Assembly: GCA_019057795.1 (NCBI GenBank)
Contig: JAHLWS010000038.1
Span: 32,001-96,000, forward strand
DNA: 64,000 nt
Source of the DNA: Promethearchaeota archaeon
Lineage (GTDB): Archaea; Asgardarchaeota; Lokiarchaeia; Sigyniarchaeales; SOKP01
Reading direction: 5' to 3'
Shown here: positions 1 to 64,000 of the stretch, piece after piece
How the letters are laid out: each line of letters opens with the position of its first letter
Position numbering within the stretch: position 1 is the stretch's first letter
Position numbers and translations under genes: made by a program
Notes under the pieces: generated by a model
Databases searched by the model: none
Told to the model about the DNA's origin: nothing
The model's input: the letters and a program-made list of their open reading frames with translations, nothing else

Positions 1-249
1 TTTTTGTATTGTTTTAGGATGGTTAAACCCGTAAATGAAATAACGAAAGAAGAAGGTTCATCATATAAATATAAGAATTAATTAAATATGAAATAGAGAT
101 GTGCAAAATATTCTAAAAAGATACAAGCGATTGATTAGTATACAATGTGGGCACATACAAACATTAATCCGAATTGATCTAAGAAAACATATAAAATGCT
201 CAACATTGCAGAACGCTTTAAAACTGCAAAAATTGTTCAATTAAGATTT

Positions 250-1362
250 TTAATATGAATTTAAATCCCGAGATAAGTATCTTTCTTCTAATTTATTCGC
301 TAATTTTGAACTTAAAATGCTTATTAACACTTTTAAAGAGGCATTTTTTCCCCATTTTTTATAAATTCCTTTGAGTAAGAGCGTCAAGAAAATAAATACT
401 CCTACGATGGCTATCCAGACACTTAAAACGTTTAATTGTCGAAAAAATATAAAATACAATGGATTATGCGCCAAATAAATAGTAAAAGAGTAAAAAGAGA
501 AATAATAGAAAAATCTATAACTTTTTTTTGTTTTAACAACTTCGAATTCTTCAATATATAAAAGTATTGAAAGCAAAACTAGAACTGTACCTATTGAATA
601 TAACATCGAAGAGAACGTTCCATGGTATAAAAAATCAGGAAAGAAAAAAATTGCACCAAATATCATTAAGATTATTCCAATTAACAATGAAAATTTTATA
701 AATTCATATTTTATCGCATGTTTCCTTTCCTCTTGATCGCTAATTTTGTTAATCTCAAAAAAAACATCTCCTACTACAGTTCCTATAAGAAATACAGAAA
801 AAAAAGACAAGATAATATATTGATCTAAAGGATGGAATAAAATATGATAAAATACCCCATACATATTAGGTTGACCCATATATGAGGTTAATAATATTAA
901 GATACATTGATCAGCAACTAATAAAACAATTCCAAGAACAATCCTAAATGTTTTTGAAGTTTTAAGTAGAGGCCACATCAGAAGAAGAGAGACAGCAATC
1001 GTTTGTAAAACATTCCAAGACCAAATCCAAGTAAGATCATTTATCGTAAAAGCTATTAAAGTATTATAAATTAAAGCTATTATTAATATTAATAAAGCTC
1101 TAATAATGTATTCATTTTTAATTTTACGCATAGTGAATTCATTTGAATTTTCAGCTTTTATAACCCTACTTTTATATGATAATGTAGTGCTGAATCCTGA
1201 AATAAACAAAAATCCCGAAGCTGCTAATGGTGCTAAAAGTTCAAAAAGTATTACTTGCAACCATTTATCTTCATATTTTAACCACCAATCGAGCAGATGT
1301 CCCAGAATCATCAGGAAAATACAAAATCCGCGAATAGCATCAATATTTTTAATTCTCTTCAT
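250..1362 (-). CDS. HGSNAT/DUF1624-like membrane acyltransferase
   Basis: N-terminal RIKNIDAIRGFCIFLMILGH motif, FLFISG, about 10 TM segments. Confidence 0.75.
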   Translation of the reverse strand: MKRIKNIDAIRGFCIFLMILGHLLDWWLKYEDKWLQVILFELLAPLAASGFLFISGFSTTLSYKSRVIKAENSNEFTMRKIKNEYIIRALLILIIALIYNTLIAFTINDLTWIWSWNVLQTIAVSLLLMWPLLKTSKTFRIVLGIVLLVADQCILILLTSYMGQPNMYGVFYHILFHPLDQYIILSFFSVFLIGTVVGDVFFEINKISDQEERKHAIKYEFIKFSLLIGIILMIFGAIFFFPDFLYHGTFSSMLYSIGTVLVLLSILLYIEEFEVVKTKKSYRFFYYFSFYSFTIYLAHNPLYFIFFRQLNVLSVWIAIVGVFIFLTLLLKGIYKKWGKNASLKVLISILSSKLANKLEERYLSRDLNSY

Positions 1363-1595
1363 AATTTATGAAGAACATAATTTTTTTATGAAAATGATTA
1401 AAGTTATACTATTTTTTCCTATTTAATAATTTTTATTAAATAACTTTCTTTCTTCTTTTTTCTATTATCTTTACTAAACTGGAGCTTAATTTTCTTAATT
1501 AAATTTTAAATATTTTAATCAGATTTAAATCGTTAGACACTCTTATTTTTAATAAATATAGATAAATGGATAATTGAAAAACATAAAATACTCAA

Positions 1596-2852
1596 ATGAT
1601 TAACTCTAATAACAGTAAAAGATTTTACGCTAAACCGATTTTCGTGAATTCTGTATTATTAGTTGTAAATTTAGGTCTATTTATTTTTAAGTTAATTTTT
1701 GCTGATTTAAGCGGTAGTTTGGCGCTTCGAGCGGATGCTTTTGATAATCTTACAGATATAATTATGGTATTTGCTGCTTTAGTTGGAATCATTTACGCAA
1801 AAAGAAAACCAAATGAACAATTTCCTTATGGATATTACAAAATAGAAAATATAATCAGCTTAATTATAGCACTAGTCATATTTTTTACAGCGTATAATAT
1901 AATTATTATTTCGTTCTCCGAAATTTACGCACACTTCGTTGGACTTCCAAAACAAATAATAATTTCTCCCGTAATTTTTATTTTCTTAATCATTTCATTA
2001 ATTATTTCGTTCTCAACAACCTTATATTTAAGTGTAATAGGAAAACAAACAAACTCACCTATAATTCAATCTCAAGCAAGCGAAAAATTCTACGATAACC
2101 TTATCTCGTCTTCAGTGATAATTGGTTTTATAGGTGCCTTATTCGGCGTGAATTTTTTAGATTCAATAATTAGTCTGATTATTGCTTTACTAATTATTAA
2201 AGGAGGATACGATATTTTCTTGACTTCTACTAAAATATTATTAGACGCTATAATCGATTTTGACCAAAGAAACGAACTTCATAATTTGATTAAAAACTTT
2301 CCAAATGTTAAAGAAATTGAATACCTTGAAATTAGATCATACGGGCGATATATTTTTCTGGAAGTTGTAGTAATTTTAAATAAAGAACTTAATTTGCATC
2401 AAATTCAGTCGTTGGAAAATGCGATGTCAGATAAAATCCAAGCGGAATTCCCTCAAATCTTTAGAATCATTATTATTTCTCAAACTCTACCAAAAGAAGT
2501 TATAAAGATCGCCGTGCCTTTAGCGAACAACGAAGGTTTAAGTTCTAAAATCTCCGAGCACTTTGGAGAAACGCCTTTCTTTGCTATCTTGGAAATGCAA
2601 GAAGAAAAAAACTTACTTGAATTAAAGAACTATAACATTCTACCAAACAAGTTTGCAAACGAAGAAAAAAGAAAAGGTATACTAATTTCTGAATGGCTAC
2701 CTTTAGAAAAAATAGATAAGCTTTATTTAAAAAATAAGTTGAAAAAGGGTCCACATTTACTCTTGGAAAATGGCTTTGTCCAAATGATTGTAACAGAATT
2801 AGGTAGCATAAAAGAAATTTTGGAACAAGAAAGACATATTCAATCCTCTTAA
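1596..2852 (+). CDS. Cation diffusion facilitator transporter with C-terminal NifB/NifX-like domain
   Basis: GSLALRADAFDNLTD, FPYGYYKIEN, dimerisation domain, then KIAVP...ISEHFGETPFF. Confidence 0.85.
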   Translation: MINSNNSKRFYAKPIFVNSVLLVVNLGLFIFKLIFADLSGSLALRADAFDNLTDIIMVFAALVGIIYAKRKPNEQFPYGYYKIENIISLIIALVIFFTAYNIIIISFSEIYAHFVGLPKQIIISPVIFIFLIISLIISFSTTLYLSVIGKQTNSPIIQSQASEKFYDNLISSSVIIGFIGALFGVNFLDSIISLIIALLIIKGGYDIFLTSTKILLDAIIDFDQRNELHNLIKNFPNVKEIEYLEIRSYGRYIFLEVVVILNKELNLHQIQSLENAMSDKIQAEFPQIFRIIIISQTLPKEVIKIAVPLANNEGLSSKISEHFGETPFFAILEMQEEKNLLELKNYNILPNKFANEEKRKGILISEWLPLEKIDKLYLKNKLKKGPHLLLENGFVQMIVTELGSIKEILEQERHIQSS

Positions 2853-2900
2853 TAAAAGATATTTACCTAATTGTATTTTATTATTTAATCAAACTTTTGA

Positions 2901-3737
2901 TTGGTTATTATGGAACTAAGTATCGATCTATTGAAGCAAATTGCTGTAAATGTATATGATGCTATACATCCTATCTTAGGCACTAAAAAGGCGGCAGAAA
3001 AATCTCAGAGGGGCGCAGGTGGAGATGTTTCAATGCAAATAGACCTGATTGCGGAAAATATCGTTATTGACACTTTAGAAAATGGGAATGTAAATATATT
3101 GTTAATTAGCGAAGAATTGGGCGAACGATATATAGGAAATAAAGAAAAAGCAATTAAAAGCCAAAATGTTTTAATTATCGATCCTGTTGACGGTTCTAAT
3201 AACGCAGTAAGAGGAATCCCATACTGTTCAATATCAATAGCCTATGCTATAGGAAGAACGATTAATGACATAAAGAAAGCAGTGATTCTTGATTTAAACA
3301 CGAAAGATATTTATTGGGCTATTAAAGGCGAGGGTGCTTACTTAAATAATAATGAAATTCATGTTTCTGATTTAGACATTAGTGATAGTTGCTTTTTTGA
3401 GTTAAATCTTCCCATGAAAAACTTTTTTAAACACATAGATAATTTAAAACCAATTTTTAAAAGATTTTATCGTATCCGAATATTAGGGAGTAGTGCTTTA
3501 ACGTTGTGCCAACTTGCGAAAGGTAGCATGGAAGCATTTGTTAACTTAAGAGAAACAAATCGATTAGTTGATGTCGCAGCGGGATTTCTAATCCTAAAAG
3601 AAGCTGGAGGAGAAGCTTTTTCACTTAATGGTAGTAAAATTGAAGGAGATTTATCTATTTATTTGAAATTCCCTTTCATAGCTTCAAATAAAAAGTTAGT
3701 TTCATTCTTGAAAAAAGGATTAAGTTCCAATTATTAA
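2901..3737 (+). CDS. suhB: Inositol monophosphatase / FBPase family
   Basis: ISEE, IIDPVDGS, RILGSSAL and DVAAG motifs; start may be ATG 2910. Confidence 0.9.
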   Translation: MVIMELSIDLLKQIAVNVYDAIHPILGTKKAAEKSQRGAGGDVSMQIDLIAENIVIDTLENGNVNILLISEELGERYIGNKEKAIKSQNVLIIDPVDGSNNAVRGIPYCSISIAYAIGRTINDIKKAVILDLNTKDIYWAIKGEGAYLNNNEIHVSDLDISDSCFFELNLPMKNFFKHIDNLKPIFKRFYRIRILGSSALTLCQLAKGSMEAFVNLRETNRLVDVAAGFLILKEAGGEAFSLNGSKIEGDLSIYLKFPFIASNKKLVSFLKKGLSSNY

Positions 3738-3754
3738 TAGCTTATTTAGATGTA

Positions 3755-4834
3755 TTAATCAGGAATATTTATAGGATAAGTCCCGTATTTTCTCTTAATA
3801 TTTTGCATAGCTTCAAATCGGTCAACTGTAACTGCTGGGTTTATGCTATGTCCTGAACTAAAGATATATCCACCGCCTGGTGCTAATTCCCGTATTAATT
3901 TTTTGGCATAATCTTCAATTTCAGAAATCTCTCCCATTGCTAGCAAGATAGGACTTAAATTGCCAACAAAGGTAATCTTATCGCCATATTTTTCGTTTAA
4001 TTTAAATATATCATAATCTGGGTTAGCTGTAGTAGATTCGATGGGATTGAGCGCATCAACTCCGCATTTTATAATGTCCTCAAAAATCTCCATTAAATCT
4101 CCATCTGAGTGTAGTAATATTTTACAATCAAGCTTATGAGCAGCATCGCATATCTGTTTTATCCATGGGAATATATATTTACGGTATAAACGGGGGCTCA
4201 TGAATAAACCGTTCTTAAATCCGTAATCGTCCCAAAGTAACACAATTTGTGCATCGTTTTCAGCCAAGATTTTTACTACCTCGAGCGTAAACGAGCCTCG
4301 GTCGTCGAATATTCTTTTGATTTGCTTATCGCGCCCCAGTATTCTTGAAAAGGTTTCAATTCCAAAACCCTCCCAAGTACATTCCATAAGTGATCCTGTA
4401 GCCGGAATAGAAAAAACTACATCGTTCATTTCTTTTTGAATTTTTCTTCCGCTAAGAAAGTGAGCTAAACGCATTTTTAAGTTCGGATCTGGCTGTTCCC
4501 AGCTTTCGTAGTCCTCAAACGACTCAAAGTGCCCTCCGTGATAAGCTAAGATCATAGTTTTGTCTTCAGCATATTCGTATTTCATTACTCTACCATATTC
4601 ATCGATATATCCTCCCCTAAACATTTTTCGGGGAAATAAACTTACATAACTAAGGACTAAATCTATACCAGCTTTATAGGAAAATTCATAGGAACCTTTG
4701 TAACCACCAGATTTTCTTGGATCAATTCCATAATATTTTATGATTGTGTTATTTGTAAACGCACTTTCAAAAGCGGGAACCCTATCTGGTTCTTCGTGCT
4801 CAATCGTTTTTAAAATTCTTTCTGGAGCGTTCAT
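3755..4834 (-). CDS. Uroporphyrinogen decarboxylase / MtaA-CmuA family protein
   Basis: EPDRVP, DDYG, LHSDG, GVDALNPIE, GGGYIFSSGHS. Confidence 0.85.
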   Translation of the reverse strand: MNAPERILKTIEHEEPDRVPAFESAFTNNTIIKYYGIDPRKSGGYKGSYEFSYKAGIDLVLSYVSLFPRKMFRGGYIDEYGRVMKYEYAEDKTMILAYHGGHFESFEDYESWEQPDPNLKMRLAHFLSGRKIQKEMNDVVFSIPATGSLMECTWEGFGIETFSRILGRDKQIKRIFDDRGSFTLEVVKILAENDAQIVLLWDDYGFKNGLFMSPRLYRKYIFPWIKQICDAAHKLDCKILLHSDGDLMEIFEDIIKCGVDALNPIESTTANPDYDIFKLNEKYGDKITFVGNLSPILLAMGEISEIEDYAKKLIRELAPGGGYIFSSGHSINPAVTVDRFEAMQNIKRKYGTYPINIPD

Positions 4835-4939
4835 TTTATCTTAAGTTAATACTATTTTATTAAAATCTTTTATTAATTATTCATAATCTTTAAAATATAT
4901 AAAAGTTTAATTTTACAAATTTGTAGAGCTGATTCCGAT

Positions 4940-5539
4940 TTGAACGAGTTAAGAAGGTTAACAAGGGAATTTTTTTCGAGAGAAACGGTGTTAGTGGGCA
5001 AGGACCTCTTAGGAAAATATCTCGTTAGAAAAACAGCAAAAGGAAGAATGATTGGAAAGGTAGTTGAGGTAGAAGCCTATTTAGGTCCAAAGGATAAAGC
5101 GTGTCACTGCTATAATTATAAAAAAACTGAGAAAACAAAAATAATGTATATGAAACCCGGTACTCTTTACGTTTATTATATCTATGGCACATATTTCTGC
5201 CTTAATGTTATCACTGAACCAGAGGGGTTTCCGTGTTCTATATTCATAAGAAATTTATATCCAATTGATGGGATTGAATTAATGAAAGATAATCGGAACG
5301 TCAAAGTTGGCAAGAATTATAAAAATTTAGCGGATGGTCCAAGCAAGCTTTGTATGGCTATGAAAATAACTAAGGAGAAGTTTAATAGCAAAGATTCTTG
5401 CGCTGAAAACTCAGTACTCTTTTTCACCGAAGGAGAGAAGATCGATGATAAACAAATTTTATTAAGAAAAAGAATTGGAATTGATTATGCTGAAGAAGAT
5501 AAAGATAGACTTTTGCGTTTTATTTTGAATGAGGATTAA
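4940..5539 (+). CDS. mpg: DNA-3-methyladenine glycosylase (MPG/AAG family)
   Basis: DLLGK, VEVEAYLG, PGTLYVYYIYG, GPSKLC, RIGI. Confidence 0.92.
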   Translation: MNELRRLTREFFSRETVLVGKDLLGKYLVRKTAKGRMIGKVVEVEAYLGPKDKACHCYNYKKTEKTKIMYMKPGTLYVYYIYGTYFCLNVITEPEGFPCSIFIRNLYPIDGIELMKDNRNVKVGKNYKNLADGPSKLCMAMKITKEKFNSKDSCAENSVLFFTEGEKIDDKQILLRKRIGIDYAEEDKDRLLRFILNED

Positions 5540-5657
5540 TAGTTACAAACATGCTTAAATTTATATACGATTTATTTGACTTTTTATCTAGAGTTAAGGA
5601 TTGTTTGACCACAATTTTAGTAAAAAATTAGGAAAAGTCAATTAGGGGTTGATTTAA

Positions 5658-6101
5658 ATGGTAAAAGATGCTTTAAAATTTTTTCACGCATATGTAAACG
5701 AGATGATTGAAGTTGGCGGAGAAAACCTCCCACGGGCCGTTAGCACAAAATTGGGAGCAAAATTAGCCGCTTTATACAAAGAAAAAGGTATTAACGATTT
5801 AACAACTGCTTTAGAAACTTCTTATAAAGCGTTAGGTGCCTCAACTTCAATTAAAAAAATAGATGAGAACACATATTTTATTCAATTAAAACATTCTAAG
5901 AAATTTTGTCCAATTGGCGGAAAAAGGAACCCAACAAACGCAAAAACTATTCAAGAAAGCATATGTTCTCCTTATACGAGGAGTTTTTTGACGAGTCTAT
6001 TTCCTGAGTTTCAATTTGAGACTGAAATTAAGGAGTGTATTGTTGATAATAGTAATTCTCACTGTAAATATAAGCTGAAAGTAAAGAAGAAATCGTATTA
6101 A
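5658..6101 (+). CDS. V4R / methanogen-output-domain-like protein
   Basis: 147 aa; Cys pattern FCPIGG...ICSPYTRSFL...ECI...HCKY. Confidence 0.55.
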   Translation: MVKDALKFFHAYVNEMIEVGGENLPRAVSTKLGAKLAALYKEKGINDLTTALETSYKALGASTSIKKIDENTYFIQLKHSKKFCPIGGKRNPTNAKTIQESICSPYTRSFLTSLFPEFQFETEIKECIVDNSNSHCKYKLKVKKKSY

Positions 6102-6136
6102 TCTTAGGAAATGGTTTTTAGGAAGGAATAGAATAA

Positions 6137-6441
6137 AAGACCTGAATCTCGATTCCAATCTTACTATTATGACCAGATAATATGCTCCTCCACGACCTTA
6201 CCATAAAGCGTGAACGCCTAAACTTACGATTGCTCCATCCCTGGCCTGATCGGGTTTGTTATTACGAGCTCAAGCCTTTCCTACAAAAGGCACTACTCTG
6301 GTACCCACCATCATGGGGATCGCTTCGTTGGGACATAAAATTGGATAATAATTCTCATGAAACCTGAATCCAGGCAATTTCCGCTAATGAGGACTTTGCG
6401 GTCCATCCAGCAAAGGGACTTCAGAGCACCCCAAACGCTCC
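6137..6441 (-). ncRNA. ffs: Archaeal SRP (7S) RNA
   Basis: GC-enriched segment of about 305 nt. Minus strand has the helix-8 SRP54 motif CAGG-CCA-GGGA-UGG-AGCA, a helix-6 hairpin GCCUUU-UGUAG-GAAAGGC, 5' Alu-type hairpins, and GCCUGGAUU pairing with 3' GAUUCAGGU followed by a U tract. Ends are approximate. Confidence 0.9.
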
Positions 6442-6493
6442 ATAAAAATATAATGAAGGGAAAAATAAAAATTTATTGATTGATTTATCTTTC

Positions 6494-6688
6494 TTAGGTT
6501 AACTCTTTATTTATCTTTCTCCTTAATATCGATAAAAATTCGCTTGTATCAGGAAAAACGTAAGTTATATTGCTACCATCGTCGTCAACAGTTACTTCTT
6601 TGAAAAATTTTCCTTCTACTTTAACTTTCATGTCATTCAATATCATAAGTAAAATATATTGAAAAGGATTCAAAAAATCACATAACAT
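6494..6688 (-). CDS. Small hypothetical protein or gene remnant
   Basis: 64-aa ORF only; no recognised motif. Confidence 0.3.
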   Translation of the reverse strand: MLCDFLNPFQYILLMILNDMKVKVEGKFFKEVTVDDDGSNITYVFPDTSEFLSILRRKINKELT

Positions 6689-6705
6689 GGAAATAATATT
6701 TTATC

Positions 6706-6735
6706 AAACTTTTTGTAAAATCGAAAATAAGATAG
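6706..6735 (+). repeat. 30-bp direct repeat, copy 1 (partner 8706-8735)
   Basis: aaactttttgtaaaatcgaaaataagatag vs aaactttatgtaaaaccaaaaataagctag, 26/30 identical. Confidence 0.7.
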
Positions 6736-6754
6736 CTTAGATTTAGTTAAGTAA

Positions 6755-7612
6755 GTGTTAATAAAAGTTTTTAAAAAACTATTGATGATTAATATGTCTG
6801 GGAACATATTTATAGCTATATTCATAGTTTGTGTCATCACATTTGGCATTGCTATGGTAGTGGTTTATATAACTAAGTACAAAAGACTTCCCATCGATGT
6901 TTGGAAACCAGGTGCAGCTTGGATTCGAGCATTAATCTATTTTTCTTTTTGCAATATTGTTACGGCTGTTTCTGGCACGCTCGAACAGATACTAAACCAG
7001 CCCATATTCACTACGGCGCAAATTTCAAACCCCTTTTGGATAGCCTACTTTTCTTTCTGTGTTATCTATGTTTTCATTGCATATTGGATTCTATGGTCTC
7101 GCATGACGCTCACTTTCAACCGTAAATACCATCTCGGTTCTGAGATCGTGTTTGGTGTTATTTGGGGTTTCAGCACTGGAGGTCTTCTTCTTTCGTTTTA
7201 TCACCTTTGGAGCCTAACCGGCGTACCAGGTTGGGCTAATTACTTACTTGGTTTCGCATCCATGGGTTTATGGCAATATTTCATTCAAAATTACTTTTGG
7301 GACATCTATGTTAGCCCCGAGCACGACACTCCAAGGTCGATTATCGTCAAAACTGCCGTTTGTCACATACCCAATGTGGCTATTTGTTTGGGTTTTCTCA
7401 CTATTTGGAACAACTATGCCATATACATAGCGATTCAAACGTTTGCTTTGCTCGCATCGACCATTTTTCAAAAGTTCCCCGCTCCTTGGGCTAAAAGTCA
7501 CTTCCACGCTCCTATGGTCAAACCTGGAATTGGTGGTTATCCACGCGGTACAGGATATATAGGCGAAATCGACAAAACCACTGGTAAACTGGTTGAATCC
7601 AATCCCACTTAG
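6755..7612 (+). CDS. Uncharacterised multi-pass membrane protein
   Basis: About 7 hydrophobic segments; visibly higher GC than flanks; start may be ATG 6794. Confidence 0.7.
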   Translation: MLIKVFKKLLMINMSGNIFIAIFIVCVITFGIAMVVVYITKYKRLPIDVWKPGAAWIRALIYFSFCNIVTAVSGTLEQILNQPIFTTAQISNPFWIAYFSFCVIYVFIAYWILWSRMTLTFNRKYHLGSEIVFGVIWGFSTGGLLLSFYHLWSLTGVPGWANYLLGFASMGLWQYFIQNYFWDIYVSPEHDTPRSIIVKTAVCHIPNVAICLGFLTIWNNYAIYIAIQTFALLASTIFQKFPAPWAKSHFHAPMVKPGIGGYPRGTGYIGEIDKTTGKLVESNPT

Positions 7613-7752
7613 GTTTTCACTTCTCACATCATGGCGTTTATTCTAAACACAGTGACTAATCCTATTATGATAAAATGTCTTTTGTTTAAAGCTAAATTTT
7701 TAGCTTTTTAAGTATGAACTTGACCGGCTCTGTTGCTTTCTTTCATTACTTT

Positions 7753-8637
7753 CTAATTGCCATTCTTGTTGCTATTCGCAACTAATGCGTTTACAATATG
7801 AGGTATGGCTTCACGAGGGAAACTATGCCCCATTCCATCCAAAATCAATAATTCTGCTCCGGGTATTGCTGCTGCGATGTCTTTACCCGCTTCAACATGG
7901 TTAAGTGGATCTTCCCTCCCATGAATAACAAGAGTAGGCGCTCGTATTGCAGCAAGTTTGGGTTTTAGATTACCGGGAACAGCCATTGCCGCTAATTGGC
8001 GAGTTATCCCTTCGGGATAATAACTGCGATCGTACTCTTTAGCTCTATACTCTCTTGATTGATCCTCATCATAGGCAAAAGTGCCGTGAATGAGACGACC
8101 GCGTTTGACCATTTCTTCAATAAAATCCTCGCGTTCGGAAGGAACGGGTGCAAAGAATTGCGCTAAGATTTCTGGCTTCGGTTGCGGTAGGTCGGGGTTT
8201 CCAGTCGTGCTCATGATTAATGTGAGAGATAGCACCCGAGATGGATGTCTATATGCTATAACTTGTGCGATCATTCCACCCATGGAAGCACCGCAGACAT
8301 GTGCTTTATCTATATTCAGAGCATCCAAGACACCAACGGCATCATCAGCCATGTCCTCTAAAGTGTATGATACTTCGGGTATATCTCCACGAGAATAGGC
8401 CGCATTAATCTCCAAAAAGTCCGGCAAACCGGCATCTTCAAATTTTGTTGACAAACCTATATCTCGGTTGTCGAATCTGATGACAAAAAAGCCACGATTT
8501 GCAAGAATTTCGCACATCTCATCCGACCAAGCAAGCATCTGGCTTCCCAATCCCGCTATCAATAACAACGGTTTTGAAATCGGGGCTCCGATAGTTTCAT
8601 ATTCAATCTCTATATTATTTACATTCGCTTTTGGCAT
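7753..8637 (-). CDS. Alpha/beta hydrolase (esterase-like)
   Basis: FDNRDIG, nucleophile elbow GASMGG, HGREDP, GMGH. Confidence 0.9.
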   Translation of the reverse strand: MPKANVNNIEIEYETIGAPISKPLLLIAGLGSQMLAWSDEMCEILANRGFFVIRFDNRDIGLSTKFEDAGLPDFLEINAAYSRGDIPEVSYTLEDMADDAVGVLDALNIDKAHVCGASMGGMIAQVIAYRHPSRVLSLTLIMSTTGNPDLPQPKPEILAQFFAPVPSEREDFIEEMVKRGRLIHGTFAYDEDQSREYRAKEYDRSYYPEGITRQLAAMAVPGNLKPKLAAIRAPTLVIHGREDPLNHVEAGKDIAAAIPGAELLILDGMGHSFPREAIPHIVNALVANSNKNGN

Positions 8638-8705
8638 TGTAGATCTTCCTTAGTTTTATTATTAATCAAATTAAATATGAAATGTGATTAATAATTAAAA
8701 AATAT

Positions 8706-8735
8706 AAACTTTATGTAAAACCAAAAATAAGCTAG
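8706..8735 (+). repeat. 30-bp direct repeat, copy 2
   Basis: Matches 6706-6735, exactly 2000 bp upstream. Confidence 0.7.
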
Positions 8736-8791
8736 AATATAGTTCAATTATCATAAAATAATGAAATATGAGTAAATTTTAATGGATTACT

Positions 8792-9895
8792 ATGTCTGAA
8801 AATATTATATATCTCGACGCAAAAACACTTGAAAGTTTTATGAGAGATGTTTTTATTGGGCTTGGGGTTCCTAAAGACGATGCCCACATTATAGCTGAAG
8901 TATTAATTGCTTCTGATATGAAAGGAATTGATACGCATGGAATACAACGTTGTAAAATGTATTTCGATCGTATCAAAGCTGGAATGTACGAAGTAATTAC
9001 AAAGATTGACATCGTTAAGGATGGTCCAACTACAGCTCTTTGGGACGGAAATTGCGGAATGGGGCACGTTATTGCTTATAAGGCGATGAAAACTGCGATT
9101 GAAAAAGCTAAAAAGTATGGACTTGGTTCTGTTGCTGTTCGAAATTCAACCCACTTTGGAATTGCGGGTTACTATTCTCTCATGGCTACAAAGGAAGGGA
9201 TGATTGGCTTCGCAGTTACTAACGCTCGCCCCTCCATGCCCCCTACTTTTGGAGTTGAACCAATGTTAGGAACAAATCCATTAACTGTAGGCGCTCCAAC
9301 AGACGAAGAATTCCCCTTTTTAATTGACTGTGCCACTACAATCATTCAAAGAGGTAAAGTAGAATTATACAATAGAATAAATAAACCTTTACCGGATGGG
9401 GTGGTAATAACAGACGATGGTAAAACAGAAACTGATCCTGCTAAAATATTAGAGGGTATGAGTAAAGGGAAAGCTGCGTTATTACCCTTAGGTGGCAAAG
9501 GAGAAAGTACTTCAGGTTATAAAGGCTATGGTTACGCAACCTTAGTTGAATTATTATCTGCAGCTTTACAAAATGGAATATATCTTAAAGATACGATAGG
9601 TATCGTTGAAAACGGGCAAAAGCGTTTAAAGGTGGGACATTTCTTTTTAGCAATTAATATTGAAAGCTTCCTATCAATTGGTTCTTTTAAAAAAACAGCC
9701 GGAAATATCATGAAGGGATTGAGAGAGTCAAAAAAGGCTCCAGGCGAGGAAAAGATTTACACTGCGGGAGAGAAGGAATTCATTGCCGAACAAGAAAGAT
9801 TAAAAACGGGCATTCCGATTAACAAAAGTTTACAAGAAGATATCAAAATTATGCGAAAGGAACTTCATCTCGATAAATACGAATTTAATTTTTAA
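8792..9895 (+). CDS. Ldh_2 family (malate/L-lactate/sulfolactate) dehydrogenase, paralog 1
   Basis: GIDTHG, VRNSTHFG, GTNP, GYKGYG, GHFFLAI. Confidence 0.9.
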   Translation: MSENIIYLDAKTLESFMRDVFIGLGVPKDDAHIIAEVLIASDMKGIDTHGIQRCKMYFDRIKAGMYEVITKIDIVKDGPTTALWDGNCGMGHVIAYKAMKTAIEKAKKYGLGSVAVRNSTHFGIAGYYSLMATKEGMIGFAVTNARPSMPPTFGVEPMLGTNPLTVGAPTDEEFPFLIDCATTIIQRGKVELYNRINKPLPDGVVITDDGKTETDPAKILEGMSKGKAALLPLGGKGESTSGYKGYGYATLVELLSAALQNGIYLKDTIGIVENGQKRLKVGHFFLAINIESFLSIGSFKKTAGNIMKGLRESKKAPGEEKIYTAGEKEFIAEQERLKTGIPINKSLQEDIKIMRKELHLDKYEFNF

Positions 9896-10060
9896 AAAAG
9901 TATCCTTTATTTTTCAATAAATTTCTAATTCTTTTTCTATAAAATTATCAAAAAAATCGCTAAAAATTATTAAAATTAGAGTTACACTAACTTTCAACTT
10001 ATATTCAATATGATTTTAATTAAATAGAAGGAATTCTAGTAAAATTCTATTGCATTCAAG

Positions 10061-11203
10061 ATGGTCTATATGACAAGTACAAAAAATGACATAGTACCCT
10101 TATCTAGTGATATTATTTACATAGATTTTAAGACTCTCAAGAATTTTATTAGAGATGTGTTCGTTGGTCTTAAGGTAAATAAAGTGGATTCTGAAATAAT
10201 TGCAGATGTATTAATGACATCCGATCTAAGAGGAATAGATTCGCATGGTATTCAGAGATGTAAGATGTATTACGATAGGATTAAAAAAGGAATTTATAAC
10301 ACAAAAACAAAGATAAAGATCGTTAAAAAAGGTCCTACAACTGCGGTTATTGATGGTGGATGTGGGTTAGGACCGGTTATAGGTTATAATGCTATGAAAT
10401 TAGCGATTCAAAAAGCCAAAAAGTATGGACTCGGAGCTGTTGCAGTTAGGAATTCTACGCATTTTGGGATTGCGGGATATTACTCTCTCATGGCTATAAA
10501 AGAAGGAATGATAGGGATTACAACCACTAACGCTAGACCCGCTGTTCCTCCAACATTTGGTGTAGAACCAATGTTAGGTACAAATCCCTTGACTGCGGGG
10601 GCACCAACAGACGAAAATTTTCCTTTTATGATTGATTGTGCGACCTCAATTATTCAAAGGGGTAAGATAGAAGTTTATAATAGAGAGCAAAAACCGCTTC
10701 CTGAAGGAGTAATCATAACCAGAAATGGAAGAACCCAAAACGATCCTCAAGAAACATTAAAAAATTTAGAAGATAGTACTGCAGCTCTTTTACCGCTAGG
10801 CGGTGAAGGTGAAAATACATCAGGTTATAAGGGTTTTGGATATGCTACACTTGTAGAAATTTTATCATCAGCATTACAAAACGGAGTATTCCTTAAAGAT
10901 ACAGCAGGAGTTATCGAAGAAGACCAAAAACGCTTAAAAGTTGGACACTTCTTTTTAGCAATAAATGTAAACCACTTTACACCCTTAAAAATGTTTAAAC
11001 GAACTACTGGGACAATTATGAGAACTCTTAGAAACTCTAAGAAAGCACCTGGTAAAAATCGAATATATACTGCTGGAGAAAAAGAATATTATTCTGAAAA
11101 AGTTAGAAAAAAACAAGGCATTCCAATTAATAAAAGTTTACAAGAAGATATTAAAACAATGCAAGAAGAACTGGGTTTATTTAGCTATAATTTTCCATTT
11201 TAA
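10061..11203 (+). CDS. Ldh_2 family dehydrogenase, paralog 2
   Basis: Same motifs (GIDSHG, NSTHFG, GTNP); colinear with the upstream gene. Confidence 0.9.
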   Translation: MVYMTSTKNDIVPLSSDIIYIDFKTLKNFIRDVFVGLKVNKVDSEIIADVLMTSDLRGIDSHGIQRCKMYYDRIKKGIYNTKTKIKIVKKGPTTAVIDGGCGLGPVIGYNAMKLAIQKAKKYGLGAVAVRNSTHFGIAGYYSLMAIKEGMIGITTTNARPAVPPTFGVEPMLGTNPLTAGAPTDENFPFMIDCATSIIQRGKIEVYNREQKPLPEGVIITRNGRTQNDPQETLKNLEDSTAALLPLGGEGENTSGYKGFGYATLVEILSSALQNGVFLKDTAGVIEEDQKRLKVGHFFLAINVNHFTPLKMFKRTTGTIMRTLRNSKKAPGKNRIYTAGEKEYYSEKVRKKQGIPINKSLQEDIKTMQEELGLFSYNFPF

Positions 11204-11204
11204 A

Positions 11205-12647
11205 TTAAAAAAAAATTCCATCTGTTCGACCTTCTAAAGGTTCAGAATGGATAATAATTTCTGTTAGGTTTTCAATTTTCAGAGTTTCTTCTATTTGTTG
11301 CTCTAAATTTGAAACTATATTATGAACTTTCGAAATGTTTAAGGATCCATCAAAAAAAACATGGAGTTCGAGTGTACAAAAATCAAGTGCTGCCCAAAAT
11401 TCTAAACCATGATATCCTTTAACTTCTGGATTGCTTTTTAATAAGCTTTCTAAAGTAATCTGGATTTCTCTTTTCTTTTGAGGTTCAATAGTAGTACAGA
11501 CTAAATGTTCAGCTATTAATTTTCGTATCGTAGCTTCTGATTCTATATGAGTAATTATTCGTGATATAAACGGAACTTGTTCCTTTAGTTGATTTTCAAA
11601 CATAATACTTAATTCGTGAGCTTCTTCTAGTAATAAATTCTCGTCAACTACTATTGCTACAGATAAAAAGTATTTATTTTCTATTCTGAAAACGTTTAAA
11701 TTCCTGAAATCTGAAATCTCATTAAATTCACTTTTCATTGAATGAAGTAAGTTAATTATCTCTTCACCCATTGAAGATTCACCACTTAAAGGATTCATCT
11801 CAACTATACATTCTACATTATAAGACGAAAAATATTTTTTACTCAATGTATGAATTGCTTTTGTAATTACATTTGCATGAATAACAGATATATGATCTTC
11901 AACAGATAAGCGAACATCTAAAAATAATGTGTTTCCACCAATTCTGACTTTTAATTCTTCAACATCATTAACATGATCAAGGTTAAAAACTTTTTCTTTG
12001 ATTTCTTCTAAAATAAGATAACTTATGGGATTTTCATCAATTAAATCTTTAATACCTTCTTTTGAAAGCTTAAGTGCGGTGAATATTATCCATAAAGAGA
12101 GACCAATACTAAAAAACGGGTCTAAAAATTGGATACTGAAAAAGAGAGCTAAAATGAAATTAATCATAACTATAATCGCTCTAAGAGAATCTTGGAATAG
12201 ATTTAAACCCATAATTTTAAGCGATAAGCTACTCCATTTCTTTCCTTGCCATATTAAAATCATAGAAAAAGTTAAATTAATAATGAATGAAATAATTAAC
12301 AGTAGAAACCCTAAATCAGGGTTCATAATACCATACGCGTTGGTTAATATTGTTTGAACAGCTAAATAAATAAGAATACAATAAAGATTTATCAATATAA
12401 TTCCTTGAATTAATCCACCTATTGAATCAATCTTAGAATGCCCGTACATATGTTGGAAATCTGGGGGTTTTTGACTTACATACAGAGAATAAATTGTTAG
12501 AAAAATAAAAAAAATATCAGTAAGCGTATCAACAGTTTCAGATAAAAAACTAAGACTTCCCGTTAGGATTACCCCTAGTAGTTTTAAACCTGACTGAATT
12601 AGGATTATGAAAAAAGTAATAATTCCCAATTTAATTTTTATGTCCAT
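11205..12647 (-). CDS. CDF transporter with three tandem C-terminal dimerisation domains
   Basis: HMYGHSKID; three repeats of the H-x-(I/L)...H(I/S)E-type C-terminal domain. Confidence 0.85.
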   Translation of the reverse strand: MDIKIKLGIITFFIILIQSGLKLLGVILTGSLSFLSETVDTLTDIFFIFLTIYSLYVSQKPPDFQHMYGHSKIDSIGGLIQGIILINLYCILIYLAVQTILTNAYGIMNPDLGFLLLIISFIINLTFSMILIWQGKKWSSLSLKIMGLNLFQDSLRAIIVMINFILALFFSIQFLDPFFSIGLSLWIIFTALKLSKEGIKDLIDENPISYLILEEIKEKVFNLDHVNDVEELKVRIGGNTLFLDVRLSVEDHISVIHANVITKAIHTLSKKYFSSYNVECIVEMNPLSGESSMGEEIINLLHSMKSEFNEISDFRNLNVFRIENKYFLSVAIVVDENLLLEEAHELSIMFENQLKEQVPFISRIITHIESEATIRKLIAEHLVCTTIEPQKKREIQITLESLLKSNPEVKGYHGLEFWAALDFCTLELHVFFDGSLNISKVHNIVSNLEQQIEETLKIENLTEIIIHSEPLEGRTDGIFF

Positions 12648-12763
12648 TACTTTCCTTTTATTTCTTTAGAAGTTGATTAAAAGACTTAAAGAAATACTGA
12701 GAAATAAATATTTGGTAATTAAATAAAATAAAATGAAATAAAATAGAAATATTTAAAATTTTT

Positions 12764-13993
12764 TTAGAGGTGTCTTGGAATTTTTATTTCAAGATCTGTA
12801 ATTGGGTAGGATGCGCATGGATGGAAATAATCAAATTTCTTATCCCCAGCTTTTCTCCAATCAGAAACGGGATTTATATATACATCACCAGAAATAAGAA
12901 GTGAACGACAGAACCCACATTCGCCAGAGCGGCATTTTGATGGTGGATTTAAGTTTGCCCGTTCTAGAGCAACAAGGACTGATTCTGTTGCCTTTGCTGG
13001 TATGTCTTTAATCAAACTTCCAATGTGAGTCTTAATTTTAAATACTTTATCAACTACATCTTGAGGGAAGTCTGGATTACTTAGAATATCTTTAATTTCA
13101 CCAAATGCTTCTCTACGGACGCGTTTATGATGTAAATTGAATTTTTCTAATTCTTTTTCAACAAAATTATACATAACTTGTGGTCCACAGATAAAAAATG
13201 AACTATTGTTTATGTCGCAATACTTTTCTATAATATCAGAAGTTAAAAAACCCAATTCAGATCCTTCAAGGGTGACTTCTTTACAACTTAAAACATGTAC
13301 AACTTTAATTTTTTCTGGGTACTTCTTTTCAATCTCTTTAAATTCGTCGTAATAAATAATGTCGTCTTCTTCGCTACTTCCATACAGCAAAGTTAATTTT
13401 GCATCTAATTTGTCTTCAACAATTTCTTTAGCGATGGATCGGAAAGGTGTAATTCCTGACCCTCCTGCGAGACCGACTATCTGTTTTAAATCCCTAAGAG
13501 GTTCGTAAAAAAAGAATCCTTCTGGTCCAGAACTTTCAATTTTAGTTCCTACTTTCCAACTATCCCATATGTATCCAGTTAAAAATCCGGGTTCTTCTTT
13601 TCTAATCGTAATTTCATAGAAACCTTTTAAAGCATCCGAAGGAGAAGAAGCTATTGAATAAGGTCTTGTGATAGCAACTCCATTCACTTGAACCTTCAAA
13701 CTTAAATATTGACCGGCTCTAAAATAGGCCAATTCTTTTGTGTTTGAATCAGGATCGGGTGTGAGCTTAAATGTTTTAGTGGATTTTGTTTCGTCTTTGA
13801 TTTCACTAATAACTAAGTATTGTCTTATGGGATGAAGTCGCACAGCGAGTTCATTCATTGGATCCTTTGTTATCGGCTCACTAGATGCCTTTTCGAACCT
13901 CTTTTTTCGGTTTGGGACTAATTTTGTAAACGCAAATAAATCTCTTGTGTTGCTTTTGATAATTATATCAAATTTCTTTTTTTCTCCGCTCAT
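12764..13993 (-). CDS. FNR-type FAD/NAD(P) reductase with C-terminal 2Fe-2S domain
   Basis: RPYS, GGSGITP, CGP, EAF, CRSGECGFC...C. Confidence 0.9.
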   Translation of the reverse strand: MSGEKKKFDIIIKSNTRDLFAFTKLVPNRKKRFEKASSEPITKDPMNELAVRLHPIRQYLVISEIKDETKSTKTFKLTPDPDSNTKELAYFRAGQYLSLKVQVNGVAITRPYSIASSPSDALKGFYEITIRKEEPGFLTGYIWDSWKVGTKIESSGPEGFFFYEPLRDLKQIVGLAGGSGITPFRSIAKEIVEDKLDAKLTLLYGSSEEDDIIYYDEFKEIEKKYPEKIKVVHVLSCKEVTLEGSELGFLTSDIIEKYCDINNSSFFICGPQVMYNFVEKELEKFNLHHKRVRREAFGEIKDILSNPDFPQDVVDKVFKIKTHIGSLIKDIPAKATESVLVALERANLNPPSKCRSGECGFCRSLLISGDVYINPVSDWRKAGDKKFDYFHPCASYPITDLEIKIPRHL

Positions 13994-15558
13994 TTTAGCT
14001 CACCTTTTTTATGTAAATCTTGTAAAGTTAGTAAAGCAGCAGTTTCTCCGTCCTTTAAAGCACTACTATATCCGTGACATCTTTTGCCAAAACCACCACA
14101 AAATTCAAGACCCTCAATATGCTTTTCGTCATTCATTGTCATCAAGCGTGGGACAAATGAATCCCAAGAATCTGGTTCGTATCCATATACTACTCCATTA
14201 TAACTTCTGGTAAATCTTGATATGGTTTGAGGCGTAGCAACTTCAATTTCTTCAATATGTTCCTTTATTGGAGCACCAGTAGTTTTTTCCAAAGTGTTAA
14301 TAAGGTCTCCCGCGATTTTATTTTTTAATGTAAAGTAATCTTCGGGTTTAACATCGTCCCATACTCCCGGTAGAAAAGCAGTTGTAATCGAAATAATACA
14401 TGTACCTGGAGGTGAGCAATCTGGGATTGCATTATTTAAACAAATTGTTGCTTGAACCCCAGGCGTTTCAAGGTTGTTCAAAGATTCGTAAAGTACATCA
14501 GTATTCTTATTGTTATAAATAAAATAACTATAATCTTTGAGTCCTAATTCATCGGCCGTTGCATCTAAACCCAAATAAACAACAAATGTAGAAACTCCAT
14601 GCCTTCTCGCATTTATTTCCTTATAAGCAATTTCTGGAACTTCTGATTTGGGATGTATTAATTTGTTATAAGTAAGCGTGGGCGAAGCGTTGCAAACAAC
14701 ATGATTCGTTTTAATCTTATCTCCTTTAGAAGTTTCAACTCCGACAACTTTACCGTTTTCAACCAATATTTTTTCCACTGTCGTGTTATATTCGATTTTA
14801 CCCCCTAATTCTCTAATACTTGTATCTAGAGCAGTAGTGTAGTCGTGAGATCGATATTTTGGAATATAAGCACCTTTTAAAATATAACCATAAACCATAG
14901 AAGCAAAGATCGTAAAATTTACTCTACTTGTTGGAAGGCCTAAATAAACCCAATACGCGTTAAGAATGCTCCTTGCTTTTTCTGGCATATTAAGGGCATT
15001 TTGAATATCCTCCACAGAATAAGCTGTAGTTTTAAGAAAATTTGAATGCTCCTTTAGTAAAACATTTTGATCTGGGTTTCCTTTTGATTGCCCTATATAG
15101 GCAGTTGCCCTATTAATGTCTTCTGCTAAGCCAAAAAACTTACTTACCGATTCTCTACTTCCCGGGACCTCTTTTTCAATAGTATCAAGATAAGAATCAA
15201 TTCCAAACGGCATTACTACATCAACACCTTCATCTGGGTCCGTTAAAATTAACCTATACGCCTCAGGAACTTCTACGAACTCTGAATCTAGGTTATATTT
15301 TTCTAATAATCTTCTAGTACCGCCCTTATCTGATGAAGGCCCATAATCATAAAGTTCGTGAAGTGAAGTCTCAAACTCAAACCTTCCCCTTACAAAGCTG
15401 GAAGCAAATCCTCCAGGTAAGTTATGTTGTTCTAAAAGCAGTATTTTAACGCCTCTCATTGCTAATTCTGCGGCGGCTATTAGACCGCCATTACCGGCGC
15501 CAATTATTATAGCATCATAAGTTTCGCTAATTGCTTGTTCAATACTCTCATTACTCAT
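13990..15558 (-). CDS. Phytoene desaturase / CrtISO / retinol saturase-like FAD oxidoreductase
   Basis: IGAGNGG...EQHNLPGG, ATPQT..RFT...GVVYG; 4-bp overlap with the downstream reductase. Confidence 0.85.
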   Translation of the reverse strand: MSNESIEQAISETYDAIIIGAGNGGLIAAAELAMRGVKILLLEQHNLPGGFASSFVRGRFEFETSLHELYDYGPSSDKGGTRRLLEKYNLDSEFVEVPEAYRLILTDPDEGVDVVMPFGIDSYLDTIEKEVPGSRESVSKFFGLAEDINRATAYIGQSKGNPDQNVLLKEHSNFLKTTAYSVEDIQNALNMPEKARSILNAYWVYLGLPTSRVNFTIFASMVYGYILKGAYIPKYRSHDYTTALDTSIRELGGKIEYNTTVEKILVENGKVVGVETSKGDKIKTNHVVCNASPTLTYNKLIHPKSEVPEIAYKEINARRHGVSTFVVYLGLDATADELGLKDYSYFIYNNKNTDVLYESLNNLETPGVQATICLNNAIPDCSPPGTCIISITTAFLPGVWDDVKPEDYFTLKNKIAGDLINTLEKTTGAPIKEHIEEIEVATPQTISRFTRSYNGVVYGYEPDSWDSFVPRLMTMNDEKHIEGLEFCGGFGKRCHGYSSALKDGETAALLTLQDLHKKGELK

Positions 15559-15833
15559 TTTAAATTCTCCTCATTTTTCAAAAAAAAAACAATATTAGTT
15601 CAATAAATTTTTGCATCTATTAATATATTATTCTGTTATTATTTAGTCAATATTTAAAATATATTGATTTAATTGTGGAAAGATCAAACTTTAAAAAAAA
15701 AGTATGTTTAATTATTTGACAAAGAGATATAATTTTTAATAAAAAAAAATAACAATTAAAATATTAAAAGAAAAGAATTATATTAGTACCAATTTAAAAT
15801 AAGAAATTTTTCGAATTTAAAGAGATAATTAAT

Positions 15834-18800
15834 ATGAATGAATTAGAAATTGATAAAGAGATTGAAAATTTTAAAGAGCAATTAAATTTACTAGCGATGA
15901 TATTCGATACTCGTAGAAAAATGCGTAGAGAGATATCTAACGAAAAAACAGGATTTGTCTTTAATGCTAGATATCAGTTTACTACAAAAGATGATGAAGT
16001 TAATGTAAACGTAATATTTAAAGATGGAAAAATGACAGTCGGCGAGGGAAAAATTGACGATCCAAACATAACAATTTATTATAAAGATAAAGAGACTTTG
16101 GCTAATCTCTATAATAAAAGTGCTGAAGAATCTCTTGATTATCTTTTGACAAATGAAATGGGGTATATAGGAAACATGTCTTACCTTACTAAATTCTCTT
16201 ATCTTACTTCACTTGTTACGGCTCCTAAAAAAAGGGCTTATAAAGGTCCAGAAAATCAATTAATATATCCTATCGAAGATATTGATAAGGGAAAAAAGAG
16301 CAGAAAACTAAGGAACGAGAGCTTAAATCGTAAGATCGATAATGTTCAAGTTTTAGAAGATCCATATCTGTCAAAATATACTTTAGATGATTTTCCACGC
16401 TTAAAATATTTGAAAAATAGAAGATTTGCCTTAAAACCAGTGATATGTGTTGAAAGAGCAAAACATTTGACAGAATATCATAGAGAGAATGGATTTGAAG
16501 TAGACAATTCAGGAAATCCGATTGATCCCGAATTGCGCCAGGCAAGAGCAGTAAATCATATAATGTCAAATAAAAAACCAATAATTCATGATAAACATCT
16601 TATAGCAGGTTCAACTACTTCAAAAGAAGTAGGTATCCCCTTGTATCCGGAACTTATCGCGACGGGTATATGGCCTGAACTAAAAACTATTGGTGAACGT
16701 GAGCTTAATCCTAACGATATCTCAGATAAAGATGCGGATATCTTAAGTTTGGAAGTATTTCCCTATTGGATGGAGCGGAATGTAAGAGAATATTGTAGAA
16801 CAAAAAACAACGATCCATTCTCGCAGCATTTAGAAGAAGGGTGGGTTTTTTATTTCATGATGAAAAATAACGCGATTAGTCATACTGTTCCTGGTTTTCC
16901 AATGGTGCTTAATGAAGGGTTAGAAAGCGTGAAGAATAAAGCTAATAAAATGGAAATAAAAGCGGATACAACTGAAAAGCAAAATTTTTATAAGGCTATT
17001 CAAATTGCAATCGATGGGGTTCTAGCGTATTCTCAACATTTAAGTGAAGAAGCCCTTAGATCTGCTAATAATTTAGATCAAAATGATCCGGAACAAGCTA
17101 CTCGCATTGAAGAATTGAAGGAACTCTCTAGAATATGTGCCAAAGTCCCTGCTAAACCAGCAGAAACAATGTATGAAGCAGTTCAATCAATTTGGACTAG
17201 TTTTGTTTGTCTTCACTGTGAAAATGCAAATTCGGCTTTATCAATTGGTCGGCTTGATCAAATGTTACAACCTTTCTTTTTAAAAGAAATTGAAAAAGCT
17301 GCAAATGATGAAGAAAGAAATCAAATTGTAAAAAAAGCTATAGAATTTGTAGGATCGTTATTTTTGAGGATAAATGACCACGATCCGGTAATGCCGAATG
17401 TAGGGTGGAAATTATTCGGGGGGAGCTCTTCTGACGACACAGTAACTATTGGAGGTGTAGATAGAGATGGTAAAAATGCCGTAAACGATATGAGTTTTAT
17501 TATATTAAAAACAAATGAAATGCTGGGTTTTCAGGATCCTAATATGAATGCCAGATATTATTCTGGTATTAATTCAAAGGAGTATCTAAGACGATTGTGT
17601 GAAGTAAATATCAATATGGGCGCTTCGCCTAGTATTCATAACGATAGAACTATGATTGAAGCGTTGGTCCATGAAGAATTCTCAATTGAAGACGCAAGAG
17701 ATTGGGCGGCTACAGGTTGTGTAGAGCCCACAATTGTAGGTAAACATTATGGTCATACGAATTGTATGCTTTTAAACTTAGTCGCACCATTAGAAATTAC
17801 TTTAAATAATGGTTTCATACCTTTAACTGGAGAAAAAGTGGGTCCTGAAACGGGTGATGTTCGAACATCTTTCCCGACATTCGAAGACTTTCTTAATGCA
17901 TATAAAACTCAACTCAAATATTTAGCAGAAAAATCAATTGAAATAAATAATTATTTAGGAGAAGCCCATCGGTATATACATCCTACACCATTATTATCTG
18001 GATTCTTTGAGGGTCCTTTAGAACAAGGCAAAGATCTTATTCAAGGAGGAGCTATTTATAATACATCAGGAGTTGCCTTAGTGGCATTGACAGATGTGGT
18101 TGATAGCTTATTAGTTGTAAGAGATCTCATCTACAAGAAAAAAGAATTGAACTTTGCTACATTGATGGATGCCATTGAAAATAACTTTGAGAATGGTTTT
18201 GAATCAGTTCTACACAATATAGAACAAGTTCCAAAATTTGGGTCTGGCGAAAATGGTACTTTCGAACTTGCTCAAGATTTAATTGACTTTTGCTACGATG
18301 TTTATCATTCTATTGATAATTATAGAGGAGGTAAATACTTAGTGGGATATTGGTCTATTAGTTACCACGCAGGGTTTGGAATGCTTACTGGCGCCTTGCC
18401 CTCAGGTAGAAAGAAAGGTAAAGCATTAACACCTGGACTAACTCCCGCCCCGGGTACAACGGATATCCTATTACCAAGTATTCAAAGTGTTGCGAGCTTA
18501 GATTACTTGAAAATGCCAAATAATGCATCTTATAATGTAAAATTAATACCTCATTCTGGAGATTCACATAAAGAAACATTAGATCTCTTTACAAGTTATG
18601 TGCAAAGCTTTTTTGATTTGAATGGGATGCAGTGGCAATTTAATGTCGTGTCCACTGATACATTAAGAGATGCGATGGCAAATCCAATTGATTACCGCTG
18701 GCTTTTAGTTAGAGTTTCAGGATATAACGCATATTTCACGAAATTAAATAAGAATATGCAATTAGAATTTATTGAGCGGCATGAATATAAATCAAGATAA
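15834..18800 (+). CDS. Glycyl radical enzyme (eliminase-like, non-PFL) with N-terminal SCP2-like domain
   Basis: SIGRLDQ, thiyl loop GCVEP, glycyl loop LVRVSGY; residues ~40-128 resemble SCP2 (YQF...VIFKDGKMTVGEGKIDDPNITI...GNMSYLTKF). Confidence 0.88.
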   Translation: MNELEIDKEIENFKEQLNLLAMIFDTRRKMRREISNEKTGFVFNARYQFTTKDDEVNVNVIFKDGKMTVGEGKIDDPNITIYYKDKETLANLYNKSAEESLDYLLTNEMGYIGNMSYLTKFSYLTSLVTAPKKRAYKGPENQLIYPIEDIDKGKKSRKLRNESLNRKIDNVQVLEDPYLSKYTLDDFPRLKYLKNRRFALKPVICVERAKHLTEYHRENGFEVDNSGNPIDPELRQARAVNHIMSNKKPIIHDKHLIAGSTTSKEVGIPLYPELIATGIWPELKTIGERELNPNDISDKDADILSLEVFPYWMERNVREYCRTKNNDPFSQHLEEGWVFYFMMKNNAISHTVPGFPMVLNEGLESVKNKANKMEIKADTTEKQNFYKAIQIAIDGVLAYSQHLSEEALRSANNLDQNDPEQATRIEELKELSRICAKVPAKPAETMYEAVQSIWTSFVCLHCENANSALSIGRLDQMLQPFFLKEIEKAANDEERNQIVKKAIEFVGSLFLRINDHDPVMPNVGWKLFGGSSSDDTVTIGGVDRDGKNAVNDMSFIILKTNEMLGFQDPNMNARYYSGINSKEYLRRLCEVNINMGASPSIHNDRTMIEALVHEEFSIEDARDWAATGCVEPTIVGKHYGHTNCMLLNLVAPLEITLNNGFIPLTGEKVGPETGDVRTSFPTFEDFLNAYKTQLKYLAEKSIEINNYLGEAHRYIHPTPLLSGFFEGPLEQGKDLIQGGAIYNTSGVALVALTDVVDSLLVVRDLIYKKKELNFATLMDAIENNFENGFESVLHNIEQVPKFGSGENGTFELAQDLIDFCYDVYHSIDNYRGGKYLVGYWSISYHAGFGMLTGALPSGRKKGKALTPGLTPAPGTTDILLPSIQSVASLDYLKMPNNASYNVKLIPHSGDSHKETLDLFTSYVQSFFDLNGMQWQFNVVSTDTLRDAMANPIDYRWLLVRVSGYNAYFTKLNKNMQLEFIERHEYKSR

Positions 18801-18889
18801 ACCTAATGAAAGATATTTTTTTTATTCATTTTATCTAACTTTTTAATTTTTTTATCTTTACTTTTATTGACGATATTATATTCTCAACA

Positions 18890-19789
18890 ATGACAGATAA
18901 AACTCTATTAGTAGATATTAAAAGGAACGCTTTAGATGACGGTCCAGGAATAAGAACATTACTATTTTTTAAAGGTTGCCCACTTTCTTGTGTATGGTGC
19001 CAAAATCCTGAAGCCAAATCGCCATTTAAAGAAATTTCTTTTAATAAAGATAGTTGTAGTGAATGTGGAACATGTTTAAAAGTTTGTAATCAAGAAGCTA
19101 TAGATTTTTCATATAAATATCGAATAGATCGCTCTTTATGTAATCTCTGTGGTAAATGCATTGAAGTATGCCCAAATTATGCCTTAGAATTTGTAGGACA
19201 AGAATATAGCATAAAAGACTTACTTGAAATTATATTAAAAGATAAAATTTTTTATAAAAATTCAGGTGGAGGGGTTACCTTTTCTGGCGGAGAACCACTT
19301 TTTCATATAGATTACATAAAGGAATTAGTAAAAGAACTCAAAAAAGAAGATATTCATTTATGCATTGAAACCTGTGGATATTATAATCGAGACAAATTTT
19401 ATGAATTTATTTTACCATATATCGACCTTATTTATTTTGATTTGAAAATTTACAATCCACAATTACATGCTAGATATTGTAAAGTTTCAAACGAGAGGAT
19501 ATTAAAAAATTTTGAAGATATCATTGAAAACAAATCAATAGAAATATTACCAAGGATTCCTCTTGTTCCTAATATAACTGATACTGACGATAATTTGAGT
19601 AACTTAGCTAATTATTTGAAAACCTTAAATATAAAAAAAATAGGATTATTACCTTATAATCCACTCTGGCTCTCTAAACCAGAAAAGATAGGAATTAAAC
19701 CATCCTATGACTATTCTGAATGGTTAGATAATAAAGATAAAGAGAGAATTAAATCAATTTTTTCTGATTTTGAATTTAAAGATTTTTAG
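18890..19789 (+). CDS. Glycyl radical enzyme activating enzyme (radical SAM with ferredoxin insert)
   Basis: DGPGIRT, GCPLSCVWCQNPE, two CxxCxxCxxxC clusters, GVTFSGGEP. Confidence 0.95.
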   Translation: MTDKTLLVDIKRNALDDGPGIRTLLFFKGCPLSCVWCQNPEAKSPFKEISFNKDSCSECGTCLKVCNQEAIDFSYKYRIDRSLCNLCGKCIEVCPNYALEFVGQEYSIKDLLEIILKDKIFYKNSGGGVTFSGGEPLFHIDYIKELVKELKKEDIHLCIETCGYYNRDKFYEFILPYIDLIYFDLKIYNPQLHARYCKVSNERILKNFEDIIENKSIEILPRIPLVPNITDTDDNLSNLANYLKTLNIKKIGLLPYNPLWLSKPEKIGIKPSYDYSEWLDNKDKERIKSIFSDFEFKDF

Positions 19790-19820
19790 CTAAGCAATTT
19801 ATTTTAATATCTCTAATTTT
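19770..19820 (+). repeat. att-like repeat A spanning the activase stop codon
   Basis: 48/51 identical to 23199-23249; coding part also matches 24026-24048. Confidence 0.85.
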
Positions 19821-20002
19821 TATTTTCTAAAAATTTCTGCGACATCTTGTCCCTTTTTTGGACATATACATTAGACTGTATACTCTACAAATTCTATGAA
19901 CAACAACCTTTCTCTGCTTATCATGATAATCGCTTCTTTTAATTAATATCTAAAAAAATATTTATTGTTTTTATACTAAATTGTTAATTCCTAAATAATT
20001 AG

Positions 20003-20128
20003 AGCCCAAATCAAATACCAGACATTCAAACCTGTTATTTTGGTACAAGATTCACAGAAAAAGAAATATTATATATCAAAAAAAATGCAAAAAAAAGAAG
20101 CCAGACAATTGGTGAATTAAATAATTAA
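20003..20128 (+). pseudogene. Ribbon-helix-helix (MobC/CopG-like) remnant
   Basis: Start-less frame reads YFGTRFTEKEILYIKKNAKKRSQTIGEL*. Confidence 0.35.
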
Positions 20129-20133
20129 TATAT

Positions 20134-29997: not shown

Positions 29998-30888
29998 TTA
30001 TTTTTTTGCTGGTGATGCATAACAATAATCACAATTATGTTTGCACCGAAAAATACCTGTATATCCACCGATATCTTTAGATTTAAAACACCCGCAACCT
30101 TTTCTTTGTCCTGTATCTTTTACTTTTGAAATTTTTTCCCCTATGATTTGTTCGATTTTATTAGCGTCAACGCAGTGAGCTTGTTCTATGCCATTAATTT
30201 CAAGTAACCCCGGTTGGCAACAAGCTCTCATCTGCATTTCATGTTTATTGCAAATTTTCAATAATTTATTGAGAATTTCTTTCTTTTTACTAAAAGGGGG
30301 ATCAAGTGGGATAAATCCTCTTGCTTTCATTCGATTGTTTACTTTTGTATAAATTGTAGCGAAGGAAAATATCATTTCTTTCAACCCAAGAGCAGAAACT
30401 TTTTCTATTATATATTCAAATTTGTCTAGGTTACTTTTTATTCTATTTTCATCCTTCTTTTTGTAAATGATTATAGGATCAAATCTAAAACTTACAGAAG
30501 TCAAACCAAATTCATCGATTATCCATTTTAATTGGTCAAATCTCTCTTCTAAGGAGATACCCAGATTTTGCTCTAATTCAGAAGGTGAATTAATCGTAAA
30601 CTGAAAGTAATGTCCCCTATAAGATTTAAAAACTTGAGTGTTTCTTTCATAGTTTTTGATCCATCCTTCAAAATTTTTACTCCACCACACCCAACATCTT
30701 ACATCCTTGGGTTTCAACGAAACTCGAGACATTTGTTTTCGATTAAATGGATTAACCACATCCACATAACCGATCTGGATTCTATCGATTACCCAATCCA
30801 TTAAAAAAGCGGGAATATCTGTTCTACGAGAACAAGAAATTATTGGAGATTTAACAATTTTCATTAAATCATTTGAATTTTTAACCAT
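29998..30888 (-). CDS. DUF1848 family protein
   Basis: IISCSRRTDIPAF, RFDPI, QRKGCGC..SKDIG, CKHNCDYCYA. Confidence 0.9.
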   Translation of the reverse strand: MVKNSNDLMKIVKSPIISCSRRTDIPAFLMDWVIDRIQIGYVDVVNPFNRKQMSRVSLKPKDVRCWVWWSKNFEGWIKNYERNTQVFKSYRGHYFQFTINSPSELEQNLGISLEERFDQLKWIIDEFGLTSVSFRFDPIIIYKKKDENRIKSNLDKFEYIIEKVSALGLKEMIFSFATIYTKVNNRMKARGFIPLDPPFSKKKEILNKLLKICNKHEMQMRACCQPGLLEINGIEQAHCVDANKIEQIIGEKISKVKDTGQRKGCGCFKSKDIGGYTGIFRCKHNCDYCYASPAKK

Positions 30889-31081
30889 TCTATCCTTAAC
30901 TTCTCTGAAATTATATTAATACTCCAACCAGATAGGACAAAGTTCCTATTTGCATTATTACAAAAATAAGTTTTCTTAACTTTAAGGTATTTTCTTTTGA
31001 TTGATTTTTTAATAATGAAACTGATAGAAAAACATATGAAATTACGGGTATTAGAATAAGTAATTTTTGATAAATTAGGCG

Positions 31082-32713
31082 CTATTTCCCCGATAAATAT
31101 AAAATCATTGCTGAAACAAATAAATCATTTTTCTCGTTCATAGATAATTGCTCATCTATGCTTTGCAAACCATCAAGTGAAACTTTGAACTTTCTGAAGA
31201 GTAATTCATCAAAGATCATTATATGAGGATTTGAAAATACCGCGCCGTTTTTTGTTTCTTTTCGTAGCAGTTTTCTAAATTCAGGATCTAGCCAGATTCT
31301 AAAAGGACCAGGGCTATGTTCTGCTTTATGTTTTATGTTGAATTTATTTTTAAGATTAATAATAACATCAAAGACAGTTTCGCATATTAGTTTCAAATTT
31401 TTTTCTTTTTCTTTGTAGAAATACTGAATCGGGACTGGTAAGCGCATATGTAATAGTAATCCTTGACCCTTCCGAAAGTTTATGTGACCGTATCCAAAAA
31501 TTACTTTATGGAACCCGTGCTTTATAAATAGTTCATTTATAGTCTCAATAATATCTGGTAAGTTTTTTGGTTCGCTTAAGATATCTTCAAACCCTGGAAA
31601 TGCGATATAATCGGTAGATTTGTCTTCAGTTTGGATTATTAAAGCAAAGGAAGAACGTTCTTGGAGATAATCTTGAAATTCTTCTTCGGTTAATATTTTC
31701 CAAGAACAATCAGCCTGCCGTTTCATTACATCAATAAATTTATCAACACTATTCTTTGATCCTTCAATAAGGGCCGCCCATTTCACCTTTTTATTCTTTT
31801 TGCTTTCTCCCCCAAGTTCGCTAAACTTTCCAGGAAGTTTTTCATCTGAAATTACAAATTCACTAACTAAGGGAAAAATCTTAGAATCTAAAACTGATTG
31901 CAAACCCTTAAACGCTAAATTTAAATTATATCCATATATAATAGCTTGTTTTAAATTAGTTTCAGGACGATATAATCGAAATACAGCGCTCAATATTACG
32001 CCAAAATAGCCGTTTCCAGCGATAATCTTCATGAAAAGAGGATGATCTTTATCAATCTCAACGATCGTTCCGTTTGGCCTCATGACACGAATTTTCTCGA
32101 CCCAATTTTCAACTGAACCCAATTTTCCTGAAGTTACCCCGCTTGCATTCGTAGCAATTAATCCTCCTACTCTTACAGGTAGCTTTAAAGCACTTGCTGG
32201 TTGAACGGGAAAAATAAATTCCTTTTTGCTTTCAAATAGAGTATATTTAATTAGATCTGATACTAAAACATTTTGATTAGACCGAACACTACTTTTTTTT
32301 AAATCGAGTTTAATTGGTTCCTTATAGGAGCTAAAATCAACCATATCAACAATAATACCAAAATTTCCATAACTTCCAGAAAGGCCCGTCTTTCCTCCAG
32401 CAAAGGTTAATGGAATCTTAAATTTCTGAGAATTTTTTACTATAACTCGTAGTTGTGTCTCTACTTTAGGTCTAAACAGAACGTAAGGTCTTAAGTGCAG
32501 ATGTGAGGTATCTCGAATAACGCTAGCTTGTATTGGATCTCCAACAAGCATCACATAACCGGATTGAAAGAGTTTGTAATATTTATTACTTTTTGATATT
32601 TTGGAGACCATTATGGAACTTAATTTAATAAAGCCATCTCTTTCCATATTATTTAGAAACTTCTCCCAAGGTAGTTTATCTTGAAGGTTTTTGATCAAAG
32701 AATTTTTTTCCAT
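31082..32713 (-). CDS. FAD-binding oxidoreductase (GlcD / D-lactate dehydrogenase family)
   Basis: GGKTGLSG, VGGLIATNASG, GNGYFGVI, YGH, AEH. Confidence 0.8.
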   Translation of the reverse strand: MEKNSLIKNLQDKLPWEKFLNNMERDGFIKLSSIMVSKISKSNKYYKLFQSGYVMLVGDPIQASVIRDTSHLHLRPYVLFRPKVETQLRVIVKNSQKFKIPLTFAGGKTGLSGSYGNFGIIVDMVDFSSYKEPIKLDLKKSSVRSNQNVLVSDLIKYTLFESKKEFIFPVQPASALKLPVRVGGLIATNASGVTSGKLGSVENWVEKIRVMRPNGTIVEIDKDHPLFMKIIAGNGYFGVILSAVFRLYRPETNLKQAIIYGYNLNLAFKGLQSVLDSKIFPLVSEFVISDEKLPGKFSELGGESKKNKKVKWAALIEGSKNSVDKFIDVMKRQADCSWKILTEEEFQDYLQERSSFALIIQTEDKSTDYIAFPGFEDILSEPKNLPDIIETINELFIKHGFHKVIFGYGHINFRKGQGLLLHMRLPVPIQYFYKEKEKNLKLICETVFDVIINLKNKFNIKHKAEHSPGPFRIWLDPEFRKLLRKETKNGAVFSNPHIMIFDELLFRKFKVSLDGLQSIDEQLSMNEKNDLFVSAMILYLSGK

Positions 32714-32727
32714 ACTAAGTCAAATCT

Positions 32728-33612
32728 CTATTTAATTTCCTCGATGTGAGCTTGCCTTTTTCCTAAAATAAAGGAACTTATTAAGATTAGAATACTTGCT
32801 ATCATAAATAATATTATCGAAAAGATACTTGGTGGAATCTTAAAAAAAATTAAAAAATAGACAATTGCAGGAGTAATCTGTTGTGGTACATTTTGAATAG
32901 GGACTAAATTACTTGCTTGCCCATGGTGTAATGCTTCAGCCATTTTAGTAACAGCAAAAATGTTCGTAAGAACAAGCATAAATGATGATACTATGAATAA
33001 AATTAATTCTCCGATATTAAATGTACCACTAAATATATGTGTTATTACAGCCATTAATGGACTTATCCAAAAGCTCGAGAGTGAAAACATCAAACCAGAT
33101 ATTAGCGCAAACAATATACCTCTGATGTCTCCATATTTTTTTTGGAATATTTGAAAGACTATTGCAAGAAAAACTAAGGCACATGTGTAAATCGCCATTC
33201 TTATAATGAATTCTAAATTCAATAAGTTAATTTCGGAAATCTCAATTGAGAGTTCACTTAATCCAATTAAGGTTATGGCAAATATCATCATTGCAATTGC
33301 TATTATTTCTAAAGTAGCTAGTTTCTCCCCAATTATTTTAGTGGAACCTAATACTAAAATTACCAATCCAGAAGCTATTAAGCCAGGAATTAACACTGGT
33401 CCGATTAAAACCTGAGCTATCATATAAAATATTGTACCTACACCAAATCGTAAAAAAAGTGCAAATAACCACAGCGGAGTTCTTACTAAATTTTTCATTA
33501 ATTTAACATCAGGAGGTATTTTGTTTATAATAGACTTTTCAATTAGTAAACCAGTATAATGTGAAACCCCAGAAAATATTGCCAGCAAAACTCCTAACCA
33601 ATATGCTTCCAT
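32728..33612 (-). CDS. DMT superfamily membrane protein
   Basis: About 9 TM segments, NIPA/DMT-like layout. Confidence 0.65.
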   Translation of the reverse strand: MEAYWLGVLLAIFSGVSHYTGLLIEKSIINKIPPDVKLMKNLVRTPLWLFALFLRFGVGTIFYMIAQVLIGPVLIPGLIASGLVILVLGSTKIIGEKLATLEIIAIAMMIFAITLIGLSELSIEISEINLLNLEFIIRMAIYTCALVFLAIVFQIFQKKYGDIRGILFALISGLMFSLSSFWISPLMAVITHIFSGTFNIGELILFIVSSFMLVLTNIFAVTKMAEALHHGQASNLVPIQNVPQQITPAIVYFLIFFKIPPSIFSIILFMIASILILISSFILGKRQAHIEEIK

Positions 33613-33774
33613 TTTTATTAAACTTTAATAATTAAAGTAATATACTACGGATAAGTGATTTTAATTTGTCTTTCAATATTAATAAAGAATTAGTAAAAGA
33701 TTCATAATGCTAGATCTAATATTCCTTTAATATACTAATTTAATTTTTTAAACATTGTAATATTTAAGATTAAT

Positions 33775-34800
33775 ATGATCCCGTCTATTGAATGGACTTA
33801 TGACAATAAAGTGAAAATGATCGATCAAACTCAATTACCGCATAAACTTGAGTTTTTAGAGTTTGAGGATTATAGAGATGTGGCAAAATCTATTAAAGTC
33901 ATGAACATTAGAGGCGCCCCCGCTATTGGAGTTGCCGCAGCAATGGGAATGGCGTTAGCTACAATAGAATATAAAGCGTTTCCTAAAGATACATTCCTTA
34001 AAAAAATGGAAGAAGCTGCTGATGTATTACGCAGTACAAGACCTACAGCATCTAACCTTTTTTGGGCAGTAAATAGAATTTGGGAAATATTAAGTTCTTT
34101 TCCAGACAACCCTTCAAATATTTCGGAACTTGTCATCGAAGAAGCTAAATTAATGGCTCAGGAAGATGTTAACGTTAACAAAAATATTGGTAAAAACGGT
34201 GCTGCTTTATTAGAAGATGGCGATGTTGTTTTAACACATTGCAATGCAGGTTCTTTGGCTACGGTTCAATATGGTACGGCATTAGCACCTATTAGAACTG
34301 CAATCGAAAATGGTAAAGAAATTAGCGTGATTGCTGATGAAACGAGACCAAGATTACAAGGAGCTAGATTAACGGCTTATGAACTTCAATACGATAAAAT
34401 TCCTGTAAAAGTGATTTCTGATACATCTTCAGGTCTATTAATGAGGCTTGGAAAAATAAACAAAGTAATTGTAGGGACGGATAGAGTAACTTCAGACGCA
34501 GTTTTTAATAAAATTGGAACGTACTTGGTCGCTTTAGCCGCGTACGATAATAAAATACCTTTTTATGTTGCGGCTCCAACTTCCACATTATCTCTGCATG
34601 AGACCGTTGACGATGTTACTATTGAGCAAAGAGATAGTAGTGAAGTAAAAAACATACTTGGGAAGGTGCAAATCGTCCCAGATGGTGTAGAGTGCTTAAA
34701 TTACGCGTTCGACATCACTCCCTTTAGATTAGTAACCGGTATTATTACAGAAGATGGCGTTTTTACGCCTGAAAAATTATTAAAAAAATATAAGAGTTAA
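33775..34800 (+). CDS. mtnA: S-methyl-5-thioribose-1-phosphate isomerase
   Basis: DQTQLP, IRGAPAIG, RPTA, LTHCNAG, ETRPRLQG, NKIGTY. Confidence 0.93.
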   Translation: MIPSIEWTYDNKVKMIDQTQLPHKLEFLEFEDYRDVAKSIKVMNIRGAPAIGVAAAMGMALATIEYKAFPKDTFLKKMEEAADVLRSTRPTASNLFWAVNRIWEILSSFPDNPSNISELVIEEAKLMAQEDVNVNKNIGKNGAALLEDGDVVLTHCNAGSLATVQYGTALAPIRTAIENGKEISVIADETRPRLQGARLTAYELQYDKIPVKVISDTSSGLLMRLGKINKVIVGTDRVTSDAVFNKIGTYLVALAAYDNKIPFYVAAPTSTLSLHETVDDVTIEQRDSSEVKNILGKVQIVPDGVECLNYAFDITPFRLVTGIITEDGVFTPEKLLKKYKS

Positions 34801-34849
34801 CTTTAAGAACATTATAGAAACACTAAAGAGCTATAAAAATTTAGTAATA

Positions 34850-35107
34850 TTGATAAAAATGAAGCTTAATGAGAACGAAAAAGATACGCTTTTTAAGTTG
34901 TTTCTCTTTACAGTAACAGAATTATTTTGTATAAGTATTTACATAATCATTTCTGCACTCTCAGGAGATTTTAATTGGACAGTTGAAAGGTTAACATCTT
35001 CTTTTGGAGGGGCGGTTATTCAACTTCTCCAACTAATTATACTGATTAATGGAGTAATTATCTTTATGTATGTCGCTATATTTTTAATATTACTCGTAAA
35101 AAACTAA
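34850..35107 (+). CDS. Small 2-TM membrane protein
   Basis: Two hydrophobic segments. Confidence 0.55.
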   Translation: MIKMKLNENEKDTLFKLFLFTVTELFCISIYIIISALSGDFNWTVERLTSSFGGAVIQLLQLIILINGVIIFMYVAIFLILLVKN

Positions 35108-35119
35108 TTTTCTCGTCTC

Positions 35120-36118
35120 TTAATTATCAAAAATCTGTTCGAAAATACCTCGTAATTCATCCAAAGTTTTTGCTTTAGAAATTTTTATCCTAATGTTGGT
35201 TGAGGTTTGAATGTTTTTAGTTAGCCATATCGAATTTCTTTTTAATTCCATAAATTTATATCTTTCAATAGGATATGGAAACTCGATATTCTCCTCTATA
35301 TAGTTATTTATGCATTGTTCGTAAAGATCAATATGTTTTTTCATTTTAATTAAATTATTATTAAAAACCAGTTCTACTCCTTCTTTTAAGTATTTATGAA
35401 TTTGATGAAAAATTTCAGGATTTCCCATAGTTCCTCTCCCAATCATAATAGCATCAACTTTTGTAAAATCTAAAAACCTTTTCGCAGATTGAGGACTGTT
35501 AATGCTTCCATTTCCAACTACAGGTATTTTTAATAAATCTTTTAATTTTTTAACGGCTTTTAAATTAAGAGCGGTGTCATCGAATCGATCTTTTACCGTT
35601 CTTCCATGAATTGTGATGAAATCAATACTCGATTTATTAACAATCTTCGCTAAATTATCGATATTATCTGAATTTTTGAACCCGGTTCTAACCTTTAAGG
35701 AAACTAGATGTGAGGAGTATTTTGTAGCAACTTTAATTAAACTACTTAATTTTTTCAAGTCATTAAGTAGATATCCTCCTTCTTTTGCCTTAATTGCTCT
35801 TTTAGATGGACAGCCCGCGTTTATATCCAAAACATCAAATTGATAGCTCTCAAGAAAATCAATTGATTCTCTTAAAGCTATTGGATCGGAACCAATTAAC
35901 TGCACGCTTATAGGCCTCTCCTTCTCAATTTTGTATAAATTACTTAATATGGAGCGAGGATTATTTTGAATTCTTTTGGTGTAAAGCATTGGAACACTTA
36001 CTAATCCTATTTTACCAAATTTTCTACAAAACTGCCTGTACGGTGCCGTAGTCACTTCTTGCAGTGGTGCCAATAAAAGGTTATTTTCTAAAACAAGCGT
36101 TCCTAATTTCATTTTCAA
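35120..36118 (-). CDS. dus: tRNA-dihydrouridine synthase family
   Basis: LAPL, VQLIG, DINAGCP, IHGRT, GNGSI, MIGRG. Confidence 0.92.
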   Translation of the reverse strand: MKMKLGTLVLENNLLLAPLQEVTTAPYRQFCRKFGKIGLVSVPMLYTKRIQNNPRSILSNLYKIEKERPISVQLIGSDPIALRESIDFLESYQFDVLDINAGCPSKRAIKAKEGGYLLNDLKKLSSLIKVATKYSSHLVSLKVRTGFKNSDNIDNLAKIVNKSSIDFITIHGRTVKDRFDDTALNLKAVKKLKDLLKIPVVGNGSINSPQSAKRFLDFTKVDAIMIGRGTMGNPEIFHQIHKYLKEGVELVFNNNLIKMKKHIDLYEQCINNYIEENIEFPYPIERYKFMELKRNSIWLTKNIQTSTNIRIKISKAKTLDELRGIFEQIFDN

Positions 36119-36227
36119 GTAAATTATTTTTTATTAAACTTTTATATTCAATAACCAAGAAATTTTTAAAAAACTTCATTTTATCTTATTTAGATCAATT
36201 TCTATTATATTTTAAAATCTTTTTAGA

Positions 36228-36746
36228 GTGAAAAAATTTATCATGTCAAAAAATATTAAAAAATATGTCTTCAAGTCAAAACCAAAAGAAATTACATACA
36301 TTGACGGTGAACCCTTAAAATTAAGCAAAGAATTCAGCTTTTTTCATAATAAAATTAAATTCAGGAAAGAATTAACTCGACTTCAAAACTTTTTTAAAGA
36401 TTTTGCTAAAATCGCGCTCCAAGCTTCGGGAATAAGGGATTCTTATTTAAAAGAAGAGTATTCAGAAAACTTTCTACTAGTTATTTTTACTACAAATCAA
36501 ATTATAAAACAAGCCGATCTAATTCTTGAACCGCACAAAAATCTCGAACTCAGTCCAGGATGCTTCTATCTTGAATCTAACTCGGAATCAATGCTTTTAT
36601 TAGCAAAGGATATGGAAGGGTTATCATTTGGCGTAGATACAATGGAAGAAATTTTTTCTCAAACATTTGAAATTTATTTCGAACAAAAGAATTTTGACGA
36701 ATATTTAAAAATTAGACCGTTTAACCTCTTCAATTGTATTAAATAA
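36228..36746 (+). CDS. Hypothetical protein resembling a stand-alone GH20 N-terminal domain
   Basis: PKEI...GE at the N-terminus; GCFYL....L.AKD.EGL.FGVDT..EI. Confidence 0.5.
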   Translation: MKKFIMSKNIKKYVFKSKPKEITYIDGEPLKLSKEFSFFHNKIKFRKELTRLQNFFKDFAKIALQASGIRDSYLKEEYSENFLLVIFTTNQIIKQADLILEPHKNLELSPGCFYLESNSESMLLLAKDMEGLSFGVDTMEEIFSQTFEIYFEQKNFDEYLKIRPFNLFNCIK

Positions 36747-36816
36747 CCTAATCTCTTCTCATTTTTATATTAAAATTTGTTAAGCTCTCTCAGACATTAG
36801 AAAAAAAAAGATATTT

Positions 36817-38538
36817 TTAACTTATAAATTTCCAAGGTTTTTGTTTTTTAAGTTTGTAGCTCTTTTTCGCGTACTCTTGCATCATCCTATTAGTGTTAAA
36901 GAAAGCTGCGAGAGAAATAGCGTTTTTACTTTTGAACAACCACTCGTCATGGTTCAAATAAGTTGGTATAATTTCGTTCTCTAGCGTTTCATATAATGCG
37001 TTTGAATCAATCTCCCAACTATTTGAGACTCCTGGATCGTCGGGATTTGAATCGTTAGGGCCAATTGACCATCCGGCCATAGAGTTCATGCGAAATCCTT
37101 CCAACCACCAACCATCTTGAACGCTAAAGTTTAAAACGCCATTCAATGCGGCTTTCATGCCGCTTGTACCACTTGCTTCGCGATATCTTTCGGGCGTATT
37201 GAGCCAAATATCACACCCAGATACCATCATATGAGCTAAATCCATGTTATAATTTTCCATCATTACAATTTTAACACCATAATTGTCGTAAAGGTATTCG
37301 CCTTTTTCGTGGATTTTTTTGATATAATCTTTTCCCATCGTGTCCTTAGGGTGAGCTTTTCCTGCAAAAATGAATTGAATCTTATCTTGGCAGATTTTAC
37401 CTAACCGCTCGATATCGTGGAAGATTAAAGTAGCCCTTTTGTACGTAGCAAATCTTCTAGCGAAACCAATTGTAATTAATTCTTCATCCAGTAAGTTCCA
37501 ACTATGACCTTTCTGATAACTAATTAGATTGAACTTATTTTCAATGTGCGCATCAAAAATATCTAAATCGTCTAATTCAATTGCGTTTTGAAGTATCGAA
37601 GGTTTTGCCTTCCAATTTGGCCATTTTTTGTCAAATATCTGGCGAAATGGCTGGCTAACCCAAAAAGGTAAATGTATACCATTAGTAATTGAATCAACCT
37701 CGTATTGAGGAAACATTTTCCGTGAAATTTGGCCGTGTTTTTTGGCAACTCCATTTCTATATCTAGAAAGCTCCATTCCTAGAAATGTCATATTAAATTG
37801 ACCCTTATCGTCAGCAATTTTTCGAATTTCAGAAGGCATTCTATCTTTAAATACCTTATTAACTAAATCTTGATTAAATCGATCGTGACCTGCCGGAACT
37901 GGTGTGTGAGTAGTAAACACAACTTTTTCTCTAACCTTATCAAGATCGCCACTTAACATATTGTAAAGCTCTACTATTGAGAAAGAGCCGTGTCCTTCGT
38001 TTAGATGGTATGTTTTAATGTTATTAAAACCCAATGAATTTAAGAGTTTTACGCCACCAATGCCTAATATCATTTCTTGTACGATTCTGTTCCATCGAGA
38101 TGTGGAATCATAGAGAGAACCTGTCATTTTTTTCATCCAATCTTCGTTTCCCTCAATGTCAGTAGTTAACAAATAAATTGGTAAAATGTGACCGGATTGA
38201 CCTATAACGCGATAAAGCCATGCAGAAACTAACACTTCTTTATTTTCTATTTTTATTTTAATTGGTTTTTCAACTTTTTCAAACTCGTAAAAAAAATTCC
38301 AGCCGATGGCGCGTTCTTTTTGATCGCCAAATTCGTTAAAAAATTGATAAAAATAACCTGAACTATAACATAAACACAATCCAACCATAGGAAGCTCTAA
38401 ATCTGCCGCTGCTCTTACAGTATCTCCAGATAAAACCCCTAAACCACCGCTATAAGTTGGAATATTCGAATCAATTGCAATCTCCATGCTGATATAGGCA
38501 ACTTGCGTACTATTTTTCAAATCATTGTTAATTTCCAT
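36817..38538 (-). CDS. glgP: Alpha-glucan phosphorylase
   Basis: YSGGLGVL, HLNEGH, FTTHTP, ARRFATYKR, EASGTSGMK. Confidence 0.95.
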   Translation of the reverse strand: MEINNDLKNSTQVAYISMEIAIDSNIPTYSGGLGVLSGDTVRAAADLELPMVGLCLCYSSGYFYQFFNEFGDQKERAIGWNFFYEFEKVEKPIKIKIENKEVLVSAWLYRVIGQSGHILPIYLLTTDIEGNEDWMKKMTGSLYDSTSRWNRIVQEMILGIGGVKLLNSLGFNNIKTYHLNEGHGSFSIVELYNMLSGDLDKVREKVVFTTHTPVPAGHDRFNQDLVNKVFKDRMPSEIRKIADDKGQFNMTFLGMELSRYRNGVAKKHGQISRKMFPQYEVDSITNGIHLPFWVSQPFRQIFDKKWPNWKAKPSILQNAIELDDLDIFDAHIENKFNLISYQKGHSWNLLDEELITIGFARRFATYKRATLIFHDIERLGKICQDKIQFIFAGKAHPKDTMGKDYIKKIHEKGEYLYDNYGVKIVMMENYNMDLAHMMVSGCDIWLNTPERYREASGTSGMKAALNGVLNFSVQDGWWLEGFRMNSMAGWSIGPNDSNPDDPGVSNSWEIDSNALYETLENEIIPTYLNHDEWLFKSKNAISLAAFFNTNRMMQEYAKKSYKLKKQKPWKFIS

Positions 38539-38669
38539 TATTCAACACTTCATTATTGAGTTTTGAGTTTCTTAAGAAATTAATAATATAAATATATATA
38601 TATTAGTTTTAAAATTCTTATTTTAAATTCTTATGTTAAAATGAATATATAAATAATTTTAAAATAAGT

Positions 38670-39041
38670 CTAATCAGAATCAAGTTTCAATTCAGGATTT
38701 TCAAGAGAAACCTTTTTAGAAATACCGTAATTATCCCATTTATCAATATCTAACTCGTTTAACTTATTAATTAATTCCTTGCTTTCAAAATTAGGAATTT
38801 GATTTATGAGGTTTGGCGTTGGTAATCGGTTTATCAAATTTGGTTGTAATAATTTATTACTTTTAACTAAATATTCTTCAGTTCTATTTTTATTATTAAT
38901 ATAATTCTTAAAAAACGGATTTTCTGGTCTTAAATTTTCGATTTTTGCCGCCTTAATGTTAATTGGACTTCGAGGAACTGTAGATTTCGTCATTCGGCAA
39001 ATTGGACAATTGATAATATCAAGACCGTGTATACAAGGCAA
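38670..39041 (-). CDS. Hypothetical protein with N-terminal C-x-H-x6-C-x2-C motif
   Basis: MPCIHGLDIINCPIC; TTG start with GTGA upstream. Confidence 0.6.
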   Translation of the reverse strand: MPCIHGLDIINCPICRMTKSTVPRSPINIKAAKIENLRPENPFFKNYINNKNRTEEYLVKSNKLLQPNLINRLPTPNLINQIPNFESKELINKLNELDIDKWDNYGISKKVSLENPELKLDSD

Positions 39042-39154
39042 AAAATATCACTTCAATATTTATTTAAATCTGAATTGTTTAAATTAATTTTATCTTATAT
39101 TTTTTATTATAATTAATTATAATTAATTATGAATGCTTTTTTAGGGGATTATAT

Positions 39155-40273
39155 ATGAATGATTTTTTAGAAGAAATAAAATCTCAACCAGAAGCTCTTA
39201 AAGACACGTTTAACTACATTGTAGGAGAAGGTAAACCTCAATTTTTAAAAATAAGAGACTTTATAAAAAAAGGTGGTATTACTAAACTTATTTTTACGGG
39301 TATGGGTTCAAGTTTTATCAGCTCTTTCTTACCTTACTATATTTTAAATCAGTATGGAATCGCTGTTGAAATTCGAGAAGCAGGAGAATTCTTGTTTAAT
39401 ACATTTCCTAACGTTAAGCAGAATTGCTTTAAAGACATAGGAATTATAATTATTTCACAATCTGGAGAATCTGGGGAAATTAGAGAACTATTAAGGAAAA
39501 TAAATGCAATAGATCTTAATGATAAGCCGTTAACAATTGGTATTACGAATAATCCTGATAGTTATTTAGCTTACATGACAGAATTACAAGTTTATATGAA
39601 TTTTGACGAAGAGGTTTCAGTTACTACGAAAAGTTATGTTTGTACGCTGCTATTGCTGTATGTTATGGCAAAAACAATAATAGGCGAATTCTTTACAAAT
39701 GAAACCGAAATTCAAAATGTAGAAGCCTTCTTAGGGGAAGTTCGAAGATTTTTACAAGATCAGAAACAGATTAATAAGATATGGAAGAAGCTTCTATCTT
39801 CATTTGGATACGATATTGATTTTTTAGAAATTCTCGCACTAAGTTCTTCTTTAACTACTGCGCATCAAGCGGCATTAAATTTTAAAGAAATCGTAAAATC
39901 TTATTCGGAAGCAAGTTCTATATCAACTTTTAGACACGGTGGTATTGAATGCTTAAAAGAGAGTACTAAACTTATAATTCTTTCATCCGATAAAGAGAAT
40001 TTCGCTTTTAACATTCAATTCATAGATAAATTAGTTAACAAATGGGCTTGTGGGAAAATTCTACATATCACAAATCAAGAATTTGACGAAAAAACAAAGA
40101 AATTACACGATAATCCTAAGATTATAACTTATAAGCATAATATAAAAGACCCTCATTTAGCACCGATAATGGAAATAATAATTCTTCAATTACTATTTTA
40201 CAAGATGGCAGAAAAAAAAGGAATTGAACCAGGTAAGTTTTTATATTCACAGAAAATAACCAACGACATATAA
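39155..40273 (+). CDS. Double SIS domain protein (GlmS-isomerase / FrlB-like)
   Basis: EIKSQPEAL, GMGSS, ISQSGES, TKSY, FRHG. Confidence 0.88.
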   Translation: MNDFLEEIKSQPEALKDTFNYIVGEGKPQFLKIRDFIKKGGITKLIFTGMGSSFISSFLPYYILNQYGIAVEIREAGEFLFNTFPNVKQNCFKDIGIIIISQSGESGEIRELLRKINAIDLNDKPLTIGITNNPDSYLAYMTELQVYMNFDEEVSVTTKSYVCTLLLLYVMAKTIIGEFFTNETEIQNVEAFLGEVRRFLQDQKQINKIWKKLLSSFGYDIDFLEILALSSSLTTAHQAALNFKEIVKSYSEASSISTFRHGGIECLKESTKLIILSSDKENFAFNIQFIDKLVNKWACGKILHITNQEFDEKTKKLHDNPKIITYKHNIKDPHLAPIMEIIILQLLFYKMAEKKGIEPGKFLYSQKITNDI

Positions 40274-40327
40274 CAATATTAAGATATTAAGAAAAATACT
40301 TCTTATTTAGTTTAAAATTTAATTCAA

Positions 40328-41617
40328 TTGTTGGAAAAGATGGAAACAACTGTTACGGTACAAACTTTTAGAAGCTATATATTTTTTTGGGCTGGTCAAT
40401 TATTTTCCTTGTTAGGCTCATCTATAGTTCAAATTGTAATAATATATTGGATAACAATTGAAACCGAAAGTTTGACGATAATATCAATAGCCGCTTTTTT
40501 CTCCTTTCTACCACAATTTATTCTTGGACCTCTCGCGGGCGTATTTACTGATAGATGGAACAGAAAATTGTTAATAGGTCTTTCTGATTTTTTTCAAGCA
40601 CTTACAACTTTTAGTTTAGTTTTATTATTTTTTTTTAATATTCAGCAAGTATGGTTAATAATTTTGATTAATAGTATTAGAGGGGTATTTCAAGCATTTC
40701 ATTGGCCAGTTGTAAACGCAATAATTCCCTTAATGATACCAAAGAAACATTTAAGCAGAATGAATGGTATTAATTATTTTTTTACCGGTTTAGTTAATAC
40801 AATGGGACCAATTATAGCTATCAGTTTATTACTATTACTTCCAATTGATCAAATATTATGGGTTGACATACTTACTTTTTTGATTGCGATAACTCCACTA
40901 TTATTAATAAAAATACCTCCTTTACCGAAGAAACCTATTACTAAACATGAAAAATCGTATTTGAAAGAATTTAAAATAGGGTTTAAAGCAATTAAAATTG
41001 TTCCAGGGCTTCTAACCTTACTCTTTGTAGCGACTATTTTAAACTTTTTAGGGAATCCCTTTAACACTTTAATAATATATTATATAAAAGTGACTCATGT
41101 CGGGACCGATAGCAATCTAGCTATTGTTCTAGCATCAATTCAAGCTGGGATGTTTGTTGGAGCTATGATCGTAGTTACTAAAAAGGTTTGGAATAAAAAA
41201 CCCTTAATTATCTTTGCTGGAATTTTAATAGGTGAGATCGGACACTTAATATTAGCCATGGCACCTCCACAAAATTTTCTTATGATTAGTATTGGTGGCT
41301 TCATGTTTGCGTTTATTGTTCCTTTTGTTAACACCATGTTTTTAACGATTCTACAAACCGTCATACCTCCAGATAAACAAGGACGAGTTATGTCTAATGT
41401 AATTACTATTGTAACTTTAGTTTCTCCAGTAGCAATGATAATATCAGGACCGATAGCAGAACTGATTGGTATTACGACCCTTTTTGTTATATGCGCCGTG
41501 CTAAATTTTATTTTTATAATATGTGTTTGGATTTTTTCAAATGTTAGAAATAATGATTACGATAAAGTGTATGAATATGAATTGGATGAAAATATTAATT
41601 ACCAAAATAGTTTTTAA
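40328..41617 (+). CDS. MFS transporter (DHA3/MefA-like)
   Basis: GQLFSLLGS, GVFTDRWNRK, 12 TM segments. Confidence 0.9.
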   Translation: MLEKMETTVTVQTFRSYIFFWAGQLFSLLGSSIVQIVIIYWITIETESLTIISIAAFFSFLPQFILGPLAGVFTDRWNRKLLIGLSDFFQALTTFSLVLLFFFNIQQVWLIILINSIRGVFQAFHWPVVNAIIPLMIPKKHLSRMNGINYFFTGLVNTMGPIIAISLLLLLPIDQILWVDILTFLIAITPLLLIKIPPLPKKPITKHEKSYLKEFKIGFKAIKIVPGLLTLLFVATILNFLGNPFNTLIIYYIKVTHVGTDSNLAIVLASIQAGMFVGAMIVVTKKVWNKKPLIIFAGILIGEIGHLILAMAPPQNFLMISIGGFMFAFIVPFVNTMFLTILQTVIPPDKQGRVMSNVITIVTLVSPVAMIISGPIAELIGITTLFVICAVLNFIFIICVWIFSNVRNNDYDKVYEYELDENINYQNSF

Positions 41618-41672
41618 AAAATAGCTTTTTAATTATTTTATACATCCCATTAAAACTTTATATTAAAAAAAA

Positions 41673-42809
41673 ATGACGAAAGCAATAATTTTATCGGGTG
41701 GATGGGGTACTCGTTTACGCCCTTTGACATGTACTATACCCAAAACATTAATTCCAATCGTGAATAAACCAGTTATTGAGCGGCAGATGCTCTTATTAAA
41801 AGCAGCTGGAGTTAAAGAAGTAGTTTTAGCCGTAAGTGTGATGGATGATATTGTTAAAAGCTATTTCAAGGAAGGTAGAATGTTAGGAATAAAAATCCAT
41901 TATACAAACGAAAAACATCCAATGGGAACTGCGGGAGCAATTAAATTAGCAGAATCTTACCTCGAAAATGATAACTTTTTCATGTTAAATGGAGATGTAA
42001 TTTTGAATTATGACTTTAGCGATATGCTTAAATTTCACGAAAAGTGTAAAGGTATTGGAACAATAGCCAGTAAAACCGTAGAAGATCCCTCAAGATATGG
42101 CGTATTGATAGTAAATAATGAAACACACCAACTACTAAATTTTCTTGAAAAGGACGAATACACTCCTCCAGACGGCAAATATGTTCCTATGCCTATTAAT
42201 GCTGGTGTGTATATCCTAGAACCTGAAATATTTTCCTTTATCGAACCAAATAAAAAAGTTTCTATTGAAAGGGGCGTATTTCCTAAAGTTTCCGATAAAA
42301 ATAAGCTCTATCATTACCCAATTAGTGGAATATGGAGCGATGTTGGTAATCCTTACGATTTATTGCAAGGAAATGTTCTATTAATGAACGACTTAATAAA
42401 AAATCAGAAAGGAAATGTAAAAAATTTAATAGAACCTTCTACAGACATCCATCCAAGCGTAAAAATTTATCCTCCTTGTACAATTGGTGAAAGCGTTGTA
42501 ATTCGAGGTAATTGTAAAGTTGGTCCGAATGTAATAATCGGCGACAATGTATCTATTAATAACCATTCCGAACTTAAGGAGTGTCTAATCTTTAACAAGA
42601 CACATATCTCAAGTAATGTTCAAATCGAAAAAGCTATCATCGCTGATAATTGTAATATCCAAGAAAATGTAAAATTGAAAGGTAATAACGAAAATTTAAT
42701 AATTTTAGCCTCATATGTACAAGTTTCGAAAAACCTCGAATTAATTGCCCCTAAAACAATCTCATTGACGGTATGTCATCACGAAGTAGTAAAAGAAAGT
42801 TTAAAGTAA
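41673..42809 (+). CDS. NDP-sugar pyrophosphorylase (mannose-1-phosphate guanylyltransferase-like)
   Basis: GGWGTRLRPLT..PK, GTAGA, NGD, C-terminal hexapeptide repeats. Confidence 0.9.
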   Translation: MTKAIILSGGWGTRLRPLTCTIPKTLIPIVNKPVIERQMLLLKAAGVKEVVLAVSVMDDIVKSYFKEGRMLGIKIHYTNEKHPMGTAGAIKLAESYLENDNFFMLNGDVILNYDFSDMLKFHEKCKGIGTIASKTVEDPSRYGVLIVNNETHQLLNFLEKDEYTPPDGKYVPMPINAGVYILEPEIFSFIEPNKKVSIERGVFPKVSDKNKLYHYPISGIWSDVGNPYDLLQGNVLLMNDLIKNQKGNVKNLIEPSTDIHPSVKIYPPCTIGESVVIRGNCKVGPNVIIGDNVSINNHSELKECLIFNKTHISSNVQIEKAIIADNCNIQENVKLKGNNENLIILASYVQVSKNLELIAPKTISLTVCHHEVVKESLK

Positions 42810-42811
42810 AA

Positions 42812-43624
42812 ATGAGCGATCAATTAGCACCTGAAAAAATTTATTTCAAAGTACTTAATAACGAAGTAGGAAAGAAGGACGCCTTAAAGCTATTCGAATC
42901 GTTAATAAATAAAAGTGATAACGAGGATATTAGATATTCAAGCTTAGAATATATCGGTAAATTATCGATTGAAGACGAACTAACCTTTAACATAATTGAG
43001 AATTGCTTAATTTCTGATGAGTCTACTTTAGTTAGATTTGAAGCGGCTAAAGTATTGATCCAGAACTTTCCAGCACGGGAACACGAACCTTTATTATGGG
43101 CGATCCAAAATGAAAAATCTATATATTTCTTTAAAAAACTATTAGATTTATTTGAAACAGGCGAGTATCCTCAATTTGAAGAAATTCGAGAAAAAGCTTT
43201 AAAAAAAATTAGAACTTATTATAACTTAAATTCAGCAGACTCAAAATTTATTCTCGATATCGATTACTTAGATTATATGAAATTTAGGAGCGAATTAAAG
43301 AATTTTTTACAAAAGTTTGAGTTATCAGACGAAGCTAAACAAGTACTAATTAAAGAAAATACCGAAATAGGGTATAAAGGACTAGGTTGCGTTAGAGCTG
43401 CCAAAAAAGGCTTCATATTAAGTTTGTCTCTCAAAGACCTTAAAGAAATTCCATCGTCGATTTGTAAGCTATCAAAATTAGAATCCTTAGAAATATCTTA
43501 TTGTAAACTAGAAAAATATCCAGATCCTTGCCCAAATCTTTTGTCACTTAAGAAATTAGTTTTCAGCAACAATCAGTTAGACAATTTACCTAGCTGGGTT
43601 ATAGAGTTTGCAAACAAAAATTAA
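42812..43624 (+). CDS. HEAT-repeat plus leucine-rich-repeat protein
   Basis: LISDESTLVRFEAA (HEAT); LSKLESLEISYCKL and LKKLVFSNNQLDNLP (LRR); start moved to ATG 42812, just after the upstream stop. Confidence 0.75.
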   Translation: MSDQLAPEKIYFKVLNNEVGKKDALKLFESLINKSDNEDIRYSSLEYIGKLSIEDELTFNIIENCLISDESTLVRFEAAKVLIQNFPAREHEPLLWAIQNEKSIYFFKKLLDLFETGEYPQFEEIREKALKKIRTYYNLNSADSKFILDIDYLDYMKFRSELKNFLQKFELSDEAKQVLIKENTEIGYKGLGCVRAAKKGFILSLSLKDLKEIPSSICKLSKLESLEISYCKLEKYPDPCPNLLSLKKLVFSNNQLDNLPSWVIEFANKN

Positions 43625-43688
43625 AATTAAAAAACTATTTACAGAATAATCCGAGAGAAAACTCATAAAATCATATGGAGCATGTAAT

Positions 43689-43976
43689 ATGGAAGATTTG
43701 AAGGAAAAAGGTTTAAAAATATATAACGCAATGTTTCAAGGAGCTAAAAATGTTGAAATTGATGAGATTGAATACACCATTAAAAAATTTTCAAGCGGAA
43801 TTAAATTTGTTGATTTATTTGGGTACCGCTTTATCGAACAAAATCGCAACAAAAAATCAGAATGGGGGAAAAAAGCTCGAGAGGGCCATAAAATTATGTG
43901 GATAATTAAAGGAAGAAAATACATCTCCCAAATAATAGATGGAGAATATATCGAATTAAAGAAAAAATCAGTGTAA
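43689..43976 (+). CDS. Hypothetical protein
   Basis: 95-aa ORF with GGAG RBS; IEQN..K.SEWG..AR.GHKIMW. Confidence 0.7.
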   Translation: MEDLKEKGLKIYNAMFQGAKNVEIDEIEYTIKKFSSGIKFVDLFGYRFIEQNRNKKSEWGKKAREGHKIMWIIKGRKYISQIIDGEYIELKKKSV

Positions 43977-44333
43977 AATTGTTTCATTTTTGAAAAAATA
44001 CTCATAATCTACATATAAATTTATACAATTTCAAAAGCAATTCATTTAATCGCTTATCAGAATTTAAAGTCTTCAGAATTACATCCAATGTAGTTCATTC
44101 GACTTAATTTCAGAAAAAAAAGAAGAATAGATGAAGATCTGAAGATATAAACCGTTTTAAAAATGGGATCGTCCTCCCATTTAATGTTTTAAAGTGTTAC
44201 AGAATCACATTATTTAGTATTACTCAGAATTCTGAAACCACAAAGACTGAACTCCAGATTATTTTTAATTATATAATGCTATTTTGTAATTGTATAAAAA
44301 TAAAAATAACTTAAAATGGAGAATTGAAACATA

Positions 44334-44522
44334 ATGAATGAATTAGTAGAAATTAATGTTGAATATTATGAATTTTTGAGTGTCATTCACGAAATATCGA
44401 GAAAATCGCAATCTATACAGAAAGATTTAATAAGAAAAGTCTATCAGAATTATGATTTGAGTCTATATCGAAAAAAATTAGAGAAAGAAATAGCAGAACT
44501 CGATAAATTAATAATTAAGTAG
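44334..44522 (+). CDS. Small hypothetical protein
   Basis: 62 aa, GGAG upstream. Confidence 0.5.
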   Translation: MNELVEINVEYYEFLSVIHEISRKSQSIQKDLIRKVYQNYDLSLYRKKLEKEIAELDKLIIK

Positions 44523-44586
44523 AATACCTACTTATCTTTTAAATCCTTTTTTTTTAATTTAAACTTTTAAATAATTGATATTTTTT

Positions 44587-45186
44587 TTATATTTTGTCTA
44601 ATTTTCCTGCAATTAATTCCAAATAAGATTTTCTAATTGATTCTTCCTTTTTAATTCCAAATTTCTCTAAAAATTGAAAAAGAATCTTTCTACTTTTCTT
44701 TATATCTTCGTACGATTCGGTCATTAATTCAACTTCTACGAAATGTTGCTTTAAAATAGGTAAATAATCGATTAAAGCTTCGATTCTCACATCTTTAAAT
44801 AAAAATTCATATAATTCTCTTTCTTTAACGACGGTAAACACTTCTCTAAATCCTAATAGTTTGAGAAGATTTTTCATATCTTCAATTTCATTTATTTTTA
44901 CCTCGATCTCTTCTCTTGTTTTGGTTGTTATATCAATTTTTTTACCTTTATAGGTTATAAAATAGTTAATTTTCTGAGTTTTTTCTGAATTATCCTTATT
45001 AAATTCAATGGATTTTCTTAATCTTAGTGCTTCGTCAGTTTGTTTAAAATCCCTTAATCCTTTAGGCATATTAAAATATGTGTCTTCATGGTGTAAAGAA
45101 ATTTTGTAAACCCCTTTGTTCTCTTCAAATCTTTTCCTCACTTGATTAGGATCAGAAATTTTAACTTTAATTTCGACTTCAATCAT
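44587..45186 (-). CDS. cyaB: CYTH domain protein (class IV adenylate cyclase-like)
   Basis: EVEIK, DTYF, ALRLR, REEIE, SYLEL. Confidence 0.9.
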   Translation of the reverse strand: MIEVEIKVKISDPNQVRKRFEENKGVYKISLHHEDTYFNMPKGLRDFKQTDEALRLRKSIEFNKDNSEKTQKINYFITYKGKKIDITTKTREEIEVKINEIEDMKNLLKLLGFREVFTVVKERELYEFLFKDVRIEALIDYLPILKQHFVEVELMTESYEDIKKSRKILFQFLEKFGIKKEESIRKSYLELIAGKLDKI

Positions 45187-45331
45187 AATGCTACTCTTTT
45201 CTATATTAATAACAAATATATAAAATTAATTTTTATTAAGTAATAATAGTTTCACTTAGAGTTGATAATTAATTTCCCAGAACTTTAAAACTGCTCATAA
45301 ACTCGCAGAAAAGTACGGATATCTCCCTTAT

Positions 45332-46237
45332 ATGATTGAAAGATATATTCAATTCTTAGGATTAGATGAAACATTAAAATTATTAGAGGCAAATGAGCGG
45401 CCATTATTACCCTCAATACGTATTAATACTCTTAAAATTTCTATTTCAGAAATAAAAAAACGAATAGAAAAGAAAGGAAATGAGTTAGAACCAATTGAAT
45501 GGATTCCTTATGGATTTAATATTGTTAAAGAAAGTTTTAATTTAGGCTCTTCTCATGAATTTCTACAAGGTTATTATTATTTACAAAACATTGCTTCAAT
45601 GCTTTCAGCTATTATTCTCGACCCTAAGCCAAATGATACTGTTATTGATATGTGCGCAGCTCCCGGAAGTAAGGCAACCCATTTAGCTCAACTAATGGAA
45701 AATGAAGGCACACTTATTCTAATTGATAAAAATAAAAATCGAATTCCTGCTTTAGAAATTAATCTGCGTAGAATGGGGATTATAAACTCTATAGTACTTA
45801 ATATGGATGCTATATATTTATCAAATTTAAATACCAAGGGTGATAAAATTCTGTTAGATGCCCCGTGTACTGGAGAAGGATTGATACGACAAGATAAAAG
45901 TAGAAAGAAAAGCAAAAAAATGAGAGATCTTGAAAAAATGGCTGTAATTCAAAAGAAATTATTAAAAGCAGGATTAAAGGGACTAAAAACCGGAGGAAAG
46001 ATGTTATATTGTACATGTTCTATTGCTCCTGAAGAAAATGAGTTAGTTGTAAATCATGTTTTAAATGATTTAAATAATTGTTCCATTGTTAAGATTTCTA
46101 GAGATTATGGTGTGAAAGGATTAACTGAAGTTTTTGGAATTAACTTATTAGATGATTTGAAATTCTCACAACGGTTATATCCTCATATTCATGATACTAT
46201 AGGATTTTACTTCTGTCTTATAAAAAAAGTGGATTGA
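45332..46237 (+). CDS. RsmB/NOP2 family RNA m5C methyltransferase
   Basis: DMCAAPGSK, LDAPCTG, YCTCS; reading frame is open further upstream. Confidence 0.92.
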   Translation: MIERYIQFLGLDETLKLLEANERPLLPSIRINTLKISISEIKKRIEKKGNELEPIEWIPYGFNIVKESFNLGSSHEFLQGYYYLQNIASMLSAIILDPKPNDTVIDMCAAPGSKATHLAQLMENEGTLILIDKNKNRIPALEINLRRMGIINSIVLNMDAIYLSNLNTKGDKILLDAPCTGEGLIRQDKSRKKSKKMRDLEKMAVIQKKLLKAGLKGLKTGGKMLYCTCSIAPEENELVVNHVLNDLNNCSIVKISRDYGVKGLTEVFGINLLDDLKFSQRLYPHIHDTIGFYFCLIKKVD

Positions 46238-46332
46238 TTTTTTTTTGTAGAATTTTGGTCTATATGATTTTATATGATTAAGTCAATTATTTTTTCATAT
46301 AATTTGTATTATTCTGTGGAATCCTCCTTATT

Positions 46333-47346
46333 ATGTTGAATTATTTAAGAGATGATCTTAAGACTAATTCTAATACTCTAGATCCCAGATTATTTGTTTC
46401 CCAAGATAAGTTATACTTATATTTATTAAGAAACAATCTTTATAGAATTCTTAACAGAAGTATAAAGGACACCATTTTTAAGAAATTAATAAAACTTGAA
46501 ATTCTGAAAGCTCCTAAAGGAACAATTACAGATCTTTTAAGATTTTTTAACGAATTAGAAGAAGAATTATATAAATTTGTATATCAAGTATCCCATTTAG
46601 ATTTACTTATACAATTGTTTATCTCTAATATGAAAACTCAGATTTTAACTAAAGCAATCGGATTAGAACATCAGACTGTAAAGAGAGTTATAGAGATCGC
46701 TGAAGAGATTTTGAGTAAAAATAAAGTAATGAATGTGGAAATTTTATACAAGGTGGCAAAAAAAAGATTAAAAATACCTAGAAATGGTCTCTTATTTATA
46801 ATACAATTTTTAATAAATAAAAAAATATTGATTGAGGGTTCAAAATTCTCAAGGGAAACAGTTCTTTCAAATTATATTAGAAATAGGATTTATAGATATA
46901 TAACAATAAATCCTGGAGCACACTTTTCAATTCTAAGAAAAAAAGCTTTATTAGAAGAAACGGGGAGTTCTGGACAATTAGTATGGCATTTGGAGATGCT
47001 TCTAAAATTTAATTACATTAAAAAGATAAAAGTTGGGCATTACACTGTTTTTCTTCCATATGAACTTGATGAGAATGTTGGGAAAATCCTCTTCATCTTA
47101 AGAGATCGAATAAATGACAAAATAATTCATCTCCTTATTGAGAATGAAACTTTCATCAAATCGGATATATATAAAAAAATTAATGAAAAGAGAGCGGATG
47201 TATATTATCGCATCAATAATTTATTAGAACATGGTATAATTACTTTAAACCAAGATTTGGACAAAGAAATGTGTATAAACCATGATTTAAGGGAAGATAT
47301 CATTAAAATTATAGATACAACAAAATCTTTTATTAAAAAAACATAA
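46333..47346 (+). CDS. Multi-winged-helix protein, probable regulator
   Basis: RNRIYRYI..NPGAHFS.L......GQLVWHL..L plus a second wHTH. Confidence 0.75.
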   Translation: MLNYLRDDLKTNSNTLDPRLFVSQDKLYLYLLRNNLYRILNRSIKDTIFKKLIKLEILKAPKGTITDLLRFFNELEEELYKFVYQVSHLDLLIQLFISNMKTQILTKAIGLEHQTVKRVIEIAEEILSKNKVMNVEILYKVAKKRLKIPRNGLLFIIQFLINKKILIEGSKFSRETVLSNYIRNRIYRYITINPGAHFSILRKKALLEETGSSGQLVWHLEMLLKFNYIKKIKVGHYTVFLPYELDENVGKILFILRDRINDKIIHLLIENETFIKSDIYKKINEKRADVYYRINNLLEHGIITLNQDLDKEMCINHDLREDIIKIIDTTKSFIKKT

Positions 47347-47372
47347 TTAATCGTTAGAGAAGAGGAAAGAGA

Positions 47373-48692
47373 ATGGTTTTAAATTGGAATATTGAGGTTA
47401 TTGTTGATTTTTTGTGCTTTGCGCTTACTTTCATTCTTACAATAGTTTCATACTATACTCCAAGAGCTAAAAAGATTAAATCGCTATTTTTTATTAGATT
47501 AGGCTTTATCTCTTTTTGGATCTTTATATTATTAGATGGGCTGTCAATTCTATTTTTAAATGAATATCTAGGTGTTCTTAGTGGATTTCTTCTTATTCCA
47601 GCAGCATTATTTATAATAATTGGTGTAAATTATACAATCAAAGACCACTTTTATTCCTTTGGATTTCTTATCACTTTTGGCTTAACTGTGTTATTCATAT
47701 ATATTGGAATCCAACCCGGTGCTGTGGAAATAGGACCACAAGCGGGATATCTAGGAATAAGGTGGATAGGGTTATTTAGTACTTTGGGAACGATATTAAC
47801 TGGTATCTCGTTGTTTTATTTATTTTATTGGGGTATAAAGACGTGGATAAATGCACCATTTTTGATTAAAAAAGAAGCATCTATATTTTTTATCGGAGTT
47901 TTTTTCGTTTGCCCTTGTGGTTTTATCTTTTATATCTTGTACTTTTTTGACCCAATTTATATTATATTTAGTGATTTTTCTATACTTATAGGTGCTATAA
48001 TCCTAATATTCACTGTTTTAAGGGAACCTAAACTATTATATATATTACCCTTTTCAATCCATAGAATTGTTGTTAAAGACAGGAACGGTCATCCCTTATA
48101 TGATCATGATTGGTCTGAAACAAATATAAGTGAAGCAATTTTCACAGGCTTTTTAAATGCAGTACAACTTATGAGTGAAGAAGTAATGAATATTGGAGGT
48201 CTTTTAGATATTAATCTAGAAGAAGGTATTTTGATATTAAAAGAATCTAAAAATATAACTGTAGGTTTAGTCGCCTCAAAAACTTCAAAATTGTTAAGAG
48301 ATTCTGTAATTAAGTTCACTGATGATTTTGAGAAGAAATTTGAACGAGAATTAAAAAGATCGGTTAAGGATATGGCTCAATACGATGCAGCATTCGAATT
48401 GATTGAAAAGTATTTTTCAAACTTTCCATATAAGATTATTAAAAGCAAAAAACAACCCCTCCTTCTAACAGGAAAATACGTAAAAATTCCATTAGAACTA
48501 GAAAACAAACTTCGAAAAATATTTCCAGATGAAGAAGAATATGAAGCTATTAAAACTGAATTGATAAAATCACCCCTCTCGTTTACTTCTGGATTCACCA
48601 AGCTTTATAACGAGTTAAAAGATGAGATTGAAAAAATCTCAGATGAAGAAATGAAATTTTTAGATGAAAATTACGACAGAAACAATCAATAG
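47373..48692 (+). CDS. 7-TM membrane protein with C-terminal longin-like domain
   Basis: Seven hydrophobic segments, then IVVKDRNGHPLY...FTGFLNAVQLMSEEV...F...FE..F...IEKYF. Confidence 0.65.
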   Translation: MVLNWNIEVIVDFLCFALTFILTIVSYYTPRAKKIKSLFFIRLGFISFWIFILLDGLSILFLNEYLGVLSGFLLIPAALFIIIGVNYTIKDHFYSFGFLITFGLTVLFIYIGIQPGAVEIGPQAGYLGIRWIGLFSTLGTILTGISLFYLFYWGIKTWINAPFLIKKEASIFFIGVFFVCPCGFIFYILYFFDPIYIIFSDFSILIGAIILIFTVLREPKLLYILPFSIHRIVVKDRNGHPLYDHDWSETNISEAIFTGFLNAVQLMSEEVMNIGGLLDINLEEGILILKESKNITVGLVASKTSKLLRDSVIKFTDDFEKKFERELKRSVKDMAQYDAAFELIEKYFSNFPYKIIKSKKQPLLLTGKYVKIPLELENKLRKIFPDEEEYEAIKTELIKSPLSFTSGFTKLYNELKDEIEKISDEEMKFLDENYDRNNQ

Positions 48693-48925
48693 TATTACGG
48701 GTTAAAGCATTAAATTTGATTATTCTCTTTTTTTTTAGAAGTTTTTTTATAATATTTACGTATAAATTTGGTCCTAGTGATTTTATATTGATAAAACATA
48801 TAATGATTTTTGGGATATATTAGGATATTTGAGAGATTTGGGCGGAATCCTCCCTTTTAATGAATTTAGGAGTAGGATAAATTGATCTTTACTCTCGAAA
48901 ACGAAAAAACCTAAGCTATAAATAT

Positions 48926-49516
48926 TCATTTTTTTAATTGTTTTCTCCTTAAATAATATCCTTTATCTAATAAATTAAAAGCAGCTATATTATTTGGGTC
49001 CATTTTTTTAAATGAACTAGAATCTATTCGAGCTCTTGATATAGCAATAATCTCATTGTTTTGATTAAAAACAGCAAGAAAGTCGTTTTTTTTTGACTCT
49101 AATGGCATCATTCTTACCATCTTTTTTAAAATATTATTTCCATAAAGAATTGATTTCTCTCCTTCTTTATTTACGATGATCTGTTTACTTTTTGGAATTT
49201 TATCATGGTTATGGATAAATTCAGCTCCTTCTAAACTTAAAAAGAAAATTCCCTTCTTAATGAAACCAAAATAAACACCTGCTGAACATACGATTTCTAC
49301 TTTAAGGATTTTTTCCAAAAGATTACCTTGATCACGGGAAATTAAATAGATTGAGGGAAACTTGGTTTCAGCTTCCAACCTATTTAAGGAAATATATAAT
49401 CTATAGTCGTTTTTCTCGAAAAAGGGTAATATATTGGGGGATAATTTTATAAGGGAGTCGTAAATCATCGTTGTTTCAATTATATTAACAAGCCTAAAAG
49501 TTTTAAAATCTCTCAT
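48926..49516 (-). CDS. NIP7-like PUA-domain ribosome biogenesis protein
   Basis: AGVYFG, FFLSLEG, GEKSILYGNNI, DKGYYLR; start moved to ATG 49516 to avoid overlapping the divergent gene. Confidence 0.8.
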   Translation of the reverse strand: MRDFKTFRLVNIIETTMIYDSLIKLSPNILPFFEKNDYRLYISLNRLEAETKFPSIYLISRDQGNLLEKILKVEIVCSAGVYFGFIKKGIFFLSLEGAEFIHNHDKIPKSKQIIVNKEGEKSILYGNNILKKMVRMMPLESKKNDFLAVFNQNNEIIAISRARIDSSSFKKMDPNNIAAFNLLDKGYYLRRKQLKK

Positions 49517-49595
49517 TCTCGAATAAAATAAAAAGAAATAAGTAATTTTATTATTATTAATCAAATAAGGTATTAAATAATAGTGATATTGAAAA

Positions 49596-50312
49596 ATGGG
49601 CATTCGAAAGATTGAAGATGAAATTGATTTACGAGAAGCTATGAAAAGGAAGGCAGCAGAGTTAAAAATAAAAGACATTCAAGCGAAAGCTTCTACAGAA
49701 AACTTTACAAAAGAAAGACTTAGGGAATTAGCGAAAAAACATGGTGTTATATTAGCTTTAACTCCTGAATTGAAGGATCAGGTTAGAGACTTGCAAAAAA
49801 AGTATAACATACCATCTTCAAAAATTATAACAGAACAAATCACGGAAAACGATGTTTTGAAGAAGTTTTCTAAAATCGATCACGAAAAGTTAGGAATGCT
49901 TGCCTATCAAAGAGTTTTGATGCAAAAAGAAGAAATTGGAGTTGGATTGATGCCTATTTCTGAAGTTTATAACTTAGTAAATACAGGTATTTTAAAAGAA
50001 GTATTAAATATAAAGGATTTACTCAAAGCATTAAAGATTCTGAAAAAGGATCGCGTCATAGAGGAACTACAAAAATTAAGGGGCAGTTCCGTAATGGTGA
50101 GGTTCTTTCCTGTTCAGTACACTAACGATCAAGTGAAAATTATCGGAATCGCAAAAGAAAAAGGTTATATCTCGCTTGAAGATGTTTGTGTTGCTCTAAC
50201 ATGGTCTCAAGATCGCGCCCTACAAACCCTAAAATCGTTAGAAGATAGTGGAGTCGCTAAATTTAGGGAATCTCTTTTAAAAGGAAAGCAGTGGTATTTC
50301 CCTTCAATATAA
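49596..50312 (+). CDS. ESCRT-II Vps22/36-like (EAP30) protein
   Basis: MGIRKI N-terminus; tandem winged helices (GLMPISEV...D..KAL..L; W...RA...L..L...G...WYFP); ESCRT context. Confidence 0.8.
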   Translation: MGIRKIEDEIDLREAMKRKAAELKIKDIQAKASTENFTKERLRELAKKHGVILALTPELKDQVRDLQKKYNIPSSKIITEQITENDVLKKFSKIDHEKLGMLAYQRVLMQKEEIGVGLMPISEVYNLVNTGILKEVLNIKDLLKALKILKKDRVIEELQKLRGSSVMVRFFPVQYTNDQVKIIGIAKEKGYISLEDVCVALTWSQDRALQTLKSLEDSGVAKFRESLLKGKQWYFPSI

Positions 50313-50317
50313 GAGAT

Positions 50318-51229
50318 TTATTCTATTTTGATTTTAAAAGAAAGCTGACCGTCATCTAGTTTTATAATCTTCCCTCTCTTATCTTTTTCCAATATTTTAA
50401 ATATTTTTATAATATCTTTGTGGGGAAGCGTGTTAAAATCCTTGTTAGATTCTCTTATTTCAAATATTAATATTGGTTCTAATGGTGAAATTTCCATTGC
50501 CCAATCGTAGACTTCTTCGGCCCAATTATCCAAACTTTTCCAATAAACTCTTAATTTCTCTTTACTTTTTGATAACCATTCAGCTTGTTCTTGATTTACT
50601 AGTTCTTCAGCGATTTCCTTTAAAGCTGAATTGCGATTATCAAATTTGGAAAAGGGTTTCTCGAACTCTAACTTTCTTAGATATAATATATGAAGAATCG
50701 CGTACCGAGCATAGTCAAAAAAAACTTTGGACCACTCATCTTTCCAGGATTCGTAATCCTTAAGGTCTGTTTTTTTATTAGGAAGAGAAAACATGAAAAC
50801 ATATCTTTTTTCTTCGAGCCAAGGGTAATCGTTCAATAACAACTCGTAAGTTGAAATTTCTCTGGCAACAACACCCCTCTCTCTTATTATTTCTAATTCA
50901 ATCTCTTGAAGCTCTTTCTCGATTTGAGCGGCATTTTGTTTATAAGCTTTTTGATCGATTTCTCCTAGTTTTGATGTGAGAAAGTCTTCAATTTTATCTA
51001 AACGCGCTTCTATTTCTTCACTTGGTAATTTTTCGATTGTTTCTTCCTCAACAATTTCTTCTGTACTCCCTTCTTGTATCGATTCTTGCTTTTCTATCGT
51101 TTTTTGGCTTCTTAGTTCTTTTAACCGAGCTAATTCTTTCCTTAAGTCTTCAAGTTCCTTATCTGCTTTTTCTTTGACTTCTTTAGGAACTTCTTTCGGT
51201 TTTTCTTTTTGCCTTTCCATATTTCGCAA
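50318..51229 (-). CDS. ESCRT-II Vps25-like protein with charged N-terminal extension
   Basis: SWKDEWS, AEW......VYWKSLDNWAEEVYDWA, IFKILEKDKRGKII; co-oriented with Vps4. Confidence 0.8.
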   Translation of the reverse strand: MRNMERQKEKPKEVPKEVKEKADKELEDLRKELARLKELRSQKTIEKQESIQEGSTEEIVEEETIEKLPSEEIEARLDKIEDFLTSKLGEIDQKAYKQNAAQIEKELQEIELEIIRERGVVAREISTYELLLNDYPWLEEKRYVFMFSLPNKKTDLKDYESWKDEWSKVFFDYARYAILHILYLRKLEFEKPFSKFDNRNSALKEIAEELVNQEQAEWLSKSKEKLRVYWKSLDNWAEEVYDWAMEISPLEPILIFEIRESNKDFNTLPHKDIIKIFKILEKDKRGKIIKLDDGQLSFKIKIE

Positions 51230-51242
51230 CTTAAATTTTTAT

Positions 51243-52460
51243 TTAATATTCTCCAAAATCTTTTGCCCATTGTTCATATTGCTTTAGAGCAGCGCTAGTT
51301 GTCATTGGCTTAACTTTTTTTAATGTTTTAGTAAAATCTTTTAAATTAATATCCCTTACAATTACTTCTTGATCGTTGTTTTCTAAAAGTCCACTCATAT
51401 CTAATTCTCTAATTGGAAGCATAATAACTTCGCGACACACATTAGAAATATCTCTTCCAGAATATCCTTCAGATCTAACTCCTAATTCGACGAAATCTTC
51501 TTCAGTTAACGACATATTAATACCTGCGGTATGAATTTTAAAGATTCCAATTCTGGCTGTTAGATCTGGAAGCGGTACATATACTTTCTTTTCAAATCTA
51601 CTAAGCATAGCAGCGTCAATGTCCCAAGGTCGATTAGTAGCGCCTAAAACTAATAATGGTTTTTTAGAACCCGATCTAACGCCCTGAATTTCGCTTAACA
51701 ATTGCGTTTTTACCCGTCTTTCGCCTCCTCCTTCGTGCCCCTCGCCTCTTTTAGTTGCCACCGAGTCAATTTCATCCATAAAAATTAAACTTGGAGCTTT
51801 AATTCGAGCAACTTTAAAAAGCGAGCTAATTAACTTCTCACTTTCGCCTAACCATTTGCTTAATAAATCTGCGGATGAAACACTAAAAAATGTCGCTTCA
51901 CATTCCGTAGCAGCAGCTCTCGCTAATAGGGTTTTTCCACATCCAGGTGGACCAAACAATAATATGCCTGACCATGGTTTTCTTGCTCCCGTAAAAAGTT
52001 GGGGTTTCATAATTGGCAACACTATCGCTTCTCTTAAAGCTTGTTTAGACGACTTTAAGCCCGCAATATCGTTCCACCTTACATTAGGAGATTCTGTTAA
52101 TATTGTGCCTGAAATCGAATCTATAATTTCTTGTTCTTCAGCAGAATATTGTCCTTCCTCTCCTTTTCCCTCGCTATCTTTGGCTTCACTTGTACCCATA
52201 GAGGGTCTTCCTTTTCGAGCACGAGGGCCACTTAAATGTGCTTTAAGTACGTTAGCACGATTAATATACTGTTCAATTTGATCGCGACATTTTCTAATCA
52301 TTATTGGGTTTTTATTAAATTTTACGAATTGAATTAGGATTTCTGCGGCTCTTTGATATTTATTTAGCGCTTGTCTATATTGGCCCTTTTCGTCTAATGC
52401 AACTGCAGCTTGCGCTTCTTGAACAGCGTATTGATAAAGTTTACTGTCGACACTACTCAA
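51243..52460 (-). CDS. vps4: Vps4-like AAA ATPase with MIT domain
   Basis: MIT (AVALD..GQY..A...Y), PNVRWNDIAGL, GPPGCGKT, SKWLGESEK, DEID, ATNRPWDID, WAKDFG. Confidence 0.92.
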   Translation of the reverse strand: MSSVDSKLYQYAVQEAQAAVALDEKGQYRQALNKYQRAAEILIQFVKFNKNPIMIRKCRDQIEQYINRANVLKAHLSGPRARKGRPSMGTSEAKDSEGKGEEGQYSAEEQEIIDSISGTILTESPNVRWNDIAGLKSSKQALREAIVLPIMKPQLFTGARKPWSGILLFGPPGCGKTLLARAAATECEATFFSVSSADLLSKWLGESEKLISSLFKVARIKAPSLIFMDEIDSVATKRGEGHEGGGERRVKTQLLSEIQGVRSGSKKPLLVLGATNRPWDIDAAMLSRFEKKVYVPLPDLTARIGIFKIHTAGINMSLTEEDFVELGVRSEGYSGRDISNVCREVIMLPIRELDMSGLLENNDQEVIVRDINLKDFTKTLKKVKPMTTSAALKQYEQWAKDFGEY

Positions 52461-52689
52461 ATTTATAATAACCTTTTTAAATTAATTATTTATCTTGTTT
52501 ATCTTAAAAAATTATTAATATTTATAGATAATCTAGTTCGATACTTATTTTATTTATTAATACATCCAAATATATCAAATTTTCTCTTTAAAATTGTACT
52601 GTAAACATTGGTCTACAACAAAAAATTATATAATCTCGAGTTTTTAATATTATTATATAGTAATAACGAAAAAAGTGATGATTTAAGTA

Positions 52690-53316
52690 ATGGGTTTTTT
52701 AAAGGATATGTCAAAATGGCTCTCGGGTGGCCAAAAAACTGATTCTGTTCGTTCTGCTACCGTCAGGTTAAAAGTGTTCAACAAAAGATTGGCTCGCCAG
52801 GTGAGGAAAATGGAGATGTCGTCTAAATTAGCGAGAGATAAAGCCGTAAGACTTCGAAAAGCGGGTGATATGGACGGTTCAGAATTTCACGCGCGAAATT
52901 ATCTACAAGTTAAAAAACAAGCTAGAGCGATTGACCATTTCAGAACTAACTTAGAAGGAATGGTATTTAAATTGGAACAGGCTAACGCTGTTAAAGATAT
53001 TTCCGTTATCATGAGTGGTATTGCCACTAGTTTAGGTGCGTTAAAAAATCAGTTATCGGTTCCTCAGCTTACTGACTTGATGACCACAATTGGTATTGAT
53101 ATGGAAGATTTTTCTGTGGTTGAAGAAATAACATCTGACGGAATCGATGATATGACGCTCGATACAGCAGTTACCGATAACCAAGTTAAGGAAATATTAG
53201 GCGAAATCGATGCTGAGATACAAGTTGAAGTAGGTGGAGCATTACCTTCGGTTGATCCCGATGGAAAGGTAAAAGAATTAGAAGATGAATTAAACAAATT
53301 GAAGTCGCGAGATTAG
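52690..53316 (+). CDS. ESCRT-III Snf7-family protein (Vps2/24/46-like)
   Basis: Basic helical N-half, acidic C-half, terminal MIM1-like ELEDELNKLK. Confidence 0.85.
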   Translation: MGFLKDMSKWLSGGQKTDSVRSATVRLKVFNKRLARQVRKMEMSSKLARDKAVRLRKAGDMDGSEFHARNYLQVKKQARAIDHFRTNLEGMVFKLEQANAVKDISVIMSGIATSLGALKNQLSVPQLTDLMTTIGIDMEDFSVVEEITSDGIDDMTLDTAVTDNQVKEILGEIDAEIQVEVGGALPSVDPDGKVKELEDELNKLKSRD

Positions 53317-53420
53317 ATTTTTTTTTTCTAAGTTTCCCTTTTTAACTACCAAGCAAAATTATTTAAGCTAAAACTCTATTTTTAATTTATTCTCTAATTC
53401 AATATTTAAAAGTGTTAAAA

Positions 53421-54428
53421 ATGAATCCAGAATTAATAACGATTGGTAGTTGTACTCTTGATTGTATGCTACAAGTTAAAGATATCCTTAGATTTGAATT
53501 GTTTGATAAAGAAATTGTTAAAAAATACACTGCAATTGAATACAGTCGTAAACTGAATATTGAGGGCGTTTTATTTGTTCCTGGAGGTTCTGCTGCTAAC
53601 ATAGCGTCAAATTGTGCGATGTTGGGGTTAAAAAGCACATATATCGGAGTAATAGGGAACGATTTTTCGGCAAGTATTTGTCTAGAAGATATGAAAAAAA
53701 GAGGAGTAGATCTTTCAAGTGTCATTCAAACTGATGACGATTGTACGGCGTTCTCAGTAATTTTAAAAACCGAGTGGGGAAAAGACAGAAGTATTCTTGC
53801 GTATAAAGGCGCAAATAACATGTTAAAACCTGAGGATGTGAAAGACGATTTGTTTCATAATATTAAAGCGTTTGCTTGGACATCGTTAACAACCGAAAAT
53901 GGTTGTAGAGCAATTGAGAAAGCACTGACGCTCACATTAGAAAATGGTGGTCAAGTATTTGCTGCACCTAGCATGTCAATTATAAAAAACAACCCAAAAT
54001 GGGCAAAAATTCTTATTTCAAACTCAAATGTAGTTTCATTAAATAAAGAAGAGGCTCAAGAGTTTACAAGCGAGACAGATATAGTTCATATGATTCATAC
54101 TTTTTTAGATCTTGGTATAAAATTAATTTCAATTACCGATGGTCCTAATGGCTCAATTATATCTGATGGTAAACATATTGTGAACAGTTCAATTTACGAG
54201 GGACCGGTAGAAGACACCACAGGAGCAGGAGACGCTTTTCTAAGCGGGCTTCTAATGTCCCAACTAAACGAGTTTAGTCTCGAGAAATCGTCAAAGATGG
54301 CAACAGCAATGTCTTATTTAGAAAGCAGAGAAGTCGGGGTTCGAGAGGGCTTACCTAATAGCTTACGTGAATTAGAAGACTTTATCGCTAATAATGAGAT
54401 AAAACAAAAAGTTTCACAGATTGTTTAA
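53421..54428 (+). CDS. PfkB family carbohydrate kinase
   Basis: PGGSAAN, N..EA, DTTGAGDAF. Confidence 0.92.
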   Translation: MNPELITIGSCTLDCMLQVKDILRFELFDKEIVKKYTAIEYSRKLNIEGVLFVPGGSAANIASNCAMLGLKSTYIGVIGNDFSASICLEDMKKRGVDLSSVIQTDDDCTAFSVILKTEWGKDRSILAYKGANNMLKPEDVKDDLFHNIKAFAWTSLTTENGCRAIEKALTLTLENGGQVFAAPSMSIIKNNPKWAKILISNSNVVSLNKEEAQEFTSETDIVHMIHTFLDLGIKLISITDGPNGSIISDGKHIVNSSIYEGPVEDTTGAGDAFLSGLLMSQLNEFSLEKSSKMATAMSYLESREVGVREGLPNSLRELEDFIANNEIKQKVSQIV

Positions 54429-54634
54429 TTGAATGATTAGCTAAAAGAACACAGAACATAGAATAAGATATATAAGGAAAAAAGTAAGTATAATAAATGT
54501 TACATCTAATGTAGAAGTGAATTCTGAATTAAGAAATTAAACCTTGTTACCTTCTTTATATCAACTCATATTAAAGCAATAAATTTTAATTTCTTAATAT
54601 ATTTTTTATATCGTTAAACGACTTATACTAAAAA

Positions 54635-54766
54635 GCGCTGCTAGTATAGATTCTATTAAACGTCTTAATAGAATGTAGATTGGTCAGTATACACCAATGT
54701 TGCAAAGCAATATGGGTAAAACAGGTTGCCAACTTGGTGACCCGGGTTCGATTCCCGGGCGGCGCA
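54635..54766 (+). tRNA. tRNA-Gly(GCC) with two introns (about 54650-54678 in the D-loop, about 54698-54724 in the anticodon stem)
   Basis: After removing both inserts: acceptor GCGCTGC/GCGGCGC, D-stem GTAT/ATAC, anticodon stem CCAAG/CTTGG with loop TT-GCC-AA, T-arm CCGGG-TTCGATT-CCCGG. Confidence 0.85.
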
Positions 54767-54838
54767 CTTCTCTTAACAGATAGTTTTATTTCAAGTCAAA
54801 TCAGTTAATTATAAATAGACAATTTGTTAAGAAATATT

Positions 54839-55036
54839 ATGGGAAAGAAAAAGAAGAAGTCTCGAAAAAAGTTGCTGCAACATGCCATAAGTTATCAACA
54901 TCAATATAATATACAACAAGAAAAAATAAAGAACAATCCCCAATCACTTTCCGTATCGCATTGGAAGAAAGAAAAAGAGAACTTCTTATCTCATATGAAT
55001 TATTATTTATTAAAAGCAAAGGTTGATACAATATGA
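54839..55036 (+). CDS. Small basic protein (candidate toxin)
   Basis: Lys-rich; QEKI..NP.....HWKKE..F; overlaps the next gene by ATGA. Confidence 0.55.
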   Translation: MGKKKKKSRKKLLQHAISYQHQYNIQQEKIKNNPQSLSVSHWKKEKENFLSHMNYYLLKAKVDTI

Positions 55037-55254
55037 CTTTATCTAATAAAATGATTGAGAGATTTAAAAATAAACCGGATCAGAGTATGTGGAATTATAT
55101 TATAGCACTTCAACAACTTCAAAACGCTCTTTTTGAACTGGAAAAGGATGAAAATGACCATGAAATACTTCAGGATTTATCCAAGCGTGCGTTAGATATA
55201 GGAAAAGATCTAGAAAAATTATTAAATTTGATGGAGAACAATTTAGAAGAATAG
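55033..55254 (+). CDS. Small acidic helical protein (candidate antitoxin/immunity protein)
   Basis: Translationally coupled to the upstream ORF; Glu/Asp-rich. Confidence 0.6.
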   Translation: MTLSNKMIERFKNKPDQSMWNYIIALQQLQNALFELEKDENDHEILQDLSKRALDIGKDLEKLLNLMENNLEE

Positions 55255-55287
55255 GATAACCTTAGTTAACAATTTCTTTCCGCAATC

Positions 55288-55320
55288 ACTTGGCGACCCT
55301 GGTTCGATTCCCGGGTGGCA
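55288..55320 (+). repeat. Degenerate copy of the tRNA-Gly 3' half (attR-like)
   Basis: acttggcgaccctggttcgattcccgggtggca vs 54732-54764, 29/33 identical. Confidence 0.85.
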
Positions 55321-55400
55321 TATTTATAAATTGATCATTTAGAAATAATTTAATATTGTTTATATTTGATAGAGTAAGGGATTTTTCAAGGTAATTCCAG

Positions 55401-56193
55401 ATGGATGATAAAGAAGTTGGCAAACATTGGGATGAGAACGCAGAAAATTGGACAAGACTGGCCAGAATGGGATATGATCGATGTAGAGATCTAATTAATT
55501 CACCTGCCTTTTTCAAAATTTTGCCCGATATTTCAAACTTAATAGGTTTAGACATTGGTTGTGGAGAAGGATACAACACCAGAATTGCTACAAAAAAAGG
55601 AGCAAAATTAACGGCAATTGATATTTCTAAAGTGTTTATCAAATACGCAAAAGAAAAAGAACAGCAAGAACCATTAGGAATTATATATAAAGTTTCAAGT
55701 GCAACAAAGCTTCCATATCCAGATAACAATTTTGATTTTGCAATAGCTACTATGAGTCTGATGGATATCGCAGAAACCGAAGAAGCAATAGCCTGAAGCC
55801 TATAGAGTTATAAAACCTGGTGGTTTCTTCCAATTTTCAATTTCTCATCCTTGTTTTGCAACTCCTAGATGGGAATGGGTCAAGGATAAAGAAGGTAGAA
55901 GGACTGGATTAATTGTAGGGGATTATTTTAAAAAATATAATGGTGAGATTAAAGAATGGATCTTTGGAGCGGCTCCAAAAGATATGACCGATAAAATGAG
56001 AAAATTTAGAATTCCCCGATTTAATATGATACTATCAGAATGGCTCAATTTACTGATTGCAAAAGGTTTTATTTTAGAGGAATTTTGCGAACCTTATCCT
56101 GATGATGATGTTTTAAAAAATTATCCAGGAGAGCATGATAGCACAATTATACCCTATTTTTTGATTGTTCGCTGTCGAAAACCGAATAACTAG
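55401..56193 (+). pseudogene. Class I SAM methyltransferase split by a 1-bp frameshift
   Basis: LDIGCGEG; removing one base near 55794 restores EAIAEAYRVIKPGG and an open frame to 56193. Confidence 0.85.
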
Positions 56194-56285
56194 ACTTTTA
56201 CGATTTTACAAATTTTCGTGAAAGGACTGTTTCACGATCTGTATCACTTGAATTCTAAAAATAAAAAAAAAAGTTAAAATTTTTA

Positions 56286-57992
56286 TTATCTATTAATTAT
56301 TGGTATCGGTTCTTTCAAACCATAATGAAGTGCTAAAAATCCCATGACTGATGCATAAATTGCTAAACCTGGCCAAAGAGAAGCCCATGGAGCAGTGTAT
56401 AAATATGTTCTTTCAGAATTGACATTAGATCCTAATTGTACTAGCAAAGGATCGGAAAATCCAAGGAAACCTATTGCTTCGAATAACAAAATATTGAATG
56501 CCATGAATAACGGGAAATATACAATTAATTTCTTTGCGGTTAACTTTAAGCTGTAATTTCCCTTACTGATTATTAAAGTGACCCAAGGTATCGTAAACAT
56601 TGCCATAATATTTGTTATCACTGAGATATTTCCTACTCCCCAAGTACAAAATAACCTTATTAAACCTAGTACGCTGGGTATTATGAAAAGGATTACCATG
56701 AATCCCAATACAAATCCTTTTACCCACCTATGAACTTTAGATAAATAACCAAATAATATTCCAATCGTAATTCCTATGAGAACAGGCAGGATACAAACTT
56801 TCATCAATGTTGATACACCATATACCAATAATGCAAGTACATCGCGTCCAGATGTAGATTGTCCTAAGGGGTGAGCCTCAGATGGCGGAGCCCAAGCACC
56901 TGGATAAACGTCAATTGCTTCTTCTAAAGTCAATGGCGTTAATATCTGTGGAAATACAGATACTATTATTGTGAATACCACTACAGCTATTCCTATTATT
57001 GTTAATGGAGATTTTAGCCGATAAAAAATAAAATCTTTAAATTTTTGGTCTGAATCGATAATATATTGAGTACCTTCTTCAATGATTCGCTCGGATTTCC
57101 CAAAATACTTAGTAAAAATTGGTGATTGGCTTTCCTCTGAGATAAAATTGTAAATTGTGTATCCTATATTCGATAGGAATAGAATAATTGCGGGAAGTAA
57201 GATTAGGATAAATAAGTATACTCTGTATAACCAATAGTCATAGCATAGATTAACATTTATAAAAAGACTAAAAAATCCATTTAATTCAAAGATAACTTCG
57301 AGAAGGAGAATACTTGCAATTAGAACGCTTAAATTTATAATTATCTGCAAGTTATTGGATAAAATATGTTTTTCCTCTGATTTCTTCAAATAATTAGAAC
57401 GAACTTGTCTTGTCGTGAGAAATAAAGTTAACAGAAATAAGATACAAGCCGGTAAAAATGGATCTCCCTCTGTTGGAAAAAGTCCCATTTGATAAGCTAA
57501 AATGTATTGGAACCACATCCCTACAAAAAACATTGGCATCGAAATACCTAAAATAACAAGGATTTGAATAAACACTTTAACTGATTTATATCTAACTTTA
57601 ACTGATAATATACCTAGAAAAATACCTACAATTAAACCTAAAACAATCGGTAATATTGTAAAACGTAAACTTGCTAGAATCCTCGGAATCAAAAGTTCAA
57701 TTATAGGCATACCTTGCGCAATATAAACAGAAATCCCTAGATTTCCTGAAAAGAGCTCAGAAAGATACCTAAAGAACTGGACAATCAAAGGTTGATCAAA
57801 ACCTAATAGTTGATACGCTGCATTATATTCTGCTGCTGAAGGATGATGAACACCTTGACCTTGTAGATATACAATAACTGGATCACCGGGAAGTAACAGA
57901 AGAAACTGAAAACTCAGAACCAATCCGAAAAATAATAGCAAGATAGGGAGTAAAATAGTATAGAGTATGTTTCTATTAACAACTTTTAACAT
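56286..57992 (-). CDS. Fused DppB-DppC-like ABC permease, atypical
   Basis: LPGDP...GFDQPL..QF..YL (DppB); PPSEAHPLG....GRD and APWASLWPG (DppC). Confidence 0.8.
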   Translation of the reverse strand: MLKVVNRNILYTILLPILLLFFGLVLSFQFLLLLPGDPVIVYLQGQGVHHPSAAEYNAAYQLLGFDQPLIVQFFRYLSELFSGNLGISVYIAQGMPIIELLIPRILASLRFTILPIVLGLIVGIFLGILSVKVRYKSVKVFIQILVILGISMPMFFVGMWFQYILAYQMGLFPTEGDPFLPACILFLLTLFLTTRQVRSNYLKKSEEKHILSNNLQIIINLSVLIASILLLEVIFELNGFFSLFINVNLCYDYWLYRVYLFILILLPAIILFLSNIGYTIYNFISEESQSPIFTKYFGKSERIIEEGTQYIIDSDQKFKDFIFYRLKSPLTIIGIAVVVFTIIVSVFPQILTPLTLEEAIDVYPGAWAPPSEAHPLGQSTSGRDVLALLVYGVSTLMKVCILPVLIGITIGILFGYLSKVHRWVKGFVLGFMVILFIIPSVLGLIRLFCTWGVGNISVITNIMAMFTIPWVTLIISKGNYSLKLTAKKLIVYFPLFMAFNILLFEAIGFLGFSDPLLVQLGSNVNSERTYLYTAPWASLWPGLAIYASVMGFLALHYGLKEPIPIINR

Positions 57993-58106
57993 TTTCTTTT
58001 TTCTTTTTTTTTTTAATAAATGAAGATAACATAATTCATTAAGATACTGAAATATATAAGTGTGATAAAATCATCTACTATAGGGTGATTTTTAATTCTA
58101 AAAGCG

Positions 58107-58319
58107 ATGAAACCGTTTGGTTTAGCACTTAAAGACTATTGGGATGGAAATAAACTTGCAAAAGTTATATTTCATCGAGATGATGGATTAGTTGATGATT
58201 ATTTTGTTAGTCATTGCTTTAGGAAACCTGAGGATTTTTCAGAATTAGAAAAAAAGGCATTAGAATCGTGTTTCGGGAAAGTTTTTAATTTAGAAGCGGG
58301 TGTATTTTCAAATAATTAA
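58107..58319 (+). pseudogene. Truncated N-terminus of a SAM methyltransferase
   Basis: PFGLALKDY...RDDG...LEKKAL..CFGKVFNLEAG; ends at a degenerate motif I. Confidence 0.6.
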
Positions 58320-58336
58320 AATAAAAAAAATCTTAC

Positions 58337-59188
58337 TTACAGAGTTCCAAGAAAATTTGAAACCTTTGAAGATTTAGGAACCTCAACCTTGAAATAATTC
58401 TCAACGATTTCAAAAAGAAAATCGAGATATGCTAGTTGGATTTTTACATTGTGAATTCTAGATAAATCTCCAATTATTTTTTTCGAGTAAACCTTCTCTT
58501 TCTTTTTTAAACCTTTAACTATGTCTGCTATCGTTTCAGATAATTCGTAAGCTTTTTGAAGTCCATTTTGTAGATATATTAAACTGGCTCCTGGCTCATA
58601 TTCCTCTAAAAATTTCTGAACTAAGGATCTTTCTACACCTAATTTTTTTACATCAATAATACCATCGTCGTCCTTTATAACATCCTTACGGTTAAAGACA
58701 ATATAATCGTTATAACTTTCGTTATTATATTGATCTTTTGAAATGACAACAAGCTCAGTTTTAAAAGAATTTATTGTTATATAATCAAAAAACCTTCGAA
58801 CATCATCCAACATAAATATCTGGTCAAAAATTAAAACGATCTTTCTCTTACATAATATAGCTCTAAGTATGTAAGCGATTAAAGAAGCAGACAAATTAAG
58901 TTTGATTAAACTTACATTAATTGAATCAAGTTGAGCGGAGTCCTTAGGTTCTATGCTTTTTTTCGGAATTATCTCAGGAAGTTCTAATTGGAAATCTGTC
59001 GTAAATGTGTCTCTCACTGAGAAGTTCTTATCTATGTAAGCAACGAAAGAATGCTCGCAAATAAATCCTTCCGACACATTTACTGCAAACACCCCTCTTT
59101 TAGCTTTTTCTACCTCGCCTTCAGAAACTTCAATAAAGCCTCTAGCTGCACATGAGGGGCAACGAACTTCTATTTTCTTCATATTCAA
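58337..59188 (-). CDS. Zinc-ribbon-containing hypothetical protein
   Basis: CPSC...ICEHSF..YIDKNFSVRD. Confidence 0.7.
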   Translation of the reverse strand: MNMKKIEVRCPSCAARGFIEVSEGEVEKAKRGVFAVNVSEGFICEHSFVAYIDKNFSVRDTFTTDFQLELPEIIPKKSIEPKDSAQLDSINVSLIKLNLSASLIAYILRAILCKRKIVLIFDQIFMLDDVRRFFDYITINSFKTELVVISKDQYNNESYNDYIVFNRKDVIKDDDGIIDVKKLGVERSLVQKFLEEYEPGASLIYLQNGLQKAYELSETIADIVKGLKKKEKVYSKKIIGDLSRIHNVKIQLAYLDFLFEIVENYFKVEVPKSSKVSNFLGTL

Positions 59189-59337
59189 AAATCTTAATGA
59201 AAGTAATATAATTTAAAAGTTCCGATTAAATACGAACTGTAATTAATTTTTAATTACTTTAATATTTAAATGTTAACTGAGTTAATTAATTGAAATCGTT
59301 AATTTATATACAGTTTTGTTTAATTTCTCTAATTTTT

Positions 59338-59817
59338 CTATATTCTTTGGATTTTTGCGTATTTTTTTTCAATAAAATTAGCTATTAGTAAGGAAACTAA
59401 TGTCGCTAAATTCTCCGCAATTAAAAATGACATGATATTGTTTAGGAAAGTATAACATATTCCATATGTACTAAAAAACAGAATAGTAAAAATAGGGAAA
59501 GTTATAATTAAAGGTCTCACAATTGGAAAGTGCAAGAATTTTTGAATTTTCGAAGTCTTTTGTCGCGATTTACTAAATTGACTTTTTAATTTTTTCTTTC
59601 TTTCGACTTGAGCAAATGATTCAAAAATAATAACTACGCCAAAAAATAAGGCTACTGTTGCTCCAATAGGGATTAGAATTACAACCAGATGATTACCTAC
59701 GTTTAAAAGGTATTGAGCTACAAATATAAAAAATACCTGGAAAAGCCCACAAGCACCGAATAGCATAAAAGCAATCGATATATATTCCTTAGATGACCAG
59801 CGAAATTTTATTGGCAT
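59338..59817 (-). CDS. 4-TM hypothetical membrane protein
   Basis: Four hydrophobic segments; lies directly downstream of tRNA-Val. Confidence 0.7.
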   Translation of the reverse strand: MPIKFRWSSKEYISIAFMLFGACGLFQVFFIFVAQYLLNVGNHLVVILIPIGATVALFFGVVIIFESFAQVERKKKLKSQFSKSRQKTSKIQKFLHFPIVRPLIITFPIFTILFFSTYGICYTFLNNIMSFLIAENLATLVSLLIANFIEKKYAKIQRI

Positions 59818-59842
59818 TTTAATCTAATTCTTTTCTGTGTTT

Positions 59843-59917
59843 TGGTGGGCCAAGGGAGGATTGAACTCCCGACCTTCCGCACGTCAAGCGGACGTCATAC
59901 GACTAGACCATTGGCCC
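59843..59917 (-). tRNA. tRNA-Val(GAC), CCA encoded
   Basis: GGGCCAA/TTGGCCC acceptor, TCCGC-TTGACGT-GCGGA anticodon arm, GGGAG-TTCAATC-CTCCC T-arm, ACCA end. Confidence 0.95.
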
Positions 59918-59975
59918 GTGTTTAATTTCAGTATAAAAAATACTAAACTTTGAGATATGTATTTTATATTATTAA

Positions 59976-59995
59976 AAAATAAATATTTTATTAGT
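59976..59995 (+). repeat. 20-bp exact direct repeat, copy 1 (partner 61904-61923)
   Basis: aaaataaatattttattagt at both sites; very AT-rich. Confidence 0.5.
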
Positions 59996-60381
59996 CCACT
60001 GGTTTCACAGTGTAAAACATTTATTTTCAATTTTTTCAACCTACATCTTTAAATCTCAGATCATTTAATAAAATTGTTATAGAAAGCTTCTTTTGTCAAA
60101 AGACTATTTCAATGTTCAAAAAACATATCAGGCTATCAAAACTCCCGATTGACGATTGGTATAATCTTGAGTATCATTCGATATAGGCTAAAAATCGATT
60201 CCAATCATACTTAAAAATTGTATAAAATTAAGATTTATTAAATATATTTTTTTAACAATAGAATTTTGAATCCTTTTGAATACTGTTACAAAACAAGAAT
60301 AATTTATATGCATAAATCTTCATTTTTATTGTTTAATAAGGAAAAATAGTCTTAAAAAAAAGAAAGCATTTGATGTAGAAA

Positions 60382-61491
60382 ATGAAAGTGAATAAAGTAA
60401 TTACTAATATAGAGCAGTTAACACCAGAGTGGTTGACGACTATCTTCAAAAATAAAGGCTACCTTAGTAAAGGAAAGGTAGCAAAAATAATTTTGAAACA
60501 TTCGGAAGTAACTATCACTTCTAATATGCATTTCTTGAAGTTAAAATTTTCTAATGATGCTCAAACGGAACCATCTATTCCTCATATCGTTGTAAAAACC
60601 CCCAAACCTATTGTCAAAAATCTAGGTATACATGAAGCAAAATTTTATAGCATCATAGCTGAAACCATGAATCAAGGAACAATTCCGACGTGTTATGATG
60701 CGGTGTTTTCTGAAGAATCGGGATGGTCTCATATTATCCTTGAAGATTTATCCAAGACATATGTAGAAAATTGGAACTATCCTCCTACAAAACGATATTG
60801 TGAAAAAGCGATTGATTGTTTGGCGGAAATACATGCTTTTTGGTGGGATCATCCCAAACTAAAAGAACTCTCTAAACACTCATATGTACTTTACACTTTT
60901 AAAGAAAATTCTTTTACTGAAGAAGTAATTTTTAAATGGTTTAAAAATCAAAAAAGGACACTAAGTCGATTTTTAAAATTCTTAGGAGATAGAATAAGTA
61001 ATAACAGAAAAGAGTTAATTAAATCTGTATTCTCATTATATCCTCAAGTAGCCTATGAACGAATCAAAAAAGAGAATATAACAGTTATCCATGCTGATGC
61101 TCACATAGGGAATTATTTTTTTCCTAATGATATGGCAAGTAAAAAATCTAAAGCCATATTATTTGATTGGCAGACGTGGGGTATTGGTGTAGGATGTCAA
61201 GATCTAGCATACATGATAGGGCTGTTTTTCTATCCTGATTATAGACATTTGATGGAAATAGATCTTATTAAACGCTATCATAACGAACTTTTAAAATTAG
61301 GTATAAAAGGCTATAGCTGGGATGATTGTTGGTATGATTACAAATTATGGGCTTTATTAAACCTTTACAGAATTATCTGGTGGTGGAGTGTGGGTATGCC
61401 TCCTATAGAATGGTATTTAGAAAATATCCTTTGCACTATAGAAGATTTAAATTGTATGGAGCTTTTAGATAGTAAAAGCTCTAACAACTAA
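60382..61491 (+). CDS. Aminoglycoside/choline/ecdysteroid kinase-like phosphotransferase
   Basis: EAKFY, ILEDL, LAEIHA, HADAHIGN, FDWQ, DLAY. Confidence 0.88.
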   Translation: MKVNKVITNIEQLTPEWLTTIFKNKGYLSKGKVAKIILKHSEVTITSNMHFLKLKFSNDAQTEPSIPHIVVKTPKPIVKNLGIHEAKFYSIIAETMNQGTIPTCYDAVFSEESGWSHIILEDLSKTYVENWNYPPTKRYCEKAIDCLAEIHAFWWDHPKLKELSKHSYVLYTFKENSFTEEVIFKWFKNQKRTLSRFLKFLGDRISNNRKELIKSVFSLYPQVAYERIKKENITVIHADAHIGNYFFPNDMASKKSKAILFDWQTWGIGVGCQDLAYMIGLFFYPDYRHLMEIDLIKRYHNELLKLGIKGYSWDDCWYDYKLWALLNLYRIIWWWSVGMPPIEWYLENILCTIEDLNCMELLDSKSSNN

Positions 61492-61903
61492 CAAATATAC
61501 TAACAGTTAGCACACGCAAAATACATTACAGAATTAAAAGCATAGTTTTAAAAATCGATTTTAATATCATTTTTAGCCAAAATTTCGCATGACAAAAAAA
61601 AACAAACTTTTATGAACATCAATAATTTTCATGTAAATTTATCTGGATTCTAAAAATCTTAAATTATGTGTTGAGATTTCATAGGTTCTGCTATAAAATT
61701 TTATAAAATCAAATCAGTTAGTTTTCTAATAGAGTTAATATAATTCTTTCATTTTATTATATCTATACTTTTAGAAATCAAACACTCCAAAAACAATGAG
61801 TTTTGATACTTTTTATTGAAAATAATATAAAACCATATTATATCAAAAAGATTTCAAAACAAATATTCATAAAAGTGTGAAAAATGTAAAACGCTTGTAA
61901 ACT

Positions 61904-61923
61904 AAAATAAATATTTTATTAGT
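61904..61923 (+). repeat. 20-bp exact direct repeat, copy 2
   Basis: Identical to 59976-59995. Confidence 0.5.
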
Positions 61924-61983
61924 TTTCTTGTGAAATTATGTTACATTTAAATTTATTTGAATAATTGTAGATTCAAGAATCAA

Positions 61984-62619
61984 TTAAGGTTTGATTTTCT
62001 TTTTTAACTCAATAAGACTTCTTATGTTTAAATCAGCTAAATGATTAATTTTCCCATTAGGATTAAAATAGCATGAATTTATGTTAATTTTTCTAGCAGC
62101 CTGAATATCAATATCTCGATCACCAATCGAGAGTATACTTTCTATAGGAATTTTATATTTCTCAATCAGATAAAGAAATGATGTAGGGTTCGGTTTTTTG
62201 GGATATCCATGTTCATGTGTTATGATATCTTCAAAAAGATGTCTCATTTTGTAATATTTTAAAAGTTTATATAATGTTTTTTTTCCTCGATGAGTAACAA
62301 TAAAATTTTTTCCTCCTTTATTTTTAATAAATTTAAGAATTTCTATCGCACCAGAAAAAGGTGGTTCTTCACTTTCTTTAGTATTTGAATATTCACGAGT
62401 AAATTCTTGTTGAAGTTTTTCTCTATCAATATTTAACTCTTTTGATATTTGATTAAAACAAGAATAAAGACTATCTTGACACAATTCTTTGACATTGTTA
62501 AAATTTAAATCTTTATTATAAATTTTTTTTATCAGATTTACTATTGTTAAAGCAATTGCGGGATATGTATTAAATAAAGTTCCGTCAAAATCCCAAATAA
62601 AATATTCTAGATTTTTCAT
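61984..62619 (-). CDS. HAD-IA family hydrolase
   Basis: WDFDGTL, KPNP, IGDRDID. Confidence 0.9.
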   Translation of the reverse strand: MKNLEYFIWDFDGTLFNTYPAIALTIVNLIKKIYNKDLNFNNVKELCQDSLYSCFNQISKELNIDREKLQQEFTREYSNTKESEEPPFSGAIEILKFIKNKGGKNFIVTHRGKKTLYKLLKYYKMRHLFEDIITHEHGYPKKPNPTSFLYLIEKYKIPIESILSIGDRDIDIQAARKININSCYFNPNGKINHLADLNIRSLIELKKKIKP

Positions 62620-62724
62620 CTTAATATGATAAAATTGTTGATATTAAGTATTTTTAATTAAATATTAGAGAAGATTTCCTTTTTAAGGTATTAAAATAGT
62701 AAAAAAAAATATTTATAAAATATT

Positions 62725-63942
62725 TTATGGTTTTTTTTCTCTTAAAGCTCTAACCATTGGTACATCCTTTCCAGATAATATTTCTAACAATGCACCTCCG
62801 CCAGTAGAAATAAATGAAACATCCTTTGCATACCCTGACATTTCTGCTGCAGTTCCCATTTCGCCGCCTCCAATTACGGCAAGCGCACCCCCTATTTTAG
62901 CAGCTTCAGCCATTGCTTCAACCATATCAAAGGTTCCTTTTCTAAACACTTCTTTTTCAAATATTCCTGGTGGACCGTTAGCGATGATAGTTTTAGCTTT
63001 AATGATTATACTTTTGAATTCTTCCGTAGTTTTAGGGCCAATATCACCAGTTACGGCATTATATTTCTTTAATTCGTCGATATTAATTGCTTTTCTGTTG
63101 CCATTATCGTCAATTACCAAGTCTTTTGGTAAAATTATCTTATCTTTGAATTTTTCGTAAGTTTCCTTGATGTCCTCTTTTGCTTTTTCTAAATCTTTTG
63201 CTATTGCCGCCTTATTAGGTTCCCCAGTTTCGATTCCTATAGCTTCCATAATTAAAATTGCCGTTAAACCGGAGCAAAGTGCGTAATCAAGTTTGTCGTT
63301 TTCAAAATTAAATTTCATAGCTTTAAATTTATCTATTGCTTTCGCCCCTCCAATAAGCATGACCATAGGTTTTTCGGGGTTTTCTATTATTTTACTCATG
63401 TAATTAAATTCTTTAACTGTCGTAGGACCTGCAAGTAAGGTAGGCCATCCAATTATCGAAGGTTGTGCTCTATGGGCCGCACCAAACGCATCTGCGATGA
63501 AATAATCGAATAATGGCGCAAGAGTTTGAATCATTTCTAATTCTTCAGCTTCGGAGAAATCTTTAAACTGTTTAGTTTCAAGTTCCCAGGTTCGCACATT
63601 ATTAAGTACTAGAACTTCGCCTATTTTGAGATCTTTTATTGCATGAATTGCCTTTTCTCCAAAAACATCTTCTACATATATTACAGGACGATCTAATAGT
63701 TTTCGTATTTCTTTGGCATGCATTTCCAAAGAAGTAAAATCTTTTGCTCCTGGGCGAGATTGGTGAGCCATAATTACTACAGCACTATCTTTTAATTCTT
63801 CTAATGACGGAATTAAAGCATGAATACGAGGTGATTCGCGAATTCTATTGTTTTCAATGTCGATATTAGAGTTGATATCGACTCTCATCAAAACTTTTTT
63901 TCCTTTTAAATCAACATCTTTATACGATTTATAATCAAACAT
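62725..63942 (-). CDS. pgk: Phosphoglycerate kinase
   Basis: RVDIN, AHQSRPG, DAFGAAHR, GGAK, DIGP, NGPPG, STGGGA. Confidence 0.96.
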   Translation of the reverse strand: MFDYKSYKDVDLKGKKVLMRVDINSNIDIENNRIRESPRIHALIPSLEELKDSAVVIMAHQSRPGAKDFTSLEMHAKEIRKLLDRPVIYVEDVFGEKAIHAIKDLKIGEVLVLNNVRTWELETKQFKDFSEAEELEMIQTLAPLFDYFIADAFGAAHRAQPSIIGWPTLLAGPTTVKEFNYMSKIIENPEKPMVMLIGGAKAIDKFKAMKFNFENDKLDYALCSGLTAILIMEAIGIETGEPNKAAIAKDLEKAKEDIKETYEKFKDKIILPKDLVIDDNGNRKAINIDELKKYNAVTGDIGPKTTEEFKSIIIKAKTIIANGPPGIFEKEVFRKGTFDMVEAMAEAAKIGGALAVIGGGEMGTAAEMSGYAKDVSFISTGGGALLEILSGKDVPMVRALREKKP

Positions 63943-64000
63943 TTAAAACCACTTTTAATGGATATAATAATAGTATTGATTAATATCAAAAAAAGTTTGA

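What the first reader, a model, noticed from the sequence alone, without database searches (positions are those of the whole stretch)
12764..19789. Candidate anaerobic lipid-modifying system: SCP2-fused GRE, activase, saturase-like enzyme and reductase
Seen: a divergent four-gene cluster. The 988-aa GRE has an N-terminal extension resembling SCP2 and a GCVEP thiyl loop. The RetSat/CrtISO-like flavoprotein is translationally coupled to an FAD/2Fe-2S reductase. Knowledge: Cys-x-Glu loops typify GRE eliminases (glycerol dehydratase, CutC, HypD), whereas PFL has Cys-Cys; SCP2 binds sterols and acyl chains; CrtI/RetSat enzymes act on C=C bonds of hydrophobic substrates. Inference: radical dehydration or C-O cleavage of a lipid substrate coupled to double-bond redox. 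I know of no characterised GRE with this fusion.
Basis: partly seen in the sequence, partly recalled or inferred. Interest (0 to 1): 0.75.

Follow-up and report, generated by a model that had tools for sequence, protein, structure and literature searches.

The report
Lipid-carrier-fused glycyl radical enzyme
An Asgard (Lokiarchaeial) archaeon carries an uncharacterised oxygen-sensitive radical enzyme fused to a sterol-carrier-type lipid-binding domain; across archaea and bacteria its steady partners are an aldehyde-oxidising enzyme and fatty-acid breakdown genes, not the neighbouring carotenoid-type flavoenzyme, so it probably starts an unknown anaerobic breakdown route for a greasy substrate.

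Summary
The four genes are intact. The 988-aa glycyl radical enzyme (GRE) has a GCVEP Cys loop and an RVSGY glycine loop. Its first ~130 residues fold as SCP2 (VIA Z 10-11.7; Foldseek top 45 hits all SCP2-fold). The CrtI-family gene overlaps the FNR/2Fe-2S reductase gene by 4 nt.

The four-gene reading is only partly supported. The SCP2-GRE is a highly conserved ~987-aa family in Asgard archaea and in Desulfobacterota, Syntrophomonadaceae and other anaerobes. It reaches no curated GRE class cut-off and lies nearest the PFL2/dehydratase branch. CrtI+FNR sits beside it only in one crown Lokiarchaeial clade, and each module occurs without the other in syntenic genomes.

Partners seen in both domains are the activase, aldehyde:ferredoxin oxidoreductase (AOR), one enoyl-CoA hydratase subfamily, a FadE-like acyl-CoA dehydrogenase and an acyl-CoA ligase. 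A docking test places the SCP2 domain on the catalytic barrel (0.87; best control 0.00).

Best reading: a new eliminase-type GRE acts on a hydrophobic substrate and yields an aldehyde that enters AOR and beta-oxidation. The substrate is unknown. Other first readers of this scan flagged the same fusion, with an activase and often an AOR, in other genomes. I found no paper describing it.

The parts
15834..18800 (+). SCP2-fused glycyl radical enzyme, 988 aa (P0001)
   Evidence: Pfam PFL-like + Gly_radical. About 150 homologues of about 987 aa share the same N-terminus.
15834..16223 (+). N-terminal SCP2-fold domain (aa 1-130)
   Evidence: AF2 model. Foldseek and VIA searches place SCP2 chains on top. 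The model docks it on the catalytic domain.
16224..16388 (+). Linker (aa 131-185). Low model confidence, but with conserved YKGPEN and DPYL motifs.
   Evidence: pLDDT 48-57 over residues 131-170; conservation in alignment A1.
16389..18797 (+). GRE catalytic barrel (aa 186-988)
   Evidence: phmmer against the PDB: A. fulgidus PFL2 2F3O 374 bits, diol dehydratase 5I2A 355, glycerol dehydratase 1R8W 342.
16881..16883 (+). His350, aligned to glycerol dehydratase His164
   Evidence: Alignment to 1R8W; conserved in at least 95% of 114 family members.
17715..17729 (+). Thiyl loop G628-C629-V630-E631-P632
   Evidence: Translation; conserved in at least 95% of the family.
18711..18725 (+). Glycyl radical motif R960-V-S-G963-Y
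   Evidence: Translation; Gly_radical Pfam domain.
18890..19789 (+). GRE activating enzyme (radical SAM, two auxiliary 4Fe-4S motifs), 299 aa
   Evidence: TIGR02494 289.5 bits, above its cut-off of 174. Adjacent to the GRE in 37 of 69 loci.
24046..25842 (-). Aldehyde:ferredoxin oxidoreductase, orthologue of the AOR that directly follows the activase in other Asgard genomes
   Evidence: AFOR_N + AFOR_C. It is 55-96% identical to GRE-adjacent AORs in 16 other Asgard loci and at most 37% identical to the other 11 AOR-like matches in its own genome.
13990..15558 (-). CrtI/CrtD-family FAD protein, 522 aa. A neighbour, probably a separate module.
   Evidence: NCBIfam carotenoid-isomerase and crtI_fam hits fall below their cut-offs. 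AF2 model: pLDDT 85.6; best PDB match gamma-carotenoid desaturase 4REP, TM 0.76/0.81.
12764..13993 (-). FNR-like FAD/NAD(P)H reductase with C-terminal plant-type 2Fe-2S domain, 409 aa; overlaps CrtI by 4 nt
   Evidence: Pfam. Overlap read. The FNR gene follows the CrtI gene in all 21 CrtI-bearing loci and in L076-L078.

Best explanation
There are two modules here, not one.

(1) GRE + activase, with the AOR 4 kb downstream, encodes a new class of eliminase-type glycyl radical enzyme. The activase puts a radical on Gly963. The radical passes to Cys629, which abstracts a hydrogen from a carbinol carbon of the substrate. Glu631 deprotonates the hydroxyl, His350 helps the neighbouring group leave, and the product is an aldehyde. 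The N-terminal SCP2 domain is docked on the barrel. It holds or delivers the hydrophobic tail of a lipid-like substrate, as the SCP2-like domains of alkylsulfatases and peroxisomal beta-oxidation enzymes do. The aldehyde is oxidised by the tungsten-type AOR to an acid, reducing ferredoxin. The acid is then CoA-activated and processed by an acyl-CoA dehydrogenase and an enoyl-CoA hydratase.

(2) CrtI+FNR is an independent two-component NAD(P)H-driven flavoenzyme, probably acting on a C=C bond of an isoprenoid or other lipid. It shares a syntenic block (Ldh2-Ldh2-CDF) with the GRE in one Lokiarchaeial lineage only.

Shown: the folds, the motifs, the family distribution, the gene associations and the predicted docking. 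Inferred: elimination chemistry, an aldehyde product, a hydrophobic substrate. Unknown: the substrate itself.
For: The SCP2 fold is supported.

Docking: ipSAE 0.87 (three runs 0.86-0.89), best of three controls 0.00. The mark was reached by 58 of 80 solved complexes and 2 of 110 mismatched pairs. The runs agree in at least 85% of contacts and the partner's pLDDT is at least 82. The predicted interface residues are largely the family-invariant ones: E33, N36, T39, F43, L101, L104-N107, G113, N114, Y117, T119, S122 and Y123 on the SCP2 side; W280-L283, F309-M313, R318 and E319 on the barrel. The interface also touches loops next to active-site strands (522-527, 664-667, 850-851).

Eliminase features: C-x-E and His350 are conserved in at least 95% of 114 members. 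The nearest solved relatives are A. fulgidus PFL2 and diol or glycerol dehydratases, HypD and CutC at 320-374 bits. MasD scores 192, BssA 174 and PFL 96.

Gene context in 69 species-level loci: activase 37; AOR 28 (21 archaeal, 7 bacterial, the bacterial ones in several lineages); ECH 14 (4 archaeal, 10 bacterial); FadE-like ACAD 5; AMP-ligase 5. The ACAD stop overlaps the GRE start in a Desulfosudaceae genome. Locus L066 has one tight same-strand row: GRE2, AMP-ligase, ECH, AOR, ACAD, SCP2-GRE. Most GRE-linked ECHs form one subfamily, 36-48% identical across the two domains, against 20-34% for the outliers in L039, L049, L063 and L069. Archaeal GRE-linked AORs form one orthogroup that persists down to loci whose GRE is only 70% identical.

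Independence of CrtI+FNR.
Against: No substrate is identified and no biochemistry exists for any family member. Several glycerol-dehydratase pocket residues are not kept (the role of each GDH residue is from my memory of the literature, not checked here): D447 aligns with N643, S282 with A468, Y339 with D534 and Y640 with W840. So it is not a plain diol dehydratase. AOR genes are numerous in these genomes (12 AOR-like matches here), and the bacterial GRE-linked AORs belong to other AOR subfamilies at 30-36% identity. In this window the AOR is convergent and separated from the activase by a 4-kb insertion. In Desulfatibacillum the GRE stands alone, with none of these partners nearby. A second SCP2-GRE subfamily in Asgard has only the activase beside it. 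An SCP2 fold does not prove lipid binding. The docking result is a model's confidence, not a measurement.
Confidence: 0.5

Rival explanations
1. All four genes form one lipid-modifying system: the GRE dehydrates or cleaves a lipid, and the CrtI-like enzyme, fed by the FNR/2Fe-2S reductase, reduces or isomerises a resulting or pre-existing C=C bond.
For: The divergent arrangement with a shared spacer is kept in 21 species-level loci while CrtI identity falls to about 60%. Two loci (L028, L033) carry a second CrtI-FNR pair on the other side of the GRE-activase-AOR block. The two genes co-occur in genomes of the same family more often than independence predicts (21 genomes have both; 24 x 34 / 69 gives about 12), but the genomes are kin. 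This genome has only one close CrtI copy, and it lies here.
Against: All adjacent cases fall in one crown clade of the GRE tree, so one ancestral juxtaposition explains them. CrtI-FNR is tied to CDF-Ldh2 and stays there when GRE-activase is absent (L076, L077, L078). GRE-activase-AOR sits next to AlaRS with CrtI on another contig in four of the seven AlaRS-type genomes that could be matched to the genome sample (G177, G189, G255, G279). More distant Asgard loci and all bacterial loci lack CrtI/FNR within 7 kb. Fifteen sampled genomes have CrtI without the GRE and 7 have the GRE without CrtI.
Confidence: 0.15
2. The SCP2-like domain is structural or regulatory (for oligomerisation, membrane tethering or gating), and the enzyme is a PFL2-type dehydratase or lyase for a small polar substrate.
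For: The conserved face of the SCP2 domain is the predicted protein-protein interface rather than an obvious ligand site. The catalytic domain is of ordinary size and nearest to small-molecule eliminases. The genome holds seven other GRE-like matches.
Against: In solved enzymes that matched the model, fused SCP2-fold domains belong to alkylsulfatases such as SdsA1 (solved with 1-dodecanol or 1-decane-sulfonic acid bound) and to human MFE-2. From my own knowledge, these domains bind the alkyl or acyl chain of the substrate. The conserved context of FadE-like ACAD, ECH and acyl-CoA ligase points to acyl chains.
Confidence: 0.2
3. The substrate is an acyl-CoA thioester. SCP2 domains bind acyl-CoAs, and the GRE would perform a radical step inside a modified beta-oxidation of chains that ordinary beta-oxidation cannot pass, such as branched or substituted chains. 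The AOR and the ligase would recycle an aldehyde fragment.
For: In bacteria the GRE is translationally coupled to ACAD and preceded by ECH. The fused SCP2 domain of peroxisomal MFE-2 was among the fold hits. That SCPx also carries one is from my own knowledge.
Against: No known GRE acts on a CoA ester. No CoA-binding features were identified. No hydroxyacyl-CoA dehydrogenase or thiolase stood out among the recurring neighbour clusters.
Confidence: 0.1
4. It is a fumarate-adding enzyme (alkyl- or benzylsuccinate synthase) that activates hydrocarbons, as proposed for Asgard GREs by Zhang et al. 2021 (PMC8163825).
For: It occurs in the alkane- and alkene-degrading genus Desulfatibacillum. A hydrophobic-ligand domain would suit alkanes. 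The published claim covers Hermodarchaeota GREs with a single Cys.
Against: MasD and BssA are among its most distant solved relatives, at 192 and 174 bits against 374 for PFL2. No small accessory-subunit genes flank it. The AOR association has no role in the known fumarate-addition pathway (my knowledge). The published argument rests on 29-33% identity and on the absence of a Cys-Cys pair, which all non-PFL GREs share.
Confidence: 0.05

Closest known systems
B12-independent glycerol dehydratase (C. butyricum, 1R8W) and propanediol dehydratase (R. inulinivorans, 5I2A)
   Same: Same barrel and glycine loop. The GCVEP Cys-x-Glu loop and the His equivalent to H164 are kept. It has a dedicated ferredoxin-insert activase. 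The presumed product is an aldehyde.
   Different: Scores are only 342-355 bits. It falls below even the TIGR01774 subfamily cut-off (529 against 678). GDH D447, S282, Y339 and Y640 align with N, A, D and W. It has a 185-residue SCP2 domain plus linker. Its partners are AOR and beta-oxidation genes, not microcompartment or 1,3-propanediol genes.
Archaeoglobus fulgidus PFL2/PflD (2F3O), function unknown
   Same: It is the best solved relative (374 bits). It is archaeal, has a single Cys with Glu, and has been suggested in the literature to handle a larger substrate or long-chain hydrocarbons.
   Different: It has 776 aa and no SCP2 domain. It keeps Asp at the GDH-D447 position, where this family has Asn.
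Choline TMA-lyase CutC, hydroxyproline dehydratase HypD, sulfonate GREs HpsG/IslA
   Same: They are 1,2-eliminases with Cys-x-Glu that give carbonyl products.
   Different: NCBIfam equivalog scores are 393, 414 and 361 against cut-offs of 1050, 1100 and 1000. Their substrates are small and polar, and they have no lipid-carrier domain.
Enzymes with fused SCP2-fold domains: alkylsulfatases SdsA1, Pisa1 and YjcS; human MFE-2 SCP-2L; UbiJ
   Same: The fold is the same (Z 10-11.7). The logic is the same: a hydrophobic-chain binding module attached to, or working with, a catalytic domain.
   Different: In those enzymes the domain is C-terminal or stand-alone, and none is joined to a radical enzyme. 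Sequence identity is only 11-18%, and the Pfam SCP2 hit is below threshold.
X-succinate synthases (MasD 9O8U, BssA 4PKC)
   Same: They are GREs for hydrophobic substrates found in the same kinds of anaerobes.
   Different: They are distant (192 and 174 bits). They need small Fe-S subunits, which are absent here.
CrtI/CrtD/CrtISO/RetSat flavoenzymes (for the neighbouring gene)
   Same: The fold matches gamma-carotenoid desaturase 4REP (TM 0.76/0.81). The protein has a GxGxxG FAD motif. The best NCBIfam hit is carotenoid isomerase.
   Different: Scores are 119 bits against a cut-off of 587 for carotenoid isomerase and 91 against 238 for crtI_fam. It is obligately paired with an FNR/2Fe-2S reductase. 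The family is large and mostly Asgard.

Membership tests
Glycyl radical enzyme superfamily | PFL-like barrel plus C-terminal glycine-radical domain with an RVxG motif | tested here: met
   PF02901 E 8e-153 and PF01228 E 5e-22; R960-V-S-G963-Y.
Glycyl radical enzyme superfamily | Catalytic Cys on the finger loop, and a dedicated radical-SAM activase | tested here: met
   C629 is conserved in at least 95% of members. The activase scores 289.5 bits on TIGR02494, above its cut-off of 174, and is adjacent in 37 of 69 loci.
GRE 1,2-eliminases (diol dehydratases, CutC, HypD, IslA) | Cys-x-Glu general base on the Cys loop | tested here: met
   GCVEP is conserved in at least 95% of 114 members.
GRE 1,2-eliminases (diol dehydratases, CutC, HypD, IslA) | Score above the curated cut-off of a characterised class | tested here: not met
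   HypD 414 against 1100, CutC 393 against 1050, HpsG 361 against 1000, TIGR01774 subfamily 529 against 678.
B12-independent diol/glycerol dehydratase | Pocket residues H164, S282, D447 and Y339/Y640 of 1R8W (their roles recalled from the literature, not verified here) | tested here: not met
   H164 is kept as H350. S282, D447, Y339 and Y640 align with A468, N643, D534 and W840.
Pyruvate formate-lyase | Adjacent Cys-Cys pair; TIGR01255 score | tested here: not met
   The loop is G-C-V-E. TIGR01255 scores 121 against 994.
X-succinate (fumarate-adding) synthases | Close similarity to BssA/MasD, and small beta/gamma subunit genes beside the catalytic gene | tested here: not met
   174 and 192 bits, among the lowest of the solved GREs. 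There is no ORF of 30 aa or more in either flanking gap.
SCP2 sterol/lipid carrier family | Sequence match to PF02036 above the gathering score | tested here: not met
   14 bits against 21.3, E 0.065. A sister fusion subfamily reaches E 0.003.
SCP2 sterol/lipid carrier family | Alpha/beta SCP2 fold | tested here: met
   Z 9.9-11.7 to nine SCP2-fold chains, then unrelated folds at 6.0 or below. Foldseek's top 45 hits are all SCP2-fold.
SCP2 sterol/lipid carrier family | A hydrophobic tunnel that binds a lipid | not testable with these tools
   No model coordinates are available. This needs binding assays or an experimental structure.
CrtI/phytoene-desaturase family (neighbour gene) | TIGR02734 cut-off; CrtI-type fold | tested here: inconclusive
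   91 bits against 238, but the best structural match is CrtD-type 4REP at TM 0.76/0.81, well above the amine oxidases at about 0.58.

The most novel reading that the evidence does not exclude
The SCP2-GRE may be the entry enzyme of an oxygen-independent route for breaking down glycerol-ether lipids or similar vicinal-diol lipids, such as 1-O-alkylglycerols, archaeal or bacterial ether-lipid cores, or bacteriohopanepolyol side chains. In this reading, radical dehydration of the free glycerol diol gives a 3-alkoxy-aldehyde. AOR oxidises it, a ligase makes the CoA ester, ACAD desaturates it, and ECH hydrates the enol ether to a hemiacetal that falls apart and releases the alcohol. This would explain why exactly AOR, ligase, ACAD and ECH are linked to the GRE, while no dehydrogenase or thiolase stood out among its recurring neighbours. 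[quoted passage not shown] An anaerobic route in sediment Asgard archaea and sulfate reducers would therefore be new biochemistry, with consequences for how lipid biomarkers persist in sediments.
Probability: 0.12. Interest if true: 0.9.

Novelty: new variant of a known kind. Interest (0 to 1): 0.66.

Why it matters
Glycyl radical enzymes carry out the hardest anaerobic transformations, and most sequence clusters of the superfamily still have no assigned function. This cluster is unusually well marked: a lipid-carrier fold predicted to dock on the barrel, very strong conservation (59-97% identity to the window's enzyme across the archaeal and bacterial loci), and a repeatable link to aldehyde oxidation and acyl-CoA processing. 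It occurs in the sediment organisms thought to recycle refractory organic matter, namely Lokiarchaeia and other Asgard lineages, Desulfobacterales and Syntrophomonas. It would be the first GRE built for a hydrophobic non-hydrocarbon substrate. It also bears on published claims that Asgard GREs are alkylsuccinate synthases. Some carriers are cultivated (Desulfatibacillum), so the hypothesis can be tested.

Tried and rejected
Pfam and NCBIfam on residues 1-195 alone gave only a sub-threshold SCP2 hit and no NCBIfam hit. The fold prediction was needed to settle the domain.

Literature searches for 'glycyl radical' with SCP2, sterol carrier, ether lipid, alkylglycerol, hopanoid, long-chain diol or fatty aldehyde returned nothing relevant. 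The Hodarchaeal microcompartment preprint mentions GREs only in its reference list.

Neighbours of the divergent SCP2-GRE subfamily B (ECF transporter component, aminotransferase, gamma-glutamyltranspeptidase, isochorismatase, small GTPase) gave no common theme.

The two ECH orthologues on contig C80 of this genome lie 2.7-5 kb from another GRE paralogue. PIN, phosphorylase and LRR genes separate them, so I did not treat them as an operon.

I could not obtain sequences of characterised GREs as objects for a joint tree or a sequence similarity network. Class placement therefore rests on HMM and phmmer scores.

The GRE tree was rooted on subfamily B. It shows the Asgard clade nested among Desulfobacterota sequences. 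Branch supports were not examined, so I make no claim about the direction of transfer.

Full report
**What is there.** The window comes from a Lokiarchaeial (Promethearchaeota, Asgard) genome of 4.95 Mb; the closest relatives are named, and the genome is described. Four intact genes lie at the stated coordinates. On the minus strand are a 409-aa FNR-like reductase (FAD_binding_6, NAD_binding_1, C-terminal Fer2) and a 522-aa CrtI-family FAD protein. On the plus strand are a 988-aa glycyl radical enzyme (GRE) and a 299-aa activase with two auxiliary cluster motifs. The CrtI stop and the FNR start overlap as ATGA.

**The N-terminal extension.** By sequence, residues 1-195 give only a sub-threshold SCP2 hit (E 0.065). 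A search with this segment returned 150 proteins. Almost all are about 983-1010 aa with the same architecture, at 52-94% identity in this segment. They come from Loki-, Thor-, Hod-, Hermod-, Odin- and Frey/Jord-archaeal MAGs and from Desulfatibacillum, Desulfosudaceae, Desulfomonilia and Anaerolineales. An AlphaFold2 model on 40 of them is confident for residues 1-130. Foldseek's 45 best PDB matches are all SCP2 proteins, UbiJ-SCP2 or the SCP2-like domains of alkylsulfatases. A search that does not depend on Foldseek puts nine SCP2-fold chains at Z 9.9-11.7 and unrelated folds at 6.0 or below. The SCP2 fold is therefore established. Lipid binding is not.

A profile of the domain searched against 1.8 billion representatives found 301 proteins. 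These include further fusion subfamilies of about 985-1010 aa and many stand-alone proteins of about 150 aa with no Pfam family.

**Is the domain docked or a loose appendage?** I folded the SCP2 domain and the catalytic domain as two chains, each with its own alignment. The score was ipSAE 0.87 (runs 0.86-0.89), against 0.00 for the best of three controls. That mark was reached by 58 of 80 solved complexes and by 2 of 110 mismatched pairs. The runs agree in at least 85% of contacts, and the partner's pLDDT is at least 82. No similar complex is known to me, so a pass from memory is unlikely, but this is still a model's confidence and not a measurement. The predicted contacts coincide with the family-invariant residues of both domains. 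They also touch loops that follow active-site strands: 522-527 just before the GGSSSDD segment, 664-667 after the Cys loop, and 850-851 before ALPSGR. This fits a cap over the barrel mouth. That last step is an inference.

**What kind of GRE is it?** Every curated class model scores far below its cut-off: HypD 414 against 1100, CutC 393 against 1050, HpsG 361 against 1000, PFL 377 against 1109, indoleacetate decarboxylase 270 against 1100. Even the PFL2/glycerol-dehydratase subfamily model scores 529 against 678. Among solved structures the order is A. fulgidus PFL2 (374 bits), propanediol dehydratase, glycerol dehydratase, HypD and CutC, then MasD (192), BssA (174) and PFL (96). In the alignment to glycerol dehydratase the Cys, the Glu and the His equivalent to H164 are kept, and they are conserved in at least 95% of 114 family members. 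The positions of S282, D447, Y339 and Y640 carry A468, N643, D534 and W840. The functional roles of the dehydratase residues are from my memory of the literature. The enzyme thus has the machinery of a 1,2-eliminase but a different pocket. The genome holds seven further GRE-like matches of 777-865 aa at 30-33% identity, none with the extension.

**Are the neighbours conserved?** I fetched 69 species-level loci with up to 10 kb on each side, called ORFs, clustered them all-against-all and mapped the clusters.

- CrtI+FNR lies divergently next to the GRE in 21 of 48 archaeal loci (the window included) and in none of 21 bacterial loci.
- On a GRE tree, all 21 fall in one crown clade. That clade also contains a subgroup where GRE-activase-AOR follows AlaRS instead.
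- L025 has CDF|GRE-activase with no CrtI/FNR.
- L077 matches L030 gene for gene on both sides but lacks exactly GRE-activase, and it keeps CrtI-FNR-CDF-Ldh2-Ldh2.
- L076 has two CrtI-FNR pairs beside CDF and no GRE.
- Across 301 sampled Asgard genomes, 28 have this GRE subfamily, 36 have the CrtI orthologue and 21 have both, with the two genes adjacent in about 11. Seven have the GRE alone and 15 have the CrtI alone, some of them rated 100% complete.

CrtI+FNR is itself a firm two-gene unit. The FNR gene follows the CrtI gene in all 21 CrtI-bearing loci and in L076-L078 (in L078 the FNR reading frame is split), and the fold matches the CrtD-type desaturase 4REP at TM 0.76/0.81. Its link to the GRE, however, looks like inherited synteny in one lineage.

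**What is conserved with the GRE across both domains?**

- The activase is present in 37 loci.
- An aldehyde:ferredoxin oxidoreductase is present in 28 loci: 21 archaeal and 7 bacterial, the latter in Desulfobacterales, Syntrophomonadaceae, Bacteriovoracaceae-labelled and Spirochaetales MAGs.
- An enoyl-CoA hydratase is present in 14 loci (4 archaeal, 10 bacterial).
- A 602-aa FadE-like acyl-CoA dehydrogenase is present in 5 bacterial loci.
- An AMP-forming ligase is present in 5 loci.

In a Desulfosudaceae genome the ACAD stop overlaps the GRE start. One Desulfobacterales locus (L066) has a tight same-strand row: GRE2, ligase, ECH, AOR, ACAD, SCP2-GRE. Most GRE-linked hydratases form one subfamily, 36-48% identical between archaea and bacteria, against 20-34% for the outliers. 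The archaeal GRE-linked AORs are one orthogroup (55-96% identity), which includes the window's AOR at 24046-25842. The other 11 AOR-like matches in this genome are at most 37% identical to it. The bacterial linked AORs come from other AOR subfamilies. That argues for repeated recruitment rather than co-inheritance, but it could also be chance in AOR-rich genomes. In this window the AOR is separated from the activase by a 4-kb insertion that the 97%-identical relative L007 lacks.

**Mechanism proposed.** The activase generates the Gly963 radical, which passes to Cys629. The thiyl radical abstracts hydrogen from a hydroxyl-bearing carbon. Glu631 takes the hydroxyl proton, and His350 assists departure of the vicinal group, which could be OH, OR or an amine. 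Return of the hydrogen gives an aldehyde. The docked SCP2 domain holds the hydrophobic part of the substrate. AOR oxidises the aldehyde and reduces ferredoxin. The ligase, ACAD and ECH then take the acid into CoA-dependent breakdown.

The folds, motifs, distribution, gene linkage and predicted docking are shown. The chemistry, the aldehyde product and the hydrophobic substrate are inferred. The substrate is unknown. I put 0.5 on this general statement.

The most novel reading not excluded is anaerobic cleavage of glycerol-ether or other vicinal-diol lipids. It would explain the specific ACAD+ECH pairing, but nothing here tests it.

**Rivals.**

- The four-gene model (0.15) is weakened by the independence data above.
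- A purely structural SCP2 domain with a small substrate (0.2) cannot be excluded, because the conserved face is the interface.
- An acyl-CoA substrate (0.1) is suggested by the ACAD coupling.
- The fumarate-adding reading published for Asgard GREs (PMC8163825) is unlikely for this family (0.05). MasD and BssA are among its most distant solved relatives, and no small-subunit ORFs flank the gene.

**Prior knowledge.** No paper in the searchable library links a GRE to an SCP2 domain. Other first readers of this scan flagged the same fusion, with an activase and often an AOR, in other genomes. Those notes are unchecked, and I reached the AOR link independently from the locus clustering.

**Verdict.** This is a real, conserved, uncharacterised GRE class with a new domain fusion. 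It is a new variant of a known kind. The saturase/reductase pair is a neighbour, not a demonstrated partner.

Noticed in passing
window 20134-23941: A three-gene minus-strand operon (380, 209 and 248 aa; no Pfam family above threshold) lies between the activase and the AOR. With the 187-aa gene at 23378-23941 it separates them by about 4 kb. The 97%-identical relative L007 has only the 187-aa gene there, so the operon is a recent insertion into the GRE-activase-AOR block.
   Followed up: partly
whole genome G000 (contigs C63, C53, C24, C70, C80, C79, C56): The genome holds seven further GRE-like matches of 777-865 aa at 30-33% identity to this one. This is an unusually large GRE repertoire for an archaeon, and none of the paralogues was classified here.
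   Followed up: no
L079-L082 (G165, G264, G192, G246): There is a second SCP2-GRE subfamily in Asgard genomes (about 980-992 aa, 36-40% identical in the N-terminal domain, about 50% overall). An activase is always beside it, but no AOR, ECH or CrtI.
   Followed up: partly
L066:1231-13674: A Desulfobacterales MAG has a tight same-strand row: an 831-aa GRE without SCP2, an AMP-ligase, ECH, AOR, a FadE-like ACAD, the SCP2-GRE and a 209-aa protein of unknown family. That last protein also follows the AOR in L049. So two different GREs sit in one apparent operon.
   Followed up: partly
L003:12146-12265 (same place in L025): A 40-aa fragment 65% identical to the FNR-type reductase lies downstream of the activase in a genome that has no CrtI/FNR beside the GRE. 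It may be a relic of a lost second pair, like the intact ones downstream of the AOR in L028 and L033.
   Followed up: no
proteins P0260-P0391: Many stand-alone proteins of about 145-200 aa match the profile of the GRE's SCP2-like domain (E 1e-16 to 1e-8) and have no Pfam family. They form an unannotated family of small SCP2-like proteins.
   Followed up: partly
L041, L042, L044, L045 (Frey/Jord-archaeal loci): In this clade the gene divergently upstream of the SCP2-GRE is a PIG-L/LmbE-type de-N-acetylase. In three of the four loci an alpha/beta-hydrolase lies a few genes away. A HAD-type hydrolase follows the GRE in one bacterial locus (L060) and one archaeal locus (L038).
   Followed up: no
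window 8792-12647: Two tandem Ldh_2-family dehydrogenases and a cation-efflux gene with three ZT_dimer stretches form a block. It stays with CrtI-FNR even where the GRE is absent (L076-L078).
   Followed up: partly
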